In this document: piece by piece, positions 1 through 64,000 of the stretch | Layout: each line of letters opens with the position of its first letter | Numbering within the stretch: position 1 is the first letter of the stretch | From: Verrucomicrobiota bacterium | GTDB lineage: Bacteria; Verrucomicrobiota; Verrucomicrobiia; Limisphaerales; UBA11358 | Direction: 5' to 3' | Length of the DNA stretch: 64,000 nucleotides | NCBI GenBank assembly: GCA_049523555.1 | Contig: JBEKMU010000010.1 | Coordinates: 1,395 to 65,394, forward strand | Position numbers and translations under genes: made by a program | The notes under the pieces: generated by a model | Told to the model about the DNA's origin: nothing | Databases searched by the model: none | What the model saw: only the letters and a program-made list of their open reading frames with translations

Positions 1-9
1 GCCCGATAA

Positions 10-939
10 ATGTCGCACCAGCCGGACAACATTTTTGCCGGGACACAGGTCGTGTCGCTGGTCGAAGTGCGGGGAACGAATAATTCTCTGGTTCACCCAC
101 GCGGTGCGGTGGGCGTCGTCACGCGTACGCCCACCGGCGATCAAAATCAATTCCTCGTCCGCTTCCCTGACGGTTTCGAAGCGTCTCTCACCCGCGAGCA
201 GTTGGATGTCCTGAAGCATTTCAAGGATCGCCTTCAAAGTAGCGCAGGCGTCCCGCCTGCGAACTTCGACTTGGAATCGCTGGTCGTCTACCGCTGCGTC
301 GTTGGCTCGCGGGCGTATGGACTGGACAACGATGAATCCGACACCGACCGGCGCGGCATCTATCTTGCGCCTGCCGAACTGCAATGGTCGCTCTTCGGCG
401 CGCCGGAACAGTTCGAGGACAATGCCACGCAAAGCTGCTACTGGGAATTGCAGAAATTCCTAACCATGGCGCTCAAGGCGAATCCGAACATTCTGGAATG
501 TCTCTACTCGCCGATGGTGGAAAAGGTCACGCCTTTGGGTGAAGAATTGCTGGCCATGCGGGAAGCGTTCCTGAGTCAGATGATTTTTCAAACCTTCAAC
601 GGCTACGCCATGAGCCAGTTCAAGAAGATCGAGCAGGACATTCGAAATTCAGGCCAGATTAAATGGAAACACGCCATGCATCTGCTGCGCCTGCTGCTGA
701 CCGGCGCAGCCACATTGCAAAACGGCAATGTGCCAGTGCACGTCGAGGCGCACCGCGAACGATTACTTGCCGTCAAACGCGGCGAAATGTCGTGGGCCGA
801 AGTGGACGCTTGGCGGAAGGAACTTCACCACGACTTCGAACTCGCTCTGGCCGAAACCAAACTGCCCGAACGCCCCGATTACGAAGCGGCGAACCGCTTC
901 CTTATCAAAGCACGGTGGGAAGTCACCGAACGGAAATGA
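10..939 (+). CDS. Pol-beta-fold nucleotidyltransferase (pfam10127/RlaP-like), NTase-1 of a three-gene cassette
   Basis: 309-aa ORF. Motif VVGSRAYGLDNDESDTDRRGIY (GS-x10-DxD) plus a helical C-terminal half and an extra ~90-aa N-terminal region. Paralogue of 3873..4688. TAA at 7-9 abuts the ATG. Confidence 0.7.
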   Translation: MSHQPDNIFAGTQVVSLVEVRGTNNSLVHPRGAVGVVTRTPTGDQNQFLVRFPDGFEASLTREQLDVLKHFKDRLQSSAGVPPANFDLESLVVYRCVVGSRAYGLDNDESDTDRRGIYLAPAELQWSLFGAPEQFEDNATQSCYWELQKFLTMALKANPNILECLYSPMVEKVTPLGEELLAMREAFLSQMIFQTFNGYAMSQFKKIEQDIRNSGQIKWKHAMHLLRLLLTGAATLQNGNVPVHVEAHRERLLAVKRGEMSWAEVDAWRKELHHDFELALAETKLPERPDYEAANRFLIKARWEVTERK

Positions 940-945
940 CACATA

Positions 946-3870
946 ATGGCCTCAATTGATCAAGTCGTTCAGCAAATCCGATTCGCTTTAGAGAACCTCT
1001 CCGAACGAAACGGGCAGCATGAGTTCGAGCATCTTTGTCGGCATTTCGCTCGTCACCGTATCTGTTTTAATATTCTTCCAGCGACTGGACCTGTTGGCGG
1101 TGGGGGCGATCAAGGCAAGGACTTTGAAACCTTCCGAACTTTTATCCACAGCCTCGGTGATGATAAATTCGCGGCCGTTGCTGAAAAAAAGAAACTGGCC
1201 TTTGCCTGCTCGCTCCAGAAGCAGGGGAATTTAAACAGGAAGATTCGCAGTGACGTCACGACCATCATGTCAGGCTCGCAACGGCCAGACATCATTTATT
1301 TCTTCTCGTCGCGTCCGGTGAATGTTGCCGCACGCCATAAGCATCAGTCGTGGGCACAAGAAAAACATCGCGTTGAGTTAGAGATTATTGACAGGGAAGC
1401 GCTGGCTGAACAATTATCGGATCCAAAAGTCTTTTGGATCGCGACACGGTATCTCAATGTACCGTTAGAAATCTTCCCGCCGCTCCCAAAGGCAAATGAA
1501 GAGTATGAAATCAAGAAGACAAGTTGGGCCAAGGCAACTGATTCGCCGTCCCGCTATTCTGATTTCGTGGAGTTGAAGCGATGCGCCCGGTATGCGCTTA
1601 ACAATTCACCCCAGGATGTCCCTTTCTGGTTAGGATTTCTCGAACAGTTCGAGAAATCACGGTTTGATGATCCTGTTTGGACACAAGTTGCCTATGAAAT
1701 CATGGTCTTGACTGTTCGGCAGACACGTTCGCTACGCGGTCAGGAAGAACGGATTCGCCGATATCTTTCCCAAGCTGAGAAGTTCCAGTATCCTGATGAG
1801 GTCGACAATGCCGTCACGATAATAGGCTACTTGGTTGGTGCTCATCGGTTGGGTGAAATCGAAATGGCCTCGAAAGAGATTCATCAACGATGGCTGGAGT
1901 TTCGGGACAAGATCGAACGCGGCATTGCGAAGCCAGCATCACCAAATCAACTTTGCCTCTGGCTTGAAATTCGTGGCCACCTTTCATTTGCGGGAGGCGT
2001 GATGAAGGAAACTCTGCCCGACATTGGTGAAACGCTTTCATGGTGGTTACGGGCCGCTATAAAATGTTCAAAAGCACCGGCTTTTCCGGTTCAGCAGTTC
2101 CATGACAATCTTTTTGATTACATGGGATTTATTGGAGAGCACCCGACATTTGAGGCAATTCTCGAAAAACTGCGGCCAGAGATTGCCAAGCGAACGGGTA
2201 AGGCCGCACTTGCAGAATCCCACTTTAAAAGAGCGCAACAGTTCTCCAAGCAAAAACAATTCGTCCGAGCCATTCGGGAACTCCACTCGGCTCGCGTGAA
2301 GTGGTTTTCGGAGGAGACGCTCGAATGCTCCGCACTTTGTGGCGTTCTTGTCGCACGCTGCTATTCGTGTCTAGGTCTACACTACGCGGCTATTTACTAT
2401 GCTCTGGCAACTGGGTTCATCGTGGCAAATGCCCCTCAACCGTCACTCACAGACAAGCTCTACGAGTGTCTGGCTACCGCTGCGGAGGCTGCGTACGGAC
2501 AGGGGCATTGGTACTTGTTTTTTGGATTAACGGAAGCCTTGCTCATTCTGCACAGGGAGCGTGCGCCGAATCCAACTGATCTTGAAAAGCACGAGCACCT
2601 CCAGTGGTTGGTGCAAAATCTCCCGATGGCATCGCTCGTAACACAGCGGCTAGTTCCGTCTCATTTTGATCGGTTCATGAATAATGTCCGTCGCTTGGGA
2701 TTCGGCAAACTGACTGAGGAAGGAATGGGCGTAATCAGACCGCCCTTTGACAAGTGGACGAAGGAGGAATTCGCGAATGCCCTTCGCAAAAGTTTTACCG
2801 GTCCGCCATTCTCGGACGCCGGCAAAAAATGTGAGGTCACATGGTCAGCCTTGGGCGTCAGGTGGCGAGTTCGATGGGACAACACCTACCAAGCGTTCAA
2901 AGTCGCTGGTGAATGCGTTGCATTCCTTCAAATTGCCATCGCGGAATTTGTAGGTTGTGACCTTGATGTTGTGCCGGGTGACTTGCGGGCAGAAATCGAA
3001 CTGACGGACGAAGCAAAAGTTACTGTAGAACCGTTACCGGATAATACTGCCTATCAATGGCGGTTTCGCGTGCCGCGAGTACCTGTACTTGGGCGTGGGG
3101 GAGTAAACGACTATGTCACGCATATGCTCATTTGTGTGGTCAAGATAGTTCGGGCGTTTTCTGTAATGCCGTCGGACAAATTCAAATCATTGGTCATCGG
3201 TGAAAGAGGATCACGTGTTTTCAGCCACGCGTTCTTCGCGCGGCGCTTCCCTGAGTTGATTGAGTTCTTCCTGCCCGAAGTTGGATTTCGAGCCGATTCT
3301 CGTACGGCCTTTGAGTGTCCTATCCAACCGGAAGGGTGGAGACCCATAGTTCCATCGGAACTCGAATGGATAAATACAGTTCATCCGAGTTTTGATGAGG
3401 CCGCAGAACTGGGGCGAATTCGCAAACGTTACGATGTGACAACACGAGGTCTCAAGTTCACGCTGAAACGGCTGCAAGAAAACTCGGAGTTTCGCTCAAT
3501 TGTTGCGAATCTGCGAGCCAAAGGCTGGAAAGACTGGCATGTGCTTCAGGCGATGTTGAATGCCGTTGCCAACTATCGCACTAACGAAAAGCTCGGGAGA
3601 TTTGCCGGAAAGGCCGAGTGGATAAAAGCCTTCAAAGAGGAGAGCTTTTCAGAGGAACGGCCAGATAGCTTAACAGTACCGATTGAGAAGCTCTCTGAAC
3701 GTGAGCTCGAATTTGCCACACTCACGACCGTGTTAAGCACCTTGTCTCACTTGGGCCTTGAACCGCGCCACACCACGCCCAATTTCGAAGGTTTGCGAGA
3801 ATACCTTCGACATCGCTGGCGTTACTGGGATTTGGATGTGGAACATCCGCCGGTTTTTGAGGAGTCCTGA
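946..3870 (+). CDS. 974-aa protein: N-terminal Mrr-like restriction-endonuclease-like domain plus ~790-aa helical region of unknown function
   Basis: Long ORF with 6-nt and 2-nt spacers to its neighbours. N-terminal pattern GQHEFEHLC...GGGGDQGKDFETF...LAFACSLQK resembles the Mrr core (FE-x-L, GDxGxD, strand-QK). No Walker A seen. Visibly AT-richer than the flanks. Confidence 0.5.
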   Translation: MASIDQVVQQIRFALENLSERNGQHEFEHLCRHFARHRICFNILPATGPVGGGGDQGKDFETFRTFIHSLGDDKFAAVAEKKKLAFACSLQKQGNLNRKIRSDVTTIMSGSQRPDIIYFFSSRPVNVAARHKHQSWAQEKHRVELEIIDREALAEQLSDPKVFWIATRYLNVPLEIFPPLPKANEEYEIKKTSWAKATDSPSRYSDFVELKRCARYALNNSPQDVPFWLGFLEQFEKSRFDDPVWTQVAYEIMVLTVRQTRSLRGQEERIRRYLSQAEKFQYPDEVDNAVTIIGYLVGAHRLGEIEMASKEIHQRWLEFRDKIERGIAKPASPNQLCLWLEIRGHLSFAGGVMKETLPDIGETLSWWLRAAIKCSKAPAFPVQQFHDNLFDYMGFIGEHPTFEAILEKLRPEIAKRTGKAALAESHFKRAQQFSKQKQFVRAIRELHSARVKWFSEETLECSALCGVLVARCYSCLGLHYAAIYYALATGFIVANAPQPSLTDKLYECLATAAEAAYGQGHWYLFFGLTEALLILHRERAPNPTDLEKHEHLQWLVQNLPMASLVTQRLVPSHFDRFMNNVRRLGFGKLTEEGMGVIRPPFDKWTKEEFANALRKSFTGPPFSDAGKKCEVTWSALGVRWRVRWDNTYQAFKVAGECVAFLQIAIAEFVGCDLDVVPGDLRAEIELTDEAKVTVEPLPDNTAYQWRFRVPRVPVLGRGGVNDYVTHMLICVVKIVRAFSVMPSDKFKSLVIGERGSRVFSHAFFARRFPELIEFFLPEVGFRADSRTAFECPIQPEGWRPIVPSELEWINTVHPSFDEAAELGRIRKRYDVTTRGLKFTLKRLQENSEFRSIVANLRAKGWKDWHVLQAMLNAVANYRTNEKLGRFAGKAEWIKAFKEESFSEERPDSLTVPIEKLSERELEFATLTTVLSTLSHLGLEPRHTTPNFEGLREYLRHRWRYWDLDVEHPPVFEES

Positions 3871-3872
3871 GA

Positions 3873-4688
3873 ATGACCATTGACCCACGCCTTCAGCGCA
3901 TCGTCGCGGCGCAGCCGTATCCGCTGCTGTTCGCCACGATCAGCGGCGCGCACCTTTATGGATTTCCGTCGCCGGACTCGGATTTCGACCTGCGCGGCGC
4001 GCATGTGCTGCCGCTTGAAAAGGTCGTAGGGCTGGATGTACGCGATGAAACGGTCGAGGACTCGCGGGTGATTGACGGGCTCGACATGGACATTGTGAGC
4101 CATGACGTGAAGAAATTCTTCGGACTGTTGCTCAAGAAGAACGGTTACGTGCTGGAACAGCTTTTCTCGCCGCTCATCGTCCATACCACGCCGGAGCATC
4201 AGGAACTGAAGGCGATCTGTGCCTTCAAGCCGGTTGCGTCGAACGACAACATTCCTTTTCCTGCGCCCGGCGGTGTTATCACCAAGCATCACTCGTATCA
4301 CTACTGCGGCTTCGCGGAGACGCAGTGGAAGCTATTCCTGAAGGAATCGCCGCGGCGGGTGAAGCCGTTGCTCTACGTTTATCGCGTCCTGCTCACGGGC
4401 ATTCACCTAATGCGTACGGGCGAAGTGGAGGCAAACCTCCTGACGTTGAACGAGGAGTTTCGATTGCCTTACATCGCTGACCTCGTGGCACGAAAGCTGG
4501 CCGGGCCGGAAAAATCCAGACTGGAAGACGCAGATGTCGCCTTCCACGAATCGGAATACCAACGATTGCGGGGAGAATTGCAGGCGGCACATGAGACCAG
4601 CCAGCTCCCGGAGTTGCCCAGCGAGGAAACGCGAGCAGCGTTGAATGATTTGCTCGTGAGAATTCGCACCAAAAAGTTTTCGCGTTGA
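3873..4688 (+). CDS. Pol-beta-fold nucleotidyltransferase (pfam10127/RlaP-like), NTase-2
   Basis: 271-aa ORF. Motif ISGAHLYGFPSPDSDFDLRG plus a helical C-terminal half. Start is 2 nt after the upstream stop. Confidence 0.7.
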   Translation: MTIDPRLQRIVAAQPYPLLFATISGAHLYGFPSPDSDFDLRGAHVLPLEKVVGLDVRDETVEDSRVIDGLDMDIVSHDVKKFFGLLLKKNGYVLEQLFSPLIVHTTPEHQELKAICAFKPVASNDNIPFPAPGGVITKHHSYHYCGFAETQWKLFLKESPRRVKPLLYVYRVLLTGIHLMRTGEVEANLLTLNEEFRLPYIADLVARKLAGPEKSRLEDADVAFHESEYQRLRGELQAAHETSQLPELPSEETRAALNDLLVRIRTKKFSR

Positions 4689-4775
4689 AAACGATTCGTG
4701 TTGTTTTCCACCTTCGCCAAGGCTACGGTGGACCGGCGTGTTTATTCATGGTTAGCATCACGTCGTTTTGTCCCG

Positions 4776-5933
4776 ATGAAAGCAATTCTGGCACTTGAAG
4801 ACGGCTCGGTGTATCAGGGGCAGGGTTTCGGCGCGCGCGCGTCCGCGTGCGGCGAGGTCTGCTTCAATACTTCGATGACCGGCTACCAGGAAATCCTCAC
4901 CGACCCTTCCTACAAAGGCCAGATTGTCACGATGACCTATCCGCTCATCGGCAATTACGGCGTGAATGCCGTGGATGTGGAATCGTGGCAGCCGCACGTC
5001 GCCGGTTTCGTCGTCCGCGAACTTTCGCCGGTCGTCAGCAACTGGCGCGCGGATTTTTCGCTCGCCGAATATCTGGAGAAAAACGGGGTTCCGGGAATTC
5101 AAGGCATTGACACGCGGGCGTTGACCAAAAAACTCCGCGTGCGCGGTGCGATGAACGGATTTATTTCCACGGAAAACATTCCGGACGAGGAGGCCCTGCG
5201 CCGCGCGAAGGAATTCGTCTTCGTCGGCGTGGATTACGTCAAGGAAGTCACGCACAAGAAAGCCTTTCGCTGGGATGAAAAGGACGAGCAGAGCGGGGCG
5301 TTCGACCTGGCGCGCGGCAACGCGACCGTTGACGCCCGGCAAAATCGCAAGCCGCTGCCGCCTGCGGACATTCCCATTGTCGCCCTGGACTACGGGCTGA
5401 AATACAACATTCTGCGCCGGCTGCGGCAGCACGGTTTCAGTGTGCAGGTTTTGCCGGCGACGGCGTCCGCCGACGACGTGCTCAAGCACAAACCGGCGGG
5501 CATTTTTCTGTCCAACGGCCCCGGCGACCCGGCGGTGCTTGATTACATCGTGCGCGCAGTGAAGGCGCTGGTGGACACCGGTATTCCGATTTTCGGGATT
5601 TGTCTCGGCCACCAGATTCTCGGCCTGGCGTTCGGCGGGAAAACCTTCAAATTGAAATTCGGCCATCGCGGCGCGAACCAGCCGGTGAAGGATTTCGAGA
5701 CCGGCCGGGTGGAAATCACGGCGCAGAACCACGGTTTCGCCGTGGACCCTGCGAGCCTGCCGCCGGACGTGGCCGTCAATCGCATCAATCTCAACGACCA
5801 GACCGTGGAAGGTTTGCGGCACAAAACGAAGCCGGTGTTCTGCGTGCAGTATCATCCCGAAGCCTCGCCCGGGCCGCACGATTCGACGCCGCTGTTCGCT
5901 GAATTCCGCGCCCTGATTGAGCGGCGGGGTTGA
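4776..5933 (+). CDS. carA: carbamoyl-phosphate synthase small (glutaminase) subunit
   Basis: [21 protein letters not shown]-terminus and GICLGHQ glutamine amidotransferase motif. Start trimmed to the internal ATG at 4776. Confidence 0.93.
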
Positions 5934-5992
5934 GATGAGATTTCCGTTTGACTTGAAACGGGCAGCAGTCATAATCGGTTCACCGTAAAGCT

Positions 5993-6544
5993 ATGGCCAA
6001 ACTTGTTATCCTGACTCAAGGCATGACCGACCGGGCGCATGAGTTGAAAGCGGATCGCACCACCATCGGCCGTGTGGAGGATAACCTGTTTCAAATCGCC
6101 GAGCCGTCCGTCTCCAGCCATCACTGCGAGGTGCTTTTACGCGGCAATGACGTCGTTATCAAAGACCTCGATTCCACCAACGGCACGTTCATCAACGGCG
6201 AAAAAATCGCCGAAAGCATTTTGAAACCCGGCCAGACCTTGCGCCTCGGCAACGTGGAACTGCGCCTCGACACCGGCGCGCCGGCAGCCGCTCCCGCTCC
6301 CGCACCGGCTGGTGCGCCCGCCAAAAAAACCCCGGACGGCACAATGGTCATGCCGCGTGGCGTCAGTTTGGGTGATTTGGAAAAGGGCGGTGGACGCCCC
6401 GCGGGTTTCGACACCAACAAGGAATTTTCCAAAAGGACCAACAAGGTCAACAGCATCTTCCTCATCATCGGCATCGCTGCCGGTTTGCTCATCATCGCTC
6501 TTATCCTCTACGCGCTCTCGCTCGCCGGCAACAGCCACAAATAA
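5993..6544 (+). CDS. FHA domain protein with C-terminal transmembrane anchor
   Basis: TIGR..N..I....VSSHHCEV...VVIKDLDSTNGTFINGEKI is a typical FHA pattern. Ala/Pro linker and hydrophobic C-terminus. Confidence 0.8.
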   Translation: MAKLVILTQGMTDRAHELKADRTTIGRVEDNLFQIAEPSVSSHHCEVLLRGNDVVIKDLDSTNGTFINGEKIAESILKPGQTLRLGNVELRLDTGAPAAAPAPAPAGAPAKKTPDGTMVMPRGVSLGDLEKGGGRPAGFDTNKEFSKRTNKVNSIFLIIGIAAGLLIIALILYALSLAGNSHK

Positions 6545-6562
6545 AAATCCGGTTTCGCGGTC

Positions 6563-7222
6563 ATGAAACCGCGCTCTTCAAATCAAAGAAAACAAGCCTT
6601 CACGCTCATGGAGTTGCTGGTCGTCATCGCCGTGCTGGCAATACTGCTTGCAACGATTGACTTTGGGCCGTCGCAGAACGCTAAAAAAAAGGCCCAACGC
6701 ATAAATTGCGTCAGCAATCTGCATCAAATTGGCACCGCTTTCAAAGTTTGGGAGGGCGACCAACTTGTAAGATATCCAATGCAGATCTCGGTAACGAATG
6801 GGGGAACAAGGGAATTAGCTGAAAGTGGAATCGTTTATGTGAATTTTCAAGTCATGTCCAACCAGTTGAGCACACCAGAAATCCTCGTCTGCAGGGCAGA
6901 TAACAGTCGAGTTGCAGCAACCAATTTTTCAACTGATTTTAATAACGGCAAAATCAGTTATTTCGTTGGCTTGGATGCCGCCGACGAATATCCGCAACGA
7001 GTTCTTTCCGGCGACGACAATTTTGAAATCGGCGGCGTATCAGTAGAACCTGGCTTGTTGCGACTTTCGACGAACACCCCCGTCTCTTGGACGGCAGCGC
7101 GACACAAGCACATAGGAAACATTCTCCTCGCTGACGGCTCAGTCTCGCAAACAGACGACAAATCGCTGGTTGAAAAATTGCAGGCCACCGGCCTCGCCAC
7201 CAACCGGCTGGCGATTCCGTAG
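6563..7222 (+). CDS. prepilin-type N-terminal cleavage/methylation domain protein, H-X9-DG (DUF1559-like) family
   Basis: QAFTLMELLVVIAVLAILLA leader and HKHIGNILLADG (H-X9-DG) near the C-terminus. Confidence 0.85.
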   Translation: MKPRSSNQRKQAFTLMELLVVIAVLAILLATIDFGPSQNAKKKAQRINCVSNLHQIGTAFKVWEGDQLVRYPMQISVTNGGTRELAESGIVYVNFQVMSNQLSTPEILVCRADNSRVAATNFSTDFNNGKISYFVGLDAADEYPQRVLSGDDNFEIGGVSVEPGLLRLSTNTPVSWTAARHKHIGNILLADGSVSQTDDKSLVEKLQATGLATNRLAIP

Positions 7223-7302
7223 GCAGGGCGCGTTCTCCGAACGCGCCGGCCATCACAATACAATCGCCACGGCGCGATGGGGACATCGCACCCTGCCAAT
7301 TT

Positions 7303-7336
7303 CAATTCGTGATAATTCGCGAAATTCGCGGATAAT
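7303..7336 (+). repeat. ATTCGYG periodic motif block upstream of prfB
   Basis: CAATTCGTGATAATTCGCGAAATTCGCGGATAAT. A related block lies at 13312..13375. Confidence 0.4.
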
Positions 7337-7379
7337 CCCTTCTGGCTTCCGGCTTCCGGTTTCGGTATTTTCCTTCGCC

Positions 7380-8523
7380 ATGTTCGAAACGGTTAAAACA
7401 GAAATTACGACGGCGTCAGAGAAACTCGCGCACCTGCGGAGGTTTCTTTGACGTGCCCGCCGCGCAGAAGCGCCTCGGCGAGCTCAACGCCCTGATGGCC
7501 GCCGACAATTTCTGGAACAACCGCGAAAAGGCGCAGGCGCTGATTGACGAGGCCAACTCCCTCCGCAACAAAATCGAGCCGCTGCTTCAGGCGGAAAAAC
7601 ATCTGGAGGATTTCCGTGTGATGCTCGAACTCGGCGGGGCCGAACCCGCCGACGCACAACCGAAAGTCCAGCAGGAATTGGAACGCGACGTCGCGAAATT
7701 TGTCAAGGACCTCGATGCGCTGGAACTGAAGGTCTTTCTCAGCGGCCCGCACGACCGGAAGAATTGCATCCTGAGCATCAACGCCGGCGCGGGCGGCACC
7801 GAGGCGCAGGATTGGGCGGAAATGCTGTCGCGCATGTATCAGCGGTGGGCAGAATCGCGCAGCTGGGAGGTCGAAGTCACCGACGCGCTGCCCGGCGAAG
7901 GCGCAGGCCTCAAGAGCGTTACCATGCTGCTTCAAGGCGAAAACGCCTACGGCTTCGCCAAGGCCGAACGCGGCGTGCACCGGCTGGTGCGCATTTCGCC
8001 GTTCGACGCGAACAAGCGGCGGCACACCAGCTTCGCCAGCGTGGACGTGATTGCCGAAATCGAGGAAAACACCGACCTCGTCATTCCCCCAAATGAGTTT
8101 CAAGTGGACACGTTTCGTTCCGGCGGCAAAGGCGGCCAGAACGTGAACAAGGTCGAAACCGCCGTCCGCATCACGCACATTCCGACCGGTCTCGTCGTCG
8201 CGTCGCAAACCCAGCGGTCACAGCACCAAAATCGCGCCACGGCGATGCGACTGTTGCTCTCGCGGATTTATGCCCAACGGCAGGACGCGGCGAAGGCCGA
8301 GATGGAGCGGTTTTATGGCGAGAAAGGCAGCATTTCGTGGGGTAACCAGATTCGCAGCTACGTCTTTCAGCCCTATCGCATGGTGAAGGATTTGCGCACG
8401 GGCGTCGAAACCAGCAATGTTCAAGCTGTGATGGACGGCGATTTGGATCAATTCGTGAACGGCTGGCTCCGCGCCGGTTGTCCGACGAAGCGGATGCAGG
8501 GCGTTAAGGATGATGAGGAATAA
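7380..8523 (+). CDS. prfB: peptide chain release factor 2, requires programmed +1 frameshift at 7446-7452
   Basis: ORF0 MFETVKTEITTASEKLAHLRRFL ends at CTT TGA C. The +1 frame continues DVPAAQKRLGELNALMAADNFWNN and includes the SPF and GGQ motifs. Confidence 0.95.
7438..7452 (+). promoter_or_regulatory. RF2 autoregulatory +1 frameshift site (internal SD GGAGG + CUU UGA C)
   Basis: GGAGG at 7438-7442, then 3 nt, then CTT TGA C at 7446-7452. Confidence 0.9.
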
Positions 8524-8528
8524 AATGG

Positions 8529-8600
8529 GTCAGTAGTCAATAGTTGATAGTTAATAGCAATCGCCAGCGCACTACTGACTACTGGCTACTAACTGCTAAC
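8529..8600. repeat. inverted arrays of GTYARTA heptamer repeats (REP-like, intergenic prfB/trpC)
   Basis: GTCAGTA GTCAATA GTTGATA GTTAATA, an 11-nt spacer, then the mirror array (reverse complement GTTAGCA GTTAGTA GCCAGTA GTCAGTA). Confidence 0.6.
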
Positions 8601-8609
8601 AATTGACCA

Positions 8610-9449
8610 ATGAACATTCTCGACACCATTGTTGAGCAAAAGAAACGTGAGGTCGCGCAACTGCCTGCGCGACTCATCGCCGCCGGCGATTTGCGCGATG
8701 CGCTGCTCGAACGCGGCGAGAGGCGCGATTTTCTCGCGGCCTTGTGCCAGTCGCGTCATGGCGACATCGCGCTGATCGCCGAGGTCAAAAAGGCGTCGCC
8801 ATCGGCGGGCGTGATTTGCCAGGACTTTGACCCGGTCCGCATCGCCAAAGAATACGAAGCGGCGGGTGCAAGTTGCCTGTCGGTTTTAACTGACGAAAAA
8901 TTCTTTCAAGGTTCGCTCGATTATCTCCAGCAAATCCGCGCAGCGGTGAAGCTGCCGTTGTTGCGGAAGGACTTCATCATTGATGAGCGGCAAATCCTCG
9001 AGGCCATCGAATGGGGCGCGGACGCCATCCTGCTCATCGTCGCCATTTTGAGCGACGACCAATTGAAAAAGTTCCATTCGCTGGCGACCGAAGCCGGCTT
9101 GGCTGCATTGGTTGAGGTTCACGACGAAGCGGAATTGGAACGCGCGCTGAAAATTGGCGCGAATTTGATCGGCGTCAACAACCGCGATTTAAGAACTTTC
9201 AAGATGGATTTGGCGACGACAGAAAAACTGGCGGCAGAATTAAACCGTAGGACAGGCGTCTCGCCTGTCTCTAAAATTAAAAATGGAGACAGGCAGGATG
9301 TCTGTCCCACGCTTGTTGCCGAAAGCGGCATTCACACGCGCGCGGACGTGGAGCGGTTGAAGAAATGCGGCGCTAACGCAATTTTGGTCGGCGAATCATT
9401 GATGCGCGGTGGTGATATTCAATCCAAAATCCGCGATTTGATCGGGTGA
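8610..9449 (+). CDS. trpC: indole-3-glycerol phosphate synthase carrying an in-frame palindromic-element insertion
   Basis: KKASPS, NNRDL and ESGI blocks. About 20 extra residues (RRTGVSPVSKIKNGDRQDVCPT) are encoded by the repeat at 9247..9310. Confidence 0.9.
   Translation: MNILDTIVEQKKREVAQLPARLIAAGDLRDALLERGERRDFLAALCQSRHGDIALIAEVKKASPSAGVICQDFDPVRIAKEYEAAGASCLSVLTDEKFFQGSLDYLQQIRAAVKLPLLRKDFIIDERQILEAIEWGADAILLIVAILSDDQLKKFHSLATEAGLAALVEVHDEAELERALKIGANLIGVNNRDLRTFKMDLATTEKLAAELNRRTGVSPVSKIKNGDRQDVCPTLVAESGIHTRADVERLKKCGANAILVGESLMRGGDIQSKIRDLIG
9247..9310. repeat. REPIN-like element, family A (GTAGGACAGGCG...), inside trpC
   Basis: 64 bp with two inverted hairpin units and GTAG / C(C)AC termini. 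About 85% identical (reverse orientation) to 17772..17835. Confidence 0.8.
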
Positions 9450-9453
9450 ATTG

Positions 9454-9531
9454 GTAGGAGACGAGGTAACGAGGCTCACTTGATTTCGGATTTCGGATTT
9501 GAAGTGTGAGCCTCCTTACGTCGGCTCCTAC
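9454..9531. repeat. REPIN-like element, family B (GTAGGAGCCGACGTAAGGAGGCTCAC inverted pair)
   Basis: Two ~26-bp arms in inverted orientation (about 23/26 complementary) around a TTTCGGA-repeat loop. Lies between convergent trpC and pdxA. Confidence 0.75.
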
Positions 9532-9534
9532 TTT

Positions 9535-10506
9535 TCACTTCCGATTTTTTGCCAGTTGCTTCGCCAGCCGAATCGCCGCAATCATGCTCGAGGGATTGGC
9601 GATTCCCTTTCCGGCGATGTCATAGGCCGTGCCGTGGTCTGGCGAGGTGCGGATAAAGGGCAGACCCAGCGTCCAGTTCACGCCCGTGTCAAACGGATAC
9701 ATCGCCACGACGGCGTCAAAATCCCCGCATAGGGCATAATGAAAGACCGTGTCGCCGCTCAACGGTCCGATGACATCCAGTCCGCGTTTCTGCGCCGCGA
9801 GCACCGTCGGCGTGATGGTTTTGATTTCCTCATCGCCGAATTCGCCGCCTTCGCCCGCGTGCGGATTCAAACCACACACGGCGATTTTCGCGCGCGACAA
9901 ACCCAAATCACGGCACGCTTGCGCGGCCAATTCGATGGCAAGCGCGATTTTTTCCGCGGTGAGTTTTTGGGGGACCGATTTGATGGAAATGTGGATGGTG
10001 GCCAGCGCGACGCGCAACCAGCGGTCTTTTTCATCATGGCCAAGCAGCATCATTGCGGTGCGTTTAGCACCGGCGAGTCCGGATAGAAATTCAGTCTGGC
10101 CGACAAATTCGTGTCCGGCGCGGATGATGGATTCCTTGTTGACCGGCGCGGTGACGAGCGCATCCAATTCGCCGCGAAGACAGCGTTCCGCGCCGTCGCG
10201 CAGCGAGGCGATGGCGGCGTTTGCGGCGGCAGGTGAACCGGCAGTCAGATTTTCCGACAACGGTTCGGAAAGCGGATTTGCAACATAAATTTTTTCTCTA
10301 AAGATATGTTTATCGTAGTAGGTGGAAAAATTTTTCAGTGGCATATCAAGCCCGAGCTTCCAGTTGAGACTCTGAAGATAATTCTCATCGCCGATGAGCA
10401 AATAGCGCGTGTCGTCGGCTTTGTATTCGGCAGCGACGGCTTTGAGCGTGACTTCGGGGCTGATGCCGGTCACGTCGCCAAGTGAAATGCCAATCCAGCC
10501 GGTCAT
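9535..10506 (-). CDS. pdxA: 4-hydroxythreonine-4-phosphate dehydrogenase
   Basis: PdxA-like sequence throughout (GDVTGISPEV..., CGLNPHAGEGG). Start trimmed to the ATG at 10506. Confidence 0.9.
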   Translation of the reverse strand: MTGWIGISLGDVTGISPEVTLKAVAAEYKADDTRYLLIGDENYLQSLNWKLGLDMPLKNFSTYYDKHIFREKIYVANPLSEPLSENLTAGSPAAANAAIASLRDGAERCLRGELDALVTAPVNKESIIRAGHEFVGQTEFLSGLAGAKRTAMMLLGHDEKDRWLRVALATIHISIKSVPQKLTAEKIALAIELAAQACRDLGLSRAKIAVCGLNPHAGEGGEFGDEEIKTITPTVLAAQKRGLDVIGPLSGDTVFHYALCGDFDAVVAMYPFDTGVNWTLGLPFIRTSPDHGTAYDIAGKGIANPSSMIAAIRLAKQLAKNRK

Positions 10507-10551
10507 ATTGGTTGAACGCTGAGGGCAAAACTGCCTCAACTTGCGGTGAAA

Positions 10552-11508
10552 TCAAAAATAGCGGATGAACGTTTTTTTCTTCAGCGAGTCAATCCACTGT
10601 TTTTGGACACGGGTCTGTTCCTGTGTGCGCAGGGTTTTTTCGATGTCGTCGCGGACCTCGGTGAGCGGCCGGACGTGGGCGGGGCGGGTTTGCTCGACGA
10701 GCATGAGGTAGCAGGCTCCCGGCGTTTCAATCACGTCGCTGACCTGGCCGGGCTTGAGCGCGAAGGCGACGTCGGCGAGTTCCTTGCGGAGCACGGAGCG
10801 CCCGACCCACCCCCAGTCGCCGCCCTGTTTTTGCTGCGAACCTTGCGAATACGTAGAGGCCATTTCCTGAAACGTCGCGCCTTCCTTGATTTGGGACAGG
10901 ATTTCGCGGGCCAGAGCCAGCGTGTTGGTGTCATCGTCGGAGGTTTTGTTGAGCACGATCATGCGCAATTTGATTTCGTCCTCAACCTTGAAATCGTCCT
11001 GGTGGGCAAGGTAGTAGGTTTCCACCTTGTAGGGCGAGATGACGATTTCGCGCGAGACGTTTTGGTTGCGCAACGCCGACTCGATGTATTGATCGCGGAT
11101 GTCCTCGCGGAATTGTTCGTACGTCATGCCTTGTGCCTGTAACGATTTCATCGCCGTCACGCGGTCGCCGAACTGCTCGCGGATCCGGTCCTGCACCAGT
11201 TCGTCCACCACACTGTCCGGCAGCTTGGTATATTTGGTCTCGAATTCGTGTAGGATCAATTGGCGCTCCACCAATATCTCCAAACTGTTGTCGAGCGCCT
11301 CGGCGAGTTTTTGCTGAAAGCCCTCCGGCTGTACGGCGTATTGCCGGCGCAATGCCTCCTCCGCCGGCGCAGTGAATTCCTCGACCTGCTCGTAGGTGAT
11401 GACCGTGTTGTTCACGATGGCCTTGACGCCGTCGGCCAGTTCCGCGCGCAAGGGCAGGCCCAAGCACAATGCCGCCGCCCAAATTGGGATCAATCGGGAC
11501 CAATTCAT
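10552..11508 (-). CDS. SurA-like periplasmic peptidyl-prolyl isomerase/chaperone (PpiC-type)
   Basis: Signal peptide MNWSRLIPIWAAALCLGLPLRA and a parvulin block GGDWGWV....L......A.ALKPGQVS.VIET. Sits upstream of pdxA as in the enterobacterial surA-pdxA arrangement. Confidence 0.8.
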   Translation of the reverse strand: MNWSRLIPIWAAALCLGLPLRAELADGVKAIVNNTVITYEQVEEFTAPAEEALRRQYAVQPEGFQQKLAEALDNSLEILVERQLILHEFETKYTKLPDSVVDELVQDRIREQFGDRVTAMKSLQAQGMTYEQFREDIRDQYIESALRNQNVSREIVISPYKVETYYLAHQDDFKVEDEIKLRMIVLNKTSDDDTNTLALAREILSQIKEGATFQEMASTYSQGSQQKQGGDWGWVGRSVLRKELADVAFALKPGQVSDVIETPGACYLMLVEQTRPAHVRPLTEVRDDIEKTLRTQEQTRVQKQWIDSLKKKTFIRYF

Positions 11509-11564
11509 CAAATTCGACGCGAATACTAACAACTGCCTCCGGCGGGTCAAGCGCCGCCACTTAA

Positions 11565-11744
11565 TCAAAACGGCTGCAGGCAATTGAACAAATACATGAC
11601 CAACGCCATGAGCGCGGCGAAAATCAAGCCCGCCACGATTGACCATTTTAAAAATTTTCGATGCTTGCGGCGCGCCGCCGGGCCGCCCTGGCCCGGCAGC
11701 AGGTAATAACGTTCGCGCTCTTTATTGCCCTTTGAGAAAAACAT
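11565..11744 (-). CDS. small hypothetical membrane protein
   Basis: 59-aa ORF from MFFSKG with one hydrophobic helix (WSIVAGLIFAALMALVMYLF). No homology recognised. Confidence 0.3.
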   Translation of the reverse strand: MFFSKGNKERERYYLLPGQGGPAARRKHRKFLKWSIVAGLIFAALMALVMYLFNCLQPF

Positions 11745-11837
11745 ACGCTTCCGACTTCGCCAATTTTTTAACACACAATCCGCCGTTGCTCAAGTCCAGT
11801 GCTTGCGGTGGCGAGCCGTGCCCCTTACCGTTCCGGC

Positions 11838-12659
11838 GTGAATCTCGAAGACCATCTCGGCGACATCATCCGCAAGGCGCGCGCGATGAGCAACGTTTCG
11901 ACGGCTGCCGCGGCAAAGGCCGCGGGAATTTCCGAAGCCGAACTTTCCGCGCTCGAAGAAAGCGGACAAATCGGCAAACGACCTGACTTTACCGCACTCG
12001 CCCGGCTGGTCGGCTTGAACCCGGCCAAACTCGAAGGCATTGCCAATGGCTGGCTGCCGGCGGAAAAGGATTTGAGCGTCTGGCGCGAACTGCGCGTGTT
12101 CACCACCGCCGGCGAAAGCATGACCGTGAATTGCTATCTGGTTTGGGACGAAGTCACGCGCGACGCGGCACTGTTCGACACCGGCTTCGACGCGAAACCA
12201 ATCCTGGATTGTATCGCCGAAAACCAGCTTCTGCTCCGGCACGTTTTCATCACGCACTCGCACTACGACCACGTGGACGCTCTGCCCAAAATCCGCGAAG
12301 CCTTTCCGAAAGTGCGGCTGCACAGCGGTTCCAAAAACGCGCCGGTGGACCAGCGCAACAAGCCCAGCGAAATCGTCCATCTTGGCGGCCTGCGCATCAC
12401 GCATCGCGAGACGCCCGGTCACGCGGAGGACGGCGTGACCTATCTTGTCGGCAACTGGCAGGAGGACGCGCCGCACGTAGCCATCGTGGGCGACGCGATT
12501 TTTGCCGGGTCCATCGGGCGCGGCAACCAATCTTGGGATTTGGCGCGGCAAAAAGTGCGCGAACAAATTTTATCGTTGCCGCCGGGAACGTTGATTTGCC
12601 CCGGCCACGGCCCGTTGACGACGGTGGCGGAGGAAAAGGAACACAATCCGTTCTTTTGA
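11838..12659 (+). CDS. XRE-type HTH domain fused to MBL-fold metallo-hydrolase
   Basis: N-terminal LGDIIRKARAMSNVSTAAAAKAAGISEAELSALE and the MBL motif THSHYDHVDAL. GTG start at 11838 preferred; the ORF is open from 11799. Confidence 0.7.
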   Translation: MNLEDHLGDIIRKARAMSNVSTAAAAKAAGISEAELSALEESGQIGKRPDFTALARLVGLNPAKLEGIANGWLPAEKDLSVWRELRVFTTAGESMTVNCYLVWDEVTRDAALFDTGFDAKPILDCIAENQLLLRHVFITHSHYDHVDALPKIREAFPKVRLHSGSKNAPVDQRNKPSEIVHLGGLRITHRETPGHAEDGVTYLVGNWQEDAPHVAIVGDAIFAGSIGRGNQSWDLARQKVREQILSLPPGTLICPGHGPLTTVAEEKEHNPFF

Positions 12660-12883
12660 TTTACAGACGGTTCGACTGGCAAAGTAAAAATTGGACATGC
12701 CATGTGACCAGCGGGACACATTTCGCAATCTTCAGCCTGCGATTAAAGTTAACGACGAAGTTTTCCACCGGTCACACCCCGGATTTGCCGGAATGGCAAC
12801 AGTTGCCGGCATCGCACGTCACCCCGCGTTGCCGGGTGGTTTGTAAGTAAGCATCTCCGCACGCGTGGCACACGGATTGCACC

Positions 12884-13192
12884 TTGAAAAGGTTGAACAC
12901 AGATACGCGACTTATGAGATTCTCTCTGGAGATTGGCAACACGGACAAACACCTCGTCGAATTCAATTTCAACCAGCTTCGCGGCACCCTGGTCATCCGC
13001 GTGGACGACCGGCCGGTTTTCCAATCCAAACGCATTTTCAACGAACCGGTCCGCGAAGTTTACCACTTCGTGATTGATGGCGCGGAGAAATCGGACGTGC
13101 GGATTGAGAAACGGCGCAAACCGCTGTTTGGCCACCACAACACAGTCTTTGTGAACGATCGCCTGACCCGGGTGGTGGACAGGTATTTTTAA
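12884..13192 (+). CDS. hypothetical protein
   Basis: 102-aa ORF of normal composition in a 750-bp otherwise non-coding gap. No homology recognised. Confidence 0.4.
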   Translation: MKRLNTDTRLMRFSLEIGNTDKHLVEFNFNQLRGTLVIRVDDRPVFQSKRIFNEPVREVYHFVIDGAEKSDVRIEKRRKPLFGHHNTVFVNDRLTRVVDRYF

Positions 13193-13311
13193 CTGATTTT
13201 CACCAAACGCAATTGTCTCCGACCCCGTGGCCGTATGGGACAGGAAATAATTTAAATGCCCAGACCGGACACGCATTTCACGAATTCACACTGATTAAAA
13301 GCCACTTGAAT

Positions 13312-13375
13312 CAATTCGTAATAATTCGTGCAGTTCGTATCTCTGCATCTGTGTCCATCCGTGTTAATCCGTGGT
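13312..13375 (+). repeat. ATTCGYG / ATCCGTG periodic motif block upstream of ilvN
   Basis: CAATTCGTAATAATTCGTGCAGTTCGTATCTCTGCATCTGTGTCCATCCGTGTTAATCCGTGGTC. The first 18 nt match 7303.. at 16/18. Confidence 0.4.
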
Positions 13376-13461
13376 CATGCTGGACACATAAATCCCTTTG
13401 AAATTGCAAATTGACCCTTCTGCACATGGTTGTTAGCCTTTGCTCCCCTCAGCGGGATTTT

Positions 13462-13935
13462 ATGCGACATACCATTTCAGTTTTGGTGGAGAACAAGTTC
13501 GGCGTGCTCACGCGCGTGGCGGGCCTGTTCAGCGGCCGCGGCTACAACATTGACACGCTCAACGTCGGCCCGACGCAGGACCCGACGACTTCGCGCATGA
13601 CCATCGTCACCCACGGCGACGAGGCCACGCTGGAACAAATCGTCAAGCAGCTCAACAAATTGCCGGACGTCATCAAGGTGCAGGATTTCCACGAGGGCGA
13701 ATACGTGGACCGCGAATTGGTGCTGGTCAAGGTGGCGGTGGACTCAAAGTCGCGCGCCGAGGTGATGCAAATCACGGACATTTTCCGCGCCAAAATCGTG
13801 GACGTGCAGCCCAAGAGCCTGTCCATCGAAATCACCGGTAACGAGAGCAAGGTGGAGAAATTCATCGGCCTGATGGACTCGTTCGGCGTGTCCGAAATCA
13901 CACGCACGGGCAAGGTCGCACTGCCCCGCAAGTGA
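13462..13935 (+). CDS. ilvN: acetolactate synthase small (regulatory) subunit
   Basis: MRHTISVLVENKFGVLTRVAGLFSGRGYNIDTLNVG is an ACT domain. Confidence 0.9.
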   Translation: MRHTISVLVENKFGVLTRVAGLFSGRGYNIDTLNVGPTQDPTTSRMTIVTHGDEATLEQIVKQLNKLPDVIKVQDFHEGEYVDRELVLVKVAVDSKSRAEVMQITDIFRAKIVDVQPKSLSIEITGNESKVEKFIGLMDSFGVSEITRTGKVALPRK

Positions 13936-14085
13936 TGGCACGGACGCTGTTTTACGCCCTCAACAACCCCGCATCCCAGTCCTGATCGCGTTTGCATTTG
14001 ACGGACGGGCACTGATGTTTAAGATTAAAAATTCATTTGAACGAGTTGAAGACATTGAAAACACACAAACGAGAAAGATTGAGTT

Positions 14086-15186
14086 ATGGCAACGATTGAT
14101 TTTGGTGGAACAAAGGAAAAAGTCATCACGCGGAAGGAATTCCCGATGGCCCGGGCCCGCAAGGTGCTCAAAAACGAGACCATCGCCATCATCGGCTATG
14201 GCGTGCAAGGCCCGGCACAGGGACTGAATCTGCGCGACAACGGCTTCAAAGTCATCGTCGGCCAAGCCAGGTCGTTCAAGCGCGACTGGGACCGTGCCGT
14301 GAAGGACGGGTGGAAACCCGGCAAGACGCTGTTCGACATCGAGGAAGCCGTGCAAAAGGGCACCATCATCCAGATGCTCGTTTCCGACGCCGCCCAGCGC
14401 ACCATCTGGCCGGTCGTGAAGAAAAATCTCAAGCCCGGCGCAGCGTTGTATTTCTCGCACGGCTTCTCCATCGCCTACAAAAAGCAGACCGGCGTCATCC
14501 CGCCGAAAAACGTGGACGTAATCATGGTCGCCCCGAAGGGTTCCGGCTTGAACGTCCGCCGCAATTTTCTCACGGGCGCGGGCATCAACTCCAGTTTTGC
14601 GATCGAGCAGGACGCCACCGGTCACGCGAAAGAGCGTTGCCTCGCCATCGGCATCGGCATCGGCTCGGGTTACCTGTTCCCGACCACGTTCCAGCACGAG
14701 GTCTTCAGCGACCTCACCGGCGAACGTGGCGTGTTGATGGGCGCGCTGGCGGGCATCATGGAGGCGCAATACGATGTGCTCCGCTCCCACGGCCATTCGC
14801 CGAGTGAAGCGTTCAACGAAACCGTCGAGGAACTCACTCAAAGCCTCATCCGGCTCGTGGACGAAAACGGCATGGACTGGATGTATTCCAATTGTTCCGC
14901 CACCGCGCAGCGCGGCGCGCTGGACTGGAAACCCAAGTTCAAGCAGGCCACCCTGCCGGTGTTCAAGAAACTTTACCAGCGCGTCAAATCGGGCAAGGAA
15001 TGCGCCCGCGTGCTCTCCGCCTGTGGCGCGCGCAACTACCAGGCACAGTTGCAGAAGGAGTTGAGCCAAATCCACAATTCCGAAATGTGGCGCGCCGGCG
15101 CAGCTTCCCGTGAGTTGCGTCCAAAGCAATCTGCCAAGGCCATCGCCAAAGGCACCAAGGGCGTCTCCGGACGCACGGCAAATTAA
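14086..15186 (+). CDS. ilvC: ketol-acid reductoisomerase
   Basis: IAIIGYGVQGPAQGLNLRDNG Rossmann motif and full-length IlvC-like sequence. Confidence 0.95.
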   Translation: MATIDFGGTKEKVITRKEFPMARARKVLKNETIAIIGYGVQGPAQGLNLRDNGFKVIVGQARSFKRDWDRAVKDGWKPGKTLFDIEEAVQKGTIIQMLVSDAAQRTIWPVVKKNLKPGAALYFSHGFSIAYKKQTGVIPPKNVDVIMVAPKGSGLNVRRNFLTGAGINSSFAIEQDATGHAKERCLAIGIGIGSGYLFPTTFQHEVFSDLTGERGVLMGALAGIMEAQYDVLRSHGHSPSEAFNETVEELTQSLIRLVDENGMDWMYSNCSATAQRGALDWKPKFKQATLPVFKKLYQRVKSGKECARVLSACGARNYQAQLQKELSQIHNSEMWRAGAASRELRPKQSAKAIAKGTKGVSGRTAN

Positions 15187-15204
15187 GGTCCGCGCAAAAA
15201 ATTG

Positions 15205-15240
15205 AAAGCCGCTGTAGCAATCCAGCGGCTTTTTGCTTTT
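15205..15240 (+). terminator. rho-independent terminator after ilvC (possibly bidirectional)
   Basis: AAAGCCGCTG-tagcaatc-CAGCGGCTTT followed by TTGCTTTT. An A-run lies on the other side. Confidence 0.7.
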
Positions 15241-15244
15241 GATT

Positions 15245-16264
15245 TTACTGTGGCAATTGTGAGATTTGAAAACCTAGCTCACGAGCGCGCTCGATGAATT
15301 TACCGATATTGCTCACAGCCCACTCATTACAGACTACTACTTTCTTTTCGTCGCCGGTTAAAAGAGTGTCTTCTTCATCCGGAAAGTATCTCCGATAACC
15401 TGTTCGTTTGATAATCTCCTGTCCCCTTTCTTGCGGGGCGAAGACACCCCACGAGCCTTGCAATGAATCCGGAAATGCCACTTTCAATTCTTCGAAAGTT
15501 GTTTTGGGTTTATCTTGAAGATATACCCTGACAACTGCGAGAACCAGTCGGCTCTTCGCAAGTGCTTCGCCACCGAAATTATATTTTGTGTAATCCTTCT
15601 GGCGGGCCTCTCTGCGTTGTTCAGCTTGGGCACGGAGCTTAACTTGGTAATCTCCCGCATCGGGTAGTGGTATAATTTGTTGAACATCCAACAAGATTTG
15701 ACCGCCACTTCGGTATGGTTTTAAACGAACACACCGAATATCCAAGTCGCGCTCATTTAGCCAGAGAACGCTAGTTGTGAGTTCTTGAGAAAATTCGGCG
15801 GCAGCGAGAACAATTCGGACATCGCTTGCAAATTGATCAGCGTGCGGTTCTTGCCATCCTAAAAAAACAAGCAATTCCTGTCTCGCATTCTTGGCCTGTT
15901 GCGTCTTGCGAAGAAAATCTTCGTAAATCTGGACAGCTTTGTCGAATGTGAGAGTAGAAAGCATGGCTGCATAACGAACTGCTTGGAGCTCCATGTAACT
16001 TCCTGAATCATTTCGTTTCAATTCGACAACCACTAGGTTTGCGTGGTCGTCAACGCCGAGCAAATCCACTCGCGATTTGGTGTCTTCCCAATCAGAAAAC
16101 TCTTCTGCAATGACAAGTGTTCTTGGAGAGATGATGTCAATTTTTTCTCGAAGCATTCGCTGCAAGTCTCGGCGCTCAAGAATCCCTTCCACCTCAAAAC
16201 TGGTGGATTGGATTGCGGCCAAGGATTTATTTTCGATTTTGTAGATTGCCATTTTATCCTCCAA
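15245..16264 (-). CDS. NucS/DUF91-like PD-(D/E)xK nuclease-fold protein (single-gene AT-rich island)
   Basis: Motif EEFS...RVDLLGVDDHANLVVVELKR...LQAVRYAAML. Markedly AT-rich. The start at 16264 overlaps the argJ stop by 11 nt; an alternative ATG is at 16252. Confidence 0.7.
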   Translation of the reverse strand: MEDKMAIYKIENKSLAAIQSTSFEVEGILERRDLQRMLREKIDIISPRTLVIAEEFSDWEDTKSRVDLLGVDDHANLVVVELKRNDSGSYMELQAVRYAAMLSTLTFDKAVQIYEDFLRKTQQAKNARQELLVFLGWQEPHADQFASDVRIVLAAAEFSQELTTSVLWLNERDLDIRCVRLKPYRSGGQILLDVQQIIPLPDAGDYQVKLRAQAEQRREARQKDYTKYNFGGEALAKSRLVLAVVRVYLQDKPKTTFEELKVAFPDSLQGSWGVFAPQERGQEIIKRTGYRRYFPDEEDTLLTGDEKKVVVCNEWAVSNIGKFIERARELGFQISQLPQ

Positions 16265-17723
16265 GCGTTGTTGGATCCGCTACGTCGCCCTTGTTGAAAT
16301 CCACGTATGCTTCCGTCAAATCGGCGGCGTAAATCACCGCGCCGGCCCGGCCGAGGTTCAGGTTGATGTGCAAATCAAATTCCTTCGGCGCCGCGGCGGT
16401 ACAGAGCTGCTTGAATGTCGCCTTCGTCGGCTGCCCATGTTTCAAGCTCCAGAGAATTTTTCTGCGGCCGTCTCGTCGCGCCGAAGCGTCAGACGCGAAG
16501 GCGGAGCTGTAACCGATGTCCACCTTCTCCTCGACGATTTTTGCCGCGGAATAACCGAGCGCGTCAATGATGCGGCCCCAGTTCGGGTCGCCGCCATGCC
16601 AGCTTGTCTTCACCAGCGGACTGTTGGCCACCGCCCGAGCCGCGGCATCGGCGTCCTGAACCGTCTTCGCGCCGTTTACCCGCACCGTCACCACGCGATG
16701 AACGCCCTCACCGTCGCGCACAATCATCTTCGCCAGCTCCAGACAGACGTGGTTGAGAGCTGACTGAAACGTCGTCAAATCGCGTAGCCGCGCTTGTGAA
16801 AGCGCGGATTTCCGCGAACTTACGTTCGCGGCTACAAGCGAAGGGTTTCCTGCGAGTCCATTCGCCAGCACCAGCACCGTGTCGTTGGTGCTCATGTCGC
16901 CATCCACGGTGATGCGATTGAAGCTCTGCGCGACGGCTTCCTGCAAAGCGGCCTGCAAAGTTTTCGCTTCAATCGCCGCATCGGTGGTAATGAAACAAAG
17001 CATCGTCGCGTGCAGCGCGGCGGGCCGCGCGCCGGTGGCGGACATCATCGGCTGAATCATGCCCGCGCCCTTGCAAATGCCGCCGATACGGACGGCTTTG
17101 CCGCCCAGCTTGAATTCAACCGCGATTTGTTTGGGCCGTGTGTCGCTCGTCATGATGGCTTCGGCAGCCTGGTCCGCGTGACTTGATGAATTCCCTAGCA
17201 GTTTTGCCGCCTCCAAAATTCCACGTTTGACGTTTCCCATCGGCATGGTGACGCCAATGCGTCCAGTCGAGCCGACCAAAACACGTTCGGCGGGCAATTC
17301 GTAGCTGCGTTCGTTAGAACGCGGCTGATCTTTTCGCGAAGAAGATGGCCGCGAACTCATCCCGCACAACGGGACAGCTACGGTGTGGGCGGTGACGCGC
17401 GTCATTTCCATGGCATCCTTAAAACCCTGTTTTCCCGTGCAGGCATTGGCGTTGCCGGAATTGACGACGATGGCCTGTGCAGCTCCCCTTTTCACGCGTT
17501 CGACGCATACCCTCACCGGTGCGGCACAAACCTGATTGGTCGTAAACATGCCGGCAACTGACGCCGGGACCTTGGACACAATCAGCGCGAGATCGCGTTT
17601 TTGTCCCTTGTTAGAGCCTTTGCCCGTGCCGAGGCGTTTGATGTCGCAAAATACGCCGCCGGCGAGGAAGCCTTTGGGTGCGACGATGGAACCTGAAATT
17701 TCTTTGAACGGATTTTTGCTCAT
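16254..17723 (-). CDS. argJ: bifunctional ornithine acetyltransferase / N-acetylglutamate synthase, unusually long (489 aa) because of internal insertions
   Basis: KGF..GG, NSGNANACTG, the autoprocessing site ATML and DGEG blocks are present. Canonical ArgJ is ~400-410 aa. At least two insertions coincide with palindromic repeats. Confidence 0.9.
   Translation of the reverse strand: MSKNPFKEISGSIVAPKGFLAGGVFCDIKRLGTGKGSNKGQKRDLALIVSKVPASVAGMFTTNQVCAAPVRVCVERVKRGAAQAIVVNSGNANACTGKQGFKDAMEMTRVTAHTVAVPLCGMSSRPSSSRKDQPRSNERSYELPAERVLVGSTGRIGVTMPMGNVKRGILEAAKLLGNSSSHADQAAEAIMTSDTRPKQIAVEFKLGGKAVRIGGICKGAGMIQPMMSATGARPAALHATMLCFITTDAAIEAKTLQAALQEAVAQSFNRITVDGDMSTNDTVLVLANGLAGNPSLVAANVSSRKSALSQARLRDLTTFQSALNHVCLELAKMIVRDGEGVHRVVTVRVNGAKTVQDADAAARAVANSPLVKTSWHGGDPNWGRIIDALGYSAAKIVEEKVDIGYSSAFASDASARRDGRRKILWSLKHGQPTKATFKQLCTAAAPKEFDLHINLNLGRAGAVIYAADLTEAYVDFNKGDVADPTTLGG
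16784..16835. repeat. REPIN-like element, family C (GTAGCCGCG...CGCGGCTAC), inside argJ
   Basis: GTAGCCGCGCTTGTGAAAGCGCGG + ATTT + CCGCGAACTTACGTTCGCGGCTAC, i.e. two 8-bp-stem hairpins in inverted orientation. It encodes ~VAANVSSRKSALSQARL. Confidence 0.75.
17301..17381. repeat. 81-bp GTAGCTGCG...CAGCTAC palindromic element inside argJ
   Basis: GTAGCTGCGTTCGTTAGAACGCGG... ...GGGACAGCTAC contains several internal hairpins. It is exactly 27 codons and matches a ~27-aa insertion before the conserved STG.IG block. Confidence 0.65.
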
Positions 17724-17771
17724 TGTTCGGCTGAGAATTTGCGGGCGATGGAAAATATTTTCAACTCGAAT

Positions 17772-17835
17772 GTAGGACAGGCGTCCCGCCTGTCTCCATT
17801 TTTTAAGTCAGAGACAGGCGCGACGCCTGTCCTAC
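17772..17835. repeat. REPIN-like element, family A, intergenic copy
   Basis: GTAGGACAGGCGTCCCGCCTGTCTCC...GAGACAGGCGCGACGCCTGTCCTAC. It supplies the last codon and the TAG stop (17832-17834) of the methyltransferase gene. Confidence 0.8.
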
Positions 17836-18641
17836 GTTTTTATCGCATCAATTTCCAGCCGCACCATGCGGACGTGGACGCGCCCGGCCGCGTCCGGTGG
17901 ATGTTGGGCGAGGTATCGGTCTGCAACAGCAGCGATGAAATCCTCGCGCAAATTTTCCGGCACGCGCTGCGTGTAAGGCAGCCAAGTCGTGCGCAACCAT
18001 GCCGTAAAGCTTTTGCCGTCGCCGTAGATGGCATCCTTCGGCGACAGGCGCACACCCAAAGATTTGAACCCAAATCGCGGCAGCCATTTTTCATAACTGT
18101 CCGGGCTGTGAAAGAAATACGGCTTTTCCATCCTTCGGAAAAATTCGCACCAGCGTTTGAGCCGCATTTCCGGGCGCAACGCAACGAATATATCCTGCGC
18201 GTTGCCCTTGCCGCCGCACGAAATCACCAACTGTCCGCCGGAACGCAGACACGCCGCCGCCCGGCGCAAAAACGCCTCATGATCGTCCACCCAATGCATG
18301 GTGGCGTTAGAAAAAACGAGGTCGAATTGCCGCTCAACCCGGATTTGGCGCGCGTCCATCACCCGGAATTTCAAATTGGCAATTTTGCCTGAGGGAAAAG
18401 CGGCGCGGGCGAATCTGATCATTTGCGGCGAGGCATCAATGCCGACCACGAAACCGTGCGGCACGGCGTGGGCGATTTCGGCGCTGATCTTGCCGTCGCC
18501 ACAGCCGACATCGAGGACGTGCTCATCGCCCCGCAGGTTGAGCCTGGCGATGAGTTCGCGCGCCCAGGCTTGCTGCACGACGGAATTCGCGGCGTAATCG
18601 GCAGCATTCCATTTGGCGGGTTGTGAAGCAATTCGAGGCAT
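17832..18641 (-). CDS. class I SAM-dependent methyltransferase (trans-aconitate methyltransferase-like)
   Basis: VLDVGCGDGKIS motif I and DLVFSNATMHWV. Start trimmed to the ATG at 18641. Confidence 0.8.
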   Translation of the reverse strand: MPRIASQPAKWNAADYAANSVVQQAWARELIARLNLRGDEHVLDVGCGDGKISAEIAHAVPHGFVVGIDASPQMIRFARAAFPSGKIANLKFRVMDARQIRVERQFDLVFSNATMHWVDDHEAFLRRAAACLRSGGQLVISCGGKGNAQDIFVALRPEMRLKRWCEFFRRMEKPYFFHSPDSYEKWLPRFGFKSLGVRLSPKDAIYGDGKSFTAWLRTTWLPYTQRVPENLREDFIAAVADRYLAQHPPDAAGRVHVRMVRLEIDAIKT

Positions 18642-18708
18642 TTTTTGGGCAGGGACGAGCCGCTGCTCGTCCTGAATTGGGGCCGCGCGGCAGCACGGCC
18701 CTACCACG

Positions 18709-19764
18709 TCAAATCAATCCCGCTGTCTCCGGGAAACCGCAGAGGAGGTTCATGCTTTGCACGGCCTGGCCGCTCGCGCCCTTGACCAGATTGTCCTCGG
18801 CACTCATGACGATAAGCCGGCCCGTCCGCAGGTCGAGCCGCCACGCGATTTCGATGATGTTTGTGCCGTTGACATTTTTGGTGTCAGGCAGATTTTTGCC
18901 ATTTAGCAAACGAACGAACGGCTCATTGCCGTAGGCTTTCTGGTAGCACGTAGAAATCTTCTCCGTGTCAACGGATTTATCCGCGGGCGTGAGGTACAGC
19001 GTCGTCAAGATGCCGCGGTTAACCGGAATCAGATGCGGTGTAAATTGGATGGTGATCCCGCCTTGCGGGACGCCCGCCGCCAGCGAAAGTTGTTCCTCGA
19101 TTTCCGACAAGTGCCGGTGCTTGGGCACACTGTAAGGCCGGACGCTTTCGTTGCATTCGCAAAAAAGATAGTCCGCCTCGGCTTTGCGGCCCGCGCCGCT
19201 CACGCCGCTCAACGAATCGGCAATGATGCCGTCCGGTTTGATCAACCCCGCCTTCAGCAACGGAATCACCGGCAGCAGGATGCTGGTCGGGTAACAGCCG
19301 GGCGACGCAACGAGCAATGCCTTTTTGATTTCCGCACGATAAATTTCCGGCAGGCCATAGACGGATTTTTTCAACAAATCCGGCGCGGGATGGTCGTGCG
19401 CGTAAAACTCCTTGTAGATTTCCGCGCGCTTGAGCCGGAAATCCGCGCTGAGGTCAATCACGAGGCAACCGGCGTCCAGCAGCGGCACGGCATATTCGGC
19501 GGCGACGCCGTGCGGCAACGCCAAGAACACCACGTCCGCCTGCTTCGCCAGCAGGTCGGCTTTTGGCTCGGTGAAGCGGAGGGTTTTCGATTTAGGATGA
19601 CTGGCAAATTTCGGAAAGACCTGCGCGAGCGTCTGCCCGGCGTTCTGGCGCGAGGTCACGGCCACCAACTCCACGTGGGGATGGTTCAACAACAACCGGA
19701 CGAGTTCCTCGCCGGAGTAACCGGAGGCACCGATGATGGCGACTTTCTTCGATTTCATATTCAT
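18709..19764 (-). CDS. argC: N-acetyl-gamma-glutamyl-phosphate reductase
   Basis: KVAIIGASGYSGEELVRLL and the catalytic Cys block SPGCYPTS. Confidence 0.92.
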   Translation of the reverse strand: MNMKSKKVAIIGASGYSGEELVRLLLNHPHVELVAVTSRQNAGQTLAQVFPKFASHPKSKTLRFTEPKADLLAKQADVVFLALPHGVAAEYAVPLLDAGCLVIDLSADFRLKRAEIYKEFYAHDHPAPDLLKKSVYGLPEIYRAEIKKALLVASPGCYPTSILLPVIPLLKAGLIKPDGIIADSLSGVSGAGRKAEADYLFCECNESVRPYSVPKHRHLSEIEEQLSLAAGVPQGGITIQFTPHLIPVNRGILTTLYLTPADKSVDTEKISTCYQKAYGNEPFVRLLNGKNLPDTKNVNGTNIIEIAWRLDLRTGRLIVMSAEDNLVKGASGQAVQSMNLLCGFPETAGLI

Positions 19765-19774
19765 GTCAAACGTT

Positions 19775-19838
19775 GGAGTAATGGAGTAATGGAGTAATGG
19801 AATTTTGCAATACTCCATTTCTCCAGCACTCCATTTCC
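19775..19838. repeat. GGAGTAAT x3 tandem repeat with an inverted partner (argC leader)
   Basis: GGAGTAATGGAGTAATGGAGTAATGG-aattttgcaa-TACTCCATTTCTCCAGCACTCCATTTCC. Confidence 0.6.
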
Positions 19839-19840
19839 CC

Positions 19841-19874
19841 AACAAAAAAGCCCCGCCGGTTTTGCCAGCGGGGC
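19841..19874 (-). terminator. rho-independent terminator after rpsI
   Basis: On the minus strand: GCCCCGC-tggcaaaaccg-GCGGGGC followed by TTTTTTGTT. Confidence 0.7.
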
Positions 19875-19893
19875 CTGGAAATTTCCAGCGCGA

Positions 19894-20295
19894 TTAACGT
19901 TTCGAGTATTGGAACCGTTTGCGCGCGCCCGGCTGGCCGTATTTCTTGCGCTCTTTCATGCGCGAATCGCGCGTGAGCAGGCCCTCGGCCTTGAGCATGG
20001 CACGCAAAGTGGCGTCGGCCACAATCAGCGCCCGGGCTATCCCATGCCGCACCGCGCCGGCCTGTCCGTTCGGTCCGCCGCCGGTGACATTGACGCGCAC
20101 GTCAAATTTTTCCGCCGTGCCGGTGACGGCAAGCGGTTGCGCCGCCGTCGAGCGCAAGGTCTCGAGCGGGAAATAATTTTCAAATGGCCTGCCGTTCACG
20201 ATGATCTTGCCGTTGCCGGTCGCGAGCCGGACGCGGGCGACGGCGGTCTTGCGCCGGCCGGTGCCGAGAAATTCGTTTTTGGTTTCCGCTGCCAT
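19894..20295 (-). CDS. rpsI: 30S ribosomal protein S9
   Basis: [14 protein letters not shown]...[17 protein letters not shown]...RKKYG..GARK..QYSKR. Confidence 0.95.
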
Positions 20296-20334
20296 CTGTC
20301 AGTTGAGGGTTGAAAGTTGGTGGTTGGGAGAAAA

Positions 20335-20769
20335 TCAGGCCGCCACCTTGAGCGGTTCCGGCTTTTGCGCCGCGTGCGGATGTTTCGGGCCCTTGAAAAC
20401 TTTCAGCTTGGTCAGCAACTGGCTGCCGAGCCGGTTTTTCGGAATCATGCCTTTGACCGCGTGCGTAATGAGTTTTTCAGGATGCTTCGCACGGATTTGT
20501 TCAACGGTCCGGTATTTCTCGCCGCCTTTCCAGCCGGAATAGGTCATGTATTCCTTGGCGGTTTCCTTCTTGCCGGTGACGCGGACTTTCTCGGCGTTGA
20601 TGACGATGACAAAGTCGCCGGCGTCGAGGTAGGGCGTGTAGACGGGCTTGTTTTTGCCGCGCAAAACGTCGGCCACCTGCGCCGCCAGCCGGCCGAGCAC
20701 GGCGCCGTCGGCGTCAATCACGTGCCACTTCCGCTCATTCAAATTCACTTTGGGCAAATGCGTTTTCAT
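20335..20769 (-). CDS. rplM: 50S ribosomal protein L13
   Basis: RKWHVIDADGAVLGRLAAQVADVLRGKNKPVYTP. Confidence 0.95.
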   Translation of the reverse strand: MKTHLPKVNLNERKWHVIDADGAVLGRLAAQVADVLRGKNKPVYTPYLDAGDFVIVINAEKVRVTGKKETAKEYMTYSGWKGGEKYRTVEQIRAKHPEKLITHAVKGMIPKNRLGSQLLTKLKVFKGPKHPHAAQKPEPLKVAA

Positions 20770-21046
20770 TCAAACCGAAAAGGAGCGCGGAATTTACCAG
20801 ACGCACGAACGAAGTCAATAGGGCATTTCGACTGGTAAGCGAACGATTCGCGCCAAAAAGATTGCTACCCGGGGCTGGGTGATTTATTTGCGTGCGCAAG
20901 CGTTTTTTCTTGAGCAATTGCAAGGGAAACGCTAATTAATCACTAAATTTTTTGACATTGAGCCGTTTTATAAGAGGTTTATGGACATTTTGTTCCTGTC
21001 CAGGGTAAATCAAGGCAAGCATTCAAGCAACCTGCCAAAAGAAAAA

Positions 21047-22102
21047 ATGAGACCAGAACAGTGGGAAACATTCAAGAAAGCCGCGCGGCTGGAAAAATTG
21101 GACAAGGTGGCGATGGCCATGATTGTGGACAGTCCGTGGATACCCGGGTATCTCGGCATCAAGCACATGGATTTTTATCTCGACCCGGAATTGTGGTTTC
21201 AATCACACCTCAAAATCCACCAGGAATTCCCTGACGTCATCTGGGTCCCCTCGTGGTGGATGGAATACGGCATGGCGGCGGAACCGTCGGCGTTGGGGTC
21301 CAAGATCAAATTCTGGGCGGACAACACGCCCAGCGAATACCACACGCTTTTTCACATCGAAGACATCGAAAAATTCCCTGAATACGAAGTGGAGAACGAC
21401 GCTTTCATGGCGCTGACGCTGCATCGCATCCGAATGCAGAAGCAACGCATCCTCGACACCGGAGAAGTTCTGCCGTTCATCACGTCGCGCGGCCCGATGT
21501 GCACGGCGGGTTTTGTGCGCGGCACGACCGAATTGATGATTGATCTCGTGGAAAAACCGGAGTGGTCCCACAAACTGCTCGATCTTTGCACACGGCTGGT
21601 CATTGACTGGCTGAAAGCCCAGCACAAGGCCATCGGCAATACGGTGGAGGGCATTTTTATTTTGGACGACATCGTCGGTTTCGTAAACGAAGAGCATTAC
21701 CAGGAATTCTGCCACCCCTATTTGAAGCGCATCTGCGACGCCTTCCCAAAGGACTGGGTGAAGCTCTATCACAACGATGCGGAAGTACAGGCCTGTCTGG
21801 ACCATTTGCCGGATGCCGGGTTCAACGTGCTGAACTGGGGCAAACAAACGGACATTGCCGAGGTCAAGGAACGCGTGGGTGACCGGATGTGCCTGATGGG
21901 GAATGTGAATCCGCTCGAAGTCGGCGTCCGCGGCACGCCGGAGGAAGTGCGCGAAGCGACGCTGGAAGTTCTCGAAAAGGGCGGCGACCGGGGCATGATT
22001 CTGTCCGTCGGCGGCGGCACCAGTCCCGGCATGCCCAAACAGAACATCCTCGCCATGCTGGAAGCGTTGGCGGAATTCAATTCGAAACGGGTGACTGCTT
22101 AA
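21047..22102 (+). CDS. uroporphyrinogen decarboxylase (URO-D) family methyltransferase, MtaA/MT1-like
   Basis: URO-D-like sequence along its whole length. Sits immediately upstream of the corrinoid protein gene. No clear H-x-C zinc motif (YHNDAE). The ORF is open from 20981. Confidence 0.7.
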   Translation: MRPEQWETFKKAARLEKLDKVAMAMIVDSPWIPGYLGIKHMDFYLDPELWFQSHLKIHQEFPDVIWVPSWWMEYGMAAEPSALGSKIKFWADNTPSEYHTLFHIEDIEKFPEYEVENDAFMALTLHRIRMQKQRILDTGEVLPFITSRGPMCTAGFVRGTTELMIDLVEKPEWSHKLLDLCTRLVIDWLKAQHKAIGNTVEGIFILDDIVGFVNEEHYQEFCHPYLKRICDAFPKDWVKLYHNDAEVQACLDHLPDAGFNVLNWGKQTDIAEVKERVGDRMCLMGNVNPLEVGVRGTPEEVREATLEVLEKGGDRGMILSVGGGTSPGMPKQNILAMLEALAEFNSKRVTA

Positions 22103-22119
22103 GCAAAGGAAAATACCAG

Positions 22120-23106
22120 ATGCCAGACTACGCGTTAATGAATCAGAGCCTTTACGAAGGCAAGGCCAAGGAAGTCGAACAGATGACCCGGGACGCCCTC
22201 GCCGCAGGCCGGAGCGTCAAGGAAGTGCTCACGGAGGGGCTCATCGCGGGCATGAGCGTCGTCGGCGAGGATTTCAAATACAACATCCTCTACGTGCCTG
22301 AAGTGCTGATTGCCGCGCGCGCGATGAAAGCCGGCATGTTGGTTTTGAAGCCATTGCTCAGTGCAAAAGGTTCGGACGTGCAGCCGGCCGGAATTCTCCT
22401 CATGGGAACGGTACGCGGCGACCTGCATGACATCGGCAAAAATCTCGTTTGCATGATGGCCGAGGGCGCGGGCTTTGAAGTCCACGACATCGGCGTGGAC
22501 CAGAGCATTGAAAAATTCCTCGCCGCCACCGAGCAGCACAAGCCGCACATCATCGGCATGAGCGCGTTGCTCACCACGACGATGACTTACATGAAAACAG
22601 TCGTTGACGGCTACAAGGAACGCGGCATGACCAACATCAAGTTCGCCATCGGCGGTGCGCCCATCAGCCAGATGTACGCCGACGAAATCGGCGCGGACGG
22701 CTATGGCGCAGACGCGTCGAGCGCGGTGGATTTGTTTCTCTATTTCGTCGGCAAAGGCGCTGCTCCCAAAGCCAGGACCAAAATGGAAACCATCGCGGCG
22801 GTCATGGCCGAACGGGCGGAACCAACGAAAACGCAACGGGACCCGAACGCCAAATCGAAATTCCAAGTCCTCTACTGGCAGGACATACCGTCGCAGATCA
22901 AGGCGTGGGACGATTTCGACGAAATCAAGCTCGACATGCCGTCGCGTTTTGCCGAGCGGATTGACGCTTCGGCGCAGAAACAGGGTCATATCCAGGCCGA
23001 TGCTTACATGGCACACCTGCGCTGGAGCGACACGGCCGAACGGCCCGGCACGCCCCAGGAAGTCGCCGAAGCCGTGAAGAAAGAGTTGGAAGCAAAATTC
23101 CCGTAA
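22120..23106 (+). CDS. corrinoid (B12-binding) protein with ~110-aa C-terminal extension
   Basis: B12-binding cap helix bundle followed by GTVRGDLHDIGKNLV (DxHxxG) and the Rossmann-like MSALLTTT block. Start chosen at ATG 22120, after the upstream stop. Confidence 0.85.
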   Translation: MPDYALMNQSLYEGKAKEVEQMTRDALAAGRSVKEVLTEGLIAGMSVVGEDFKYNILYVPEVLIAARAMKAGMLVLKPLLSAKGSDVQPAGILLMGTVRGDLHDIGKNLVCMMAEGAGFEVHDIGVDQSIEKFLAATEQHKPHIIGMSALLTTTMTYMKTVVDGYKERGMTNIKFAIGGAPISQMYADEIGADGYGADASSAVDLFLYFVGKGAAPKARTKMETIAAVMAERAEPTKTQRDPNAKSKFQVLYWQDIPSQIKAWDDFDEIKLDMPSRFAERIDASAQKQGHIQADAYMAHLRWSDTAERPGTPQEVAEAVKKELEAKFP

Positions 23107-23164
23107 CGGCGCGGTTGGGTAGAACGCGGTGGATTGGGGAGAGGCAACGAATCAGAAATCTTCT

Positions 23165-23407
23165 TTATGCCTTATTGCAACCGGCAAAGAGTTCTTCCCA
23201 AGAACATCGAAGTGCAGCGCGCAAGCGCACCAGCGTTGGCAGGCTTGGAAAATTTTCGCCAGCTTCCACGTTCTGAATGTAGCGGGCACTCACGCCAACC
23301 TTTTCGGCCAGTCCTTCTTGAGTCAAATCCCGCCGCATCCGCAGTGAGGCAACGTTTTTTCCGAGTCGCTTTCGATATGGACAAGGTTCGGGTTTGCGCA
23401 CAGGCAT
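23165..23407 (-). CDS. XRE-family HTH transcriptional regulator (paralogue 1)
   Basis: LGKNVASLRMRRDLTQEGLAEKVGVSARYIQNVEAGE. Paralogue of 43501..43731. Confidence 0.8.
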   Translation of the reverse strand: MPVRKPEPCPYRKRLGKNVASLRMRRDLTQEGLAEKVGVSARYIQNVEAGENFPSLPTLVRLRAALRCSWEELFAGCNKA

Positions 23408-23565
23408 AACGGAATCCTGTCCAAAAGGCGCGCGGCAAAACACGAGGCTTTACTTCGTGATGTGTTTCGCTATAATATTATGGTGTGGATTAAGCCGGAT
23501 TCAAAAAGGATTGTTGCTGAAACGGAACGGTTCGGTTTGAATCAAGCCGTTCAAGAAGAACAACT

Positions 23566-24780
23566 ATGCAGCCTCAAAACTGTGAGGGCAAAATCGACGG
23601 AAGAAGGCCGCTGATTGCCGCCTGTTGTTGGCTTTGCTCAATTGCTATCTGGAGCAGTTGCACTTATTCAGCGAAGTCGCCCAACACATCCACTCAAGCT
23701 CCAGCTCATTCTCCATTTACTTCGGCGGTGCGGACAAACGCGGCAGTGGTAAGCGCTCCGTTTCGAGCGTGGGTCACGGGAACTTGGGACACGAATTCAT
23801 TTGGCAGCGGCTCACGTTTTGCGAAAGAAGGCGATGCTCGAACGCGGACGTTGGCGCTCGAAAAACTTTTCAGCAAGCGGCACTCAATGTCAGAGGCGGA
23901 GTTGCGAGGTTTCCAACTGATGCTTGAGGAACAGATTCGCGCCACATCCGATGATCCTTACGTCGTAGCCACTTCCGTCCACACACTTGCCGGCCTTCTG
24001 GATTATCTCAAGTCGAGAGGGCTTGTATCCAAAGCAGACATTGCGGCAGACGGCGAATTGCTCGTGTCATACATGAGCGACGACACTCTCGATCTTCAGG
24101 TGAGAGGCGCAGCGATTCGCGCCGTCGGTGATCTTGGAATTACAAATGGCCAGAAACCCATTGAGGAAATGCTCTTTGACGCTGCAAATGTAAATACGCC
24201 GGAGATTGCGCGCAACGGTTGCCTTGCCTTGGTGAAACTTGCGAATGAGGAATCTTTCACGCCAATTCGCGGAGTTTTCGAGACGACATCTGATTCTTCG
24301 GTGTTTGGCACTGCCGCGTTCTGCCTCGGGCAGATTAACAACACTGAGGCCATGTCTGCATTGGCCGAAAATGCGCGGAGATTTCCTGATTCGGAATCGT
24401 GCGACGCAGCGTTGGTGAACATGGACAAGGTAATTTTGGAGACGTTGAATCATCCTGACAGCCCGGTGGTAATTAACGCCATCCAAGCAACCGAACATCT
24501 GTGGAAAGACGGTCAGCGGGAAAAATATGTTCCGGCGTTGCGAGGGCTTCTCGCTGACGGGTCGCTCGCGGTGAAAAGGGCAAGCTGCGAACGGCTCATT
24601 GATGCAGCGAGTCGGTTGCCGTTTGCGCAAGAGAAGCAGGAGTTGGCAGTTGTTTTGGAAAGCATCGGGCAATCGCCAGAGCTACGCGAATACGCTGAGA
24701 AGATTCGGCAGCGGATGGACGCAACTGTCCTCGTTCCGGCCACAGCGTCAGCGCCAGCCCCATCTTCGATAAAACAATAG
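23566..24780 (+). CDS. HEAT/PBS-lyase-like repeat protein with N-terminal signal or lipoprotein-like peptide
   Basis: Hydrophobic N-terminus LIAACCWLCSIAIWSSC. Repeated blocks of the type VRGAAIRAVGDLG and ARNGCLALVKLANEES. Confidence 0.65.
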   Translation: MQPQNCEGKIDGRRPLIAACCWLCSIAIWSSCTYSAKSPNTSTQAPAHSPFTSAVRTNAAVVSAPFRAWVTGTWDTNSFGSGSRFAKEGDARTRTLALEKLFSKRHSMSEAELRGFQLMLEEQIRATSDDPYVVATSVHTLAGLLDYLKSRGLVSKADIAADGELLVSYMSDDTLDLQVRGAAIRAVGDLGITNGQKPIEEMLFDAANVNTPEIARNGCLALVKLANEESFTPIRGVFETTSDSSVFGTAAFCLGQINNTEAMSALAENARRFPDSESCDAALVNMDKVILETLNHPDSPVVINAIQATEHLWKDGQREKYVPALRGLLADGSLAVKRASCERLIDAASRLPFAQEKQELAVVLESIGQSPELREYAEKIRQRMDATVLVPATASAPAPSSIKQ

Positions 24781-24789
24781 AAATAGAGT

Positions 24790-26901
24790 ATGCACACACG
24801 AGCAATGAAGCATCGCTTGGCCTTTCTTAACGTATTGGTTTTGTTCTTTTGTGCGGTCAGTCGTTCTCACGCCCAAATTCCAACGTATGGGAATCTTCAG
24901 GCCCAAGAATATGGTGATGCCGTGTATCGGCAAATAGATAGCTTTTGGCTGAATTTTTTCGGGGCCGACTACAATCATACGGCGGTCTTTGCCGGAATTA
25001 ATTCGAGTCACATCCCGCAGGTAATGGAAGCAACCGGACAGGGGGGAAATACAGCAGGTGATACCACTGCCGAGATCGGTTTTTCGGATATTAATGGCCA
25101 ACCATCGCTGACTTATTTCGGCGCTTATACAAAGACCGATTTGACTTTATCATTTTCTGCACGCAAGAGCGTAGTAGCAACTGCCGTTTCGCTTGTTGAT
25201 GCTTATATCCAATATTATGCATATGACGCCATCGACTATTATTCGGGAGGGAATGATATAAGCCATATCCAATACATTCGTTGTGATGGGCTTGTGGAAT
25301 ACTGCTACAACGCGAATGGGTATGTCGTTTGGTGGCCCACCGCGAATCCGAGCCATTGGAGTATTCTTAGCTATCCCGACGAGCACAATGATGCGCCGAC
25401 TCCTCCAACTGATCCGTCTTATGAGTTTTCACCTTGGGCGCAGCGGGGCGCGCCCGGCGGGTCGTTTTGGGGACCGAGTCCCGGCAACACTTACATGACG
25501 CGGCCTTCCGTCATCAACCTGCCGACCTACCAACTGACGCAGGTGACGAACGCGGGCTACGCAGACGTGACGATTCAAGCCACGGATGAATCGGGCATTC
25601 ACTACATCGGATACAAGAAGCCGGGAGAAACAAATTGGAATTACAGCCCGACACAGGTGCAGCATCCGACAAGTGACACGTATTCTTTCGGCCCGGTGCG
25701 GATCACGAACAGCGGAACGCTCTATATTTTTGCCGTGGACAACGGCGGCAATTATCCAACGCTCGCCACGAGTTACACGATCACTGTGCCGCCGCCTGAC
25801 ACAACAAAGCCAACGGTTTCAATCACCAACCCACCGTCCGCAAAGACTTACACGAATTCACAGACAGTAACCGTTTCAGCGAGCGCCTCGGACAACGTGG
25901 GTGTCGCGAGCGTTGCATTTTATGATGGCTCGACGCTCAAAGGCACTGACCCGACCGCAGCCTACACCTACGATTGGTCATTCGCTGCTGCTGACAACGG
26001 GGCGCATGTGTGGACGGCTCGTGCGTACGATGCTGCCGGAAACGTTTCCACCTCCAGTCCGGTTACGCTCACCGTCAGCATTGACATCACGCCGCCAACG
26101 GTTGTGATTTCCAGCCCAGCCAACGGAGCAAATCTGACAACTTCGACAACGACCGTATCAGGTACGGCCAGTGATCCCGGCTCGCCGAGCAGCGGGCTGA
26201 ATTTGGTGCAAGTTCGAGTCAATGGCGGCGCTTGGCAAACGGCGAGCGGCACGACGAGTTGGAGTCGCAGCGTAACGCTGATGCCGTGCGGAAACACAAT
26301 CGAAGCCCGCAGTCTCGACAAGGCGGGCAACTATTCCACCAACGCTTTAATCTCCGTCACCTACACGCCGCCCAACACCGTGCCGAATACTCCAAGCAAC
26401 ATTTCACCACCCAACGCCGCAACGAAAGTGTCAGTCACCCCCACGTTGCAAGCGAGTGCGTTCAGCGATGTGGACTGCATCGGCGACACGCACGCTGCGA
26501 GCCAGTGGCAAGTGCTGAACAGCACGGGCGCAGTCGTGGTTGCGGACAGTGGCGCGGACACGGTGAACAAGGTCAGCTGGCTAGTGCCCGCTGCAAAATT
26601 GTATTACGGCAGCAACTACCAATGGCGTGTTCGCTACCAAGACAGCCGCAGTGGATGGAGCAGCTACTCTACTCAAACCACATTCACCACTGGCGGCCCA
26701 TTACTCAGCGGAACAAAGCAAGGCACAAACATGGTTTTCAAATGGCCGACCAATGCGCTCAGCTTCTCGCTGCAATGGGTCACGAATCTTTCATCGGCGA
26801 ATTGGAGCAACGCAACGCCTGCACCAGTAATTGTGAGCGGCCAATACACCGTCACAAACAGAATGACCAATAACGCGAGATTCTATCGGTTGAAGAAATA
26901 G
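24790..26901 (+). CDS. secreted multidomain protein: permuted papain-like (YiiX/NlpC-P60 clan) domain + Ig-like/FN3-like domains + FYRL-type C-terminal domain
   Basis: Signal peptide. NHTAVFAG...VMEATGQG...RCDGLVEYCYNANG follows the His-before-Cys permuted pattern. Tandem Ig-like modules (TKPTVSITNP...; ITPPTVVISSP...). C-terminus ends ...ARFYRLKK. Confidence 0.65.
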   Translation: MHTRAMKHRLAFLNVLVLFFCAVSRSHAQIPTYGNLQAQEYGDAVYRQIDSFWLNFFGADYNHTAVFAGINSSHIPQVMEATGQGGNTAGDTTAEIGFSDINGQPSLTYFGAYTKTDLTLSFSARKSVVATAVSLVDAYIQYYAYDAIDYYSGGNDISHIQYIRCDGLVEYCYNANGYVVWWPTANPSHWSILSYPDEHNDAPTPPTDPSYEFSPWAQRGAPGGSFWGPSPGNTYMTRPSVINLPTYQLTQVTNAGYADVTIQATDESGIHYIGYKKPGETNWNYSPTQVQHPTSDTYSFGPVRITNSGTLYIFAVDNGGNYPTLATSYTITVPPPDTTKPTVSITNPPSAKTYTNSQTVTVSASASDNVGVASVAFYDGSTLKGTDPTAAYTYDWSFAAADNGAHVWTARAYDAAGNVSTSSPVTLTVSIDITPPTVVISSPANGANLTTSTTTVSGTASDPGSPSSGLNLVQVRVNGGAWQTASGTTSWSRSVTLMPCGNTIEARSLDKAGNYSTNALISVTYTPPNTVPNTPSNISPPNAATKVSVTPTLQASAFSDVDCIGDTHAASQWQVLNSTGAVVVADSGADTVNKVSWLVPAAKLYYGSNYQWRVRYQDSRSGWSSYSTQTTFTTGGPLLSGTKQGTNMVFKWPTNALSFSLQWVTNLSSANWSNATPAPVIVSGQYTVTNRMTNNARFYRLKK

Positions 26902-27013
26902 CATCGGGACTGCGCTACCTTTATCTGCGCTCTTTGTGCGTTTTGCATTTTCCGCAGCAAAAGAAAACAGAGTTTCCCTGATTTCCCAATTTTGTTATGT
27001 TGCGTCGGCAAAA

Positions 27014-28633
27014 ATGCAGACATTGCGCGAAAAACTATTTCAGTCCTCCCGGTTTCTCATCGGGACTGAATTGGTTTCCACCCGCGGCTCCATGGCGGAG
27101 AAAAGCGCCGTAAAGGTTCGCACGTTCGCCAACCAGCTCGTCGAGTGCCCGTACATTGACTGGATTTCCATCACCGACAATGCCGGCGGTCACCCGCAAC
27201 TCGCACCCACGGCACTGGGCAAACCTCTGCTTTACGCGGGCAAGGAGGTCGTTATTCACCTCACGTGCAAGGACCTGAACCGAAACGGCCTTGAGAGTGA
27301 AGCCTGGCTGCTGAACAGCGAAGGTTTTAACAATGTTCTGGCCATGACCGGCGATTACCCGGTGACCGGGGACATGGGCATGGCCAAGCCGGTTTTCGAC
27401 ATTGATTCCGTCGGCCTGATTTCCATGTTGAACAAGATGAATCAGGGGTTTGATCTCAAAGATGAGCATGGCAACAGCAAAAGCGAGCGGCTCGAAAAAA
27501 CCCAGTTTTGCATCGGCGCCGTCACCACCAATTACAAGCTGCGCGAGGGCGAGGTTGTCCCTCAATACCTGAAGCTGCAAAAGAAAGTCGAGTGCGGCGC
27601 TCACTTCATCATCAATCAAGTCGGCTACGATTCCCGCAAAGCCCACGAACTGCGGCGGTACATGGATGACCACGGGATGAAGGACGTTCCGCTAATTGGG
27701 AATGTCTTTTTGTTGAGCCCAAGGGTCGCGCAAATTTTTTACAGCGGAAGAATTCCGGGTATTGTTGTCACTCCCGCGCTGCTGGAGCTTTGTCTCAAAC
27801 AGGGTCAATCCCCCGACAAGGGGAAGGCTTTCTTCTGCGAATTTGCGGCCAAGCAGATGGCCATCTTCCGCGGCCTGGGCTACCGGGGAGCGTATCTGGG
27901 AGGGGTGCACAATCTCGCGACCATGGAAAAAGTGATGGCGATTGAACGATCGTTCTCGCCGGATGATTGGAAACAATTTGCGCGCGGGATCAAATTCTCC
28001 AGACTTGGCGAATTTTTCCATTACGCCGAAGACCCCGCCTCCGGACTGGCGGCTCCGACCCTGCCAACCCCCGCCGGGACCCCGGTAAAATCAAAACATG
28101 TCGGCGCGCTGTATCAGTTGTCCAAGTGGACCCATGACCTCATGTTTACCCCGGGACGGGTCTTGAGCAACTGGGGGGCGAAAATCTGCCAAAACTCAAA
28201 GGATCCCAGTCAAGGCCCCAAGCCGCTTCGGGCTTTGGAGCATCTCAGCAAGGCCGTTTTGTTCCAATGCAAAGACTGCGGCGATTGTTCGCTGCCGGAC
28301 ATTGCGTTTCTGTGCCCCGAATCTCAATGTGCCAAGAACCAGCGGAATGGTCCCTGTGGCGGCACACGGGAGGGCCACTGCGAAGTGGATGGCTACGGCG
28401 ATTGCATCTGGCTGCGCGCCTATGAACGGTTGAAACACGACGGAAAAGAACAGTCATTGCTCGAGCACGCGCCCGCCGTGCAAAATCAAGCGCTTCGGGG
28501 GACTTCCTCCTGGGCGAACAACTGGCTGGGACGTGATCACGCCGCAAAACGGGTGGACAAGATTTCTTTGAACAAGACCGGTGAACAGAAAACAACCGAC
28601 ACGAAACAGCAAACGCCCGTTTCCACACATTAA
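27014..28633 (+). CDS. metF: methylenetetrahydrofolate reductase fused to a Cys-rich MTHFR C-terminal (MetV-like) domain
   Basis: MetF-like barrel sequence (ISITDNAGG..., HLTCKD). C-terminal CKDCGDCSLPDIAFLCPESQCAKNQRNGPCGG. Start trimmed to the ATG at 27014. Confidence 0.8.
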   Translation: MQTLREKLFQSSRFLIGTELVSTRGSMAEKSAVKVRTFANQLVECPYIDWISITDNAGGHPQLAPTALGKPLLYAGKEVVIHLTCKDLNRNGLESEAWLLNSEGFNNVLAMTGDYPVTGDMGMAKPVFDIDSVGLISMLNKMNQGFDLKDEHGNSKSERLEKTQFCIGAVTTNYKLREGEVVPQYLKLQKKVECGAHFIINQVGYDSRKAHELRRYMDDHGMKDVPLIGNVFLLSPRVAQIFYSGRIPGIVVTPALLELCLKQGQSPDKGKAFFCEFAAKQMAIFRGLGYRGAYLGGVHNLATMEKVMAIERSFSPDDWKQFARGIKFSRLGEFFHYAEDPASGLAAPTLPTPAGTPVKSKHVGALYQLSKWTHDLMFTPGRVLSNWGAKICQNSKDPSQGPKPLRALEHLSKAVLFQCKDCGDCSLPDIAFLCPESQCAKNQRNGPCGGTREGHCEVDGYGDCIWLRAYERLKHDGKEQSLLEHAPAVQNQALRGTSSWANNWLGRDHAAKRVDKISLNKTGEQKTTDTKQQTPVSTH

Positions 28634-28658
28634 AGCCATCGTTATTCGAGAAGATAAA

Positions 28659-29588
28659 ATGAGCGCGAAAAAACTACGGATTATTGGTGATTTGATCAAC
28701 AACGCCTATGGGCGGGCTCGCAACGCCTTCACCGCGCGAAATCTGGAAGGCTATCAAAATCTGGCCAAATCGCAGGCCGAACTGGGCGTGGATTTTCTCG
28801 ACCTCAACATTGATGGCACCCGGCAAATCCAGGTGAAGCTGGAGGAAATGCGGGCCTTCCTGCCCGATGTGATTCCGGCGATTCAAGCGGTAACCCGGGT
28901 TCCGCTGTGCATGGACAATCCGTCGGTGGAATTCCAGAAGGTTGCGCTGAAACATTACGACCGTTCCAAAGGCGGGGCGCCCATCCTGAATTCCATTGCC
29001 GCCTCCCGCGAACATCTCGATGAAATGATCGAACTGGTCGCGGCCTACGACACGCTCGTCATCGTCATGGCTTCTGAAAAATTTGCCGACGGCGGGTCGG
29101 CCCAGTGTCTCAATCCGCAAGACGTGCATGCCACCGCAAAGCATTTTGTCGAGTTGCTGACGACCAAAGCCGGACGGCGCAAGGACCAAATCCTCATTGA
29201 CACGGGACTCGCGCCGGTCGGCGCTGACACTTACGGACTGGTCAACATCGGTCTCGATGCCATGCGGTTGATTCGCCAGGACCCGGACCTGCGTGGTGTT
29301 CATTTCACCTGCGGGCTGTCCAACTTCGCCTGGGGCACTCCCAAGCACATCCGTCATGAACTCGAAAAAGCTTATCTCACCATCGGGATGGAAGCCGGCC
29401 TGGATTTTGCCATAGCCAATCCGGAAAAATCGTCCGGCCCGCTCCCGGCTGATCATCCGTTGGTGGCGCGGCTGCGACAAGCCCTCGCCCAAGGCCGGGC
29501 CGCTGCCGGGGAAAGCCAGGAAACGGCCGGGTTTCGTCAGGCCGAGGCCGTGATGAATATCTGGAGCGATGGACAACCCGCAGATTAA
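28659..29588 (+). CDS. pterin-binding methyltetrahydrofolate:corrinoid methyltransferase (MeTr/AcsE/MtrH-like)
   Basis: LRIIGDLINN....A........Y..LA..Q...G.DFLDLNID is typical of DHPS-like pterin-binding barrels. Confidence 0.75.
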   Translation: MSAKKLRIIGDLINNAYGRARNAFTARNLEGYQNLAKSQAELGVDFLDLNIDGTRQIQVKLEEMRAFLPDVIPAIQAVTRVPLCMDNPSVEFQKVALKHYDRSKGGAPILNSIAASREHLDEMIELVAAYDTLVIVMASEKFADGGSAQCLNPQDVHATAKHFVELLTTKAGRRKDQILIDTGLAPVGADTYGLVNIGLDAMRLIRQDPDLRGVHFTCGLSNFAWGTPKHIRHELEKAYLTIGMEAGLDFAIANPEKSSGPLPADHPLVARLRQALAQGRAAAGESQETAGFRQAEAVMNIWSDGQPAD

Positions 29589-30867
29589 GACGACGATTCC
29601 ATCAGCGGCCAACGGCCGACGCATCTGGCTTCGTGTCGGAATGCTGTTGAATGGAATCAGCACCAGCCCCCTTCGAAACGCCCACGTTGCCTATAACGAA
29701 AAAGAAATTCTCTTCGTCGGCGGGTCTGACGCTTCACCGTCCCCGGATTTCTTGAGTCCCGGGCAACGCCAGCCGGATTTGGATTTGCCGGATTTCACTT
29801 TGCTGCCCGGACTCATCGAAGCACACACGCATTTGTCTCTCGAAGGGGCGGAATTGGATGCTCATCAGCGGGCGGTTCATCTGAAACAAACGCCCGAAGC
29901 TCTTTTGAAAGCGGCGCGGCGGCGGCTGGAAAAATTGGTCCGCATCGGCGTCATCTCCGTCCGCGACGCGGGTGACAAGGACGGCGTCGGCCTGACGCTC
30001 AGCAAACTTTACCAGAGCGAAGGCAGGCCATTGATGCCTTACGTGGACAGCCCCGGCGCCGCGATTCATCACAAGGGGCGTTACGGAAGTCTCATGGCGG
30101 AACCGATCGAGAAATTCGACTCCCTGATGCATTGCGTGGAGGCCCGGGTCAAAGCCGGGGCCGATCGCATCAAGTTGATTGCGACCGGTATCATCAATTT
30201 CAAACAGGGCAGGGTCACCACTGAACCGTAAATGATCGCAGTGGAGGTTTCTGAATTGGTCAGTGCGGCAAAATCATTCGGCAAACAAACCTTCGCACAT
30301 GCTTCCGGCGACACGGGCATCGAACGCGCCATCGAAGGCGGCGTGGATTCCATCGAACACGGCTTCTTTGTTCGCGAGGATCAACTCGCCCGGATGCGCG
30401 ACCGGCAAATTGCCTGGGTGCCAACCTTTGCGCCGGTACAGGCACAGATTGACCATGCCGACCGGTTGGGTTGGGACGACAAAGTGGTATCGAACTTGAA
30501 GAAAATTCTCGACCGACATGCCGCGAGCCTGGTCAAAGCGCATGACATGGGCGTACCAATCATTGCCGGCAGCGACGCCGGTTCGTATGGCGTCGCGCAT
30601 GGAATTGGTTTTTTAAAGGAACTGGAATTGATGGAACGCGCCGGTCTGCCACCGCTGGCCGTGATCAATTCTGCGGCCGGCGCGAGTTCAAATCGTCTCG
30701 CGTTCAGGGAAAAATTCGGTCAAATCAAACCGGGATATCAAAGTCGCTTCATTCTCACGCGTTACTCGCCGCGGGAAAGTGTTTCGAATCTGCAAAAGCA
30801 AAAATTTGTCGTGTTTGACGGCGAGGTTTTTGAGAGCGGCGAGAACGTTGATTTAGAGGGGTTATAA
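29569..30867 (+). pseudogene. amidohydrolase-family enzyme interrupted by an in-frame TAA (30229-30231) followed directly by ATG
   Basis: The N-terminal half carries EAHTHL (HxH). The C-terminal half carries FAHASGD, SIEHG and GSDAG. Both halves share one frame (663 nt apart). Confidence 0.6.
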
Positions 30868-31002
30868 GTCACGCTGCGTTCTTGTGTTACAGTATCAAGA
30901 ACGACCAGCTTACGTTTACACTCACAATGTGAAGCGCACACAATCTCGTGAGAGGTCGTTTTTTATTGTCTGAAAGTGTGCAAGGCGATAGAAGTAACCT
31001 GA

Positions 31003-31467
31003 ATGATATGTCATCCATTCTTGACGAATTTAATTATCGAACATCTGTTCTCAAAAGCGCAGGTCTATCTGTACTTCACTGGGTATGACCCTTCCGGTAA
31101 AGGGTTTTTCGGCTCATGGTGCATTTTCAACAGTTCCAACCACACAGAGTCGCTAGAAAGCGTCTTTGCAGATGATCTAGGAGTGAGTGCAGGTCACTTC
31201 TCCACAGTTGGAGAGAACGTTTTCTTTTATGATCTAGCGAACATGCCTAGCCAGTTTGCCGCATTGCACGCCAATGAACTTTCCGAAACTCTTAGACAAA
31301 TTATCAGAGGAAGCCCTCTTCCAGAGGAAACTATTGAAAAGAGCTTGTTGGAAATGTTTCGACTCCACAAAACCTATGCTGCTCTGCTCAATTACGACAA
31401 AGGGTTGATTGACGAGCCATACATCATCTACAAGATAACAAGGGAAAAGACAGTGCAGCTTCATTGA
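31003..31467 (+). CDS. hypothetical protein in an AT-rich gap
   Basis: 154-aa ORF of normal amino-acid composition. No homology recognised. Confidence 0.35.
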   Translation: MICHPFLTNLIIEHLFSKAQVYLYFTGYDPSGKGFFGSWCIFNSSNHTESLESVFADDLGVSAGHFSTVGENVFFYDLANMPSQFAALHANELSETLRQIIRGSPLPEETIEKSLLEMFRLHKTYAALLNYDKGLIDEPYIIYKITREKTVQLH

Positions 31468-31560
31468 GCAGTTAAGGATCGCGGCCATGCCAGAAAGGAA
31501 AGGGGCAGTCCCAATAACTGACAATTTCGTCGACGCTAAAAGGAGACAATTATTTTTTGC

Positions 31561-33522
31561 TCAGCTTTTTCTGCCGGCTTTGAGCGTTGCGATGATTAGC
31601 TCCGCGTCATAAACGCACCCGGCCCACGTCCCGCCACTGGCCAGTTGCAGGGCGGCCCAGAGCCGCGTGTCCTCCGGTAAGGCGGCGTTCGACGCAAGGT
31701 CCTTCCGCACTCCACGGGCCGCCAGCACCCGCCGGCCTTCTTCCGGCGTGAATTGGCGTTGGCCTTCGCCGACCAGATCAACACTCCCTTCGTTGCGCTT
31801 GCAGTCAATGTGAATGCGGATGACGTCGCCGTCCAAAACCTTGCCGATGGGGCCGCCGGCCAGTCCTTCGGGGCCGATATGCCCGATACATGCACCGGTT
31901 GAAAGCCCCGAAAAACGGGCGTCAGTCAACAAGGCAACCTGTTTGCCAAAAGGCAAATGTTTGAGCGCACCGGTGACCTGATAGGTTTCTTCCATGCCCG
32001 TGCCCATCGGCCCAACGCCGGTCAGCACCAGCACGTCGCCGGCCTTGATACGTCCCTGTTTGATGGCCGCCATTGCGTCCTTCTCGTTCACAAAAACCCG
32101 CGCCGGCCCTTCCTTGCGATAAACGCCGGCCGCGTCCACAACTGACGGATCAATCGCCGTGGCTTTCACCACGGAACCTTCCGGCGCCAGATTGCCACGC
32201 GGGAAAACGAGCGTGCTGGCCAGGCCGCGTTCCCGGGCTTTGTCCGGCGGGAAAATGACTTCGTCGGCATCCACGCCATCCTGCTGCTTCAATAATTCCC
32301 GGAAACGCCAGCGCCGTTCGGATTTTTCCCACCAATCCAGGTTTTCGGCCAAGGTTTTTCCCGTGACGGTGAGCACTTCCCCGTTGAGCAAACCCAGGTA
32401 GCGCAGATGCAGCATCACTTCCGGCACGCCGCCTGCGAGGAATACGCGAACCGTGGGGTGCTGAACCGGACCGTTCGGCAACACGCTGACGAGCCGGGGA
32501 ACACGGCGATTGACGTAAATCCAATCATCCACCGTCGGAAGTTTCAGGCCGGCGGCGTGAGCGATGGCCGGGATGTGCAACAGCAAATTCGTGGAACCAC
32601 CGAAGGCGGCATGAATTACCATTGCATTTTGGATGCTCTCGGAGGTCAGAACATCGCGCATCTTGAACTTGCGTTCATGCAGTTGGTGAAGTGCGCGGGC
32701 CGAACGTCGGGCCATGTCCAGCCACACCGGTTGTCCTGAAGGCGCGAGCGCTGAATGCGGCAACGAAAGTCCGAGCGCCTCGCCGACCACCTGCGCAGTC
32801 GCCGCCGTGCCCAGAAATTGGCAGCCGCCGCCCGGTGAACCGCAGGCGCGGCAGCTCAATTCAGCGGCTTCCGACAACGAAACCAGTCCATGCGCGAAGC
32901 GGGTGCCCAGCGTTTGCACCGTGCCGGCATCTTCAGCCGCGTCAGCCAGCAACGTGACTCCGCCGGGAACAACCACGCAGGGCAGATCAGGCAGACCCGC
33001 GACGGCCATCATCATTGCCGGCAAACCTTTGTCGCAGGTGGCGATGCCGAGCACACCGGCGCGCAGGGGTAGTGAACGGGCCAGACGCCGGAAAATGATG
33101 GCGGCGTCATTTCGATACGGCAGGCTGTCGAACATGCCCGCTGTTCCCTGGGTCCGGCCATCGCAAGGGTCAGAGCAAAAACCGGCGAAAGGAACTGTTT
33201 GCAGCCGGCGAAATTCTTCCGCAGCGGCTTGAACGAGCAATCCGATTTCCCAATGACCGGTGTGATAACCAAGGGCAATCGGTTTGCCGTCGGGAGCGCG
33301 CAATCCACCTTGGGTACTGAGAATCAGGAACTGTTTCCGTCCGGCCTCGGCTGGGTTCCAGCCCATGCCGGCGTTTTGCGTCATTCCAAACAAATCGCCG
33401 CTGGGACTGTTCAGGAGCATTTCTTCGGTAATTGGCAGGCTTCCCGCCGGACCGTGGGCGTGGGTCTGAATCCGGTAGATGTCCGGGATGGCGGAATCGA
33501 ACACATCGTGGCTGGAACTCAT
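31561..33522 (-). CDS. IlvD/Edd-family dehydratase, YjhG/YagF-type D-xylonate dehydratase
   Basis: N-terminus ...[44 protein letters not shown] closely parallels E. coli YjhG. Length is ~653 aa. Confidence 0.85.
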
Positions 33523-33563
33523 GGGAGTTATTGAAGCATGTCTGGAAAAAATGAAAATCAGAA

Positions 33564-34754
33564 TTAAGAATTGACCTCACTCGCCTTGACATCCGCAGTT
33601 TTTGCGGGCGGCCCTTGAAAAGAGTATCCGTGTCCAAGCTCGATCAACCGGCTTTCAAAGAACCTCCAGGATACTGCCGCCGCCACCGCCGTCGCTGCCA
33701 GGGCCAGCAGATTTGCCCCCATGGCCGTCCATCCGATTGCCGGGCAGCCATGCCGTTCCAGCACGGATGCTTTCAGGGCCAGGGCAGGATCCTGGAGCAG
33801 ATACAGTCCATAAGACACCCTCGCGATTGGCTTCAGCACCGGGAGGCTTAGCCACTGGCGAAACCGGCCATGCGCATTCAGCCGCGCCAGCAACAGCGTG
33901 CAGGTGAAAAAAGCCGCAATCCAGGTGTACCCGCCGATGGCAATCAGAGGATGGTATGTATTGAAGCCGGAGAGCATCATCCCGATTATGCCTGCAGCCA
34001 GTGCCAGCCACAGAGCCCGCAGGCGCGCCATCCGCTCTACCAACCATTCCCGGACTTGGGTGACCCGAAGGGCATAGGCGCTCAAAACGCCCATCAGCAA
34101 GGAATCCCACCGGCAGGGCAGCAGCATGTAGCACACGCCGCAGGCCTTCGAACTCTCCGAAAAGACCAGGAACGACGAAGCGCGCAACAAGGGCGCAAGC
34201 ATGATCGCCGCCACCGTGATTTGGACCAGTCGCGGCCCATTCAGCCTGCGCACCAATGGCGGTAACAGCAGGTAAAATTGCTCCTCCACGGCAAGTGACC
34301 AAGTGACCCCCAGATAGCCCGGCACGGTAACGAAAGGCACGATGAAGTTTTGCAGGAAGCAGAGATACACCAGCATCGTCCAACCATTAACCGTGCCCAA
34401 CCCGTGCCCGCTGAAACGCGACTCCAAACCCAATCCCACGACCAACAGAGCCGGCGCCAGCAGAACTGCGTATAGCGGCACGATCCGCAAAAAACGCCGG
34501 AGATAAAAAATGCGGTAATAGTTCGAGGCTTCCCGGTGGTCGAGCAAAATTCCCCCGATGAGGAAACCTGAAATGACAAAAAACAGGTCAACGCCAACCC
34601 ACCCGAAACCCGTCACCGTTTTGATTATTTGAACGGGAATGGCAAACGAAACAAAATGATGCAACAGCACCAGAAGGATGGCGATGGCCCGCAGACCATC
34701 CAAGTCGGACATCCGGTCACCGGCGCTGTTCGATTTCGAGTTCATGCTGGCCAT
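33564..34754 (-). CDS. acyltransferase family 3 (OafA-like) membrane protein
   Basis: [15 protein letters not shown] motif and about 10 hydrophobic helices. Start uncertain (34844, 34754 or 34712). Confidence 0.75.
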
Positions 34755-34883
34755 GCAAAAGGGCGCTTGCTCATGTAAGCACAACGTTTCCCCCTCCAGC
34801 AAGCGCGGGCAAGCCCCGGTCAACGCCGGAATTCGTATCGCCAATCTTCAAAGAGCCTGCTAAAAACCCCGCACTCCGAGCTT

Positions 34884-36158
34884 ATGACACAACAACGTTG
34901 GTTGCGCATCATCCCCGTCGCGTTGCTCATGTACACGATTTCGTACATTGATCGCACCAACGTTTCGCTCGCCCTCGACCCGAAAATTTCTTCGTTGATG
35001 CACGATTTGCTCATGGACGACAAAATGAAAGGCGAGTTGGCGGGAATCTTCTTCATCGGCTATCTTCTGCTGCAGATTCCGGGAGGTTATCTGGCATCGC
35101 GCTGGAGCGCCCGCAAACTCATCAGTTTGTGTCTGATCGCCTGGGGAGCGTGCGCCGTCGGTTGCGGGCTGGCACAAACCTTTAGGCAGTTTGAAGTCAT
35201 GCGTTTTTTCCTGGGCGTGGCGGAAAGCGCCGTGTTTCCGGCCACCCTGGTCCTGCTGGCCAGTTGGTTTCCGCGCGCCGAACGCGCCCGCGCCAACTCT
35301 TACTGGCTTCTGTGCCAGCCGCTCGCCGTCGCCGGCTCCGCGCCCATCACCGGCTGGCTGCTCGGAAAATACGGCTGGCAACAGATGTTGATTCTCGAGG
35401 GAATTTTGCCATTCATCTGGCTGCCCATCTGGTGGTTTTTCATTCGTGACCATCCGCATGAAGCAAAATGGATTTCCGACGAAGAAAAAAATCAGATCGA
35501 AACGATATTGAAAAATGAAGCGAACGAATTGGAGCCGCCGCAAAAGATCTCGTGGGCGAAAAGATTAGCCCATCCATCAATTCTCATCATGGTCGTGCTT
35601 TATTTCCTGCACAACTGTGCGGTTTACGGCTATATGCCTTTTTTTACGAACGGCTTGAAAGACCGTGACTTTAGTCCGTTACAACATGGAATTCTCTTTG
35701 CTATTCCCTATGCTGTTACGGCAATTGTAATGGTTATTAACTCGTGGCATTCAGATAAGACTCACGAGCGGCGTGGCCATGTCGCCGTGGTTTACGCAAT
35801 GAGCGGAGTCAGTCTTATCTTGAGTGTTGTATTGAGCGATCATTTTTGGATTTCCTATGGATTTGCATGTTTGGCGATTCCCGGTCCTTTTGCAGCGATG
35901 GCTCCGTTTTGGGCCATTCCGGGCGAAACCCTGCCGCGCAATGTGATGGGCACTGTCATGGGCGTGGTCAATGCCTTCGGCAATCTCGGTGGATTTGTCG
36001 GACCTCTGATGGTCGGACGGTTGTTGAAAGAATATCATAGCACCGCGATTGCGTTTAATGTTCTCGGCGCGGGAATGCTCGCTTGCGTCGTGCTTGCGTT
36101 TCTGCTGCCGAAAACCGGGCGGCAAATTATCATGACTGGACGCCCGCCAACGGCGTAA
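34884..36158 (+). CDS. MFS transporter (anion:cation symporter / sugar-acid type)
   Basis: 12-helix profile with YIDRTNVSLA and GYLLLQIPGGYLASRW motifs. Confidence 0.8.
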   Translation: MTQQRWLRIIPVALLMYTISYIDRTNVSLALDPKISSLMHDLLMDDKMKGELAGIFFIGYLLLQIPGGYLASRWSARKLISLCLIAWGACAVGCGLAQTFRQFEVMRFFLGVAESAVFPATLVLLASWFPRAERARANSYWLLCQPLAVAGSAPITGWLLGKYGWQQMLILEGILPFIWLPIWWFFIRDHPHEAKWISDEEKNQIETILKNEANELEPPQKISWAKRLAHPSILIMVVLYFLHNCAVYGYMPFFTNGLKDRDFSPLQHGILFAIPYAVTAIVMVINSWHSDKTHERRGHVAVVYAMSGVSLILSVVLSDHFWISYGFACLAIPGPFAAMAPFWAIPGETLPRNVMGTVMGVVNAFGNLGGFVGPLMVGRLLKEYHSTAIAFNVLGAGMLACVVLAFLLPKTGRQIIMTGRPPTA

Positions 36159-36172
36159 GCGGATTGAAAAAC

Positions 36173-37030
36173 ATGAAACTCTGCCGGTTCAAAGACAAGC
36201 AAGGCCAGGTTCTCGTGGCTATGGTCGCGGACGATTCCACGTTGCTCGACCTGACCCCGGCAGGAATCACGCAACTGCATCCGCTGCTGGAGCGTGACAA
36301 TCTGGTTTCCCAACTAGACAAAATCGCGAAACAAAACCTGCCCCGCCTGGCGTTGTCGGAAGTTCAATTGTGCGCGCCGGTGGAGCGGCAGGAAGTCTGG
36401 GCGGCGGGCGTTACCTACCTGCGCAGCAAGACCGCCCGCATGAAGGAATCCGATTTCAGCGCCATTGCTTACGATGAGGTTTATGCGGCAGAACGGCCGG
36501 AACTTTTTTTCAAATCGCTCGCGGAAAAAGTCGTCGCGACCAGCGAACCAGTGGGCATCCGCCGGGATGCGCGCTGGAATGTGCCGGAACCGGAGCTGGC
36601 GCTGGTGTTGAATTCAAAGGGCAAAATCGTCGGCCACACCATTGGCAACGACATGAGTTCGCGTGACATCGAAGGGGAAAATCTGCTCTATCTGCCGCAG
36701 GCGAAAATTTACACCGGCTCCTGCGCTCTCGGCCCGTGGATTGAGGTTGGCACTGATGAAGCAACGGCGCGGGAATGGAAAATCCGGCTGGCCATCCGGC
36801 GAAAGGGCGAAAGCGTCTTTGCGGGCGAAACCTCGGTTGGCCAGATTAAACGCCGTTTCGAGGAACTGGCCGGGTTTCTCTTCCGCAGCCAGGTTTTTCC
36901 CCATGGCGCTGTTTTGCTGACCGGAACCGGCATCGTCCCGCCCGAAACTTTTACGCTGCAGGAGGGGGATGTGGTTGAGATCGAAATCACCGGAATCGGT
37001 TTGCTCAGGAACCCGGTGATGGTAGTTTGA
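36173..37030 (+). CDS. fumarylacetoacetate hydrolase family protein (likely 2-keto-3-deoxy-xylonate dehydratase, XylX-like)
   Basis: FAH-fold sequence. Positioned between the sugar-acid transporter and KGSADH. Confidence 0.75.
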   Translation: MKLCRFKDKQGQVLVAMVADDSTLLDLTPAGITQLHPLLERDNLVSQLDKIAKQNLPRLALSEVQLCAPVERQEVWAAGVTYLRSKTARMKESDFSAIAYDEVYAAERPELFFKSLAEKVVATSEPVGIRRDARWNVPEPELALVLNSKGKIVGHTIGNDMSSRDIEGENLLYLPQAKIYTGSCALGPWIEVGTDEATAREWKIRLAIRRKGESVFAGETSVGQIKRRFEELAGFLFRSQVFPHGAVLLTGTGIVPPETFTLQEGDVVEIEITGIGLLRNPVMVV

Positions 37031-37038
37031 CGGCTGCC

Positions 37039-38652
37039 ATGAACTTACACGGCCAGAATTTTATCGGCGACCAACTCAGCCCCGGCGCGGGGAAAACTTT
37101 CCGCGCCACCAGCCCGCTGGACAGCACGCCTTTTCCGCCCACCTTCCATTTCGCCGGGGCAAAAGACGTGGACGCCGCCATGGAACTGGCCGGGGCGGCC
37201 TTTGAAACATATCGCGCAACCACCGGCGAACAGCGCGCGGCGTTTCTCGAACGCATTGCCGATGAAATCATGGCGCTGGGTGACGACCTCATCACCCGCG
37301 CGCATCAGGAAACCGGACTGCCTGAAGCGCGGCTGACGGGCGAACGCGCGCGCACCGCCGGCCAGCTCAAACTGTTCGCGCAGGTCGTCCGCGAAGGTTC
37401 GTGGGTGGACGCGCGCATTGACACGGCCATTCCCGACCGGCAGCCGGCGCCCAAACCCGATTTGCGTCGGATGCTAATTCCCATTGGCCCGGTGATTGTT
37501 TTCGGGTCGAGCAATTTTCCGCTCGCTTTCTCGGTGGCCGGGGGCGACACCGCGTCGGCGTTGGCCACCGGCAACCCAGTGGTGGTGAAAGCGCACAGCG
37601 GTCATCCGGGCACGTCGGAACTGGTCGCAACCGCCGTTCGCCGGGCCGTGGTCGCGTGCGGCCTGCCCGCCGGTGTGTTCTCGATGTTGCACGGGGCCGG
37701 CAAAGTGATTGGCATTTCGCTGGTCCGGCATCCAGCCGCCCGGGCGGTTGGCTTCACCGGGTCGCGCGCCGCCGGACGCGCTTTGTTTGACGCGGCCGCC
37801 GCGCGACCGGAGCCGATTCCGGTATTCGCCGAGATGAGCAGCCTGAACCCGATTTTCATTCTGCCGGAAGCGATGCGCGGGCAGACGGCCAAAATTTCCG
37901 AAGGTTTGCGGGCGTCGGTGACGCTGGGGGTCGGGCAATTCTGCACGAAGCCCGGTTTGGTTTTCGGTTTGCACGGCACCGGGTTCGACCAATTTCAGAA
38001 GGCACTCGGGCAATTGTTTGAAACCACGGCGCCCGCCACGATGCTGCACGGGGGCATTTGCGAATCGTATCATCAGGGTCTGGTCCGCGCTTCGGAAACG
38101 AGCGGCGTAACGTTGCTCGCGCGCTCAAAGGAAAATCCGGATGCCAAAAAAACGCACGGCGAAACGGTTGTCGTCTGCACTGACGCAAGCAATTTCCGGA
38201 AACATCCGGAGCTGGCGGAGGAGGTGTTCGGGCCGTTCGCGTTGTTGGTCTCAGCGCAGACGATGGCGGAACTGGAAGACATCGCCGAAAATCTGGAAGG
38301 CCAGCTCACGGCCACCGTGCATGGCACACCCGGCGATTTGCAACAGGCGAACCGGTTGTTGAAGACCTTGGAACGCAAGGCGGGCCGGTTGCTCATCAAC
38401 GGTTTTCCGACCGGCGTTGAAGTGTGTCCTGCGATGAATCACGGCGGCCCGTATCCGGCCACGACCGACGTGCGCTTTACTTCCGTGGGAACGGCGGCGC
38501 TATATCGTTTTGTCCGTCCGATTTGTTACCAGAATTTCCCCGCTTCGCTGCTGCCGGACGCGTTGAAAGATGAAAATCCCCTGAACCTCTGGCGTTTACT
38601 GAATGGGAAAATGGCCAAGGATGCGGTCAACGCCGGTCTTCCCAAGACCTGA
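37039..38652 (+). CDS. aldehyde dehydrogenase, alpha-ketoglutarate semialdehyde dehydrogenase-like
   Basis: ALDH superfamily blocks (VVFGSSNFPLAFS, GQFCTKPG) and KGSADH-like length. Confidence 0.8.
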   Translation: MNLHGQNFIGDQLSPGAGKTFRATSPLDSTPFPPTFHFAGAKDVDAAMELAGAAFETYRATTGEQRAAFLERIADEIMALGDDLITRAHQETGLPEARLTGERARTAGQLKLFAQVVREGSWVDARIDTAIPDRQPAPKPDLRRMLIPIGPVIVFGSSNFPLAFSVAGGDTASALATGNPVVVKAHSGHPGTSELVATAVRRAVVACGLPAGVFSMLHGAGKVIGISLVRHPAARAVGFTGSRAAGRALFDAAAARPEPIPVFAEMSSLNPIFILPEAMRGQTAKISEGLRASVTLGVGQFCTKPGLVFGLHGTGFDQFQKALGQLFETTAPATMLHGGICESYHQGLVRASETSGVTLLARSKENPDAKKTHGETVVVCTDASNFRKHPELAEEVFGPFALLVSAQTMAELEDIAENLEGQLTATVHGTPGDLQQANRLLKTLERKAGRLLINGFPTGVEVCPAMNHGGPYPATTDVRFTSVGTAALYRFVRPICYQNFPASLLPDALKDENPLNLWRLLNGKMAKDAVNAGLPKT

Positions 38653-38697
38653 GCAAATCCCGGTCAAGGCTCACGCGCCACTCGCCGTTGTAGAACT

Positions 38698-40017
38698 TTA
38701 TTGCCTCACGGGCGCGGGTTTGTCCGCCTTCAAGGCCGGCAGCCAATCGTAGTAGGCGCGATGAAAGAAAGGTTCCTGCGAACCATGTACGTTTTGATGG
38801 CCGGAGTTCGCAAGAATGATGACTTCCTTTGGCGAAGTGATTCTGTTTGCGTCGGCCAGAATGCTCGACGGCGGCGCGAGTTGTTCATCGTGCAATCCAA
38901 GAGCGATGAGCACGGGGCATTTGATGCGGCGCGCAAAGTTCGCCGGGTCGTAATACCGGCTGGTTTCATGCACTTTTTTCGGGTCCTTGCCGTCGGTGTT
39001 GAAATACCAGTTCGGAAAGCCCGTCGCGCGCCCGGCTTCGGGGGCCAGCATGTCGGAAGCCGCCGGTACGAGTGCCAGCGCGGCAGTGATGTCTTCGGGA
39101 CACAAGCCCGCGAGCATCAACGTCTGCTGTCCGCCCTGGCTTTGACCCATCACGACGAATGTTTTGCCATCCCAATCAGGACGTGACTTCAGATATTTCA
39201 TGGCCTGGACGCAGGACAGATACATCCGCAAATAATAGCTCTGGTCGCGGTCGTCGTTGCCGATGTTCCAATAATTTTTGAGCGGCCCGTCATACTCCTC
39301 CTTGTAAAACGATTCCGGTTGGTCAATCGGGATATCGTGGGCTTCGATGTTCAGCGCCAGCCAGCCGTCCTTGGCACGGTCGGTCACCCAGCTTTTCTGC
39401 AATCCGTAAACACCGGCCCATTGCGGGATGAGCAAGGCCGGGAATTTTTGGCCTTTTTCAGGACGCGCAATCTGTCCTTCGATGTGCGTGCCACCGATGT
39501 TGTCCAAGGTGATTTTCCAATACGCCACACCCGGCTTTCCACTGTCCACTTTTTCGAGCTTCGGATGGGCGGGGACTTTCTTCAACATCTTCAGCTTGGC
39601 CTTCCAGAACGCATCGAAATCGGCTGGCGGCGGGGCGGCAGGCAGGATTTTATCCGGTGCAGCGACGGCACCACCCCAGACACGATTGGAGTTATTCTCC
39701 GGTTGCCACTGCACTTCGACCAGCATCGTGTTCGGTTTGTCGAACTTGGATTCCAGCGTGGCGGCATCGTTGCTGAAGGTCAGCTCACCCTGTCCCACCT
39801 CCGTAAAGCCGCCGCTCTTGAGGATATAATGCGCGGCGGGCGCGTTCGTGCCGCCCCTCCATTCGACCGTCCAATGAACGGTTTCGCCAATCTGATAAAT
39901 GCCGTTTGATTTGTCCGGCGCGACCACCATCGGTTGCGCGCAACAAAAATTCGCAACCGCCAAAAAAACCGACGCAATAACAAAATTGGAAGCGTGTTTG
40001 TATTGCATAAGGCGCAC
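38698..40017 (-). CDS. acetylxylan esterase (AXE1/CE7-like) with signal peptide
   Basis: GQSQGG nucleophile elbow, with later Asp (GLHDE) and His (SGHQ). N-terminal signal peptide. Confidence 0.75.
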   Translation of the reverse strand: MRLMQYKHASNFVIASVFLAVANFCCAQPMVVAPDKSNGIYQIGETVHWTVEWRGGTNAPAAHYILKSGGFTEVGQGELTFSNDAATLESKFDKPNTMLVEVQWQPENNSNRVWGGAVAAPDKILPAAPPPADFDAFWKAKLKMLKKVPAHPKLEKVDSGKPGVAYWKITLDNIGGTHIEGQIARPEKGQKFPALLIPQWAGVYGLQKSWVTDRAKDGWLALNIEAHDIPIDQPESFYKEEYDGPLKNYWNIGNDDRDQSYYLRMYLSCVQAMKYLKSRPDWDGKTFVVMGQSQGGQQTLMLAGLCPEDITAALALVPAASDMLAPEAGRATGFPNWYFNTDGKDPKKVHETSRYYDPANFARRIKCPVLIALGLHDEQLAPPSSILADANRITSPKEVIILANSGHQNVHGSQEPFFHRAYYDWLPALKADKPAPVRQ

Positions 40018-40025
40018 GGGTTGTA

Positions 40026-40352
40026 CTAGGCAGTGATAAAAATTTCGCTGTCCGTGATTTGCAATTCAACGCCCGCGGCCTTCGCGGCTTCTTGAAGGGC
40101 GGCATTCAGCATTACCACCGGATCTCTGCTGACGTCGAGCCGGCGCATCAAACCTTCGCCTTTTTTGGTGCCGACGGTGAGCGTCAATTTCAGGCCTTTG
40201 CGTTTGCAACTGACGCGCGTGCCGTCGGGCAGTTTGGTGTTCATCGGTTTGATGAAGGCATCAGTGTAATGCACGCCGATGCCCGATTTATCGGCGGAAC
40301 CAGGCGGAAGTTTTTCCTTGGCCGCCGCATTGATGTCACAAAGCTTTGTCAT
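40026..40352 (-). CDS. hypothetical 108-aa protein, co-oriented with the corrinoid reactivation genes
   Basis: ORF lies 25 nt after the upstream gene and 8 nt before the esterase gene. GGGGAA lies upstream of the ATG. Confidence 0.5.
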   Translation of the reverse strand: MTKLCDINAAAKEKLPPGSADKSGIGVHYTDAFIKPMNTKLPDGTRVSCKRKGLKLTLTVGTKKGEGLMRRLDVSRDPVVMLNAALQEAAKAAGVELQITDSEIFITA

Positions 40353-40377
40353 AGAGAGTTCCCCATCATTTCAAAAA

Positions 40378-41664
40378 TCACGCCGGTTGTCCAACTCTAC
40401 TCGCTTCCTTTTCACGCCGGACCAGTGCGTAATGAATCACTTCAAAGACCAGACCCCATTTGTGTTCGCGCCGGGCCGAATCGCAATAACAGCCGGAGGG
40501 ATCGTAGGGACGTTCCCAGGCCAGAACCGCGTTCAAAGGTTTGCCGAGCAGGGGTTTCTCGTTCGCAATGCTGCTCATGAGCGACACGGCATTGTTCAGA
40601 TACTCGCACTGGTATTGATAGCCGATGTCGCCGGGAACCGGAACGCAACCGGTGGCCAGAATCCGGTAGCCGTCGTCAGGCGGTCCGAGTTTAACTTCGT
40701 AGTCAAAGGCCAGCGGCCGCCCCATGTTGGAACAGGTGGTGCCTTCATAACGGAATCGGGCTGCCACCGTACCGTCTGCCAAAAATTTCAATTGCAGCCG
40801 TTCCTGCGACCATTTTTGCAGCGCGCGGGTGTTGATGCGGTATCGGGCGTCATGATTCAACGTTGAACCGGTTGCGACCGGCGTGTCTGGTTCTTCAACC
40901 GCACCGCCTTGAAGCCGGCGAACGTCTTCGATTTGCGGCGGCGAATGCCGATACGGCGCGCGGCGATATTGACAGCGCGGCAGCGAGCAATTTTCGCAGG
41001 GAATCAGGGTCGCCAGGTCCCGCACTGTGTCCAAATGCCGCGTGATGCCGAACACCGCCAGGAGCGATTTCTTGGGGCGCAACATCCCGGTGTCCAGCAC
41101 GTCAATGTCGCCGGGAAAATCGCGGTCCGGTTTTTGCCGGATCAATTTCCACAGTTTGATTTGATCGGATATGTCCCAACCTGAATAACCCGGACTGTAA
41201 TGCGGCAGGGCCGCCATGCCGTTTTGATCGGCCCAGCCACAGATGTGGCCGCTGGCCACCGTCACCAGATGCTCGACCACCGCGGAACCGTACATCTCCA
41301 TGAAAAAATATTCGTCCGGTTTTCTCTCCTGCCAGAGTTGTCGCGCCCTGGCCTCGCATTCCGGCCCGGCGCTCACCGCGACGAGCACCGCCGCGTGAGC
41401 CCGAGCGGTGGTGAATTGATCGTGAAGCTGTTTCGACGTGAATTCCGTTCCGCGCACCCGCAACCGTTTGTTTTTCAGTTCAAGGCCGCCAGTCTGCCGG
41501 GCATAAATCCATGGTTTCCCGTTTTCCGCATACCAGGCCCGCGCCCATTCAGCGAGTTCGCGCGCCCGCCCGTCCGGCGTGTGACGTTTCGGATATCCGA
41601 GCAACCGGTGGTATTCGGCTTCCTGCACGTTGATGGCGGGATGGGTGTCAATCAGTTCGAACAT
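40378..41664 (-). CDS. MetH activation-domain-like protein fused to a Cys-containing C-terminal domain of unknown function
   Basis: EYFFMEMYGSAVVEHL...SPGYSGWDISDQ..LW.L...VLDTGMLRPKKSLLAVFG resembles the B12-dependent methionine synthase activation region. Confidence 0.5.
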   Translation of the reverse strand: MFELIDTHPAINVQEAEYHRLLGYPKRHTPDGRARELAEWARAWYAENGKPWIYARQTGGLELKNKRLRVRGTEFTSKQLHDQFTTARAHAAVLVAVSAGPECEARARQLWQERKPDEYFFMEMYGSAVVEHLVTVASGHICGWADQNGMAALPHYSPGYSGWDISDQIKLWKLIRQKPDRDFPGDIDVLDTGMLRPKKSLLAVFGITRHLDTVRDLATLIPCENCSLPRCQYRRAPYRHSPPQIEDVRRLQGGAVEEPDTPVATGSTLNHDARYRINTRALQKWSQERLQLKFLADGTVAARFRYEGTTCSNMGRPLAFDYEVKLGPPDDGYRILATGCVPVPGDIGYQYQCEYLNNAVSLMSSIANEKPLLGKPLNAVLAWERPYDPSGCYCDSARREHKWGLVFEVIHYALVRREKEASRVGQPA

Positions 41665-41681
41665 GGCAAAAATCAGGAAAT

Positions 41682-43334
41682 TTACCGGGCCGCGGCAGCG
41701 TTGGGAGATATCACGGGATTGAACTGGCAGCCTTCCACGAAGTAATCGAAGAAATGCGGATGGGTTTCCAAACGGCAGTGCGTCACGCGTTTGACCATGT
41801 CTTCCAGTTCCAGGCGCTTCGTCCGCGACAACAGGGCGATGCAGGCGCCTTCAATCGAGGCGTTGCCGACCTGCAAAATTTTTGAATCGGCAATGTTCGG
41901 AATCAGGCCAATGCGTTTCGAGGATTCGACGTCCAGATGCCGGCCAAAGCCGCCGGCCAGATAAAAAACGTCCAAGTCTTCAAACCGGATTCCGTATTGC
42001 TCGAAGATGATGTGCAGGCCCGCGACATTGGCGCCTTTGGCCTGCGCCAGCTCGTTGATGTCGCTTTCGGAAAAATAAATCGGCGAATCGCTGTTCACAT
42101 CGAGGACAATCTTATCCTCACCGTGCTCAAACCGGCCCAGGGAATTGATGCGATGGTTTCTCAGAAGTTCACTCAACAAATCCACCAGGCCGGAACCGCA
42201 GATGCCTTCCGCGGGTCCGTCGCCAATCACTTGCACGGAAAACGAACCGTCCGCGTTCAGCTTCACCTTTTCAATGGCGCCCGGCAGTCCCGGCATGCCG
42301 CAGGAAATCTTGCCGCCCTCAAACGCCGGGCCGGCCGGACAGGAGGTCGCAAAAATCTTGTGTTTATTTCCCAGAATCAATTCCGTGTTCGTGCCGATGT
42401 CCATGACGGCCACCAGCCGCTCCTCATTCGCCAAATCCACGGCCAGCATGCAGGCAGCGGCGTCCGCGCCGACGTGACCGCTGATGATCGGCAGGCCGTA
42501 GGCGCGCGCCCGGGGATGAAGCGGCAGCAACAATTTTTTCGCCGGTTCGACCAGGCTGGTCGTTGTCCGGCGGCCTTCCGCCATTTCCAGTTCGGTGAGG
42601 GAGCGGTAGGGGCTTTGGCCGATGGAATAAACGTTCAGGCGGAAGAACATGTCGCGCATGGTTGAATTGCCGGCGACGACCAGTTCGTAAATCGTCCTTG
42701 GGTCAACCGGGAATTCCTCGATGGCGTGGCTTAAATATCCGGCGAGCGTCCGTTGCAGCAGTTTGCTGTGGTCGTGCGTGTCGTAATGGATGCGCGCCAT
42801 CACGTCCGAGCCGCCAAAGCGTTGCGGATTTTCAAATGAAGCATCGGCGACGACCTCGCCGGTTTCCAGGTTCAAGAGCCGGAGCACGATGGTCGTGGTC
42901 CCCAAATCCAGCGCCAACCCGTGGATCGGCCCGGTCGAGCGGTCAATTTCCTCGCCGTCCAGAAGAATCCGGTCGCCGTCGCGGGTGACGGCAGGGTCCA
43001 GCTTCCATTTTTGATTTCCCGTCGGGAGTTGAAACGCGTGGCGTTCGATTTTCATCTCCCCGCGCCGCATCGTGTGGCAGCGGACGACGCCGGAGTCGGC
43101 AACGATTTTACAGGAGCAGGACAGCCGGAACTGGCCCTGCAAATGTTTTTCCGCCGGCACGGGTGGGGAAAGACACTCCATGCCTTCGATGACCTCCACG
43201 ACACACTCCTTGCATTTGCCCTGCTTGCGGCAGGACGTCGGCACATGCACGCCGAGCGATTCGGCGTAATCGAACAGCGACGAACCCGGCGTGACGCCGG
43301 TTCGCCGGCCGTTGAAATGTAGTTCGACACTCAT
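41682..43334 (-). CDS. reductive activator of corrinoid proteins (RACo-type: 2Fe-2S ferredoxin domain + ASKHA ATPase)
   Basis: N-terminal CRKQGKCKECVV is a plant-type ferredoxin motif. Long ASKHA-like body (LALDLGTTT, DIGTNTE). Confidence 0.8.
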   Translation of the reverse strand: MSVELHFNGRRTGVTPGSSLFDYAESLGVHVPTSCRKQGKCKECVVEVIEGMECLSPPVPAEKHLQGQFRLSCSCKIVADSGVVRCHTMRRGEMKIERHAFQLPTGNQKWKLDPAVTRDGDRILLDGEEIDRSTGPIHGLALDLGTTTIVLRLLNLETGEVVADASFENPQRFGGSDVMARIHYDTHDHSKLLQRTLAGYLSHAIEEFPVDPRTIYELVVAGNSTMRDMFFRLNVYSIGQSPYRSLTELEMAEGRRTTTSLVEPAKKLLLPLHPRARAYGLPIISGHVGADAAACMLAVDLANEERLVAVMDIGTNTELILGNKHKIFATSCPAGPAFEGGKISCGMPGLPGAIEKVKLNADGSFSVQVIGDGPAEGICGSGLVDLLSELLRNHRINSLGRFEHGEDKIVLDVNSDSPIYFSESDINELAQAKGANVAGLHIIFEQYGIRFEDLDVFYLAGGFGRHLDVESSKRIGLIPNIADSKILQVGNASIEGACIALLSRTKRLELEDMVKRVTHCRLETHPHFFDYFVEGCQFNPVISPNAAAAR

Positions 43335-43500
43335 GCGACTGGCTTTGCGCGTATGATTCAAATTAGCATCATAAATGCTTTCTTGAGTTCAGGCAACGAT
43401 GGAGTAAGGCAGGGAAGCCAAGCCTCGACTTGGGCGCAGTGGATTACATTACCAAACTGTTTGACGCGCAGGATTTCGTCTCGCGGATTTGGCTTTCACG

Positions 43501-43731
43501 TCACTCGGAAGGCATCAACCGCTTCCAAGTGCAACGGAGTCCCAATTGAATCCGAAAAGCCGTTGTGACGAGAATGTTGATTTCCCCTGCTTCAATTTTC
43601 TGGAGGTTCCGCGTGGCGATTTCGGCTCGTTCGGCCAATTCATCCTGCGTCAAACCTTTGCGTACCCGTTCCCGGCGCACATTGGCACCGAAGACCTTGA
43701 CTCGTTTCCATTCTTTCTTGGAGATGGCCAC
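43501..43731 (-). CDS. XRE-family HTH transcriptional regulator (paralogue 2)
   Basis: FGANVRRERVRKGLTQDELAERAEIATRNLQKIEAGE. Shares the ...LRC(S/T)W..L tail with 23165..23407. Confidence 0.8.
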   Translation of the reverse strand: MAISKKEWKRVKVFGANVRRERVRKGLTQDELAERAEIATRNLQKIEAGEINILVTTAFRIQLGLRCTWKRLMPSE

Positions 43732-43765
43732 GACACATTACATCGCCCCCTAATGCTAAAAATGA

Positions 43766-43781
43766 ACGATACATATATCGT
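43766..43781. promoter_or_regulatory. candidate operator palindrome in the divergent XRE / giant-protein intergenic region
   Basis: ACGATA-CATA-TATCGT (6-4-6 perfect inverted repeat), 35 nt upstream of the XRE start codon. Confidence 0.3.
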
Positions 43782-43908
43782 GAAAACGTTTTGGATTCTG
43801 CTTGCCAAAGGCGGCGGGTTTTTGAAGTGTCAGTTCGAGTCTCCTCGGGGTTAAAAATTTTTGGGCAGAACAAGCAATTTGATCCGTATTAACAACGGAA
43901 GGAAACAC

Positions 43909-46900
43909 ATGAAAACGGCCACAAAAATAATCAGGACGGTTTTAATTTCTGCCGGCCTTATTGCATCGTCGGGATTTATCTACGGCCAAGAAACCACCGT
44001 GCAAGCTCAATCCGTCCTTGGCAGTGCCGACCAGCCGGTCAGCCAGCCCGATTCAATAGTGCGGGTTGTAGCGGACTCGCAAGGATTGTCCCTAGTGCCG
44101 CTTGACCAACTGCCCAAAGCCGGAACTTTCTGGACAGTCGGTGGCAACGGGTTATGCCCAGTGCCATATCCTTGTCCGCCCAGCGACCCAAACGCGATTT
44201 TTTACGCCCTTGGCCCGGATGGAGTTTTCCTCGTGGATACCACCGACGGTACTGCGCCGCAGCCGACCAGACGTCAAGCCATGCTTGGCGTAAGCACTTC
44301 CACTCTTGTTCAGGCGCAGGTGGATAGCGTGCTGAATTTAATCGTTCAGCAACAGACAGTGCAGATGAACGCGGAGTTGGGTGTGCCGTTTCCGAGTGGT
44401 AGCGGTGACAGCGGCGGAGCAGGCTCGGATTTCACTTCAAGCTACACGGCCCCGAATTATGGCACGAATCTTTGGATTGCGAATTTCGCATTATCATCGG
44501 GCAACGCGGTGGGTATGGTTTCAAATACAACAGCGGACATCTCCTACGAAATTCAATACGTCCATGATTTAACCAGCACGCAGTGGTTGAGTGGAGGTTT
44601 TATTCTCGGCTCGGAACTGACCAACTGGACGGCGCTGGTTATGACCAATGCTTTGAGCCTGACCAACAATTTGTTCGTGCGCATCCGGTCATGGGCGAGC
44701 AGCGACGGAAGTGGTTTGCCGGATTGGTGGGAATTGCAGAATTTCGGCTACCTCGGGGTAGACCCCTACGGAAACCCAATGGGTGATGGATGGAATAATC
44801 TCTACAAATTCCAGCATGGGATGAACCCGAATGTGTTTTACACACCGCCCGCACCACAAGGATTGACCGTTTCTTACAATGCCAACAACAACACGGCAGT
44901 CATAAGCTGGCAGCCTTCACCCGGCTCGGTCGCGGGCTACACGGTGACACGCAATAACAACGGTACTATAACCACATTCAACTTTTCAGCCGGCACCACC
45001 AGTTTCACTGACACTACACAACCCCAAACACCAAATCTGTCCAATTGGACAAGAGGGCCTGTGTCCTATAACCCGACTTACCAAGTTCAAGCCCAATACA
45101 CCGGTGGTCACTCATCAGCATCGAGTGCCACTGTGAATCTTCTCGGTTCTCAAAATTCAGTGTCTGTCAGTGTGGTTCCCGGCGCGCAAAACTCTCAAAA
45201 TTTGGTGGTGTCCAGTATTCCACAGAATACGCCAACCATCCACATCACACGTATGGGGCCTTGGAATCAATCCGGCCAACCACAAGGCGATACGACGGTC
45301 ACCATATTTAATATTCCTATTACCAGCTTGATCAATGGTGTTTACCCATTATCCGAATCGCAGTCCATGCCACCTGACGGCAGTTTCTACACTTGGTGGG
45401 CACAAACGATTCCTACCAATGGCAGTCCCAGTGCCGCTACAGGTCCCGCCACGACCTTCTTGGGAACGACCCTCTTTTATGATGGACGGGTGCAACTGAA
45501 GCAGGATCTGATTTTTCAGTTACGCGCGGCCATGATGGATTACCCCTTCGGCTATTACGTCGGGAGCGACTATTACAATTTGTTTGGATTTTTTTATCCG
45601 GCCAGTTACACTTATTCGGGTTTTTATCCGACATTCGATGGACAAGGCCATCCCATCGACACGGTGGGGTCGTTTGACGCTTTTCTGCCGTTTGAAAACA
45701 ATTATTATTATCGAAACTTAGTGTTCAATCTGTCAGATGTGAACCAAGGATTTCCGACAACGGGCATTTGGGGGATTACCGTGCCTTACGTGATACTTTC
45801 AAACTCGGTTGTAGCTTACCAATTCCAAGCACCTGCTACCAATGGTGCTTCCATTCCGGCCTTACTGGGAACAAATGATGCGCGCTGGTTGGGAGCAGGG
45901 TCATATTTTGTGGGATCTTCATTGCCACTGAATGAAATTGGCGTCAGTTTTGACGTAAGTGGTTACCATTTAGCCAGCAGCGCCAGAAACTATTTTGGGC
46001 TGCCTTTTTTGTCGGCGGAGATTGCCTATGCGTCAGGAGGCAGCACGGCGACCACCACACTCAATGCCGGCGGCAGCACCACCCAAGGAGGCTATTTTTA
46101 TACGGAAACCGCCCAGCCGCGGTTCCAGACTCTGGAGTATGATTTCTGGCAGCCAGCGGCAGGCAAACTACCGGGGATGGCCAGTTTTTCTCCGACCAAC
46201 ACAACGACATCTAAGTTCATTGGTGGCGTGGGGCAATACATGCCCAAGATTGTTGGTTACGCCAAACTTGCGGTCACTAACGGCTATTCCGGTGTGTATG
46301 CCTACTTGGGCCAATACTTTGATCAAGCTTACATCGAGAACACAAATGGCGTTGCCACCACTAATTCTGCTGGTCTTGTGACGCCTTACGGCGATTTCTT
46401 TCCAACCTACCCAGGCCCGGCGGCATTGGTGACGATGCCAGACATTGACCCGCCCTACCAACGAGGCACCTGCACGGTTTATTGCGTCAGCTTGGCCCTC
46501 GACAAAAATCATGACGGCAACATGGATTTGTCGTGGAGCGGCTCGGATGCCACGTCGGCCAGCAGCCCCATGGAATTTTGGGTGAATTCCGGGAATGACA
46601 AACCGGGCAGTGGTGGCAACCTGGACAAAGACTTGCCGGTGCCGCAGAATCCACCAAATAGCTCCTACGGGCAAATTCGCTGTCAGCGAAACCTCGAAAA
46701 CTTCGCCCGGTTGTGGGTTTGCGGAACACCGGCGCTTTCATATTCGCAAAACAACTATCTGGTAAATCTGACATGGCAAAACGTGAGCAGCGGTAGTCCC
46801 AGTATTAACATTTATCGGGCTTGTGAAACTAATGGTGGAATTGGCTACTTGACCAACTCCGCTACCGCAGCCATTCAAACAACCAACGCTGCCTATGGCA

Positions 46901-48102
46901 CAACTTTATATGGTGGTACTGTTACCAACGGCAGCACGTTTTGGTTCCCGCTAAATGAATTTACGAACGCGGGAGATCATCACTACCTATTTGAAGGCGC
47001 GGGCGCTGGTTCTGGTGAACTGGTGATGACCATTACCCAAAACGGCAACACCATCGCTCAAGCATCGGCCTGGCTGGATTTGCATGACATCAAAGATTTT
47101 TACGAACGCGCAGTCATCACGAACAATTTGAGCGGAGCCATCAGCAATTGGAGCAGTGCGGTTAAAACGTTGCAATATGCTTCATCTTCCGCTCTCGGCA
47201 ACGACACCAACCTCATTGTTTTTGTGCATGGCATCAATGTGGATAATGTGGACTGGCTGGATGATAGCGACACGGTGTTCAAACGGTTGTATTGGGCTGG
47301 CTTTCAAGGCCAGTTCGTGACGGTGGATTGGCCGTGCAATTTCTTCGACTGGTCATTATTGAAAACTCAAACATCCGTTTTCAACCAGAGCGAAATCAAA
47401 GCTTACAAGGCCAGCGCAACATTCGCGGCTTACCTGACTCAATTGCGCGCTTGGTTTGCTGGTTATCGTTTGCATCTTTTTGTTCACAGCCAGGGAAATG
47501 CCATGGTGAGCGAGGCGATAAGACAGAGTGGCATTTCCTTCGACACTTACATTCTCACCCAAGGGGCATTGCCAGCCAGTGCTTACGATGTGAATGCGCC
47601 AACAAACACATCCTTGCAAGTAGCCGAATCCGTCTATGGAACCCCCGAATCGCAACCGATGGGGTATCGTGGCATTTACACAAATCTGACCGGAAGAATT
47701 GTCAATTTTTACAATACGCTTGATCCGGTTCTGAATTGGTGGATAACGGACCAAGAAGGGGGAAAACCCGACGGTTATGCCGAAAATCTGATCGTCCCCT
47801 GTACTTACTACACATTCGATGGAGCCAACGGTTGGCATCACAACATTTTCGGTTCTATTGACTATCAGGTTACAGACCCAGAGGAATCCCGCGCCATGAT
47901 TTCACGTTCACTTACCCTGCCGATTGGACAAAGCGGGCCTGCATCTGGACATGGTGTTATTCAATCTGCGGTTGACCTTCACGCGAACTTTAATTTCGGC
48001 AATACGTCTTTTGATGACCACAGCGCACAGTGGGCGTGGCCAATCCAAACGACTTTGCCTTATTATAGGCAAATTCTTCTACAAATCCAACCCACACCAT
48101 GA
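43909..48102 (+). CDS. 1397-aa secreted protein with FN3-like module and C-terminal DUF900-type alpha/beta hydrolase domain
   Basis: Signal peptide MKTATKIIRTVLISAGLIASSGFIYG. DGSGLPDWWELQNFG motif and a PPAPQGLTV... FN3-like module. C-terminal LIVFVHGINVDN...LHLFVHSQGNAMV matches the DUF900 pattern (FVHG..., AHSMGN). Confidence 0.75.
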   Translation: MKTATKIIRTVLISAGLIASSGFIYGQETTVQAQSVLGSADQPVSQPDSIVRVVADSQGLSLVPLDQLPKAGTFWTVGGNGLCPVPYPCPPSDPNAIFYALGPDGVFLVDTTDGTAPQPTRRQAMLGVSTSTLVQAQVDSVLNLIVQQQTVQMNAELGVPFPSGSGDSGGAGSDFTSSYTAPNYGTNLWIANFALSSGNAVGMVSNTTADISYEIQYVHDLTSTQWLSGGFILGSELTNWTALVMTNALSLTNNLFVRIRSWASSDGSGLPDWWELQNFGYLGVDPYGNPMGDGWNNLYKFQHGMNPNVFYTPPAPQGLTVSYNANNNTAVISWQPSPGSVAGYTVTRNNNGTITTFNFSAGTTSFTDTTQPQTPNLSNWTRGPVSYNPTYQVQAQYTGGHSSASSATVNLLGSQNSVSVSVVPGAQNSQNLVVSSIPQNTPTIHITRMGPWNQSGQPQGDTTVTIFNIPITSLINGVYPLSESQSMPPDGSFYTWWAQTIPTNGSPSAATGPATTFLGTTLFYDGRVQLKQDLIFQLRAAMMDYPFGYYVGSDYYNLFGFFYPASYTYSGFYPTFDGQGHPIDTVGSFDAFLPFENNYYYRNLVFNLSDVNQGFPTTGIWGITVPYVILSNSVVAYQFQAPATNGASIPALLGTNDARWLGAGSYFVGSSLPLNEIGVSFDVSGYHLASSARNYFGLPFLSAEIAYASGGSTATTTLNAGGSTTQGGYFYTETAQPRFQTLEYDFWQPAAGKLPGMASFSPTNTTTSKFIGGVGQYMPKIVGYAKLAVTNGYSGVYAYLGQYFDQAYIENTNGVATTNSAGLVTPYGDFFPTYPGPAALVTMPDIDPPYQRGTCTVYCVSLALDKNHDGNMDLSWSGSDATSASSPMEFWVNSGNDKPGSGGNLDKDLPVPQNPPNSSYGQIRCQRNLENFARLWVCGTPALSYSQNNYLVNLTWQNVSSGSPSINIYRACETNGGIGYLTNSATAAIQTTNAAYGTTLYGGTVTNGSTFWFPLNEFTNAGDHHYLFEGAGAGSGELVMTITQNGNTIAQASAWLDLHDIKDFYERAVITNNLSGAISNWSSAVKTLQYASSSALGNDTNLIVFVHGINVDNVDWLDDSDTVFKRLYWAGFQGQFVTVDWPCNFFDWSLLKTQTSVFNQSEIKAYKASATFAAYLTQLRAWFAGYRLHLFVHSQGNAMVSEAIRQSGISFDTYILTQGALPASAYDVNAPTNTSLQVAESVYGTPESQPMGYRGIYTNLTGRIVNFYNTLDPVLNWWITDQEGGKPDGYAENLIVPCTYYTFDGANGWHHNIFGSIDYQVTDPEESRAMISRSLTLPIGQSGPASGHGVIQSAVDLHANFNFGNTSFDDHSAQWAWPIQTTLPYYRQILLQIQPTP

Positions 48103-49139
48103 GAAAACGAATCTGGATACCCTGCATTGTCGTCTTGGTTGTTTGCCTGTTGTTGGTGCTGTTTAGGCCGACACAACATCAAACCACCACCTTACCTGTG
48201 CAAAGTGTGGCGCCCACTAACCAGCTAGAGCAACCAGAGCAGCCGAAGGTCGTCGAACATCATCAAATCACAAATATTTCGGGAATCCCACCGCTTCCGC
48301 CATCCGCATCGCCTCTTGCCAAATCTCTCGCCGAGACAAATCCATTGGTTGCAAGGGAGTTGGCGTTGTGGCAAGCACCCATCGAGTTTTACGGCAAAGT
48401 GATCGATGAAAACAGCAACGCAGTGGCTAGAGCGCAGGTGAGCTTTCACTGGATGGAGATGCCGACCACAGATGGCAGCAGATCATCTAACACGGAAAGT
48501 GATTCTGAAGGATTGTTCTCCTTGCATGGCGCACTCGGGCCGAGCCTGACTGTTTCGGTCAGCAAGGAAGGTTATTACACGTCCCGATCAACACCCGACG
48601 GTTTCCACTATTCTTTGGGAAATGAGCTATTTCACCCCGATTCGTTAAATCCAGTTGTGTTTCATTTGCGAAAAAAGGGGAACGGCGAATCATTGATTCA
48701 AACGGATTTTCCTCCCGGAATGCAGATCGCCCAACTCCATCACGACGGAACGCCAATAGAACTAGATTTACTCAACGGCACCAGAGTTTCCGCTGGAAGC
48801 GGTCAACTTAAATTGGAATTTTGGAGGGACATTTCCAATATGAATAAACAACCGTTTGATTGGAAACTTCAGTTTTCGGCCCCCGGTGGCGGCCTTGTTC
48901 CAACCGATGAGGAATTTGCCTTTGAAGCTCCAGAGAATGGATACCAATCTTCGATTGTAATTGATATGCCGGCAACAAACCAAAACTGGCTCGGAGAGAT
49001 TCGCAGAAAGTATTACATCCAATTGTCCAATGGCAATTATGGGCGGATTGATTTTTATCTTTTGCCCTATAACGGCGTTATTACCGTCCATTCCGCCATC
49101 AACCCATCTGGCTCGCGGAATTTGGAGCCAAACAATTGA
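48099..49139 (+). CDS. membrane-anchored protein with carboxypeptidase-regulatory-like beta-sandwich domain
   Basis: ATGA start/stop overlap with the upstream gene. N-terminal helix IWIPCIVVLVVCLLLVLF. FYGKVIDENSNAVARAQVSF...SDSEGLFSL. Confidence 0.65.
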   Translation: MRKRIWIPCIVVLVVCLLLVLFRPTQHQTTTLPVQSVAPTNQLEQPEQPKVVEHHQITNISGIPPLPPSASPLAKSLAETNPLVARELALWQAPIEFYGKVIDENSNAVARAQVSFHWMEMPTTDGSRSSNTESDSEGLFSLHGALGPSLTVSVSKEGYYTSRSTPDGFHYSLGNELFHPDSLNPVVFHLRKKGNGESLIQTDFPPGMQIAQLHHDGTPIELDLLNGTRVSAGSGQLKLEFWRDISNMNKQPFDWKLQFSAPGGGLVPTDEEFAFEAPENGYQSSIVIDMPATNQNWLGEIRRKYYIQLSNGNYGRIDFYLLPYNGVITVHSAINPSGSRNLEPNN

Positions 49140-49621
49140 CCGTGAAAAAATGCAGCTATTGCGGTCGTGAGAACGCGGACGATGCCGACCATTGCTATGA
49201 GTGTGGGACGGCATTTCATCCCGAAAGGGAAACTAGACGAAGCGAGAAAGCAGGCACTCTTTTCGGGTTTGTCGGGCGTCCTATTTCCCCTTGGGTCAAA
49301 TGGGGACTTTATTTTGCTGCTTGGGGTGCTGTCGTGCTTGCGGCCATCAATAGGAATAATGCCCACCTTCTTGCAATTCTAGCTTTTCCGATTGGTTTGT
49401 TGGGCATCATGCCCTTTAATATAGCAGCCGCGGCGGTATTGCTGGTGGGTTGGGTAGTGATCTTCCTCGGCTGGACAATTTATATTGTACTCACAATAGC
49501 CTTAGGTCGCGCAAAACGAGTCAGCGTCTTTTCGTTACTTTATGTTTTGTTTTGCATCCTGCTCGCAGTAAACGTCGCTGGCTGCAAAAAGTTGCTCGAA
49601 ACCGCTGCGGGCATTCATTGA
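49136..49621 (+). CDS. zinc-ribbon + 4-TM membrane protein
   Basis: CSYCGRENADDADHCYECG followed by four hydrophobic helices. Overlaps the upstream stop. Confidence 0.6.
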   Translation: MTVKKCSYCGRENADDADHCYECGTAFHPERETRRSEKAGTLFGFVGRPISPWVKWGLYFAAWGAVVLAAINRNNAHLLAILAFPIGLLGIMPFNIAAAAVLLVGWVVIFLGWTIYIVLTIALGRAKRVSVFSLLYVLFCILLAVNVAGCKKLLETAAGIH

Positions 49622-49719
49622 TAAGTGAAACCGATGAAGAATTTCCTTTGAAGGCTCTTTCCCCTTGCACAGCGAACGGGCTCTCCTACCCTTTGGCAAT
49701 GAATCCATTCTGAACCGCG

Positions 49720-52269
49720 ATGAAAAGATCACAATTCGCCCCCGGCCTTTTTGTCCTGCTGTTTTCCATTTCAACCTTTGTCGTTCAATCCCGGGCGGAA
49801 ACCGGCTACGACGGCTGGCTCCGCTACGAACAAATTGACGCTGCCCCGGTCAAAAGAAATTACGACGAATCACTGCCCGCAGTTGTAGTGACTTTGGGCA
49901 GTTCCGAGGTCGCCCAATCGGCCCAAAACGAGTTGATTCGCGGTGTGCGCAGAATGCTGGGCAGAACCTTGCGAATTGAAACGGCGTTGCCCAATGAAAA
50001 TGCCATCCTGCTCGGCACGTTTGACGAGATCAAAAAAGCGGTTCCGACTTTCAACGCGCCGGCGGATTTGAAGGAGGACGGGTTTTATTTGCAAACGGTT
50101 TCGGTTGATGAACGCAAAGTGCTCATCATTACCGCGCCAAACGAGCGCGGCGTGCTTTACGGCACGTTCACCTTGTTGCGGGAAATGTCGCTGTATGAAC
50201 CGATTTCAACGCTCGATGAAATGGAAAGCCCTTATGCGCCGGTCCGCATCATCAATCAATGGGACAATCTCGACGGCGCCATCGAGCGCGGTTACGCCGG
50301 AAGATCTGTTTTTTGGAACAACGGGCACATCGTCAAAGACCTGACGCGCGCGGGCGATTACGCGCGCCTGCTGGCGTCGCTCGGCATCAACGGCTGCTCC
50401 ATCAACAATGTCAATGCCGACGCGCGGGCCATCCAAACCGATTATTTGCCGGAACTCAAACGGGTGGCCGCCGCGTTTCGCCCCTGGGGCGTGAAGTTGT
50501 TTGTTTCCGTCAATTTCGGCAGTCCGAAAAAAATCGGCGGGCTGGACACGTTTGATCCGCTCGACCCGCGCGTGATTGATTTTTGGAAAAACAAGGTGGA
50601 CGAAATTTACGCGGCGATTCCCGATTTCGGTGGGTTCATCATGAAGGCGGATTCCGAGGGCGAACTCGGCCCGTCGGCCTACGGCCGCACGCATGCCGAT
50701 GCGGCAAACGTGGTCGCCCGCCCGCTCAAAGCTCACGGCGGGATCGTTTTCTATCGCGGTTTCGTTTACAACCATCATGCGGACTGGCGCAATTTGAAGA
50801 ACGACCGCGCCAAGGCCGCTTACGACAATTTTCACCCGCTCGACGGGAAATTCGACGACAACGTCATCATCCAGATCAAAAACGGGCCGATTGATTTTCA
50901 GGTGCACGAACCGGCGTCGCCGCTGTTCGGCGGCCTGGAAAAAACGGCCATGGCGATTGAACTGCAAATCACCCAGGAATATCTCGGCCAACAGCGGCAC
51001 TTGTGCTTTGAAGTGCCGATGTGGAAGGAAACGCTCGATTTCGACCTGCATGCGAAAGGCACAAATACACCGGTCAAGGCGCTGGTTGCCGGAAAGGTTT
51101 TCGACCAAACAACCGGTGGAATTGCCGGCGTGGCCAATGTCGGCCTCGACACCAACTGGCTCGGCCATCCGCTCGCGCTGGCGAATCTCTACGGCTTCGG
51201 CCGCCTCGCGTGGGATCCGGATTTGAGCAGCACACAAATTGCCAACGAATGGACGAAGTTGACCTTCGGTCACGACCCACAGGTCGTCAGAACGATTTCC
51301 GACATGCAATTGAATTCGTGGCGCATTTACGAAAATTGCACCGGCCCGCTCGGCGTCGGCGGATTGACGGACATCATCGAAGTCCATTATGGCCCGGGCA
51401 TCGAATCGTCAGAACGCAACGGCTGGGGGCAATGGCATCGCGGTGACGAGCATGGCATTGGCATGGACCGCACCGTCGCGACCGGCACCGGTTACACCGC
51501 GCAATATCATTCGCCTGTTTCGGACAGGTTCGAGTCGTTGCAAACCTGCCCTGACAAATTGCTGCTGTTCTTCCATCACGTGCCCTACAACCACGTTTTG
51601 CATTCCGGCAAAACCTTGATTCAGCACGTTTATGACACACATTACAAAGGCGCGGAGCAGGTGCAAAAACTGGTTGAGCAGTGGAAATCGCTCAAAGGCA
51701 AAATTGACGAACAACGTTACAATGAAACGCTGGTGCGCCTTGAATATCAAGTCGGCCACGCCATGGAGTGGCGCGATGCCGTTTGCCAGTGGTTTTTCAA
51801 AATGTCCGGCATCCCCGACAAGTATGGCCGTGTTGAAAACGACCCAAACCGCATCGAAGCCGAATCCATGAAACTGGACGGTTACGAAATTTTTGACGTG
51901 AAGCCGTGGGAGACTGCGTCCGGTGGCAAAGCGATCCGCATTACCAGCGCCGATGGCCACGGCTCGGCAAGTTTCAATTATACCGGCAAACCGGGCTGGT
52001 TTGATCTGGCAGTGCAATATTACGACCAGACCAACGGTGTTTCGCAGTACAAACTTTTCGTGGCCGGACAGAAGGTTGACCAATGGCTGGCGGACGACAT
52101 GTTGCCTTCCCGGAATATTCCGTCTGTTCCCAACGGTCACACCTCCACGCGGCACACCGCACGCGGCATTGCGCTGCGTCCGAACGATGAAATTCGCATT
52201 GATGCCATCGCCGACGGCGGCGAGAAGGCCCCCATTGATTACGTCGAAATCGAGCCGGCCTCACGTTGA
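49720..52269 (+). CDS. GH67 alpha-glucuronidase with C-terminal carbohydrate-binding-like module
   Basis: GYDGWLRYE, WDNLDG.IERGYAG, NNVNA, KADSEGE.GP, QIKNGPIDFQ and ELQITQEYLG blocks. Signal peptide and ~130 extra C-terminal residues. Confidence 0.88.
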   Translation: MKRSQFAPGLFVLLFSISTFVVQSRAETGYDGWLRYEQIDAAPVKRNYDESLPAVVVTLGSSEVAQSAQNELIRGVRRMLGRTLRIETALPNENAILLGTFDEIKKAVPTFNAPADLKEDGFYLQTVSVDERKVLIITAPNERGVLYGTFTLLREMSLYEPISTLDEMESPYAPVRIINQWDNLDGAIERGYAGRSVFWNNGHIVKDLTRAGDYARLLASLGINGCSINNVNADARAIQTDYLPELKRVAAAFRPWGVKLFVSVNFGSPKKIGGLDTFDPLDPRVIDFWKNKVDEIYAAIPDFGGFIMKADSEGELGPSAYGRTHADAANVVARPLKAHGGIVFYRGFVYNHHADWRNLKNDRAKAAYDNFHPLDGKFDDNVIIQIKNGPIDFQVHEPASPLFGGLEKTAMAIELQITQEYLGQQRHLCFEVPMWKETLDFDLHAKGTNTPVKALVAGKVFDQTTGGIAGVANVGLDTNWLGHPLALANLYGFGRLAWDPDLSSTQIANEWTKLTFGHDPQVVRTISDMQLNSWRIYENCTGPLGVGGLTDIIEVHYGPGIESSERNGWGQWHRGDEHGIGMDRTVATGTGYTAQYHSPVSDRFESLQTCPDKLLLFFHHVPYNHVLHSGKTLIQHVYDTHYKGAEQVQKLVEQWKSLKGKIDEQRYNETLVRLEYQVGHAMEWRDAVCQWFFKMSGIPDKYGRVENDPNRIEAESMKLDGYEIFDVKPWETASGGKAIRITSADGHGSASFNYTGKPGWFDLAVQYYDQTNGVSQYKLFVAGQKVDQWLADDMLPSRNIPSVPNGHTSTRHTARGIALRPNDEIRIDAIADGGEKAPIDYVEIEPASR

Positions 52270-52326
52270 ACGCGTTCACATTCATATTTCTCGCAAGAGT
52301 TTAACTGCCAGTCATTGGCTGACTTA

Positions 52327-52368
52327 GCGAATTAGCCGGACACACATGGCGAATTAGCTGGACACATG
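52327..52368 (+). promoter_or_regulatory. tandem direct repeat upstream of fdh (candidate regulator binding site)
   Basis: GCGAATTAGCCGGACACACATG followed directly by GCGAATTAGCTGGACACATG, ~50 nt upstream of the fdh ATG. Confidence 0.35.
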
Positions 52369-52415
52369 CAGCGGTTTCCTCCACGTTTTGACCGAACATC
52401 AACCAAATAAAAGCC

Positions 52416-53621
52416 ATGTCTAAAGTCCTCTGTGTTTTATACGACGACCCCGAGACGGGGTATCCCAAATCCTACGCGCGCAACGATATTCCCAGGCTGG
52501 CACGCTATCCCGACGGCCAGACACTACCGACGCCGAAGCAAATTGATTTCCGTCCGGGAGACCTCCTGGGCTGTGTTTCCGGCGAACTCGGCCTGCGCAA
52601 ATTTCTTGAAAGTCTGGGGCACAAGCTCGTCGTCACCTCGGACAAGGACGGCGCGGGTTCCGTTTTTGAAAAAGAACTGGCCGATGCGGAAGTTGTCATT
52701 TCACAGCCGTTCTGGCCGGCCTACCTGACGGCGGCGCGCATCGCCAAGGCACCCAAGTTGAAACTGGCCATCACTGCGGGCATCGGCTCCGACCACGTTG
52801 ACTTGCAGGCCGCGATGGAACGCAAGATCACCGTGGCCGAGGTCACCTGGTGCAACAGCATCAGCGTTTCCGAACACGCCGTGATGATGATACTGGCGCT
52901 GGTGCGCAATTACATCCCGTCTTACCAGTGGGTCGTCAAAGGCGGCTGGAACATCGCCGATTGCGTCGAGCGGTCTTACGATCTGGAAGGCATGAGCGTC
53001 GGAACGGTGGCGTCCGGTCGCATCGGCCTGGCCGTGCTGAAACGGCTGAAACCATTTGATGTCAAACTGCATTACACCGACCGGCACCGGCTGCCGCCGC
53101 AGATCGAAAAGGAACTGGGCCTGACCTATCATCCCAACGTCGAATCACTCGTGAAGGTTTGCGACGTGATTTCCATCCATTGCCCGTTGCATCCCGAAAC
53201 CGAGCACATGTTCAACGAGAAACTCATCAGCCAGATGAAACGCGGCTCGTATATCGTGAACACCGCGCGCGGCAAAATCTGCGACCGCGACGCCATCGCC
53301 CGCGCGCTGAAGAACGGCCAACTGGCCGGGTACGCCGGCGACGTCTGGTTCCCGCAACCGCCGCCGAAGGATCATCCGTGGCGGACGATGCCGCACCACG
53401 GCATGACGCCGCACACATCGGGCACGAGCCTCTCGGCGCAGGCGCGTTACGCCGCCGGCACCCGTGAAATTCTGGAATGCTGGTTTGAAAAACGCCCGAT
53501 CCGGCCCGAATACCTGATTGTAGATGGCGGCAAACTGGCCGGGACCGGCGCGCATTCCTACAGTGCCGGCAATGCCACCGGTGGCTCGGAGGAAGCTGCA
53601 AAATTCAAGAAAAGCAAATAG
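52416..53621 (+). CDS. fdh: NAD-dependent formate dehydrogenase
   Basis: MSKVLCVLYDDPETGYPKSYARNDIP...GQTLPTPKQIDF..G.LLG.VSGELGLRKFLES.GH.LVVTSDKDG is near-identical in pattern to Pseudomonas sp. 101 FDH. The C-terminus ends GNATGGSEEAAKFKK. Confidence 0.95.
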   Translation: MSKVLCVLYDDPETGYPKSYARNDIPRLARYPDGQTLPTPKQIDFRPGDLLGCVSGELGLRKFLESLGHKLVVTSDKDGAGSVFEKELADAEVVISQPFWPAYLTAARIAKAPKLKLAITAGIGSDHVDLQAAMERKITVAEVTWCNSISVSEHAVMMILALVRNYIPSYQWVVKGGWNIADCVERSYDLEGMSVGTVASGRIGLAVLKRLKPFDVKLHYTDRHRLPPQIEKELGLTYHPNVESLVKVCDVISIHCPLHPETEHMFNEKLISQMKRGSYIVNTARGKICDRDAIARALKNGQLAGYAGDVWFPQPPPKDHPWRTMPHHGMTPHTSGTSLSAQARYAAGTREILECWFEKRPIRPEYLIVDGGKLAGTGAHSYSAGNATGGSEEAAKFKKSK

Positions 53622-53665
53622 CGCGGGACCTGTTCCCCGGTCTTTGCTGGGTACGATATCCCGGC
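53555..53665 (+). repeat. fdh 3' end plus downstream segment, copy A of a diverged duplication
   Basis: Aligns at roughly 80-85% with 55843..55949. Confidence 0.8.
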
Positions 53666-54913
53666 TCAGCGAATCTGTTTCGCGTGGTCAAATTTTAAAC
53701 TGTGGAGTCGGAGACGGCGGATTTTTTGGACCTTGTGCCGGGGTGCTCGACGCGTCTTGGCAGGTTTTTTCCGCCTCGTCCGGCTTGGTTTCCGTCTGGT
53801 AATTTTCCGGTCGGGCACGAAAACGGTTTGCCACGGTTCCACCCGGTGTGTGCGCGGCGTGGTAAGCAGGGGTTCGCCGTTCTGCTCCGCCGGTTCCGGT
53901 TCCGGTTTCTGCGCGATAAATTCCGTGTCGAATCCGGCAATCACCGGCCGCAATTCCACGCCGTTTTTGGGCGGGGCGGTCAGCGGGGGTTCGCCGTTCT
54001 GCTCCACCGGTTCCGGTGCCGGTTTCTGCGCGATAAATTCCGTGTCGAATCCGGCAACCACCGGCCGCGAGTCCTCGCCGTTTTTGGGCGGGGCGGTCAG
54101 CGGGGGTTCGCCGTTCTGCTCCGCCGGTTCCGATGCTGGTTTCTGCGCGACGATTTTCGTGTCGAATCCGGCAACTACCGGCCGCGAGTCCCCGCCGTTA
54201 CTGCGCGGGGCGATCAGCGGGGGTCCGCCGTTCTGCTCTGCCGGCTCCGATGCTGGTTTCTGCGCGACGATTTTCGTGTCGAATCCGGCAACTACCGGCC
54301 GCGATTCCCCGCCGTTACTGCGCGGGGCGGTCAGCGGGGGTTCGCTGTTCTTCTCTGCCGGCTCCGGTGTCGGTGCGGGTTTCGGTTCAACCACTTCGGT
54401 TTGCGACCCGGTTATGGCTGGCGGCAAGGCCTTCTCGTCCTGGCGCGACGCGGCCAGCAGGGCCTGTAAATTTTTCTCACCCTGTTCCTGCGCCCGTTTC
54501 CGTTCGGCAATTTCCGTTTCAAGCCGGTTGACCGTCTGGCGCAATTTTTCGTTGGCTTTGATCAATTCCACCCACTGTTCCTTGACTTGCAATTCCCATT
54601 TGTCCAGCGCCTGTCGTTCCGCCCCGTTTACCCGCAAAAAGTTCTTGAGGGCGGAATAAAAGCGCATCATGCCCGCAAGCAGCAGCAGGGAAATCAGGGC
54701 GTAAATGATGTCCACTGTGATTCCCCACTGGGCACCGGCACTAAATGGTTTTACCGAGAGGAACAAGCTCAGCAGCGCCAGAAGTGAGAGCGCACCAAAA
54801 AGCAGCCACCCCATGAGCGTTGACTTGAAAAGCCGGCCCAGGCGCAGCGCGTACCAAGCCACCCCGAACTGCAGTAGCCCCGATGTCAGACGTATGATGT
54901 CCATGTCGTTCAT
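53666..54913 (-). CDS. membrane / coiled-coil protein with ~4.7 tandem 39-aa repeats and a highly basic tail
   Basis: N-terminal hydrophobic helices, then a coiled-coil segment (KWELQVKEQWVELIKANEKLRQTVNRLETEIAERKRAQEQ). Repeats read KPASEPAEQNGxPPLxAPxxNGxxSRPVVAGFDTxxxAQ, and the tail is RRKPSRTRRKKPAKTRRAPRHK. The ORF is open to 55075, so the start is uncertain. Confidence 0.6.
   Translation of the reverse strand: MNDMDIIRLTSGLLQFGVAWYALRLGRLFKSTLMGWLLFGALSLLALLSLFLSVKPFSAGAQWGITVDIIYALISLLLLAGMMRFYSALKNFLRVNGAERQALDKWELQVKEQWVELIKANEKLRQTVNRLETEIAERKRAQEQGEKNLQALLAASRQDEKALPPAITGSQTEVVEPKPAPTPEPAEKNSEPPLTAPRSNGGESRPVVAGFDTKIVAQKPASEPAEQNGGPPLIAPRSNGGDSRPVVAGFDTKIVAQKPASEPAEQNGEPPLTAPPKNGEDSRPVVAGFDTEFIAQKPAPEPVEQNGEPPLTAPPKNGVELRPVIAGFDTEFIAQKPEPEPAEQNGEPLLTTPRTHRVEPWQTVFVPDRKITRRKPSRTRRKKPAKTRRAPRHKVQKIRRLRLHSLKFDHAKQIR
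53850..54400. repeat. 117-bp tandem repeat (about 4.7 copies) inside the CDS
   Basis: The landmark GGTTCGCCGTTCTGCTC recurs at 53871, 53988, 54105, 54222 and 54339, a period of exactly 117. Confidence 0.9.
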
Positions 54914-55038
54914 ATCGGTAACTATTGCCCCGGTTAGAGCAAGAAAGAGGCCAAAAGAACCCTGAGGGATGCAATACAATACGACGTTGGGAAAAGCGCC
55001 CAATCCACCCCGAATACCAGAATCTGGGTCGTGTAGGA

Positions 55039-55842
55039 CTAGGTTGTGATGCCCAACAATTCGGCGATTGTCCAAGTCCTGTCCGTCAAACCGGCGCGAG
55101 CGGCGGGGGTCAAGCCATGCGCGCTGTGAACGCGGCAGAAGTCGAAATGCGCCACAAATAGGGCAACGGCGTGCCGCAAGTTGTCCAGCGTCTTTGAATA
55201 GTCAAGAGTAAGGCGCGTGAATCGTCTGTTAAACAAGCGAACGGACAGGTTCGTGCGTTCAACGTGAGCAGTGGTGATTCTAGTGCGGTCTGGATTGCCG
55301 ATGCGAACGTAGTTTTTAACCCCGATGCAGTCTTGTGGATTCAATCGGCGGCGCATCATTTTGGGCATCAAGGCATCGTGAGCATAAAGTTTGGTTTGCT
55401 GTGCAAAGTGGACATTCTGGCCAAAGGCATTGCGCACCGCTGGCCGATAAGCGTTGAATGAGTCGCTGGTTATTTGGCAAGTTCCCTTCACCCGCTTTCT
55501 CAAATCCAGCATGAAGGCTATTGTGTTCTCGCAACTGCGCTTGCCCGTGAGGTACGCCAAAATCAATTTGGATTGCCGGTCAACGGCCAGAAATGTGTAT
55601 TGCTCGCCAATCTCATCGGCTTGGGATGGGTTATTCTTTTCAAGACACTTCACGAAACAATACAATTCATCTGCCTGAATGGATTCGGTTTCCACGTTGC
55701 AGATTTTGGCGTCCAGCAAGCGAGCGCACTTTTCGCCAGCAACGGCCAGAATCCCCAAGACCGTGCGCCGGTTCAATCCTGTGAGGCGTTCGCAAGCTCT
55801 GATGCCCGTGCCTTCGACGAGCATGTGAACGACTTGGCAGGC
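55039..55842 (-). mobile_element. 5'-truncated IS1-family insertion sequence (transposase ORF 55039..55824)
   Basis: 261-aa ORF with HTH GIRACERLTGLNRRTVL and DDE-region blocks QADELYCFV, ITSDSFNAY and TAHVERTNLSVRLFNRRFTRLTLDYSK. Only ~18 nt lie upstream before unrelated DNA, with an in-frame TAG, and no N-terminal zinc-finger part is present. Confidence 0.7.
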
Positions 55843-55949
55843 TTCCTACAGTGCTGGCAATACAACCGGCGGTTCAGAGAAAGCGGCAAAATTCAAGAAA
55901 ATAAGCGCGGGACCTGTATCCCCGTCTTTGCCGGGCACGAAATCCCGGC
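55843..55949 (+). pseudogene. relic fdh 3' end (copy B of the duplication)
   Basis: Encodes ...SYSAGNTTGGSEKAAKFKKI against the live-gene tail SYSAGNATGGSEEAAKFKKSK. A 4-nt gap removes the stop codon. Confidence 0.75.
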
Positions 55950-55957
55950 ACACGGCG

Positions 55958-57761
55958 TCAAGCCGTCCTTACGGCGGAACTTTTCCACATGCTTTTCGGC
56001 AAAAGGCCGAGAACGATGAATCCAATCTGACTTGCCACAAAAAGCATCAGCCACCGGAAAGCAGCTTCCGTAAAACCATACGAATGCAGGCCGATGCCGA
56101 GCATGTTCACGCCGAACCATGACCAGCTCGTGACGACGTTTCCAAAAATGGCGCAATTGATGAGTCCGCGTTCACGAATCATCCCGCCCCAGCGCAGGTG
56201 CAGGACGAGCGCGTTCCACAGCACGATGATAAGCGCGCCGTTTTCCTTCGGGTCCCAGCCCCAAAACCGGCCCCACGATTGGTCGGCCCAGATGCCGCCC
56301 AGCACCGTGCCGACAAAGCTGAACAGCGTCGCAAAACAGACAATGCCATAAACCATCCGCGCCAGCGATTTGCCCGTGGCCGCGTCCAGCGTTTTGGTGA
56401 ACACGCCGCGCACGATGTAAATCAGCGCCAGAAACCCGGCCACGAACGTGCTGGCGTAACCGAGCGTGACGACGACGACGTGCGTCGCCAGCCAGAAGTT
56501 GGTGTCGAGCACGGCGAGCGAACGCACCGATGCCGTTCTTGTGAAACCGTTCCAGCACGAGACCGAGCACGACCGCGCCCCAGCCGATGAAAATCGCCGA
56601 TGAGTAAAGATTGGTCACGGGCGGGCGGCCTTCCAGCGCCATGCGGAAAATCAAGCCGGTCGTGTGAACCACAAAGGCCAGCCCGACCAGCCACACCGCC
56701 GAGCGGCGCAACGTTTCGGAAAGGTTGAACCACGACAGGCAGGCGAGCAGCCCGGCAAGGACGTAAATCACCATTGCCTTGTAGAACGGCTCCATCTGAT
56801 TGTAGAAAGTTTCGTAGCCAATTTTTTTGAGCGCGGGGGAAAAATTCGGCTGGAGAGACGCGCGATACTCGATTAGTTGCTGGTTGAAGCCGCTCACGTC
56901 GCCTTTTTTGAAGGCAGTCACCATTGCCGCATAATATTGGACGGAGGAATCAATGGTTCCGATGGCGGCATCGGAAATCAGCGCCTTGCCCACGGGCGAC
57001 CAATCATTGCGCGATTGCCATGAATGCGTCGGCGGTACCAGTAACGGCGGGTCCAACTCCGCCATGAACTCAAACTTCCGCGCGAAAACCATAAACTGGT
57101 TGTAGGCCGTCTCATCATATTTCTGGTTGGTCTCCTGCGCCCGCAAGGCCGCCGCGCCCACCGACATCACGCGCTCGTAATCCGCAAGTTCCGCCCCCCA
57201 GTCCTGCGCATCGGCCGGCTCCAACGTGTTTTTGAGCCGGACGTAAAGCAAAAGCCGGTCGTGCATCTTCACCACGGCGCGCTGGAACGCGTCGCGCCGC
57301 ACGTCCTCGATTTTTTGAACGCGCTGGTTTTCCTGATCGAGCACGTCGAGGGCGGGCTGCATCTGGTTCCAGGAATAATGTTTGCCGTCTTGATGTTGGG
57401 CCTTGTCCTTGCCCGGCAGCTTGAGCAGCGCGACGAGTTCGGGATTGTCCACGCGAAAGACCGGCCACTGATCGGCCTGGTCCGGGTTCATCATTACAGT
57501 CGCCAGCCATTCAGTGGCGGGAATGATTTCCGGCCTTTCGTTCCAATCCTTCCACGGTTCGAGGTTGAGCGTCTGCTTGTCGCGCAATGCCAGCAGCGAG
57601 TTGCGAGCCAGCGAATCCATCGGCTGCAACCGGCCGTTGGCGAGCAGCGGCAGGTGCCCGAACCCCGCGTAGTCAAAACCCTTGTCCTTGGGCGCGCGCA
57701 GCGTGCCCAAAAACCACACGGCCATGACCACGGTTAAAATGAGCGGCAACCACTTTTTCAT
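55958..57761 (-). pseudogene. ccsA: cytochrome c biogenesis protein CcsA/ResC, reading frame broken near 56527
   Basis: The N-terminal ORF is coherent up to ...LERFHKNGIG. The C-terminal ORF (VRSLAVLDTNFWLATHV...WGRFWGWDPKENGAL WWD motif) is in another frame. Confidence 0.6.
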
Positions 57762-59065
57762 TTCGTCTTCCTTTTTGAAATGAAACCGACGAGGTGCATC
57801 GTGAATTGAATCACGAGTCCGACGGCGACCATCGCACAGCCGATGTAAGGCGTCAACCAGCTTGGATTGCGCACGACCTGGAGCACCGACGACGGCGCGC
57901 GACCCGCCTGACGCACCGCTTCACCGGCGTCCATTTGATACTGGTAAAAAGTCAGCCCGGCGTAACGCAGCGGGTTGTTCATGTAAATTTCCACCTCCCG
58001 GTTCTCGCAAGTCTGCGGATTGTCAATGCGCACGCGGCTCCGGAAATCCTTGGGGATGTCCGTGCCGGGATAAACGGTGTGCGTCGCCTTGAGCAACGTC
58101 AATGAGAACGGGTCGTAGAAGCGCGTCGGGCGCAGCGTGAAGGTGAACGTCTTGCCGCCGATCTCCACCGACTGGGGCGCGGTGAGTTGGCTGATGATTT
58201 TTCCCGCCATCTGCCGTCCCGCCTGTTGCACATAGCTCTCCTTCACCGCCTCAATCATCGGTGCATCGGCCGTCCAGCCGGAGACAACCCATTCGCCCAA
58301 AGAAATGGTAGGGCCGACCTGCCGGTCGGCCTGGACGCGCGGCAGCGCGTCCCTACCGGCGACGATTTCAATGAGCGCCGTCGGCACGTTCTTGTCGTCC
58401 ATCGTTTTTACGTCGGGGCGCGGAGAGAAATCAAAACTCGCCGCGACGCCGTTGGTGGTCAAGGGCGGGCCGTTTTGCATCATTGGCGCGCGAAACGTCG
58501 GCTCGGAATTTTTCCAGAAACTTTTCACGCGGATGACAAACGGCAGGTTGGCGTTTTGGATTTCGCCACCGCGCGCGAGCAGTTTGTCCGGGAAGGTGAT
58601 GACCTGCTCGCGGTTCGAATCCGCCCCGGTAGTGAAAGCCAGTTCGTAATTTCGGGGACTTTCGGAATACCATTTGGTTTCGCCCTCCGAAAAACGGATT
58701 TGCGATTCGCGCGCCAGCATGTCGGTCGCCAACTGGCCGACGAGCAGCAGGATGACGCCGGCGTGCGCGATTTGGATGCCGATTTTTCTGGTCGTGAGTT
58801 CAAACCGGTAGATGTGCGCCGCGACGAGATTGATGAGCAGCAGCGTGCCGATGAGATAACCGCCGGGCAGCAACAGCGGCACCCGCCGGCCGAACAGGTC
58901 CACGCCGAAAATCAGCCACTGGCGGAAATAGCGCGCCTGCGCGTTGTAAAGCCCCTCATCCACCTGCGCCAGCGTGCCGATGAAAACGAGCACGATGCCG
59001 AACGCGAGCAGCACGACCGTCAGCCGGAGCGACGTGAAAACTTTGAGCAGCCGGTCAACGAACAT
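57758..59065 (-). CDS. ccsB: cytochrome c biogenesis protein ResB/CcsB
   Basis: FTSLRLTVVLLAFGIVLVFIGTLAQ N-terminus, a large periplasmic domain and a C-terminal helix. ATGA overlap with the ccsA start. Confidence 0.8.
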   Translation of the reverse strand: MFVDRLLKVFTSLRLTVVLLAFGIVLVFIGTLAQVDEGLYNAQARYFRQWLIFGVDLFGRRVPLLLPGGYLIGTLLLINLVAAHIYRFELTTRKIGIQIAHAGVILLLVGQLATDMLARESQIRFSEGETKWYSESPRNYELAFTTGADSNREQVITFPDKLLARGGEIQNANLPFVIRVKSFWKNSEPTFRAPMMQNGPPLTTNGVAASFDFSPRPDVKTMDDKNVPTALIEIVAGRDALPRVQADRQVGPTISLGEWVVSGWTADAPMIEAVKESYVQQAGRQMAGKIISQLTAPQSVEIGGKTFTFTLRPTRFYDPFSLTLLKATHTVYPGTDIPKDFRSRVRIDNPQTCENREVEIYMNNPLRYAGLTFYQYQMDAGEAVRQAGRAPSSVLQVVRNPSWLTPYIGCAMVAVGLVIQFTMHLVGFISKRKTK

Positions 59066-60170
59066 GGGGATATTTTGCCGACTGGATGAATTTGGTAAAG
59101 GCTTCCTTCTGCTGTCCGACAAGTTGTTCGTCGCCCATCAATTTGTAAAACCAGGTCTGGCCCGCCTGCGGCAGGATGACACCAATGAGTCGCGCCTTTT
59201 GGCCGGTCTTCGCGTCGGTGCCCGTCAGGTCCACCATCGTGGCCTGCCCGCCTGCCACCTCGAATGTGCTGGTCACCGTCGGGAGATTTTCTTCGGTGAG
59301 TAGCGGCAGGCCGAGTTGTCCGCGCCAGCGATTCACATTGGGGAGCATGCCGCCGCCTTCGCCGTTCAGCATGGCCGCGTTCACGTCCGCCTTCGCGCCA
59401 TTCGCACCGGCGATGGCGTATTCGGCCAGGAGAAATTCCGCCGGCGGCATCTCCTGCCAGTCCGACGGCACGGTCCAAGCCGGTTTCCCGGAATTCTCAG
59501 CCGGCGCTTCCGGGACGGTCAGCGGATGCGGCGGGGCCGCCGATGACTCGTTGAAGGAGACCGATTTCAGGAACCGAATGAACCCGGGTTTTTGCGACGC
59601 GACAAACGATTCTTCGCCGGTCATTTTGAAAAACCAGCTCATCGTGCCGCGCGTCACCATCGCCACCAAAATCCGTTCGCGGGATTTTCCAATCATCGGC
59701 TGCTCGCTCGCGAGGTCAAACAATTTGCCTTGGTCCGTGCCAATGGCGACTGGCTCAGCCTGCTTGACCGCGTCCGGGTCGGTGCTGGGCGGCAACTGCA
59801 CCTGTTGACGCCACATGTTGACCAACTCCAAATCGCGCCCGACGATGGGCAGCGGGATGACGGACACGTCCGCGGATTGACCGTCCTTGCCGGTCACGGA
59901 AAAACTGGCCACGCGCATTTCGCTCGGCGGTTTTTCCTGCCAGCCCTCCGGCAGCGTCCATGCCAGCGTCGGCAATGCCGTTGCCTCCGGCGCGGCCATC
60001 TCACCGCCATTGTCACTCGGATTGGGCGTGACCGTTTGGGTTGGCGGCGTTTCCTTCGGCGCGTAATAAACCTGATTGTTCTCGCGCTTGCAGCCGGGCA
60101 AAAGCCCGACGCACAGCCACAGCCACAACCCAAGGAACGCCAATCGCCGAACTAATGATGAACATTTCAT
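59055..60170 (-). CDS. lipoprotein with an internally duplicated ~150-aa domain, unknown function
   Basis: Lipobox LLPGC. The two halves share W(T)xPxxWQExPPxE...NxWRxQxxLP...WFxKxxGxE...FxxFxxS. Confidence 0.65.
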   Translation of the reverse strand: MKCSSLVRRLAFLGLWLWLCVGLLPGCKRENNQVYYAPKETPPTQTVTPNPSDNGGEMAAPEATALPTLAWTLPEGWQEKPPSEMRVASFSVTGKDGQSADVSVIPLPIVGRDLELVNMWRQQVQLPPSTDPDAVKQAEPVAIGTDQGKLFDLASEQPMIGKSRERILVAMVTRGTMSWFFKMTGEESFVASQKPGFIRFLKSVSFNESSAAPPHPLTVPEAPAENSGKPAWTVPSDWQEMPPAEFLLAEYAIAGANGAKADVNAAMLNGEGGGMLPNVNRWRGQLGLPLLTEENLPTVTSTFEVAGGQATMVDLTGTDAKTGQKARLIGVILPQAGQTWFYKLMGDEQLVGQQKEAFTKFIQSAKYPHVR

Positions 60171-61654
60171 TTCGGAAAGGCTCCAGTATGGCAATCGGCG
60201 CAGGAGAAGTCCAGATAGGTGGAGTCAATGTGATAAAAATCGTAGCCGCCGGCCTTGAGCTGCTCCAGTTGTGCGCCGCTGCCCTGCGCCAGGATGATGT
60301 GGCACAGGTTGCAATCGCTGGCGGGAACCGCTTTCTTTCCGTCGTCGGTCTTGTGATTGCCATCATGGCAGCGAAAACAACCGGGCCAGATTTCGTGGCC
60401 GATATTGTTTGGATAAACCCGCCAATCAGCCTTCATCTCCGGGAAAAAGTTGTTCCGGTAAATCTGCCGCGCTTCGGCAACGAGCCCGTCAACACCGGCC
60501 AGTTTCGGGTAATCGGCGCGCAGGCTGGATGAAATTTTCTGCATGGCTTCGTCCTCGGTCTGGTAAGGCGCGATCAGGACGGCCACGACATTGGACCTCA
60601 CCCACGGCACCGAATGATCCAGCAGCCCGGCGGTGATGGCGTCGTCCACGGCTTCATTGGGCGGAAGAAAACGGTGCGAGGGACGGGTGTGGCAGTCCAG
60701 GCAATCCATCGTGCGGATGGTGTATTTGGCCGGGTCCTCGTGAAAATTTTTGGTCCGGTAAACCGTGATCTTGCCGGTGGATTTTTCGGTGACACGCACC
60801 CACGGGATGACCTGCCGCTGATCATCGGTGGCGATGTATTCGACCTTGTCGTTCCGGCTCACATGCCAGTGAATGCCGCTCGGCTGGCCGTCGGCCCCGC
60901 CACTGCCGACCTTGAGCAGCAGGCGAACCGCGAAGGGTGTGTTGGTTTCGTCAGACAGGTAGTGGTAATAGGTCCGGTCCATGTTCCCGATAAATCGTTC
61001 GGGCCAGTGACATTGCTCGCACGTTTCCCGTGCCGGACGCAGATTCTTGATGGGCGTCCCGACGGGCCGATGATAGGAATCGGTCAGCACATCGTAAAGT
61101 TGGTGGAGGCCGTTAAGCTTGGTCCGCACATACCAATCGGCGCCGGGCCCGACGTGGCATTCGACGCAGGCGACGCGGGCGTGCGGCGAGTGCAGATACG
61201 TGGTGTATTCCGGTTTCATCGGCACGTGGCAGGCCAAGCCGCAAAACTGTACGGAATCGGTGTATTGGTAGGTTTGATAACTGCCAAACGCGGTCACCAG
61301 CAGAAACCCCAGCGAGGCGAGGACAAAGCCGACCAGCAATTTCCGGTCGCGTGGACGCGACAGATCAATCTGCAGCCGACCGGAGATTTTTTGACGCCGT
61401 TGCGCCCACAGACCACCCAGGATCAGCACCAGCCCAAAAAAGAAGCACAGGGGCGCCACCACATAGACCAGAATCCCCATGTAGGGATTGCTGCGGGGGA
61501 GAAATAATTCGATGGCGAACAGCAGCAGGAAGGCAAACACGCTGCCCACCGCCATCACGACGCCGCTCAGACTGAGCCAGTTCTGAAACAGGCCCAATCG
61601 CCGGAGGAATGTTGGATTTTCGTTTTGCTGCATGGGGCGAACCAGCCGGGGCAT
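60167..61654 (-). CDS. membrane-anchored multihaem c-type cytochrome (six CxxCH plus one Cx3CH)
   Basis: Motifs CGLACH, CVECH, CEQCH, CLDCH, CFRCH, CNLCH and CADCH, with N-terminal hydrophobic helices. Confidence 0.8.
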   Translation of the reverse strand: MPRLVRPMQQNENPTFLRRLGLFQNWLSLSGVVMAVGSVFAFLLLFAIELFLPRSNPYMGILVYVVAPLCFFFGLVLILGGLWAQRRQKISGRLQIDLSRPRDRKLLVGFVLASLGFLLVTAFGSYQTYQYTDSVQFCGLACHVPMKPEYTTYLHSPHARVACVECHVGPGADWYVRTKLNGLHQLYDVLTDSYHRPVGTPIKNLRPARETCEQCHWPERFIGNMDRTYYHYLSDETNTPFAVRLLLKVGSGGADGQPSGIHWHVSRNDKVEYIATDDQRQVIPWVRVTEKSTGKITVYRTKNFHEDPAKYTIRTMDCLDCHTRPSHRFLPPNEAVDDAITAGLLDHSVPWVRSNVVAVLIAPYQTEDEAMQKISSSLRADYPKLAGVDGLVAEARQIYRNNFFPEMKADWRVYPNNIGHEIWPGCFRCHDGNHKTDDGKKAVPASDCNLCHIILAQGSGAQLEQLKAGGYDFYHIDSTYLDFSCADCHTGAFPK

Positions 61655-61746
61655 TGCCCTTCCCCGGAATAAACCGCTATCCGTTCAACCGTCGTTGTGT
61701 TTCGGATTTCTTTCCGCCGCCCGTTCGCAGGAACTGAAAAAGTTTT

Positions 61747-62097
61747 TTACTGCGCCGGCTTGAAAGATCGGACCTGTGTCACCAAAGCCTTGATTTCATC
61801 GTCACTGAACTTGTCGCCGAAAGCCTTCATCTTGTCCTTGCCATTTTCAGTGACACCTTCCTTGATGGTTTTGGCGGCCTGGGCATCGTCAAAGGACGCC
61901 TGGACTTTGGGGTCGGTCAAATCCTTGATGTCCAGTTTGCGTCCCATCATCGTGTGGCCTTTGCCGTCCTTTCCGTGACAGGCGGCACAATTCATATTCC
62001 AATTATCGGTCACGTCTGCGGCCCCGGCCAGCCGGCAAAGGGCAAACCCAGACAGAAACGCGAGGACGGTTGTTTTTACGAGAGGCTTTGTTTTCAT
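61747..62097 (-). CDS. monohaem class I c-type cytochrome, secreted
   Basis: Signal peptide plus CAACHGKDGKG. Confidence 0.8.
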   Translation of the reverse strand: MKTKPLVKTTVLAFLSGFALCRLAGAADVTDNWNMNCAACHGKDGKGHTMMGRKLDIKDLTDPKVQASFDDAQAAKTIKEGVTENGKDKMKAFGDKFSDDEIKALVTQVRSFKPAQ

Positions 62098-62156
62098 GAT
62101 GCCGTTAATAAAAGATGCTGAACTGATTTTGTCAAACCGAACGATGGCCGAATTAT

Positions 62157-64000
62157 TCAGAACCGGTATTGCATGCTCGCGTAAACCAGATGGGCATCGT
62201 AGTTGTTGTGCCCGCCGGAGGTTTCATCTTGATTGCGGAAGAAACCGTATTTCAAGCTGACCTTGATGGCCTTGGTGATCTGGCGGGTGATGGTGGCGGT
62301 GACACTCTGTTCTTCGTCTCCGGCGCCGTAGGGCTGGGTATAAACTGAAGTGTTTACATAATCATCCGCGCGGTAGTAGGAGTATTGCAATTGCAGGTCG
62401 GTCTTGTTGTCCAGCGCGAAGCCGGACATGGCGCTGACGGTCCAGTAATCATTCTTGCCGGGAAGCACGAAATTGGTGACACCCGTTATGGATATTGGCG
62501 GCGTGTCAACGCTGTCCAGAGCGTAACTGCCGCTGACCTGCACATACCAACGGGGCAGCGGCGTCCAATTGACACTCTGGCTGATGATGTGGCTGGTGAT
62601 TTCCGCGCTCTGGACCGAACCCAGAGAGTCCCCGGTCGTGTCCACAGTCGAGAGTTGAAAATCGTAGCGCGTGACCAACGACAACGTGCTGAACGGCCGC
62701 CACGTGGCACGGATATTCATGTCATCGGTTGTGAATTTCTGATGGGTCAGATAGCCGGGATAACTGGTTGGATTGTTGGTCAGAGTGTTGTCGTAATCGT
62801 AATCGTGAATCTCGTGGTAATACTGCGCGCCGAAGTTCAGTTGATAGAGCGGGTACCAATTGGCGCCGACGGTGTATTTTTGCCCGAGCCGGGTCCAATC
62901 CTGATTTAGGAGAGGAGTAAAAACAGCGTTGGCTTCTTGATTCCAGACCTCGTTGCCGCTGTCTTCCGACCATTCACCGCTGGCATAGAGTGACCAGTTG
63001 CGAAAACCGGTGTAACGGGCTTCCAGACTTTCCGCCACGTCGAGATTCCAATTGTCACTGCTGGCCGATGTCGGGTTCGGATAGGGAGTGACCGATCCGC
63101 CATTTGCATGCACACCATTGTCGCTGAAATTGTCGGAAAGATCGCTGCCGTCGTATTCAAAGCGGAACGCGGGAACCAACACCAGATTCTCGATCGGCGT
63201 CAGCATCAGGTTCATGTTCCCGACATACTCCTTCGTGTTGCCGCCGCCGGTTAGTCCGCTAAAACCTTCATCACGGTTCTGGCTGTTGGGATAGGTGGTT
63301 GAAAAGGGAGAGTTGTAACTTGGTCCATAAATCCGGCTGCCCGACAGGTCGGTATCTATGGTCGTGAAGGAGCCGCCCAGCGAGAACGTGACCTTTTTGT
63401 TGAAGAACGTTTCTGTGAAACCATGAACGTTGAACAAATCGTTCTGCTCGACGTTGTCCTGCGTCACAAAACGATTGGCAGGCTGGCCGGGAGAACGATC
63501 AATATTGATTGAATCATTGTTGTGATCAATCTCGTAACGCAGTCCCAGACCCGCGTCGGTGTTGCCCAGTTTGTCTTTGATGTCGGCTTGAAAAATGTCG
63601 CGCGTTTCATCAATGTTGAGGAACGTCGGCACAATGTTGCGCTGCCCAAAACCGCCGGTAAGGGTGGTGTCTCCCCACGAGGTTGAATCTTTTTCACCCT
63701 GGCGAAATTCGTGGTCGTAACGGAAGGTGATGACCGGTTTGTCGGGCAGGGTCAACCCGGCTTCAAACCACGCATCGCCGCGGTCAACATGAAGCTCGTT
63801 GTTATACAATGAGAACCACTGGTTGTTCTGGGGGAAAAATCCGCCGTTGCCATCATACCAGGTGCGGAATTCCGTGTAACCGCCCCGGAGATAACCTTTG
63901 TCCGGATCGGACAATTCCAGCCGGATGGAATAATCGTGGTTATCGAAAATTCCATGGCCGTCCACTTGAAACAAACCCTTCTTTCCGACGAATTGTTGGT
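62157..64000 (-). CDS. large outer-membrane beta-barrel protein (partial; N-terminus beyond the window), possibly MtrB/PioB-like
   Basis: Alternating beta-strand pattern rich in Y/T/N/D/G. C-terminus ...YASMQYRF (terminal Phe). The frame is open to the window edge. Confidence 0.6.
   Translation of the reverse strand, partial: QQFVGKKGLFQVDGHGIFDNHDYSIRLELSDPDKGYLRGGYTEFRTWYDGNGGFFPQNNQWFSLYNNELHVDRGDAWFEAGLTLPDKPVITFRYDHEFRQGEKDSTSWGDTTLTGGFGQRNIVPTFLNIDETRDIFQADIKDKLGNTDAGLGLRYEIDHNNDSINIDRSPGQPANRFVTQDNVEQNDLFNVHGFTETFFNKKVTFSLGGSFTTIDTDLSGSRIYGPSYNSPFSTTYPNSQNRDEGFSGLTGGGNTKEYVGNMNLMLTPIENLVLVPAFRFEYDGSDLSDNFSDNGVHANGGSVTPYPNPTSASSDNWNLDVAESLEARYTGFRNWSLYASGEWSEDSGNEVWNQEANAVFTPLLNQDWTRLGQKYTVGANWYPLYQLNFGAQYYHEIHDYDYDNTLTNNPTSYPGYLTHQKFTTDDMNIRATWRPFSTLSLVTRYDFQLSTVDTTGDSLGSVQSAEITSHIISQSVNWTPLPRWYVQVSGSYALDSVDTPPISITGVTNFVLPGKNDYWTVSAMSGFALDNKTDLQLQYSYYRADDYVNTSVYTQPYGAGDEEQSVTATITRQITKAIKVSLKYGFFRNQDETSGGHNNYDAHLVYASMQYRF

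Follow-up and report, generated by a model that had tools for sequence, protein, structure and literature searches.

RlaP proteins form a family of nucleotidyltransferases that was reportedly founded in the 2016 paper of Burroughs and Aravind. They add one or two NMPs to RNA 3'-OH ends, acting as RNA 3'-end NMP transferases and not as cyclic-oligonucleotide synthases, and of the family only the Pseudomonas enzymes PfRlaP and PaRlaP have been studied biochemically (PMC12776372). Each characterised RlaP is encoded by one gene lying between rtcB and rtcA, whereas the window studied here, a 64,000-nt stretch of verrucomicrobial DNA, carries a fixed pair of 22%-identical paralogues which share the GS...DxD motif and the PF10127 profile with the characterised enzymes. 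Unlike the RlaPs of RNA-repair operons, the pair in the window is split by an unrelated 2.9-kb gene and has no ligase nearby; like them, it has orthologs within or next to loci with Hen1-Pnkp and RtcA.

Another point of comparison is given by defence hotspots with conserved flanks, such as the P2/P4 prophage hotspots and the systems found within type I R-M loci. The core defence hotspots of P. aeruginosa also have conserved flanking genes and variable content (PMC10250203). The junction between the two RlaP genes resembles known hotspots in being flanked by two conserved genes, in its variable content dominated by anti-phage genes, and in the different cargo found there in close relatives. It differs from them in several respects: its flanks are paralogues of one operon which are otherwise adjacent or overlapping; in nearly all loci the cargo genes point the same way as the RlaPs and leave only a few nt on either side, no mobility genes having been seen; and cassette boundaries are marked by copies of the RlaP2 5' end that are truncated. 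Judged from sequence comparison, the RlaP1/RlaP2 junction of the Pedosphaera-like lineage is a slot for swapped immune genes, and the 2.9-kb gene (ORF2) is one of its inserts, a probable defence protein of the nuclease type. An operon-internal, orientation-locked slot that lies between two paralogous enzymes of RNA repair and has its scars at a single site is an unusual defence hotspot, and raises the question of whether RNA repair and immunity are co-regulated or an undescribed recombination route is at work.

Organisation of the locus

The features discussed below are, by position in the window:

10–939, + strand: RlaP1 (ORF1), upstream member of the RlaP pair (Pfam PF10127)
940–945, + strand: 6-nt spacer from the RlaP1 stop to the ORF2 start, left cargo junction (ORF coordinates)
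946–3870, + strand: ORF2, cargo gene, candidate single-protein immune sensor/nuclease (homologs, model, GC, locus comparison)
946–1485, + strand: ORF2 N-domain, aa 1–180, putative PD-(D/E)xK (Mrr-like) nuclease effector (alignments, Foldseek)
1492–2793, + strand: ORF2 helical-repeat (TPR-like) array, aa 183–616, putative sensor/scaffold (AF2 model, Foldseek)
2827–3075, + strand: ORF2 small alpha/beta domain, aa 628–710 (alignment, AF2 model)
3091–3819, + strand: ORF2 C-terminal helical domain, aa 716–958 (alignment, GWxDWH peptide pattern, AF2 model)
3871–3872, + strand: 2-nt spacer from the ORF2 stop to the RlaP2 start, right cargo junction (ORF coordinates)
3873–4688, + strand: RlaP2 (ORF3), downstream member of the RlaP pair (Pfam PF10127)
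3939–3953, + strand: ATCAGCGGCGCGCAC in the RlaP2 5' end (nt 67–81), encoding ISGAH of the NTase G[SG] motif

The ATG of ORF1 (309 aa) directly follows a TAA at 7–9, ORF2 (974 aa) starts 6 nt past the ORF1 stop (TGA, 937–939), and ORF3 (271 aa) starts 2 nt past the ORF2 stop (TGA, 3868–3870). The first-pass annotation had described three same-strand ORFs with these coordinates and spacings, all of which agree with the sequence; the peptides it quoted (GSRAYGLDNDESDTD, SGAHLYGFPSPDSDFD, GQHEFEHLC, GGGGDQGKD and LAFACSLQK) are all found in the translations, and the next gene after ORF3 is the housekeeping gene carA, as it had proposed. The ORFs are regarded as real genes and not chance frames because ORF2 has at least 289 full-length homologs and ORF3 more than 8000. 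The neighbours of the RlaP pair in the window are ORF2 and carA, with no RNA ligase nearby. Rfam, promoter and terminator scans and a repeat search of positions 1–6000 returned nothing above chance, and a search of PADLOC-DB 2.0 (databases up to 2023) gave no match at E ≤ 1 for any of the three proteins, in line with the earlier statement that the triad corresponds to no named defence system.

The RlaP pair

ORF1 and ORF3 are assigned by sequence to the RlaP nucleotidyltransferases. ORF1 matches PF10127 with an E-value of 1.4e-43 (149.8 bits) and ORF3 with 1.5e-50 (172.7 bits), against a cut-off of 23 for both, which bears out the earlier reading of the flanking proteins as Pol-beta NTases of the pfam10127 type. 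In ORF1 the domain spans residues 91–299, behind an N-terminal extension of residues 1–90, and contains GS...DxD; in ORF3 it spans residues 3–263, with SG...DSDFD. The Pol-beta NTase signature G[SG]-x(9-13)-DxD is present in both translations, as GSRAYGLDNDESDTD in ORF1 and SGAHLYGFPSPDSDFD in ORF3. The two proteins had also been called paralogues, and they align in BLASTP with an E-value of 3e-12 at 22% identity. Neither gave a match to CD-NTase, MNT or AbiEii in PADLOC, and ORF3 gave none in a PDB sequence search. An identity as CBASS/CD-NTase, MNT-HEPN or AbiEii was rejected, the NTases being RlaP only and ORF2 having no SAVED, CARF, HEPN or AbiEi domain. A ubiquitin-like domain in the ORF1 extension was likewise considered and rejected as an artefact of repeat summation: the whole-sequence E-value against polyubiquitin goes down to 3e-14, but each repeat contributes 5.6 bits (independent E-value about 200) and the alignment straddles the repeat junctions.

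RlaP2 is very strongly conserved, many of its homologs being 80–94% identical, and orthologs of RlaP1 (72–91% identical) sit 5' of the cargo in related loci. On three Deinococcus plasmids a tandem RlaP pair lies inside Hen1-RlaP-RlaP-(hyp)-Pnkp, and the second RlaP of these operons is 51–54% identical to RlaP2. Within the Verrucomicrobia, Hen1 and Pnkp are found inside the RlaP1/RlaP2 bracket at two loci (L163 and L106), and RtcA-Hen1-Pnkp adjoins the bracket at another (L095). These arrangements argue that RlaP1 and RlaP2 are a conserved tandem pair that was an RNA-repair unit in origin. The first-pass annotation had considered that the triad might be embedded in a housekeeping RNA-repair operon, which applies to the RlaP pair (in Deinococcus and some verrucomicrobial loci) but not to ORF2, which lies outside the repair unit.

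A variable slot between RlaP1 and RlaP2

The junction was surveyed in 44 non-redundant Pedosphaera-like verrucomicrobial loci in which both RlaPs were seen. The two genes are adjacent or overlapping in 10 of these loci, while in the remaining 34 a gap of 0.4–6.2 kb is filled with tightly packed cargo of the same orientation, which comes in at least 25 different configurations. Cargo strand was scored by a stop-to-stop strand-coverage analysis, according to which plus-strand open frames cover a median of 99% of the gap (at least 85% in 32 of the 34 occupied loci). Both RlaPs are always retained around the cargo, and the brackets inspected showed neither an integrase nor a transposase. The cargo includes type IIG R-M, AAA+S8 (IetAS), OLD/ABC ATPases and AAA_15/21 (AriA/Ppl-like) proteins, as well as sensor or effector types (NACHT/NCAB2 STANDs, TIR, CHAT) and a kinase-TPR with a ClpB-like protein and DUF2971. 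Genes outside classical defence are also present (ankyrin, M28 peptidases, DuOB+DUF488, Hen1+Pnkp), together with several proteins with no recognisable domain, among them ones of 478, 993, 965, 446 and about 330 aa. Most cargo of recognisable identity at these loci is anti-phage or other conflict machinery. The junction thus has the properties of a defence hotspot, namely conserved flanks, content that differs between close relatives and, on inspection of the cargo, many known defence genes.

The nearest relative (L097) represents the same chromosomal locus as the window. Its flanks and carA are 86–91% identical in DNA, and its RlaP1 and RlaP2 are 91% and 96% identical as proteins, but it holds an unrelated gene of 478 aa where the window has ORF2. 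A second locus (L092) is syntenic with the window (pyrC ... carA-FHA-prfB-trpC), and there an AAA_21 gene replaces ORF2. The GC content of ORF2 (0.49–0.53) is lower than that of its flanks (0.555–0.578).

The ORF2 family

ORF2 belongs to a family with about 1,300 representatives at 50% identity, which occurs in 293 GTDB species genomes of both bacteria and archaea and on 12 plasmids, of which 6 are conjugative or mobilizable; no match was obtained in 50,697 phage records. Within three genes on either side of the ORF2 homologs no conserved partner was found, no neighbour family being present in more than 3 of 91 loci. RlaP neighbours occur at one of these 91 loci, where ORF2 is 59% identical. 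The triad recurs on three further contigs (L006, a JGI contig and L177), all from close relatives, with ORF2 identities of 58–74%. The co-occurrence across genomes that a dedicated triad had been expected to display was therefore for the most part not borne out. The neighbours recorded for ORF2 homologs include an ABC-3C system with a reverse transcriptase, an IetAS-like pair with PIN and IS6, HipA, the Lamassu protein LmuB, type I R-M, integrases, and Mrr_cat with a STAND. Many solitary homologs lie among ordinary metabolic genes, and the enrichment seen near defence genes is a qualitative one. Taken together, genomic distribution indicates that the family is widespread, unnamed and normally solitary, and that ORF2 is autonomous and mobile.

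ORF2 itself has no match in Pfam (E ≤ 1), NCBIfam, PADLOC or the PDB, and PDB searches with the N-domain profile and the whole-family profile were equally empty. Its N-domain contains the concentration of invariant acidic and lysine residues of the protein. Family alignments show E28, G48-P49-V50, G54-D55, D59-F60-E61, K99 and D103 to be invariant and H25 to be conserved at 90% or more; K92 of the SLQK peptide is not invariant, whereas K99 is. Candidates for the catalytic D...(D/E/Q)xK residues are E28, D55, D59, E61, K99 and D103, with a placement limited by the poorly modelled motif loop (residues 42–73 or 42–79, carrying GGDQG.DFE, at pLDDT < 50 in the AF2 model). The top Foldseek match of the N-domain is the Mrr-like nuclease of Avs4 (8dgf_A), which at an E-value of 0.021 (probability 1.0, TMq 0.43) is not significant, with an rmsd of 3.3 Å over 112 columns. 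It is followed by EcoO109I, XisH, Cap4, FokI, Can2, Mus81 and BamHI, many of the matches being restriction-endonuclease-fold proteins and none reaching E ≤ 1e-3. Profile searches gave no corresponding signal: neither Mrr_cat (PF04471) nor any other restriction-endonuclease-like profile was matched in 48 family members (Pfam, E ≤ 0.1), and hhalign of the N-domain profile with the single Mrr_cat protein from L004 gave a probability of 0.3%, a weak test with a one-sequence target. The earlier proposal of an Mrr-like N-terminus is accordingly plausible but weak, since the best fold match, to the Avs4 nuclease (E-value 0.02), is not significant and no HMM matched. A PD-(D/E)xK (Mrr-like) nuclease is a plausible identity for this domain.

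The rest of the protein is modelled with confidence (pLDDT 88.9 overall), residues 183–616 being entirely helical (pLDDT about 90). In Foldseek this array matches the TPR domain of LGN/Pins, other TPR scaffolds and other alpha-solenoids, whereas Pfam and PDB profile searches gave no match for the body. The small alpha/beta domain has invariant G637, N646 and Q662, and the C-terminal domain conserves R828-Y829 and a G860-W-x-D-W-H865 motif. Pfam and the model agree that an NTPase domain or alpha/beta P-loop region is absent, and the description of ORF2 as a protein with a long helical-repeat body and no P-loop is thereby supported. No SAVED, CARF, HEPN or AbiEi domain is recognisable by Pfam or Foldseek.

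Both parts of ORF2 occur in other combinations. The N-domain profile was searched against 1.84 billion representatives; among the best 150 matches nearly all are of the same family, and from the matches distant architectures were chosen by length and identity. The same N-domain stands at the N-terminus of the NACHT/NB-ARC-TPR proteins P0257 and P0279, and a sister subfamily of 147 proteins has the body of about 750 aa (residues 227–959) fused to a Cap4-type nuclease (PF14130). Like the Avs and bacterial NLR-like STANDs that bear Mrr-like or Cap4-like nuclease effectors at the N-terminus (Avs4, PDB 8dgf), ORF2 combines a putative N-terminal nuclease-type effector and a putative long repeat sensor in one polypeptide, and it resembles them further in its best (not significant) fold match to the Avs4 nuclease domain and in the presence of its N-domain on NACHT-TPR and NB-ARC-TPR proteins. 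Unlike them, it has no NACHT/NB-ARC NTPase or P-loop, these being found only in the distant proteins that share its N-domain, and its body of 750 aa, a distinct module conserved in its own right, matches nothing in Pfam or the PDB. Membership in the Avs/STAND group was rejected, as there is no central NTPase with a P-loop. ORF2 looks like a single-protein immune sensor, and would define a large unnamed family of candidate NTPase-less nuclease sensors with a Cap4-nuclease sister subfamily.

Alternative explanations

The explanation that we consider probable, though not strongly so, is that the RlaP pair provides a slot and ORF2 is autonomous effector-and-sensor cargo within it. RlaP1 and RlaP2 would be a repair pair from a family known to extend damaged RNA 3' ends by one or two nucleotides, and their short junction would have turned into a variable-cargo slot in the Pedosphaera-like verrucomicrobial lineage. 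The cargo, being co-oriented and tightly packed, is probably co-transcribed with the RlaPs, as suggested by the spacing and by promoter and terminator scans that stayed at chance level, and would be swapped between strains via recombination in the conserved flanks, with the RlaPs exerting no specific control over ORF2. As a single-protein system, ORF2 would sense an invader-derived cue through its helical, TPR-like body (about 750 aa), which would then release or assemble the N-terminal PD-(D/E)xK (Mrr-like) nuclease for DNA cutting; both the nuclease activity and the immune function are putative. Considering that ORF2 is solitary elsewhere and that the RlaP pair brackets other cargo, the triad is not read as one dedicated machine. 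A single system, in which two NTases control a nuclease-like giant through a nucleotide signal or as toxin and antitoxin, was the suggestion of the first-pass annotation, and could appeal to the tight coupling of the three genes, to the same triad on three other contigs and to the lack of a match to any known system. It is now very improbable, being largely refuted by the absence of RlaP neighbours at 90 of 91 ORF2 loci. Moreover, RlaP brackets are occupied by other cargo in at least 25 configurations or are empty, the closest genome has a different gene at this place, RlaP is not a cyclic-oligonucleotide synthase and no CD-NTase, MNT or AbiEii was matched in PADLOC, and ORF2 has no recognisable nucleotide-sensor domain (SAVED, CARF, HEPN). 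The slot model replaces this three-gene model, and predicts that ORF2 works alone.

Tight packing, uniform orientation and the retention of both RlaPs could nevertheless reflect a real functional coupling, which speaks against our preferred explanation. The pair might form a conserved core around which a modular conflict system is built, with interchangeable sensor or effector partners in the middle, for which CBASS or retrons with variable effectors are a precedent; ORF2 would then be functionally coupled to the RlaPs, which would mend RNA that the cargo damages collaterally or serve as a shared effector. Such a core is unlikely. It would account for co-oriented cargo (in 32 of 34 loci, + strand open frames make up at least 85% of the gap) that abuts both RlaPs with overlaps or few-nt spacers, for brackets that always keep both RlaPs and have no integrase or transposase seen inside, and for a triad that persists through substantial divergence. 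MenT and AbiEii toxins use the same chemistry, nucleotide addition to tRNA 3' ends. The 3'-NMP addition to RNA catalysed by RlaP (PMC12776372) is in agreement with such a role. However, the junction is empty in 10 loci that have the pair, the Deinococcus pair is a plain tandem in a repair operon, and ORF2 is solitary in essentially all other lineages. The cargo also includes systems that are autonomous elsewhere (type IIG R-M, IetAS, TIR, CHAT, NACHT STANDs), and these target DNA, protein or NAD and not RNA. We think it quite unlikely that ORF2 is instead a non-immune gene, either one with a selfish or maintenance role on mobile DNA (addiction module, exclusion factor) or a DNA-repair or recombination factor, in a slot that takes any accessory DNA. 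The M28 peptidases, ankyrin, DUF488/DuOB and Hen1-Pnkp in the slot, the homologs on plasmids and beside IS elements or integrases, and the negative PADLOC result are all compatible with that, but most recognisable slot cargo is of defence type and the family was not found in the 50,697 phage records. In addition, the N-domain is common to NACHT/NB-ARC-TPR proteins and the body to Cap4-nuclease fusions, and such shuffling of effector and body domains is a hallmark of immune sensors.

Cargo junctions

In related loci, homology between alleles stops within the last few RlaP1 codons and the cargo begins 0–25 nt further on, while on the right side the cargo stop typically lies about 0–15 nt 5' of the RlaP2 ATG or overlaps it. 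No shared repeats were evident in these junction sequences, which are from a few to about 25 nt long. In other loci, truncated RlaP2 5' ends ("scars") break off at the position of ATCAGCGGCGCGCAC and mark cassette boundaries; the window itself has no such scar. The cassettes resemble those of integron arrays in that they look promoterless, co-oriented, packed and stacked 3' of a fixed gene, and in that their boundary sequences recur. Unlike in integrons, the boundary element is a duplicated piece of the RlaP2 5' end and the cassettes are often multi-kb genes or multi-gene systems. An integron identity was rejected, as no IntI-type integrase lies beside the slot in the loci inspected and no attC-like inverted repeats occur at the window junctions or are evident at those of other loci.

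A more specific reading, which we regard as doubtful, is that the junction is a dedicated cassette-capture platform into which units of one or more immune genes and the first ~75 nt of RlaP2 are inserted site-specifically. Insertion would take place at a GCGCGC-containing sequence in the RlaP2 5' end and would give stacked, promoterless, co-transcribed arrays, integron-like with no integrase in cis. If true, this would link innate immunity mechanistically to the expression of an RNA-repair NTase pair, and ORF2 and the unknown cargo (the proteins of 478, 993, 965, 446 and ~330 aa) would be new defence systems brought in by the platform. With several occupants that have no recognisable domain, the RlaP bracket offers a ready-made tool for discovering defence genes in the Verrucomicrobia, an abundant soil phylum that is nearly absent from defence-system studies.

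ORF2 is enclosed by two RlaP genes

The window opens with three genes. Their coordinates, spacers and the motifs quoted for them in the first-pass annotation all held when the translations were checked.

10-939, + strand: ORF1 (RlaP1), 309 aa; PF10127 RlaP at residues 91-299 (E 1.4e-43)
946-3870, + strand: ORF2, 974 aa; starts 6 nt past the ORF1 stop
3873-4688, + strand: ORF3 (RlaP2), 271 aa; 2 nt past the ORF2 stop; PF10127 RlaP at residues 3-263 (E 1.5e-50)

The ORF1 ATG is directly preceded by a TAA (7-9). As had been proposed, ORF1 and ORF3 are nucleotidyltransferase (NTase) paralogues, both of the RlaP family but distant (22% identity, E 3e-12). ORF2 has no match in Pfam, NCBIfam, PADLOC (PADLOC-DB of 2023) or PDB sequences. 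Downstream, the mechanical carA ORF opens at GTG 4698, 9 nt past the ORF3 stop; the conserved N-terminus starts at ATG 4776, so the real gap is probably about 87 nt. The prfB gene has a canonical +1 programmed frameshift site at 7440-7455 (GGAGG ... CTT TGA C), connecting the RF2 body (7453-8523) with a short ORF that ends at 7451.

The ORF2 family and its neighbours

A homolog search returned at least 289 proteins, none of them named and nearly all 960-1030 aa long; none of the 120 matches listed has a Pfam domain. The best match is only 74% identical to ORF2, whereas many of the more than 8000 ORF3 homologs, attributed to Pedosphaera and Verrucomicrobiae, are 80-94% identical. The names attached to such close homologs, together with synteny, underlie the taxonomic placement of the window. 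Scanning a single genome for each GTDB species detected the ORF2 family in 293 species, spanning Verrucomicrobiota, Acidobacteriota, Chloroflexota, Actinomycetota, Bacteroidota, Pseudomonadota and CPR phyla as well as archaea including Methanosarcina, Bathyarchaeia and Methanobacteriaceae. Twelve plasmids carry it (4 conjugative, 2 mobilizable); none of the 50,697 phage records searched does.

When all ORFs around ORF2 homologs were translated and compared with ORF1 and ORF3, an RlaP gene was found in 1 of 91 loci (L006), and on clustering of the neighbours (+/-3 genes) each family was confined to three loci at most. The family is large and normally solitary, and the dedicated NTase-nuclease-NTase triad put forward earlier fails on co-occurrence. 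The neighbours are heterogeneous (HTH/PIN, type I R-M subunits, Lamassu LmuB, MADS components, SLFN/AlbA_2, integrases), and plainly metabolic genes are also among them. On a Blastomonas MOBQ plasmid a homolog has an ABC-three-component system on one side and a reverse-transcriptase gene on the other; homologs adjoin PIN, an ATPase and S8 peptidase pair and IS6 in Agrobacterium pusense, and a HipA toxin-antitoxin pair in Hymenobacter. A 65%-identical relative without RlaPs (L007:268-4450) has a Peptidase_M78 (ImmA/IrrE-type) gene 4 nt upstream and an RNase H gene downstream, a tight partnership unlike the RlaP bracket.

The space between RlaP1 and RlaP2 is variable

The bracket was surveyed in ORF3-ortholog contexts and in a metagenome scan with ORF3 (80 more loci). 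The survey showed both RlaP types in 44 non-redundant loci, adjacent or overlapping in 10 and 0.4-6.2 kb apart in 34; an ORF2 homolog was present in none of the 85 RlaP loci of this survey. The genes between them (the cargo) lie essentially always on the RlaP strand. In the 34 loci, + strand open frames cover a median of 99% of the gap, and 85% or more of it in 32 of them. The + strand also has the longest frame in 33 loci; at L167 the two strands tie. Homology between alleles stops within the last RlaP1 codons and restarts at the RlaP2 ATG (MTIDPRLH...), the cargo stop typically falling about 0-15 nt ahead of this ATG or overlapping it. No common repeat was evident in the junction sequences across loci. 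BLAST clustering gave at least 25 distinct configurations. What is conserved is the RlaP pair; the content between is variable.

Cargo between RlaP1 and RlaP2 in the compared loci
L092: AAA_21 gene; syntenic with the window (dihydroorotase ... carA-FHA-prfB-trpC)
L116, L150, L092: AAA_15/AAA_21 ATPases, AriA- and Ppl-like
Pedosphaera MAG: DuOB and two DUF488 genes
L095/L096: 263-326 aa protein of no known family; RtcA-Hen1-Pnkp upstream, PolyA_pol-family gene downstream
L108, L148: type IIG restriction-methylases
L147, L102: AAA and subtilase, IetAS-type
L129: 1538-aa protein with NACHT C-terminal NCAB2 domain
L113: NACHT protein and 965-aa domain-less protein
L126: 1324-aa CHAT protein
L118: TIR and M28 peptidase
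L114, L140, L151: M28 peptidase alone
L137: ClpB-like protein with kinase-TPR and DUF2971
L121: ankyrin repeats
L163, L106: Hen1 and Pnkp
L097, L099, L110: proteins without a Pfam domain at E<=1e-4

Cargo lacking recognisable domains measures 478 aa (L097), 993 aa (L099), 965 aa (L113) and 446 aa (L110). A 326-331 aa family with 55-69% mutual identity and no precomputed Pfam match is the sole cargo at L095:6968-7948, L123:6010-6996 and L125:5981-6976. A 299-336 aa M28-family peptidase recurs just upstream of RlaP2 and overlaps the called RlaP2 start at its 3' end (L114:3174-4073, L118:1928-2938, L140:2351-3271, L151:6088-7011, L147:6088-7011). It stands behind other cargo in two loci (TIR in L118, IetAS in L147), and may be a semi-fixed RlaP2 accessory rather than free cargo.

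The closest comparison is with L097, in which the segments matching window 2-921 and 3873-6547, carA included, share 86-91% DNA identity (RlaP1 91% and RlaP2 96% identical as proteins). The ORF2 segment has no counterpart there, being replaced by an unrelated 1.46-kb gene for the 478-aa protein. ORF2-bearing brackets come from genomes more distant from the window than L097: L006 (RlaP1 80%, ORF2 58-59% identical), L177 (RlaP1 82%, ORF2 about 72-74%, RlaP2 79%) and a JGI contig with the same RlaP-ORF2-RlaP order. Together with the low GC of ORF2 (0.49-0.53, where the RlaP genes have 0.555-0.578 and carA 0.60), this indicates that cargo turnover outpaces divergence of the RlaP frame. The ORF2 relative at L177:1038-3937 is broken into ORFs of 671 and 297 aa with a 10-nt overlap, either a frameshifted pseudogene or an assembly error. 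In L092, an extra Kinase-PolyVal gene (L092:8994-9821) with no equivalent in the window lies between RlaP2 and carA, an interval that may be a second variable position, and three tandem tyrosine-recombinase genes (L092:1-2300) lie about 4 kb upstream of RlaP1.

Partial RlaP2 copies between cargo units

Five independent loci contain, between cargo units and 0.8-2.2 kb upstream of the intact RlaP2, a partial extra copy of its start and first 24-33 codons (a scar):

L099:5571-5654, RlaP2 scar
L103:1749-1880, RlaP2 scar
L110:3971-4042, RlaP2 scar
L147:4785-4865, RlaP2 scar
L152:4974-5069, RlaP2 scar

In four of the five, homology breaks at ATCAGCGGCGCGCAC, a sequence with a GCGCGC palindrome, or no more than a few nt away from it, which suggests a preferred recombination or insertion site. 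The same sequence lies at window 3939-3953, although the window itself is scar-free. The scars fit either serial insertion of units made of cargo and an RlaP2 5' end, or unequal recombination between alleles at the preferred site. In cis, no recombinase turned up. At L148, a fragment coding for the RlaP1 C-terminus is duplicated (1178-1336 and 2910-3047) upstream of the type IIG R-M cargo, and may be a mirror-image scar at the left junction.

Domain architecture of ORF2

The AF2 model of ORF2 (pLDDT 88.9, pTM 0.85), in which loop 44-79 is the sole poorly modelled stretch, has four parts:

residues 1-170, alpha/beta N-domain
residues 183-616, all-helical array
residues 628-710, small alpha/beta domain
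residues 716-958, helical C-terminal domain

The family-invariant residues cluster in the N-domain (E28, G48-P49-V50, G54-D55, D59-F60-E61, K99, D103), where H25 is at least 90% conserved. In Foldseek the full-length protein retrieves TPR and solenoid scaffolds only. The top match of the N-domain alone is the Mrr-like nuclease domain of Avs4 (8dgf_A; prob 1.0, TMq 0.43), at a non-significant E of 0.021; EcoO109I, XisH, Cap4, FokI, Can2, Nt.BspD6I, Mus81 and BamHI follow, none significant, and profile methods gave no nuclease-family match. The Mrr-like N-terminus read in the first-pass annotation is therefore plausible and not established. Comparative domain evidence makes the stronger case for a putative nuclease-sensor design. 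The N-domain is also N-terminal on NACHT-TPR (P0257) and NB-ARC-TPR (P0279) proteins (E about 1e-71 to 1e-75 to the profile), in the effector position of NLR/Avs-type proteins. The body (227-959) aligns to residues 317-1081 of a Hymenobacter protein (E 8e-54), whose sister subfamily of 147 proteins, mostly Bacteroidota, has an N-terminal PF14130 Cap4-type dsDNA endonuclease. A body that occurs with two alternative predicted nuclease heads, and a head that occurs with alternative sensor bodies, together make the pattern of modular immune sensor-effectors.

Relation of ORF2 to the RlaP pair

Our claims rest on sequence comparison and one structure model. In the reading that we consider probable, ORF2 is a candidate defence gene, autonomous, horizontally mobile and coding for a single-protein system, which now occupies the variable slot between RlaP1 and RlaP2; the RlaPs would be RNA-repair enzymes co-expressed with it and exerting no specific control over it. 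The main competing explanation, a functional coupling of the RlaP pair to the occupant of the slot, whichever it is, seems unlikely to us. Three features that a mere hotspot does not usually show keep it alive: one uniform orientation, spacers close to zero at either end, and the lack of mobility genes. We rate a non-immune role of ORF2 slightly lower still. Far less credible is a single system made of both NTases and ORF2, since the association is confined to L006 among the 91 translated homolog loci and the L097 bracket holds another gene.

RlaPs owe their name to an RNA ligase association, and T4 NrdC.11 is also a member (PMC12776372; PMC7824862); those of Pseudomonas append one or two NMPs to RNA 3'-OH ends, with damaged RNA preferred (PMC12776372). 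On three Deinococcus plasmids the paralogues are adjacent (4-nt overlap) within Hen1-RlaP-RlaP-(hyp)-Pnkp operons, RlaP2 being 51-54% identical to ORF3. These operons and the biochemistry point to the tandem pair as an old RNA-repair unit, which was observed split by cargo only in verrucomicrobial loci. RNA-repair and conflict genes are again side by side in Deinococcus gobiensis (L182:10872-12246), where the Hen1-RlaP-RlaP-Pnkp operon is followed directly by an AbiEi/AbiEii (NTase toxin) pair and IS3 elements.

Follow-up and report, generated by a model that had tools for sequence, protein, structure and literature searches.

The window analysed here, a stretch of 64,000 nucleotides, corresponds to contig C10 of the host genome (G000; 3.13 Mb in 192 contigs, 92% complete). 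At 8610..9449 on its plus strand lies trpC, an intact ORF of 279 aa for indole-3-glycerol-phosphate synthase (IGPS), to which the Pfam IGPS profile aligns end to end (residues 4-277 against profile positions 1-254 of 254, E 2.3e-89). The best solved homologue of the protein is 3tsm (E 1e-62). The gene is single-copy, being the sole full-length match in the genome, and trpA is also present and intact. Compared with its orthologue in genome G022, and with the insert described below left out, trpC has a dN/dS of 0.099 at a dS of 0.51 and is under purifying selection. This value, together with the single copy and the presence of trpA, indicates that the gene is in use.

Within trpC, at 9247..9310, is a 64-bp element, GTAGGACAGGCGTCTCGCCTGTCTCTAAAATTAAAAATGGAGACAGGCAGGATGTCTGTCCCAC, an unstranded, REPIN-like doublet of two REP units that belongs to a dispersed family (family A) and runs from GTAG to CCAC. 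The family unit has the layout GTAG-GACAGGCN-loop-NGCCTGTC, with a stem of 8 bp. The left unit of the trpC copy (9247..9271, plus strand) consists of the GTAG tag, an 8-bp stem (GACAGGCG / CGCCTGTC) closed by a TCT loop, and a following TC, and its 23-nt unit reproduces the family pattern exactly (0 mismatches). It is followed by an A/T-rich spacer of 14 nt, TAAAATTAAAAATG (9272..9285, unstranded), which codes for part of KIKN, and by the inverted right unit, GAGACAGGCAGGATGTCTGTCCCAC (9286..9310, minus strand), which departs from the consensus at two places, one stem pair being a G.T wobble and the end reading CCAC instead of CTAC. As RNA, the element folds into a single long hairpin (-43.1 kcal/mol, z = -9.2). 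Allowing up to 3 mismatches, the window contains three matches to the 23-nt half unit, while 100 shuffles contain none. A short GTAG-tagged stem-loop, inverted pairing and a dispersed family of varying copy number are among the marks of a GTAG-type REP, and all of them are found here.

With one additional base on either side (9246-9311), the doublet makes up 22 in-frame codons, residues 213-234 of the protein (RRTGVSPVSKIKNGDRQDVCPT), which contain neither a stop nor a frameshift; the reading phase, CGT AGG, avoids the TAG within GTAG. The tryptic peptides predicted from the insert region are TGVSPVSK and QDVCPTLVAESGIHTR.

A second family-A doublet, also unstranded, is found at 17772..17835, in the extragenic interval between a SAM methyltransferase gene (17832..18707, minus strand) and argJ (16254..17723, minus strand). 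Read in reverse orientation it agrees with the trpC copy at 55/64 positions (86%), as against 49/64 when both are read in the same direction. The methyltransferase gene takes its TAG stop from the CTA(C) end of this doublet. The first-pass annotation had recognised the inverted hairpin doublet with its slightly degraded right half, its in-frame read-through in trpC, and an oppositely oriented intergenic copy of about 85% identity, and on each of these points the sequence is as it claimed. It had also placed the insert between the NNRDL and ESGI blocks; the site is more exactly given as after helix α6 and directly before strand β7.

Position of the insert in TrpC

An AlphaFold2 model of TrpC, built from an alignment of 26 sequences (mean pLDDT 87.6, pTM 0.88), has helix α6 at residues 201-215, a coil at 216-233 and strand β7 at 234-238, with pLDDT below 50 at residues 220-229. 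In (βα)8 barrels the catalytic residues are located at the C-terminal ends of the strands and in the βα loops, while the αβ loops are on the opposite face. The insert is in the α6-β7 loop, which is an αβ loop, and this places it on the non-catalytic face of the barrel. According to the model, the 22 extra residues are a disordered surface loop on the face opposite the active site, and the idea that the insert might occupy a surface loop is supported by this low-confidence coil between α6 and β7.

Orthologues and assembly

The 26 aligned TrpC sequences, with relatives from the same genus (20) and the same order (6), show four states of the loop. Only the host genome and G022 carry the family-A insert, at the same position (RRTGVSPVSKIKNGDRQDACPT); a different insert, MEDRRLRMAKTSPPSSILNLPSSP, is present in five congeners and a half-length form of it in three, and sixteen sequences have the short linker alone (8-14 residues in genomes of the same genus). 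The family-A segment is absent from most congeners, and its sole sharer, G022, is the closest relative (TrpC 90% identical at the amino acid level). In solved IGPS structures the α6-β7 loop has 18 residues fewer, and the alignment as a whole upholds the view that trpC has received an insertion. Relative to the shortest linkers, the trpC loop is longer by 18 rather than 22 codons, which implies that the old linker was partly replaced or trimmed. The spacer of the trpC doublet is the same in G022, the spacers of other family copies differing from one another, and the right REP of the G022 copy is undegraded at both of the departed positions.

The MEDRRLRMAKTSPPSSILNLPSSP insert is encoded by a second kind of hairpin, which has arms of (GGAAGAT)n and no relation to family A; this repeat too is dispersed in the host genome, with at least 11 hairpins. 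The TrpC tree is poorly resolved and has no starred branch; its resolution is too low to separate one from several origins of the heptamer-hairpin insert, or to vouch for a place of the insert-free G015 beside the host genome.

The sequencing runs that contain this stretch are peat metagenomes. In one of them (X1), Logan contigs cover 9041-9266 and 9271-9500 with no differences, confirming both insert junctions, and the break in the middle of the element is attributable to the effect of the repeat on the unitig assembler. Run X1 may be the source sample, so the assembly is supported, but not independently of the sample; independent support comes from the presence of the insert in G022, whose species-level assembly is a separate one. 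None of the RNA runs contains this stretch, and in metatranscriptome X12 a relative's trpC alone was found, 54 nt shorter between the conserved blocks. This transcript is from a different organism and is therefore no evidence of excision.

The repeat family in the host genome and beyond

The host genome contains 72 half units of family A at up to 3 mismatches. Pairing at up to 4 mismatches gives 37 inverted doublets with sizes of 55-131 bp, about 33-35 of them clean; spacers range from about 14 to 85 nt in these 37 and in the 52 doublets of G022. The innermost stem pair co-varies (GGCG/CGCC, GGCT/AGCC, GGCA/TGCC), as expected of a selected hairpin. Over 31 genomes of the genus, half-unit counts vary from 0 to 91 and are zero in 7, and a reversed-pattern control gives no match in any of the 31. 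Most exact REP copies are from bog, peat and lake MAGs that carry the label Verrucomicrobiia or Limisphaerales.

In-frame residence, first proposed for the trpC copy, extends to 22-23 of the 37 doublets, which lie inside Pfam-identified housekeeping genes. A doublet was counted as intragenic when a reading frame runs through it without a stop and extends for 75 codons or more to either side, a criterion that is blind to genes broken by an element. On this basis 22/37 doublets in the host genome are intragenic, or 23 with trpC, which has 45 downstream codons. The figure for G022 (30 contigs) is 33/52, or 35 counting trpC and one case at a contig end. At 119 loci from other MAGs, mostly of Verrucomicrobiota, 32 of 54 short doublets (up to 100 nt) are in long ORFs, compared with 3 of 32 long doublets. 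Random 70-bp windows from the host genome satisfy the same criterion in 54.5% of draws, which means that family A is not depleted from coding sequence, and the confinement to extragenic DNA usual for REPs is seen neither in the host genome nor in G022; Di Nocera et al. 2013 had already loosened this requirement for REPs. What is filtered appears to be compatibility with the reading frame. Removing the 14 non-ORF doublets in silico fuses same-strand neighbours, since REP ends supply stop codons, so that this test for broken genes is confounded.

Two phases only are used, the left end being translated as VGQASSLS... or RRTGVPPVS... and the right end as ...GDRQDACPT, ...ETGGTPVLR or ...RQAGSLSY. 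The hosts named by Pfam in the host genome are DnaE (two inserts), ThiC, NuoG, a class-III aminotransferase, GlnE, Nnr/YjeF, ArgS, DsbD, CstA, AlaS, HypF, a Zn-ADH, PurL, Mfd, RecJ and LigA; there are also an MqnC/CofH-like radical-SAM enzyme, a GH and two hosts without a Pfam match.

Age and conservation of the inserts

About ten inserts are orthologous between the host genome and G022, including one DnaE site, DsbD, CstA, ADH, PurL, Mfd, RecJ, an unannotated ORF and TrpC. The inserts in ThiC, NuoG, AlaS, ArgS, LigA and HypF have no counterpart among the element-bearing loci of G022, and may be lineage-specific or too diverged for the search pattern. In nine orthologous inserts, identity between the two genomes is 91.8% for the arms, 81.5% for the spacers and 85.2% for the flanking coding sequence. 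Four arms have changed their stem type by two-sided substitutions, and other arms decay one-sidedly. The trpC element differs from its G022 orthologue at 4/64 positions (94% identical), while the rest of the gene is 75% identical at third codon positions, and dS is 0.21 for the element against 0.51 for the remainder. The element is conserved beyond neutral sites, so that a view of it as a pure passenger may be incomplete; the excess conservation indicates selection acting on the hairpin or, alternatively, conversion between copies.

Under the first of these possibilities the hairpin would have been co-opted, that is, selected for a role in the trpC mRNA or DNA, such as ribosome slowing, mRNA half-life or the binding of a REP-recognising protein, and the peptide would be a by-product. 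The low divergence of the trpC element, the superior conservation of the arms and the two-sided switches of stem type are all in keeping with this, as is the high stability of the RNA hairpin, and three of the four changes in the trpC element preserve pairing as G.U on the sense strand. However, gene conversion or template switching among some 40-50 copies gives the same pattern without function, the one-sided decay is seen in other orthologous arms (DnaE, PurL), and most congeners have no insert of any kind at this loop; the numbers are also small. Co-option of the hairpin is accordingly rated as unlikely, and the insert is here regarded as a REPIN that is probably translated and probably close to neutral for its host protein.

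Transposases associated with the repeats

REP-associated tyrosine transposases (RAYTs) are HUH/Y1 enzymes that move REPINs in trans on single-stranded DNA. There are seven Y1_Tnp matches in the host genome, and family-A REPs were not found flanking any of the seven in this 92%-complete assembly. The RAYT-like genes (on C48, C39 and C18) bear other REP types; the Y1_Tnp loci of C18 and C48 have other GTAG REPs, and that of C14 has a different hairpin. Since no RAYT flanked by family A is present there, the family may be immobile in the host genome, or its transposase may be in the unassembled part of about 8%.

A RAYT-like sequence between two family-A doublets does occur in G022 (contig C13, ~39.3-40.2 kb). 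It matches the NCBIfam profile REP_Tyr_transpos with E 1.8e-19 and 70 bits, below the 80-bit cut-off, and has the HUH motif as HVH and the YxxxNP motif as YVQENP. The tyrosine of YxxxNP is the one we take to be catalytic, from Tyr115 of E. coli TnpA_REP. Loss of the catalytic tyrosine, as might be read from a Phe in WQxESFD, was considered for this protein and rejected, Phe being usual at that position in the other RAYTs compared and the conserved Tyr being that of YxxxNP. The whole REP-RAYT-REP unit is in frame within a 962-aa ORF for a DinG-like helicase with DEAD (48-110) and Helicase_C_2 (794-956) domains. The orthologue in the host genome has 722 aa, with a different, repeat-derived filler of 34 residues at the RAYT site. 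Two RAYT-free loci with similar insert peptides (L079, L121), considered as further loci of the DinG-like helicase, proved not to encode it.

Many congeners have RAYT homologues within open frames that are 950-1480 aa long. In the DinG-like helicase (G022, G053 and G017) the RAYT is between DEAD and Helicase_C_2, in ClpB (G020, G044) it is between the two AAA+ modules, and in an HsdR-type restriction subunit (G062) between ResIII and EcoEI_R_C. DnaE of G063 (L261) has one at the VYFAPA / GIRFGLAAIKG junction, the site of one of the REPINs of the host genome. AlaS has two such sites, the first, in four genomes (L294, L297, L298, L299), following GKKYGSTLP, which is the AlaS REPIN site of the host genome, and the second, in two genomes, more C-terminal. 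Eight genomes have a RAYT in PriA, at one orthologous site directly before the Walker A motif. The median pairwise dN/dS of the PriA-embedded RAYT is 0.078, compared with 0.10 for the rest of PriA (dS about 0.3-2), and this low value indicates that it is constrained as a protein in the frame of its host. No description of in-frame RAYTs was found in the literature that could be searched. Quentin et al. 2018 dropped ‘unexpectedly long proteins’ from their set as fusions or errors (PMC6006769).

These loci suggest a second way in which a doublet could come to lie in a gene, namely as the scar of an in-frame REP-RAYT-REP unit that lost its transposase by recombination between the flanking doublets. 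At the AlaS and DnaE sites the host genome has a family-A doublet where congeners have a full in-frame REP-RAYT-REP unit, made up of other REP types, and in G022 the family-A RAYT, with a doublet on either side, is likewise read in frame with the helicase gene. Against this, none of the 26 TrpC orthologues (0/26) has a RAYT at the trpC loop, and the REPs around the AlaS and DnaE RAYTs are from families other than A. Repeated colonisation of permissive loops fits the shared sites equally well; the trpC loop, for example, contains the heptamer-arm hairpin in five congeners. A scar is thus an improbable origin for the trpC doublet, and direct insertion of a REPIN remains the preferred reading.

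On a broader scale, it is conceivable, and is put forward tentatively, that the REP-RAYT system of this genus has shifted to an intragenic life, with in-frame RAYTs that lack stops of their own and REPIN offspring that are compatible with the frame. The embedded RAYTs may then be kept by purifying selection as translated domains of their host proteins, and the REPINs, including the copy in trpC, may have spread with equal freedom in coding sequence and in spacers, and their arms may still interact with the remaining REP population. If true, a single-stranded DNA transposase housed inside replication-fork proteins could be delivered to its substrate.

Origin and fate of the trpC insert

The trpC insert is very probably a translated REPIN in a tolerated loop of a functional TrpC, and a member of a frame-filtered family. 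The element is a REPIN, an inverted pair of GTAG-tagged REP hairpins that belongs to a class of non-autonomous mobile DNA, and one copy would have entered the α6-β7 loop in the common ancestor of the host genome and G022, probably mobilised by a RAYT. The evidence of mobility is indirect and consists of inserts that may be lineage-specific between these two genomes and of the patchy copy numbers. The survival of the insert is ascribed to its stop-free phase, a net change of whole codons and a loop opposite the active site. It would be transcribed and translated along with trpC as the disordered loop RRTGVSPVSKIKNGDRQDVCPT, and TrpC would stay functional. Approximately two thirds of the copies are in housekeeping genes, which argues that the family is filtered by frame and not excluded from genes.

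Removal of the element before the mature TrpC is formed, whether by RNA excision, translational bypass or protein splicing, is very hard to reconcile with the data. A hairpin of -43 kcal/mol in the mRNA could in principle juxtapose the flanks, yet all in-gene copies, 23 in the host genome and 34-35 in G022, keep the frame of the host open, even though only about half of the six frames are stop-free per copy, and removal before translation would not need an open frame. The 22-residue insert starts with Arg, has Leu as the residue after its end and has neither intein blocks nor nucleophiles, a group I or II intron or a ribozyme core would not fit into 64 nt, and the joined form was not found in the runs compared (DNA contigs and one poor RNA run). 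Least credible of all is that there is no mobile element here and the segment is either an old, fast-evolving linker or an assembly chimera: the loop does vary in length among insert-free congeners, but the 64 bases match a dispersed family, with a left unit free of mismatches, and the segment is missing from 16/26 orthologues, while a chimera is contradicted by the second assembler, which reproduces both junctions, and by the second species with the insert.

Taken as a translated REPIN, the trpC insert shows, with good controls, how a selfish DNA hairpin can become part of an enzyme in the form of a surface loop: congeners have the site empty, a sister species has an orthologous copy, and a structural model and selection statistics are available. 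The wider pattern bears on the origin of new loops and linkers in proteins. For annotation in Verrucomicrobiota it means that such loops are not errors and that protein lengths are inflated. If REPINs and RAYTs do live in essential genes, the assumption of intergenic confinement fails in this lineage, and population models that start from it would be inapplicable there.

Comparison with known repeat systems

The REPIN-RAYT systems of Pseudomonas and E. coli, reportedly those described by Bertels and Rainey in 2011 and Nunvar et al. in 2010, both cited in PMC3733652, and including the TnpA_REP system of E. coli, resemble family A in having inverted doublets that form one long hairpin, family sizes that are specific to the lineage, a single-copy RAYT flanked by its own REPs, and families that are long-lived. 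Classical REPINs are, however, extragenic and their RAYT is free-standing, whereas family A is mostly intragenic and the RAYT of G022 is within a helicase gene.

The first-pass annotation regarded the trpC insert as an RPE-like phenomenon, after the palindromic elements of Rickettsia. This applies to the in-frame insertion and the read-through, and does not extend to the family, as the element is GTAG-tagged and not part of the Rickettsia RPE family. Like RPEs (Ogata et al. 2000, per PMC3733652), family A consists of selfish palindromes that sit in frame in unrelated and often essential genes, presumably form surface loops of the translated proteins, and have a large intragenic share. Unlike them, it is GTAG-tagged and flanks a RAYT in G022; there is no sequence relationship, and the phylum is different. 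The GTAG tag assigns it to the RAYT-associated REP/REPIN superfamily instead of the Rickettsia RPE families. Of the latter, RPE-4 and RPE-6 are CGTC-tagged REPs with no dedicated transposase and RPE-1 is a longer palindromic insertion (PMC3733652). [quoted passage not shown]

The nearest parallel is found in that catalogue, in which the GTAG and CGTC REP superfamilies were defined (Di Nocera, De Gregorio and Rocco 2013, BMC Genomics 14:522; PMC3733652). REPs are mostly intergenic there and the intragenic ones a minority, and intragenic GTAG REPs are most numerous in the verrucomicrobium Opitutus terrae (PMC3733652). Family A agrees with these GTAG REPs in the GTAG tag and the 6-9-bp stem-loop, the inverted dimers with spacers of 20-100 bp, the 20-30 residues encoded inside ORFs and the TAG stops supplied to neighbours. 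DNA ligase, DnaE-type polymerases, helicases and tRNA synthetases are common to both sets of hosts, and the phylum is the same. The GTAG-19 units of O. terrae (PMC3733652) translate as GTGVPPV, near the RTGVPPV of family A. The present family differs from the O. terrae set in its order, that of Limisphaerales-type peat MAGs, and in its stem, GACAGGCN, and from the catalogue at large in that 59-67% of its doublets are intragenic, as by random placement. A search of the supplementary table of PMC3733652 for trpC as a host found no ‘indole’ entry.

Overall, the trpC insert fits the description of Di Nocera and colleagues in every tested respect, and the phenomenon is already documented. What is new is trpC as a host, the intragenic proportion, and the use of one and the same loop by two hairpin families that have no relation to each other. 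The in-frame RAYTs, which go beyond the trpC insert itself, are new as well.

Family-A hairpins in the closest relative and in MAGs labelled as other phyla

In the closest relative (G022), purL (L222:2356-3158) contains an additional, second doublet of the GTAG-tagged family-A REP hairpins, and glnE (L192) carries one at a site unlike that of the GlnE doublet in the window's own genome (G000). These PurL and GlnE differences indicate that gain or loss of family-A elements went on beyond the divergence of the two species.

Exact 20-base matches to the family-A REP are also present in MAGs labelled as other phyla, namely a Pirellulales MAG (L105), Gemmataceae (L063 and L085), Acidobacteriota (L062 and L103) and Oscillatoria (L107). 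The Pirellulales contig has a tandem array of seven family-A units with a spacing of ∼168 bp. Horizontal spread, convergence or mis-binning could account for these matches.

Other hairpins in and beside trpC

The α6-β7 loop of TrpC, which is the site of the family-A insert, also holds an unrelated hairpin with (GGAAGAT)n arms in five congeners (G011, G017, G005, G008 and G018; loci L003, L004, L007, L008 and L012), and half-length versions of this hairpin occur in trpC of three others (G019, G009 and G006). G000 has at least 11 hairpins of the (GGAAGAT)n-arm family, the majority extragenic (for example, contig positions C5:13749-13828 and C55:15982-16060). TrpC of another congener, G020 (L024), shows a separate 16-residue insertion before strand β1, within QRSTAVPAAALAGGTPALHS (residues ∼50-66 of the TrpC alignment), and this looks like a further REP-type hairpin in translated form (..GGTPALH). 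An inverted doublet of a GTAG family other than A (GTAGGAGACGAGG...CCTCCTTACGTCGGCTCCTAC) lies at 9454-9531 of the window, immediately 3' of the trpC stop and between the convergent trpC and pdxA.

RAYT genes, free-standing and within host genes

Two free-standing RAYT or IS200-like genes are found in G000 (C18:28211-28832 and C48:5204-6376). Each is flanked by GTAG REPs of its own, of differing type (GTAGCCGTGGGA..., GTAGCGGCAACCATCC...), so this genome has several REP-RAYT systems side by side.

On the minus strand of G022 (L218:2401-3205, equivalent to C13 ∼39347-40151), two family-A REP doublets, one at each side, flank a RAYT-like transposase, and the entire unit is in frame within the 962-aa ORF of a DinG-like helicase. 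The G000 orthologue (C96:7739-9904, 722 aa) has, at the position of the RAYT, a 34-residue filler from a cgcaaca-type repeat. In-frame REP-RAYT-REP units also occur in congeners within DnaE (L261) and AlaS (L294, L297-L299), in both cases at the site of the family-A REPIN in G000, at a second AlaS site closer to the C-terminus (L295, L296), in ClpB (L262/L263), and in an HsdR-type gene (L267), where the RAYT is itself split by another REP.

PriA of eight congeners (L288-L293, L300, L301) includes an in-frame RAYT domain, with the motifs MPDHVHLL and YIWNNP, together with REP-derived linkers. The insertion is at a single orthologous site, immediately N-terminal of the Walker A motif. Median dN/dS is 0.078 for the RAYT part versus 0.10 for the remaining PriA, which indicates that the embedded RAYT has been retained as a translated protein.

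Follow-up and report, generated by a model that had tools for sequence, protein, structure and literature searches.

GTAG-tagged palindromic repeats probably occupy surface loops of an over-long ArgJ in a peat verrucomicrobium

Why does the argJ gene in the 64-kb window analyzed here (the whole stretch of 64,000 nucleotides) encode 489 amino acids, about 80 more than distant full-length ArgJ homologues, which have 397-430? The source organism is a peat verrucomicrobium, and argJ is an arginine-synthesis gene. The initial annotation had called the ORF roughly 80 codons over-long and had listed six extra segments; the excess length was confirmed by the distant homologues, and all six segments were found in the ORF by sequence and alignment. 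Three ArgJ surface loops very probably carry mobile or repeat DNA, which would be transcribed and translated as extra residues in an intact and probably functional gene. The features of the locus are as follows.

16254..17723, minus strand: argJ coding sequence, 489 aa, identified as an ORF with a Pfam PF01960 match
17604..17633, minus strand: LGTGKGSNKG loop, aa 31-40, conserved clade-specific loop
17301..17381, minus strand: site 1, GTAG...CTAC palindromic element, 81 nt, 27 codons, frame 0 start
17008..17040, minus strand: site 2, loop SATGARPAALH(A), adjoining Thr240 on its N-terminal side
16784..16835, minus strand: site 3, REP doublet, 52 nt, GTAG/CTAC ends
about 16468..16508 (core 16477-16504), minus strand: site 4, short non-GTAG repeat, 12-copy family
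16257..16292, minus strand: C-terminal tail KGDVADPTTLGG, aa 478-489, conserved clade-specific extension
17771..17834, no strand assigned: REP doublet from the abundant family GTAGGACAGGCG, in the spacer that separates argJ from a methyltransferase gene

The ArgJ profile PF01960 matched residues 39-477 over model positions 10-372 of 377 (E = 1.4e-123; 412.8 bits against a curated cut-off of 32). An AF2 model of the protein (pLDDT 89.8, pTM 0.91) had the alpha-beta-beta-alpha OAT fold, and a Foldseek comparison with OAT/ArgJ structures gave target-normalised TM scores of 0.88-0.92 (for 1vz8_B, E = 2.8e-38 and TM 0.89). The PDB ArgJ/OAT entries 1VZ6, 1VRA and 3IT4 agree with this protein in fold, in having ATML as the autoprocessing site and in the invariant residues of the active site, but they lack its approximately 80-95 extra residues in six loops and tails, three of which are repeat-encoded here. 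ATML lines up with the PDB beta chains at their residue 1, and the codon of the autoprocessing Thr240 lies at 17004-17006. All invariant columns of a 103-sequence alignment, T240 and 21 others, were kept, among them K218/G219, T153/G154, T192/D194/K198, E339 and N477. When the extra segments were mapped on the model, as the initial annotation had proposed, all six fell in low-confidence parts. The sole low-pLDDT blocks (aa 31-40, 121-140, 231-240, 301-310, 411-420 and 481-489) coincide with these segments, suggesting that the inserts lie in tolerated loops; the low pLDDT of the inserts may be partly due to their absence from most alignment rows. argJ gave a single match in the window's own genome, G000, and no second argJ was found in this 92%-complete assembly (a MAG of 192 contigs). 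Judged from these data, argJ is probably an intact, functional single-copy gene.

Site 3 consists of two hairpins (inverted pairs I15 and I18) in inverted orientation, each a perfect 8-bp stem closed by a loop of 4 nt, exactly as first quoted, with 4 nt between the stems and both hairpins nested in a 25-nt inverted pair (I1). Its predicted fold (-28.0 kcal/mol, z = -5.2) pairs the GTAG with the CTAC ends, as does that of site 1. It encodes VAANVSSRKSALSQARLR (aa 297-314) and takes the place of a loop of about 11 residues in relatives, in which the same codons are filled by 7-nt tandem repeats or by palindromic doublets of five or more different classes. A copy with 86.5% identity over 52 nt was found in frame in the aconitase gene (C116:4636-4687), and two further doublets of this family lie at C28:466 and C59:16573. 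The aconitase copy is read in another frame, giving GSRARESAGNRELTFAAT versus VAANVSSRKSALSQARLR in ArgJ; since the family is read in different frames in the two proteins, its unit is an element of DNA, as opposed to a module of protein. The family, here called family C, was counted by an explicit stem scan with the reversed genome as the control. There were 16 units in the genome compared to 6 in this conservative control, which makes the family small, though the MAG is fragmented; because a reversed genome keeps its hairpins, it overestimates chance matches in hairpin scans. Stem changes between units were fully compensated (CGAAC/GTTCG, CGCTT/AAGCG, CCGAT/ATCGG and CGTTT/AAACG).

Site 1 had been described as an 81-nt palindromic element of 27 codons just before the conserved STGxIG motif. 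Its length, codon count and palindromy stood, but it ends 11 residues before STGRIG and not directly at the motif. The element encodes VAVPLCGMSSRPSSSRKDQPRSNERSY (aa 115-141; pLDDT 58-60), has the ends GTAGCTG...CAGCTAC (inverted pair I19; pair I13 also lies in the element) and a predicted folding energy of -31.7 kcal/mol (z = -2.8). The unit on its right-hand side, GTAGCTGCGTTCGTTAGAACGCGG on the plus strand, belongs to family C and has the same form as the site 3 units, a GTAG followed by a stem-loop. The other unit contains a nested 14-nt mini-hairpin, versus the VAANMSSRP form of relatives, and the progenitor form of site 1 is likely present in L051. BLAST of the genome found no full-length second copy of the 81-nt element; only its units resemble family C. 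Site 3 has the short G+C-rich stem-loop of GTAG REPs with the tag at one end, their stem (5-13 bp) and loop (2-20 nt) dimensions and their inverted two-unit doublet, and the copies at sites 1 and 3 depart from the extragenic location of REPs in lying inside the argJ frame. We read both sites as putative GTAG-tagged REP doublets (REPIN-like) of one family, with the pattern GTAGC[CT]GC, an 8-bp stem and a 4-nt loop.

Site 4 is a short repeat different from the family of sites 1 and 3. Its core, in mRNA sense, is CCGCCTTCGCGTCTGACGCTTCGGCGCG, which encodes roughly SSAFASDASARRDG (aa 406-419; pLDDT 58). The family pattern had 12 matches in the genome and none in the reversed-genome control.

All three sites varied among relatives. 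Site 1 was unoccupied in 27 of the 30 species genomes in the argJ alignment, 20 of them from the window's own genus, and in 33 of the 120 closest homologues. Filled copies fell into six peptide classes among these homologues, or seven when class 'a' is divided into its two variants, and 40 homologues carried the class 'a' peptide in a fairly well conserved form. Site 4 was missing in 70 of the 120 and showed two repeat classes, the second (AAPASAKSASARQ) in 15 homologues. Taken together, sites 1, 3 and 4 occurred in 48 combinations of states among the 120. On the core tree, site 1 needed a minimum of 33 changes where 6 would suffice, site 3 needed 43 against 6 and site 4 needed 35 against 3, and the insert class differed even between pairs with 96.6-98.3% core identity. 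The reading frame was kept and open in every argJ allele seen. This pattern suggests that the same three loops have been emptied, refilled and overwritten by other palindromic families or 7-nt tandem repeats, with a turnover apparently much faster than change in the core protein. The mosaic could come partly from strain recombination or chimeric metagenome contigs and not from independent insertions. The peat-metagenome contigs on argJ are fragments of many strains that break at repeats, where depth drops, and their joints are not readable as clean empty sites. Repeated in-frame colonization of argJ by REP-like elements, as initially proposed, was upheld for sites 1, 3 and 4 by their copies and their empty or alternative states, and not for the other three segments.

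Nor is argJ a singular target: REP doublets were also found in frame in many housekeeping genes of the genome. A search with strict criteria (arms of 16 nt with 13 or more matches) returned 75 GTAG...CTAC doublets, of which 24 had an open frame of at least 80 codons on both sides. Its counts are lower bounds because it missed argJ site 3 itself. Intragenic calls, made by the 80-codon rule plus Pfam checks, included in-frame doublets inside Pfam-confirmed DnaE, LeuRS, AlaRS, MutS, aconitase, PurL, GlnE, Mfd and CstA, and TrpC in the window also carries one. A looser test, accepting any spanning ORF of at least 200 aa, was dropped because it accepted spurious cases, for instance an ORF antisense to the REP at 17771-17834. 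This last REP folds at -49.5 kcal/mol (z = -11.1) and had 104 BLAST hits in the genome; it lies between genes, so the GTAG REPs of this genome occupy the classical extragenic position too. Seven matches to Y1_Tnp (RAYT-like transposase) were found in the genome. The Y1_Tnp gene on C18 is flanked by GTAGCC-tagged hairpins that are similar in shape to family C but have different stems, and no RAYT with exact family C units at its flanks was found.

A possible course of events is that genome-encoded RAYT-type Y1 transposases spread the elements, some of which would have entered argJ. Maintenance of the frame suggests that the inserts are translated, and the mature alpha and beta chains would then contain their residues; no RNA run was found to contain argJ. 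The inserts may persist because they have no stop in the gene's frame, leave that frame unshifted and, being in loops, stay clear of the Ntn-hydrolase core, which suggests that they are neutral or nearly neutral. Reading the inserts as inteins or introns was rejected, since no such domains were found and each insert is open and in frame.

A bolder version of this account is that the three loops are fixed 'landing pads', where the resident repeat is the target for the next one. We consider this unlikely. The route may be RAYT-type cut-and-replace at the GTAG/CTAC ends or slippage of the 7-nt arrays, and in a wilder variant some inserts may escape translation, being skipped or excised either in the RNA or as the message is translated. 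If landing pads do exist, essential enzymes would carry cassette-like hypervariable loops that outpace their core, and Limisphaerales-type genomes would be a natural experiment on REP movement and on the tolerance of proteins for random loops.

Another possible explanation is that the inserts have been recruited, either as contact or regulatory surfaces of the protein or as mRNA hairpins that tune argJ stability or translation. All alleles seen keep the frame open, the site 3 insert was partly modelled by AF2 as an N-terminal extension of helix 307-337, and the 40 carriers of the class 'a' peptide conserve it fairly well. Possible RNA-level roles of REPs have also been discussed (Di Nocera et al., PMC3733652). 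However, relatives whose sites are empty or filled with unrelated peptides are many and do well, insert turnover is fast compared to the core, and the same elements occur in many unrelated enzymes. What is conserved is nucleic-acid pairing and not the peptide, and we regard recruitment as improbable.

The three other segments behaved differently from sites 1, 3 and 4. SATGARPAALH (aa 228-238; pLDDT 50), an 11-residue insertion relative to the PDB ArgJ/OAT sequences, would form the C-terminal tail of the alpha chain once cleaved. Its position next to the self-cleavage site had been singled out as especially notable, but each of the 120 close homologues has it, small indels following 'PAA', and it has no repeat signature; distant ArgJ proteins carry similar '...H-ATML' loops. 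Its GCGCGG/CCGCGC hairpin was rejected as a REP, given its shuffled-level stability (z = -0.1) and the presence of the loop in all relatives. BLAST of the genome found no other copies of this DNA beyond chance 13-16-mers. The LGTGKGSNKG loop (pLDDT 51) and the DPTTLGG tail (pLDDT 52) had at least 90% occupancy across the 120 close homologues. The loop was conserved across the 30 species genomes, and the tail was kept in all relatives, even in P0124, which is 55% identical. A 73%-identical representative has both, while P0124 has the tail and a shorter loop. The initial annotation had held that extra segments shared by relatives without the repeats would be lineage-specific loops. Relatives share these three with or without repeats, and they are thus older lineage loops with no link to the repeats; sites 1, 3 and 4 are variable.

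Could all six extra segments then be lineage-specific loops under protein selection, their palindromy a by-product of GC-rich Ala, Arg and Pro codons? This is true of the three clade-wide segments, one of them with the hairpin of no more than shuffled stability. Sites 1, 3 and 4, in contrast, have copies elsewhere in the genome, one of them in another frame, and are empty in most species of the same genus. Several unrelated peptides, each encoded by a long DNA hairpin, occupy the same codons, and stem changes are compensated. The genomic copies and empty sites already refute this explanation for sites 1, 3 and 4, which makes it very improbable for the segments as a whole.

One three-insert argJ allele, P0007, is indexed as identical copies in 34 blocks of the collection, and 24 contigs were read for it, some of them 0.2-1 Mb long. 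That argJ is decaying or an assembly artefact, a pseudogene or product of chimeric contigs with arginine made by another route, is hardly credible: the genome is indeed a fragmented MAG of 192 contigs, and peat-metagenome contigs break at repeats with falling depth, but the frame is intact with all invariant residues, argJ was found in 40 of 41 related genomes with no stops within the genus, the fold model is confident, and identical insert-bearing alleles occur in many independent assemblies and are therefore not an artefact.

Insertion of mobile repeat DNA, the preferred reading, makes argJ a clean and well-populated case of mobile palindromic DNA in an essential enzyme gene, for which hundreds of environmental relatives show empty, alternative and heptamer-repeat states on the same codons. 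For work on REPs and REPINs, it offers a lineage with a large intragenic share, in which insertion, replacement and loss could be dated with protein change as the clock. For annotation, it accounts for housekeeping proteins of excessive length and for the recurrence of low-complexity peptides like VGQASSLS...DRQDACPT in the proteomes of verrucomicrobia. For protein engineering, it maps ArgJ loops that accept 10-27 unrelated residues.

Similar elements are known from other bacteria. REPIN/RAYT systems of Pseudomonas and E. coli have reportedly been described by Bertels and Rainey, by Nunvar and colleagues, and by Park and colleagues in 2021. The elements here share with them the inverted REP doublets forming a long hairpin and the GTAG tag; the REP-flanked Y1 (IS200-like) transposase genes of those systems may have a counterpart in the C18 gene with its GTAGCC-tagged hairpins. 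Classical REPINs are almost entirely extragenic, whereas the 24 of 75 strict doublets noted above lie inside open frames. The Rickettsia palindromic elements (RPEs) were reportedly found by Ogata and colleagues, in 2000 and 2002, in frame in functional, often essential proteins, where they are said to be translated as extra segments with a probable surface location. RPE-1 is about 100-150 bp long and is not a GTAG-tagged doublet, and its host is an obligate intracellular alphaproteobacterium. The argJ inserts are likewise in-frame insertions in an open, conserved gene, but only this behavior is alike; length, tag and phylum differ, and sequence kinship is not expected. The work on RPEs as 'selfish DNA in protein-coding genes' is cited in a paper on GTAG-tagged REPs (PMC3733652).

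Intragenic GTAG-tagged REPs were already known (Di Nocera, De Gregorio and Rocco 2013, BMC Genomics 14:522, PMC3733652). In that study, they were most numerous in the verrucomicrobium Opitutus terrae, where REP dimers are arranged head-to-head or tail-to-tail, 1-2 bp apart. Known proteins contain stretches of about 20-30 residues that come from REP dimers, certain ORFs have been hit twice, and recB of two Xanthomonas species carries different REPs at about one site (PMC3733652). The argJ elements are alike in these traits and also in ending with GTAG beside a short stem-loop, in forming subfamilies whose stems differ but stay complementary, and in a GTGG variant of the tag. They differ in the order of the host (Limisphaerales-like, judged by homologue names in some sources), in the repeat families and in the target, which is an enzyme of biosynthesis occupied in three of its loops. 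Data from the population here also show many alternative occupants and empty states on the same codons, and 7-nt tandem repeats compete for one argJ site. Turnover at fixed sites is unusually clear, and the argJ case adds to these known elements and is not a new kind of system.

The 489-aa argJ product was matched by Pfam ArgJ (E = 1.4e-123, model positions 10-372 of 377), and solved ornithine acetyltransferases (OATs) also matched it in sequence comparison. The named closest homologues are labelled Limisphaerales or Verrucomicrobia, and the metagenome runs containing argJ come from peat and wetland. Full-length ArgJ proteins from distant organisms have 397-430 aa, so that argJ is about 60-90 codons over the usual length, as the initial annotation had claimed. 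In a 103-sequence ArgJ alignment, 22 columns are invariant, and the argJ product keeps every one of them, including T240, the autoprocessing nucleophile. A second argJ elsewhere had been considered; the search of the window's own genome, a MAG of 3.13 Mb in 192 contigs (92% complete, 56.7% G+C), returned a single ArgJ match, argJ itself. The features discussed here are as follows.

16254..17723, minus strand: argJ, ORF of 489 aa
17301-17381, minus strand: site 1, 81 nt or 27 codons, beginning in frame
16784-16835, minus strand: site 3, GTAGCCGCGCTTGTGAAAGCGCGG-ATTT-CCGCGAACTTACGTTCGCGGCTAC
immediately N-terminal to ATML, minus strand: SATGARPAALH, 11 residues
15245-16264, minus strand: 339-aa ORF, its start overlapping the final 11 nt of argJ
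17771-17834: extragenic doublet (two inverted REPs) of the abundant GTAGGACAGGCG family, adjoining argJ
9247-9310, plus strand: 64-nt doublet of the GTAGGACAGGCG family, in frame in TrpC (ORF 8610..9449)

In three relatives (L048, L049, and L051), ilvC (KARI) directly follows argJ, and in the window the 339-aa ORF lies in between. This order suggests that the ORF is an insertion specific to the window's genome.

Every extra segment listed in the initial annotation was found where it had been placed. Its proposal that REP-like elements colonized argJ held for three segments, sites 1, 3, and 4, and failed for LGTGKGSNKG, SATGARPAALH, and the DPTTLGG tail, which are conserved lineage loops. Site 3 consists of two perfect 8-bp stems, each with a 4-nt loop, and has a folding energy of -28.0 kcal/mol (z = -5.2). 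Site 1 has 8-nt complementary ends, GTAGCTG/CAGCTAC, and folds at -31.7 kcal/mol (z = -2.8).

The segments were compared in alignments of the 120 closest homologues (75-100% identity) and of argJ from 30 species genomes; the window's own genus contributed 20 of these genomes, and other families of the order nine. The three lineage loops occur in essentially all of these close relatives. A 73%-identical representative has all three, and in one with 55% identity the tail is preserved and the N-terminal and pre-ATML loops are both shorter. Loop endings of the form '...H-ATML' are also seen in distant ArgJ proteins, some eukaryotic-looking. The segment before the cleavage site had been singled out as the most notable insertion, a view that the conservation of SATGARPAALH does not bear out. 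Its GCGCGG/CCGCGC hairpin was rejected as a REP since it is as stable as shuffled sequence (z = -0.1); its other matches in the genome are only 13-16-mers, as expected for GC-rich DNA. Autoprocessing would leave SATGARPAALH as the alpha chain's free C-terminal tail, which could plausibly explain why small indels after 'PAA' are tolerated.

The variable sites behave differently from these conserved loops. No insert is present at site 1 (aa 115-141) in 27 of the 30 species genomes or in 33 of the 120 homologues; among the other homologues there are six mutually unrelated peptide classes, one of which, class a, has forms with and without a VPLCG stretch. At site 3 (aa 297-314) there is either a palindromic insert, of at least five classes overall, or a short loop of 10-11 residues. 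Of the 120 homologues, 70 lack an insert at site 4 (aa 406-419), where two classes occur. The alternative long inserts fetched at sites 1 and 3 are each a long palindrome in DNA, mostly ending in GTAG...CTAC or GTGG...CCAC, and fold with short flanks at -37 to -50 kcal/mol. In many species, the short site 3 loop consists of a 7-nt unit repeated four to five times, such as (AAAGTTC)n, (GAATTCA)n, (CGATTCA)n, or (AACATTC)n. Insert borders agree to within one codon across classes, with GN-xxx-[insert]-[D/E]-[F/L]-xx-FQ at site 3. Inserts are longer still in three homologues of 498-512 aa (P0115, P0101, and P0012), which places the tolerance limit of ArgJ above the window's copy; P0115 has a site 1 of double length (ISREGRHVAVPKIRDSGPSSVAILRRVDMLSLPK) and an additional LPLQRFNAST in the pre-ATML loop.

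The three sites combine almost freely, giving 48 combinations in 120 proteins, and insert class differs even between pairs with 96.6-98.3% core identity. On a core tree of 357 columns, from which all variable sites were left out, sites 1, 3, and 4 require at least 33, 43, and 35 state changes, where 6, 6, and 3 would suffice. Label shuffling gave 67, 62, and 44 changes, more than observed, suggesting that some vertical signal is left. The mosaic may reflect independent insertion or inter-strain recombination, and some metagenome contigs may be chimeric. A pure artefact is made less likely by the three-insert allele P0007, which recurs unchanged in 34 blocks of the collection; some of the 24 contigs read for it are 0.2-1 Mb long. 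In four peat runs, summed depth over 16100-17900 was hundreds-fold in conserved argJ blocks and 5-35 at the inserts, and contigs terminate at the argJ repeats. This drop suits many coexisting strains in which the core is common and the inserts are not.

An AlphaFold model of ArgJ (pLDDT 89.8, pTM 0.91) gave target-normalised TM scores of 0.88-0.92 when superposed on structures of OAT and ArgJ. The low-pLDDT 10-residue blocks are aa 31-40 (51), 121-140 (60, 58), 231-240 (50), 301-310 (69), 411-420 (58), and 481-489 (52), which are the six extra segments and no others. Site 1 links helix 97-119 to strand 148-155, and site 3 links strand 282-287 to helix 307-337; site 4 is part of a beta-hairpin whose strands are 402-407 and 424-428. 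Low confidence and placement between elements suggest that the inserts at sites 1, 3, and 4 lie outside the modelled core.

Relatives of the inserts are found elsewhere in the genome. A full-length copy of the site 3 doublet (C116:4636-4687, 86.5% identity) lies inside aconitase and is read in another frame (GSRARESAGNRELTFAAT versus VAANVSSRKSALSQARLR in ArgJ), indicating that the unit is a DNA element and not a protein module. Two more doublets of this family lie at C28:466 and C59:16573. Stem differences between its units are fully compensated, as in GTAG REP subfamilies (PMC3733652). An explicit scan found 16 GTAGC[CT]GC units with an 8-bp stem and 4-nt loop, one of them in site 1. The site 4 family, CCGCCTTCGC-N-GCTTCGGCGCG, has 12 copies versus none in the control. 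The complete 81-nt site 1 element has no second copy in the genome; its likely progenitor is GTAGCTGCGAACATGAGTTCGCGG...CCGCGTTCTGACGAACGCAGCTAC, found in relatives (L051), compared to which the window's form has a 14-nt mini-hairpin instead of one half-stem. Seven nucleotides is by far the top tandem-repeat period of the genome. With a low TRF threshold, 395 arrays of this period were counted, typically with about four copies and often paired in inverted orientation at a distance of about 20 nt, e.g. ATTTACG x4 ... CGTAAAT x4. These arrays are reminiscent of cyanobacterial heptamer STRR repeats. Those in site 3 of nine relatives (L011-L016, L023, L024, and L004) keep the frame.

In-frame repeats in genes are a genome-wide habit. 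By a strict search, which gives lower bounds because it misses site 3 itself, 24 of 75 GTAG...CTAC doublets lie inside an open frame that extends for 80 codons or more in both directions; 55% of random 60-nt windows were spanned in the same test. Doublets fall within Pfam domains of DnaE, LeuRS, AlaRS, MutS, aconitase, PurL, GlnE, Mfd, and CstA, and TrpC reads RRTGVSPVSKIKNGDRQDVCPTLV across its doublet, with the ORF uninterrupted. DnaE (C1:41132-44890; e.g. NVGQASSLSQTSKEKNGDRQDAGPT, NVGQASSLSPSENKEIRNRQDACPT), MutS (C96:2943-5750; e.g. SVGPSCRSAL...AQQRVPT, SVGRADLPVGQDAQQRVPT), and PurL (C72:4505-7030) each carry two to three separate in-frame repeat-derived segments, so multiplicity is not special to argJ. 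PF01797 (Y1 transposase) gave seven matches in the genome, including the following.

C18:28378-28722: Y1 transposase, a strong match
C14:7513-7854: Y1 transposase
C48:5458-5691: Y1 transposase
C39:20528-20755: Y1 transposase
C3:1372-1707: Y1 transposase

GTAGCC-tagged hairpins, GTAGCCGTGGGATTCATCCCACGG and CCGGGGCTTGAAAAGCCCCGGCTAC, occur on both flanks of the C18 gene, and repeated GTAGCGGCAACCATCCTTGGTTGCCG units flank the C48 gene; both loci look like REPtron arrangements. RAYT-type transposases may have spread REP-type DNA into the ArgJ loops. Most likely, argJ carries REP-type mobile DNA in permissive loops, with neutral or near-neutral effect.

The GTAG superfamily of REPs was defined by Di Nocera, De Gregorio and Rocco 2013 (PMC3733652), who described REPs within genes of known proteins, Opitutus terrae, a verrucomicrobium, having the most. 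They reported intragenic dimers 1-2 bp apart encoding 20-30 residues, single ORFs hit twice, and differing REPs at about the same site in recB of two Xanthomonas species, and likened intragenic REPs to the in-frame RPEs of Rickettsia (PMC3733652). The argJ case fits this description and is, therefore, of an already known kind; literature searches found no prior report of such intragenic repeats for Limisphaerales. The argJ case extends the known system in three ways: a single biosynthetic enzyme has three of its loops filled, abundant population data point to the same codons being emptied and refilled by many families, and 7-nt tandem arrays compete with palindromes.
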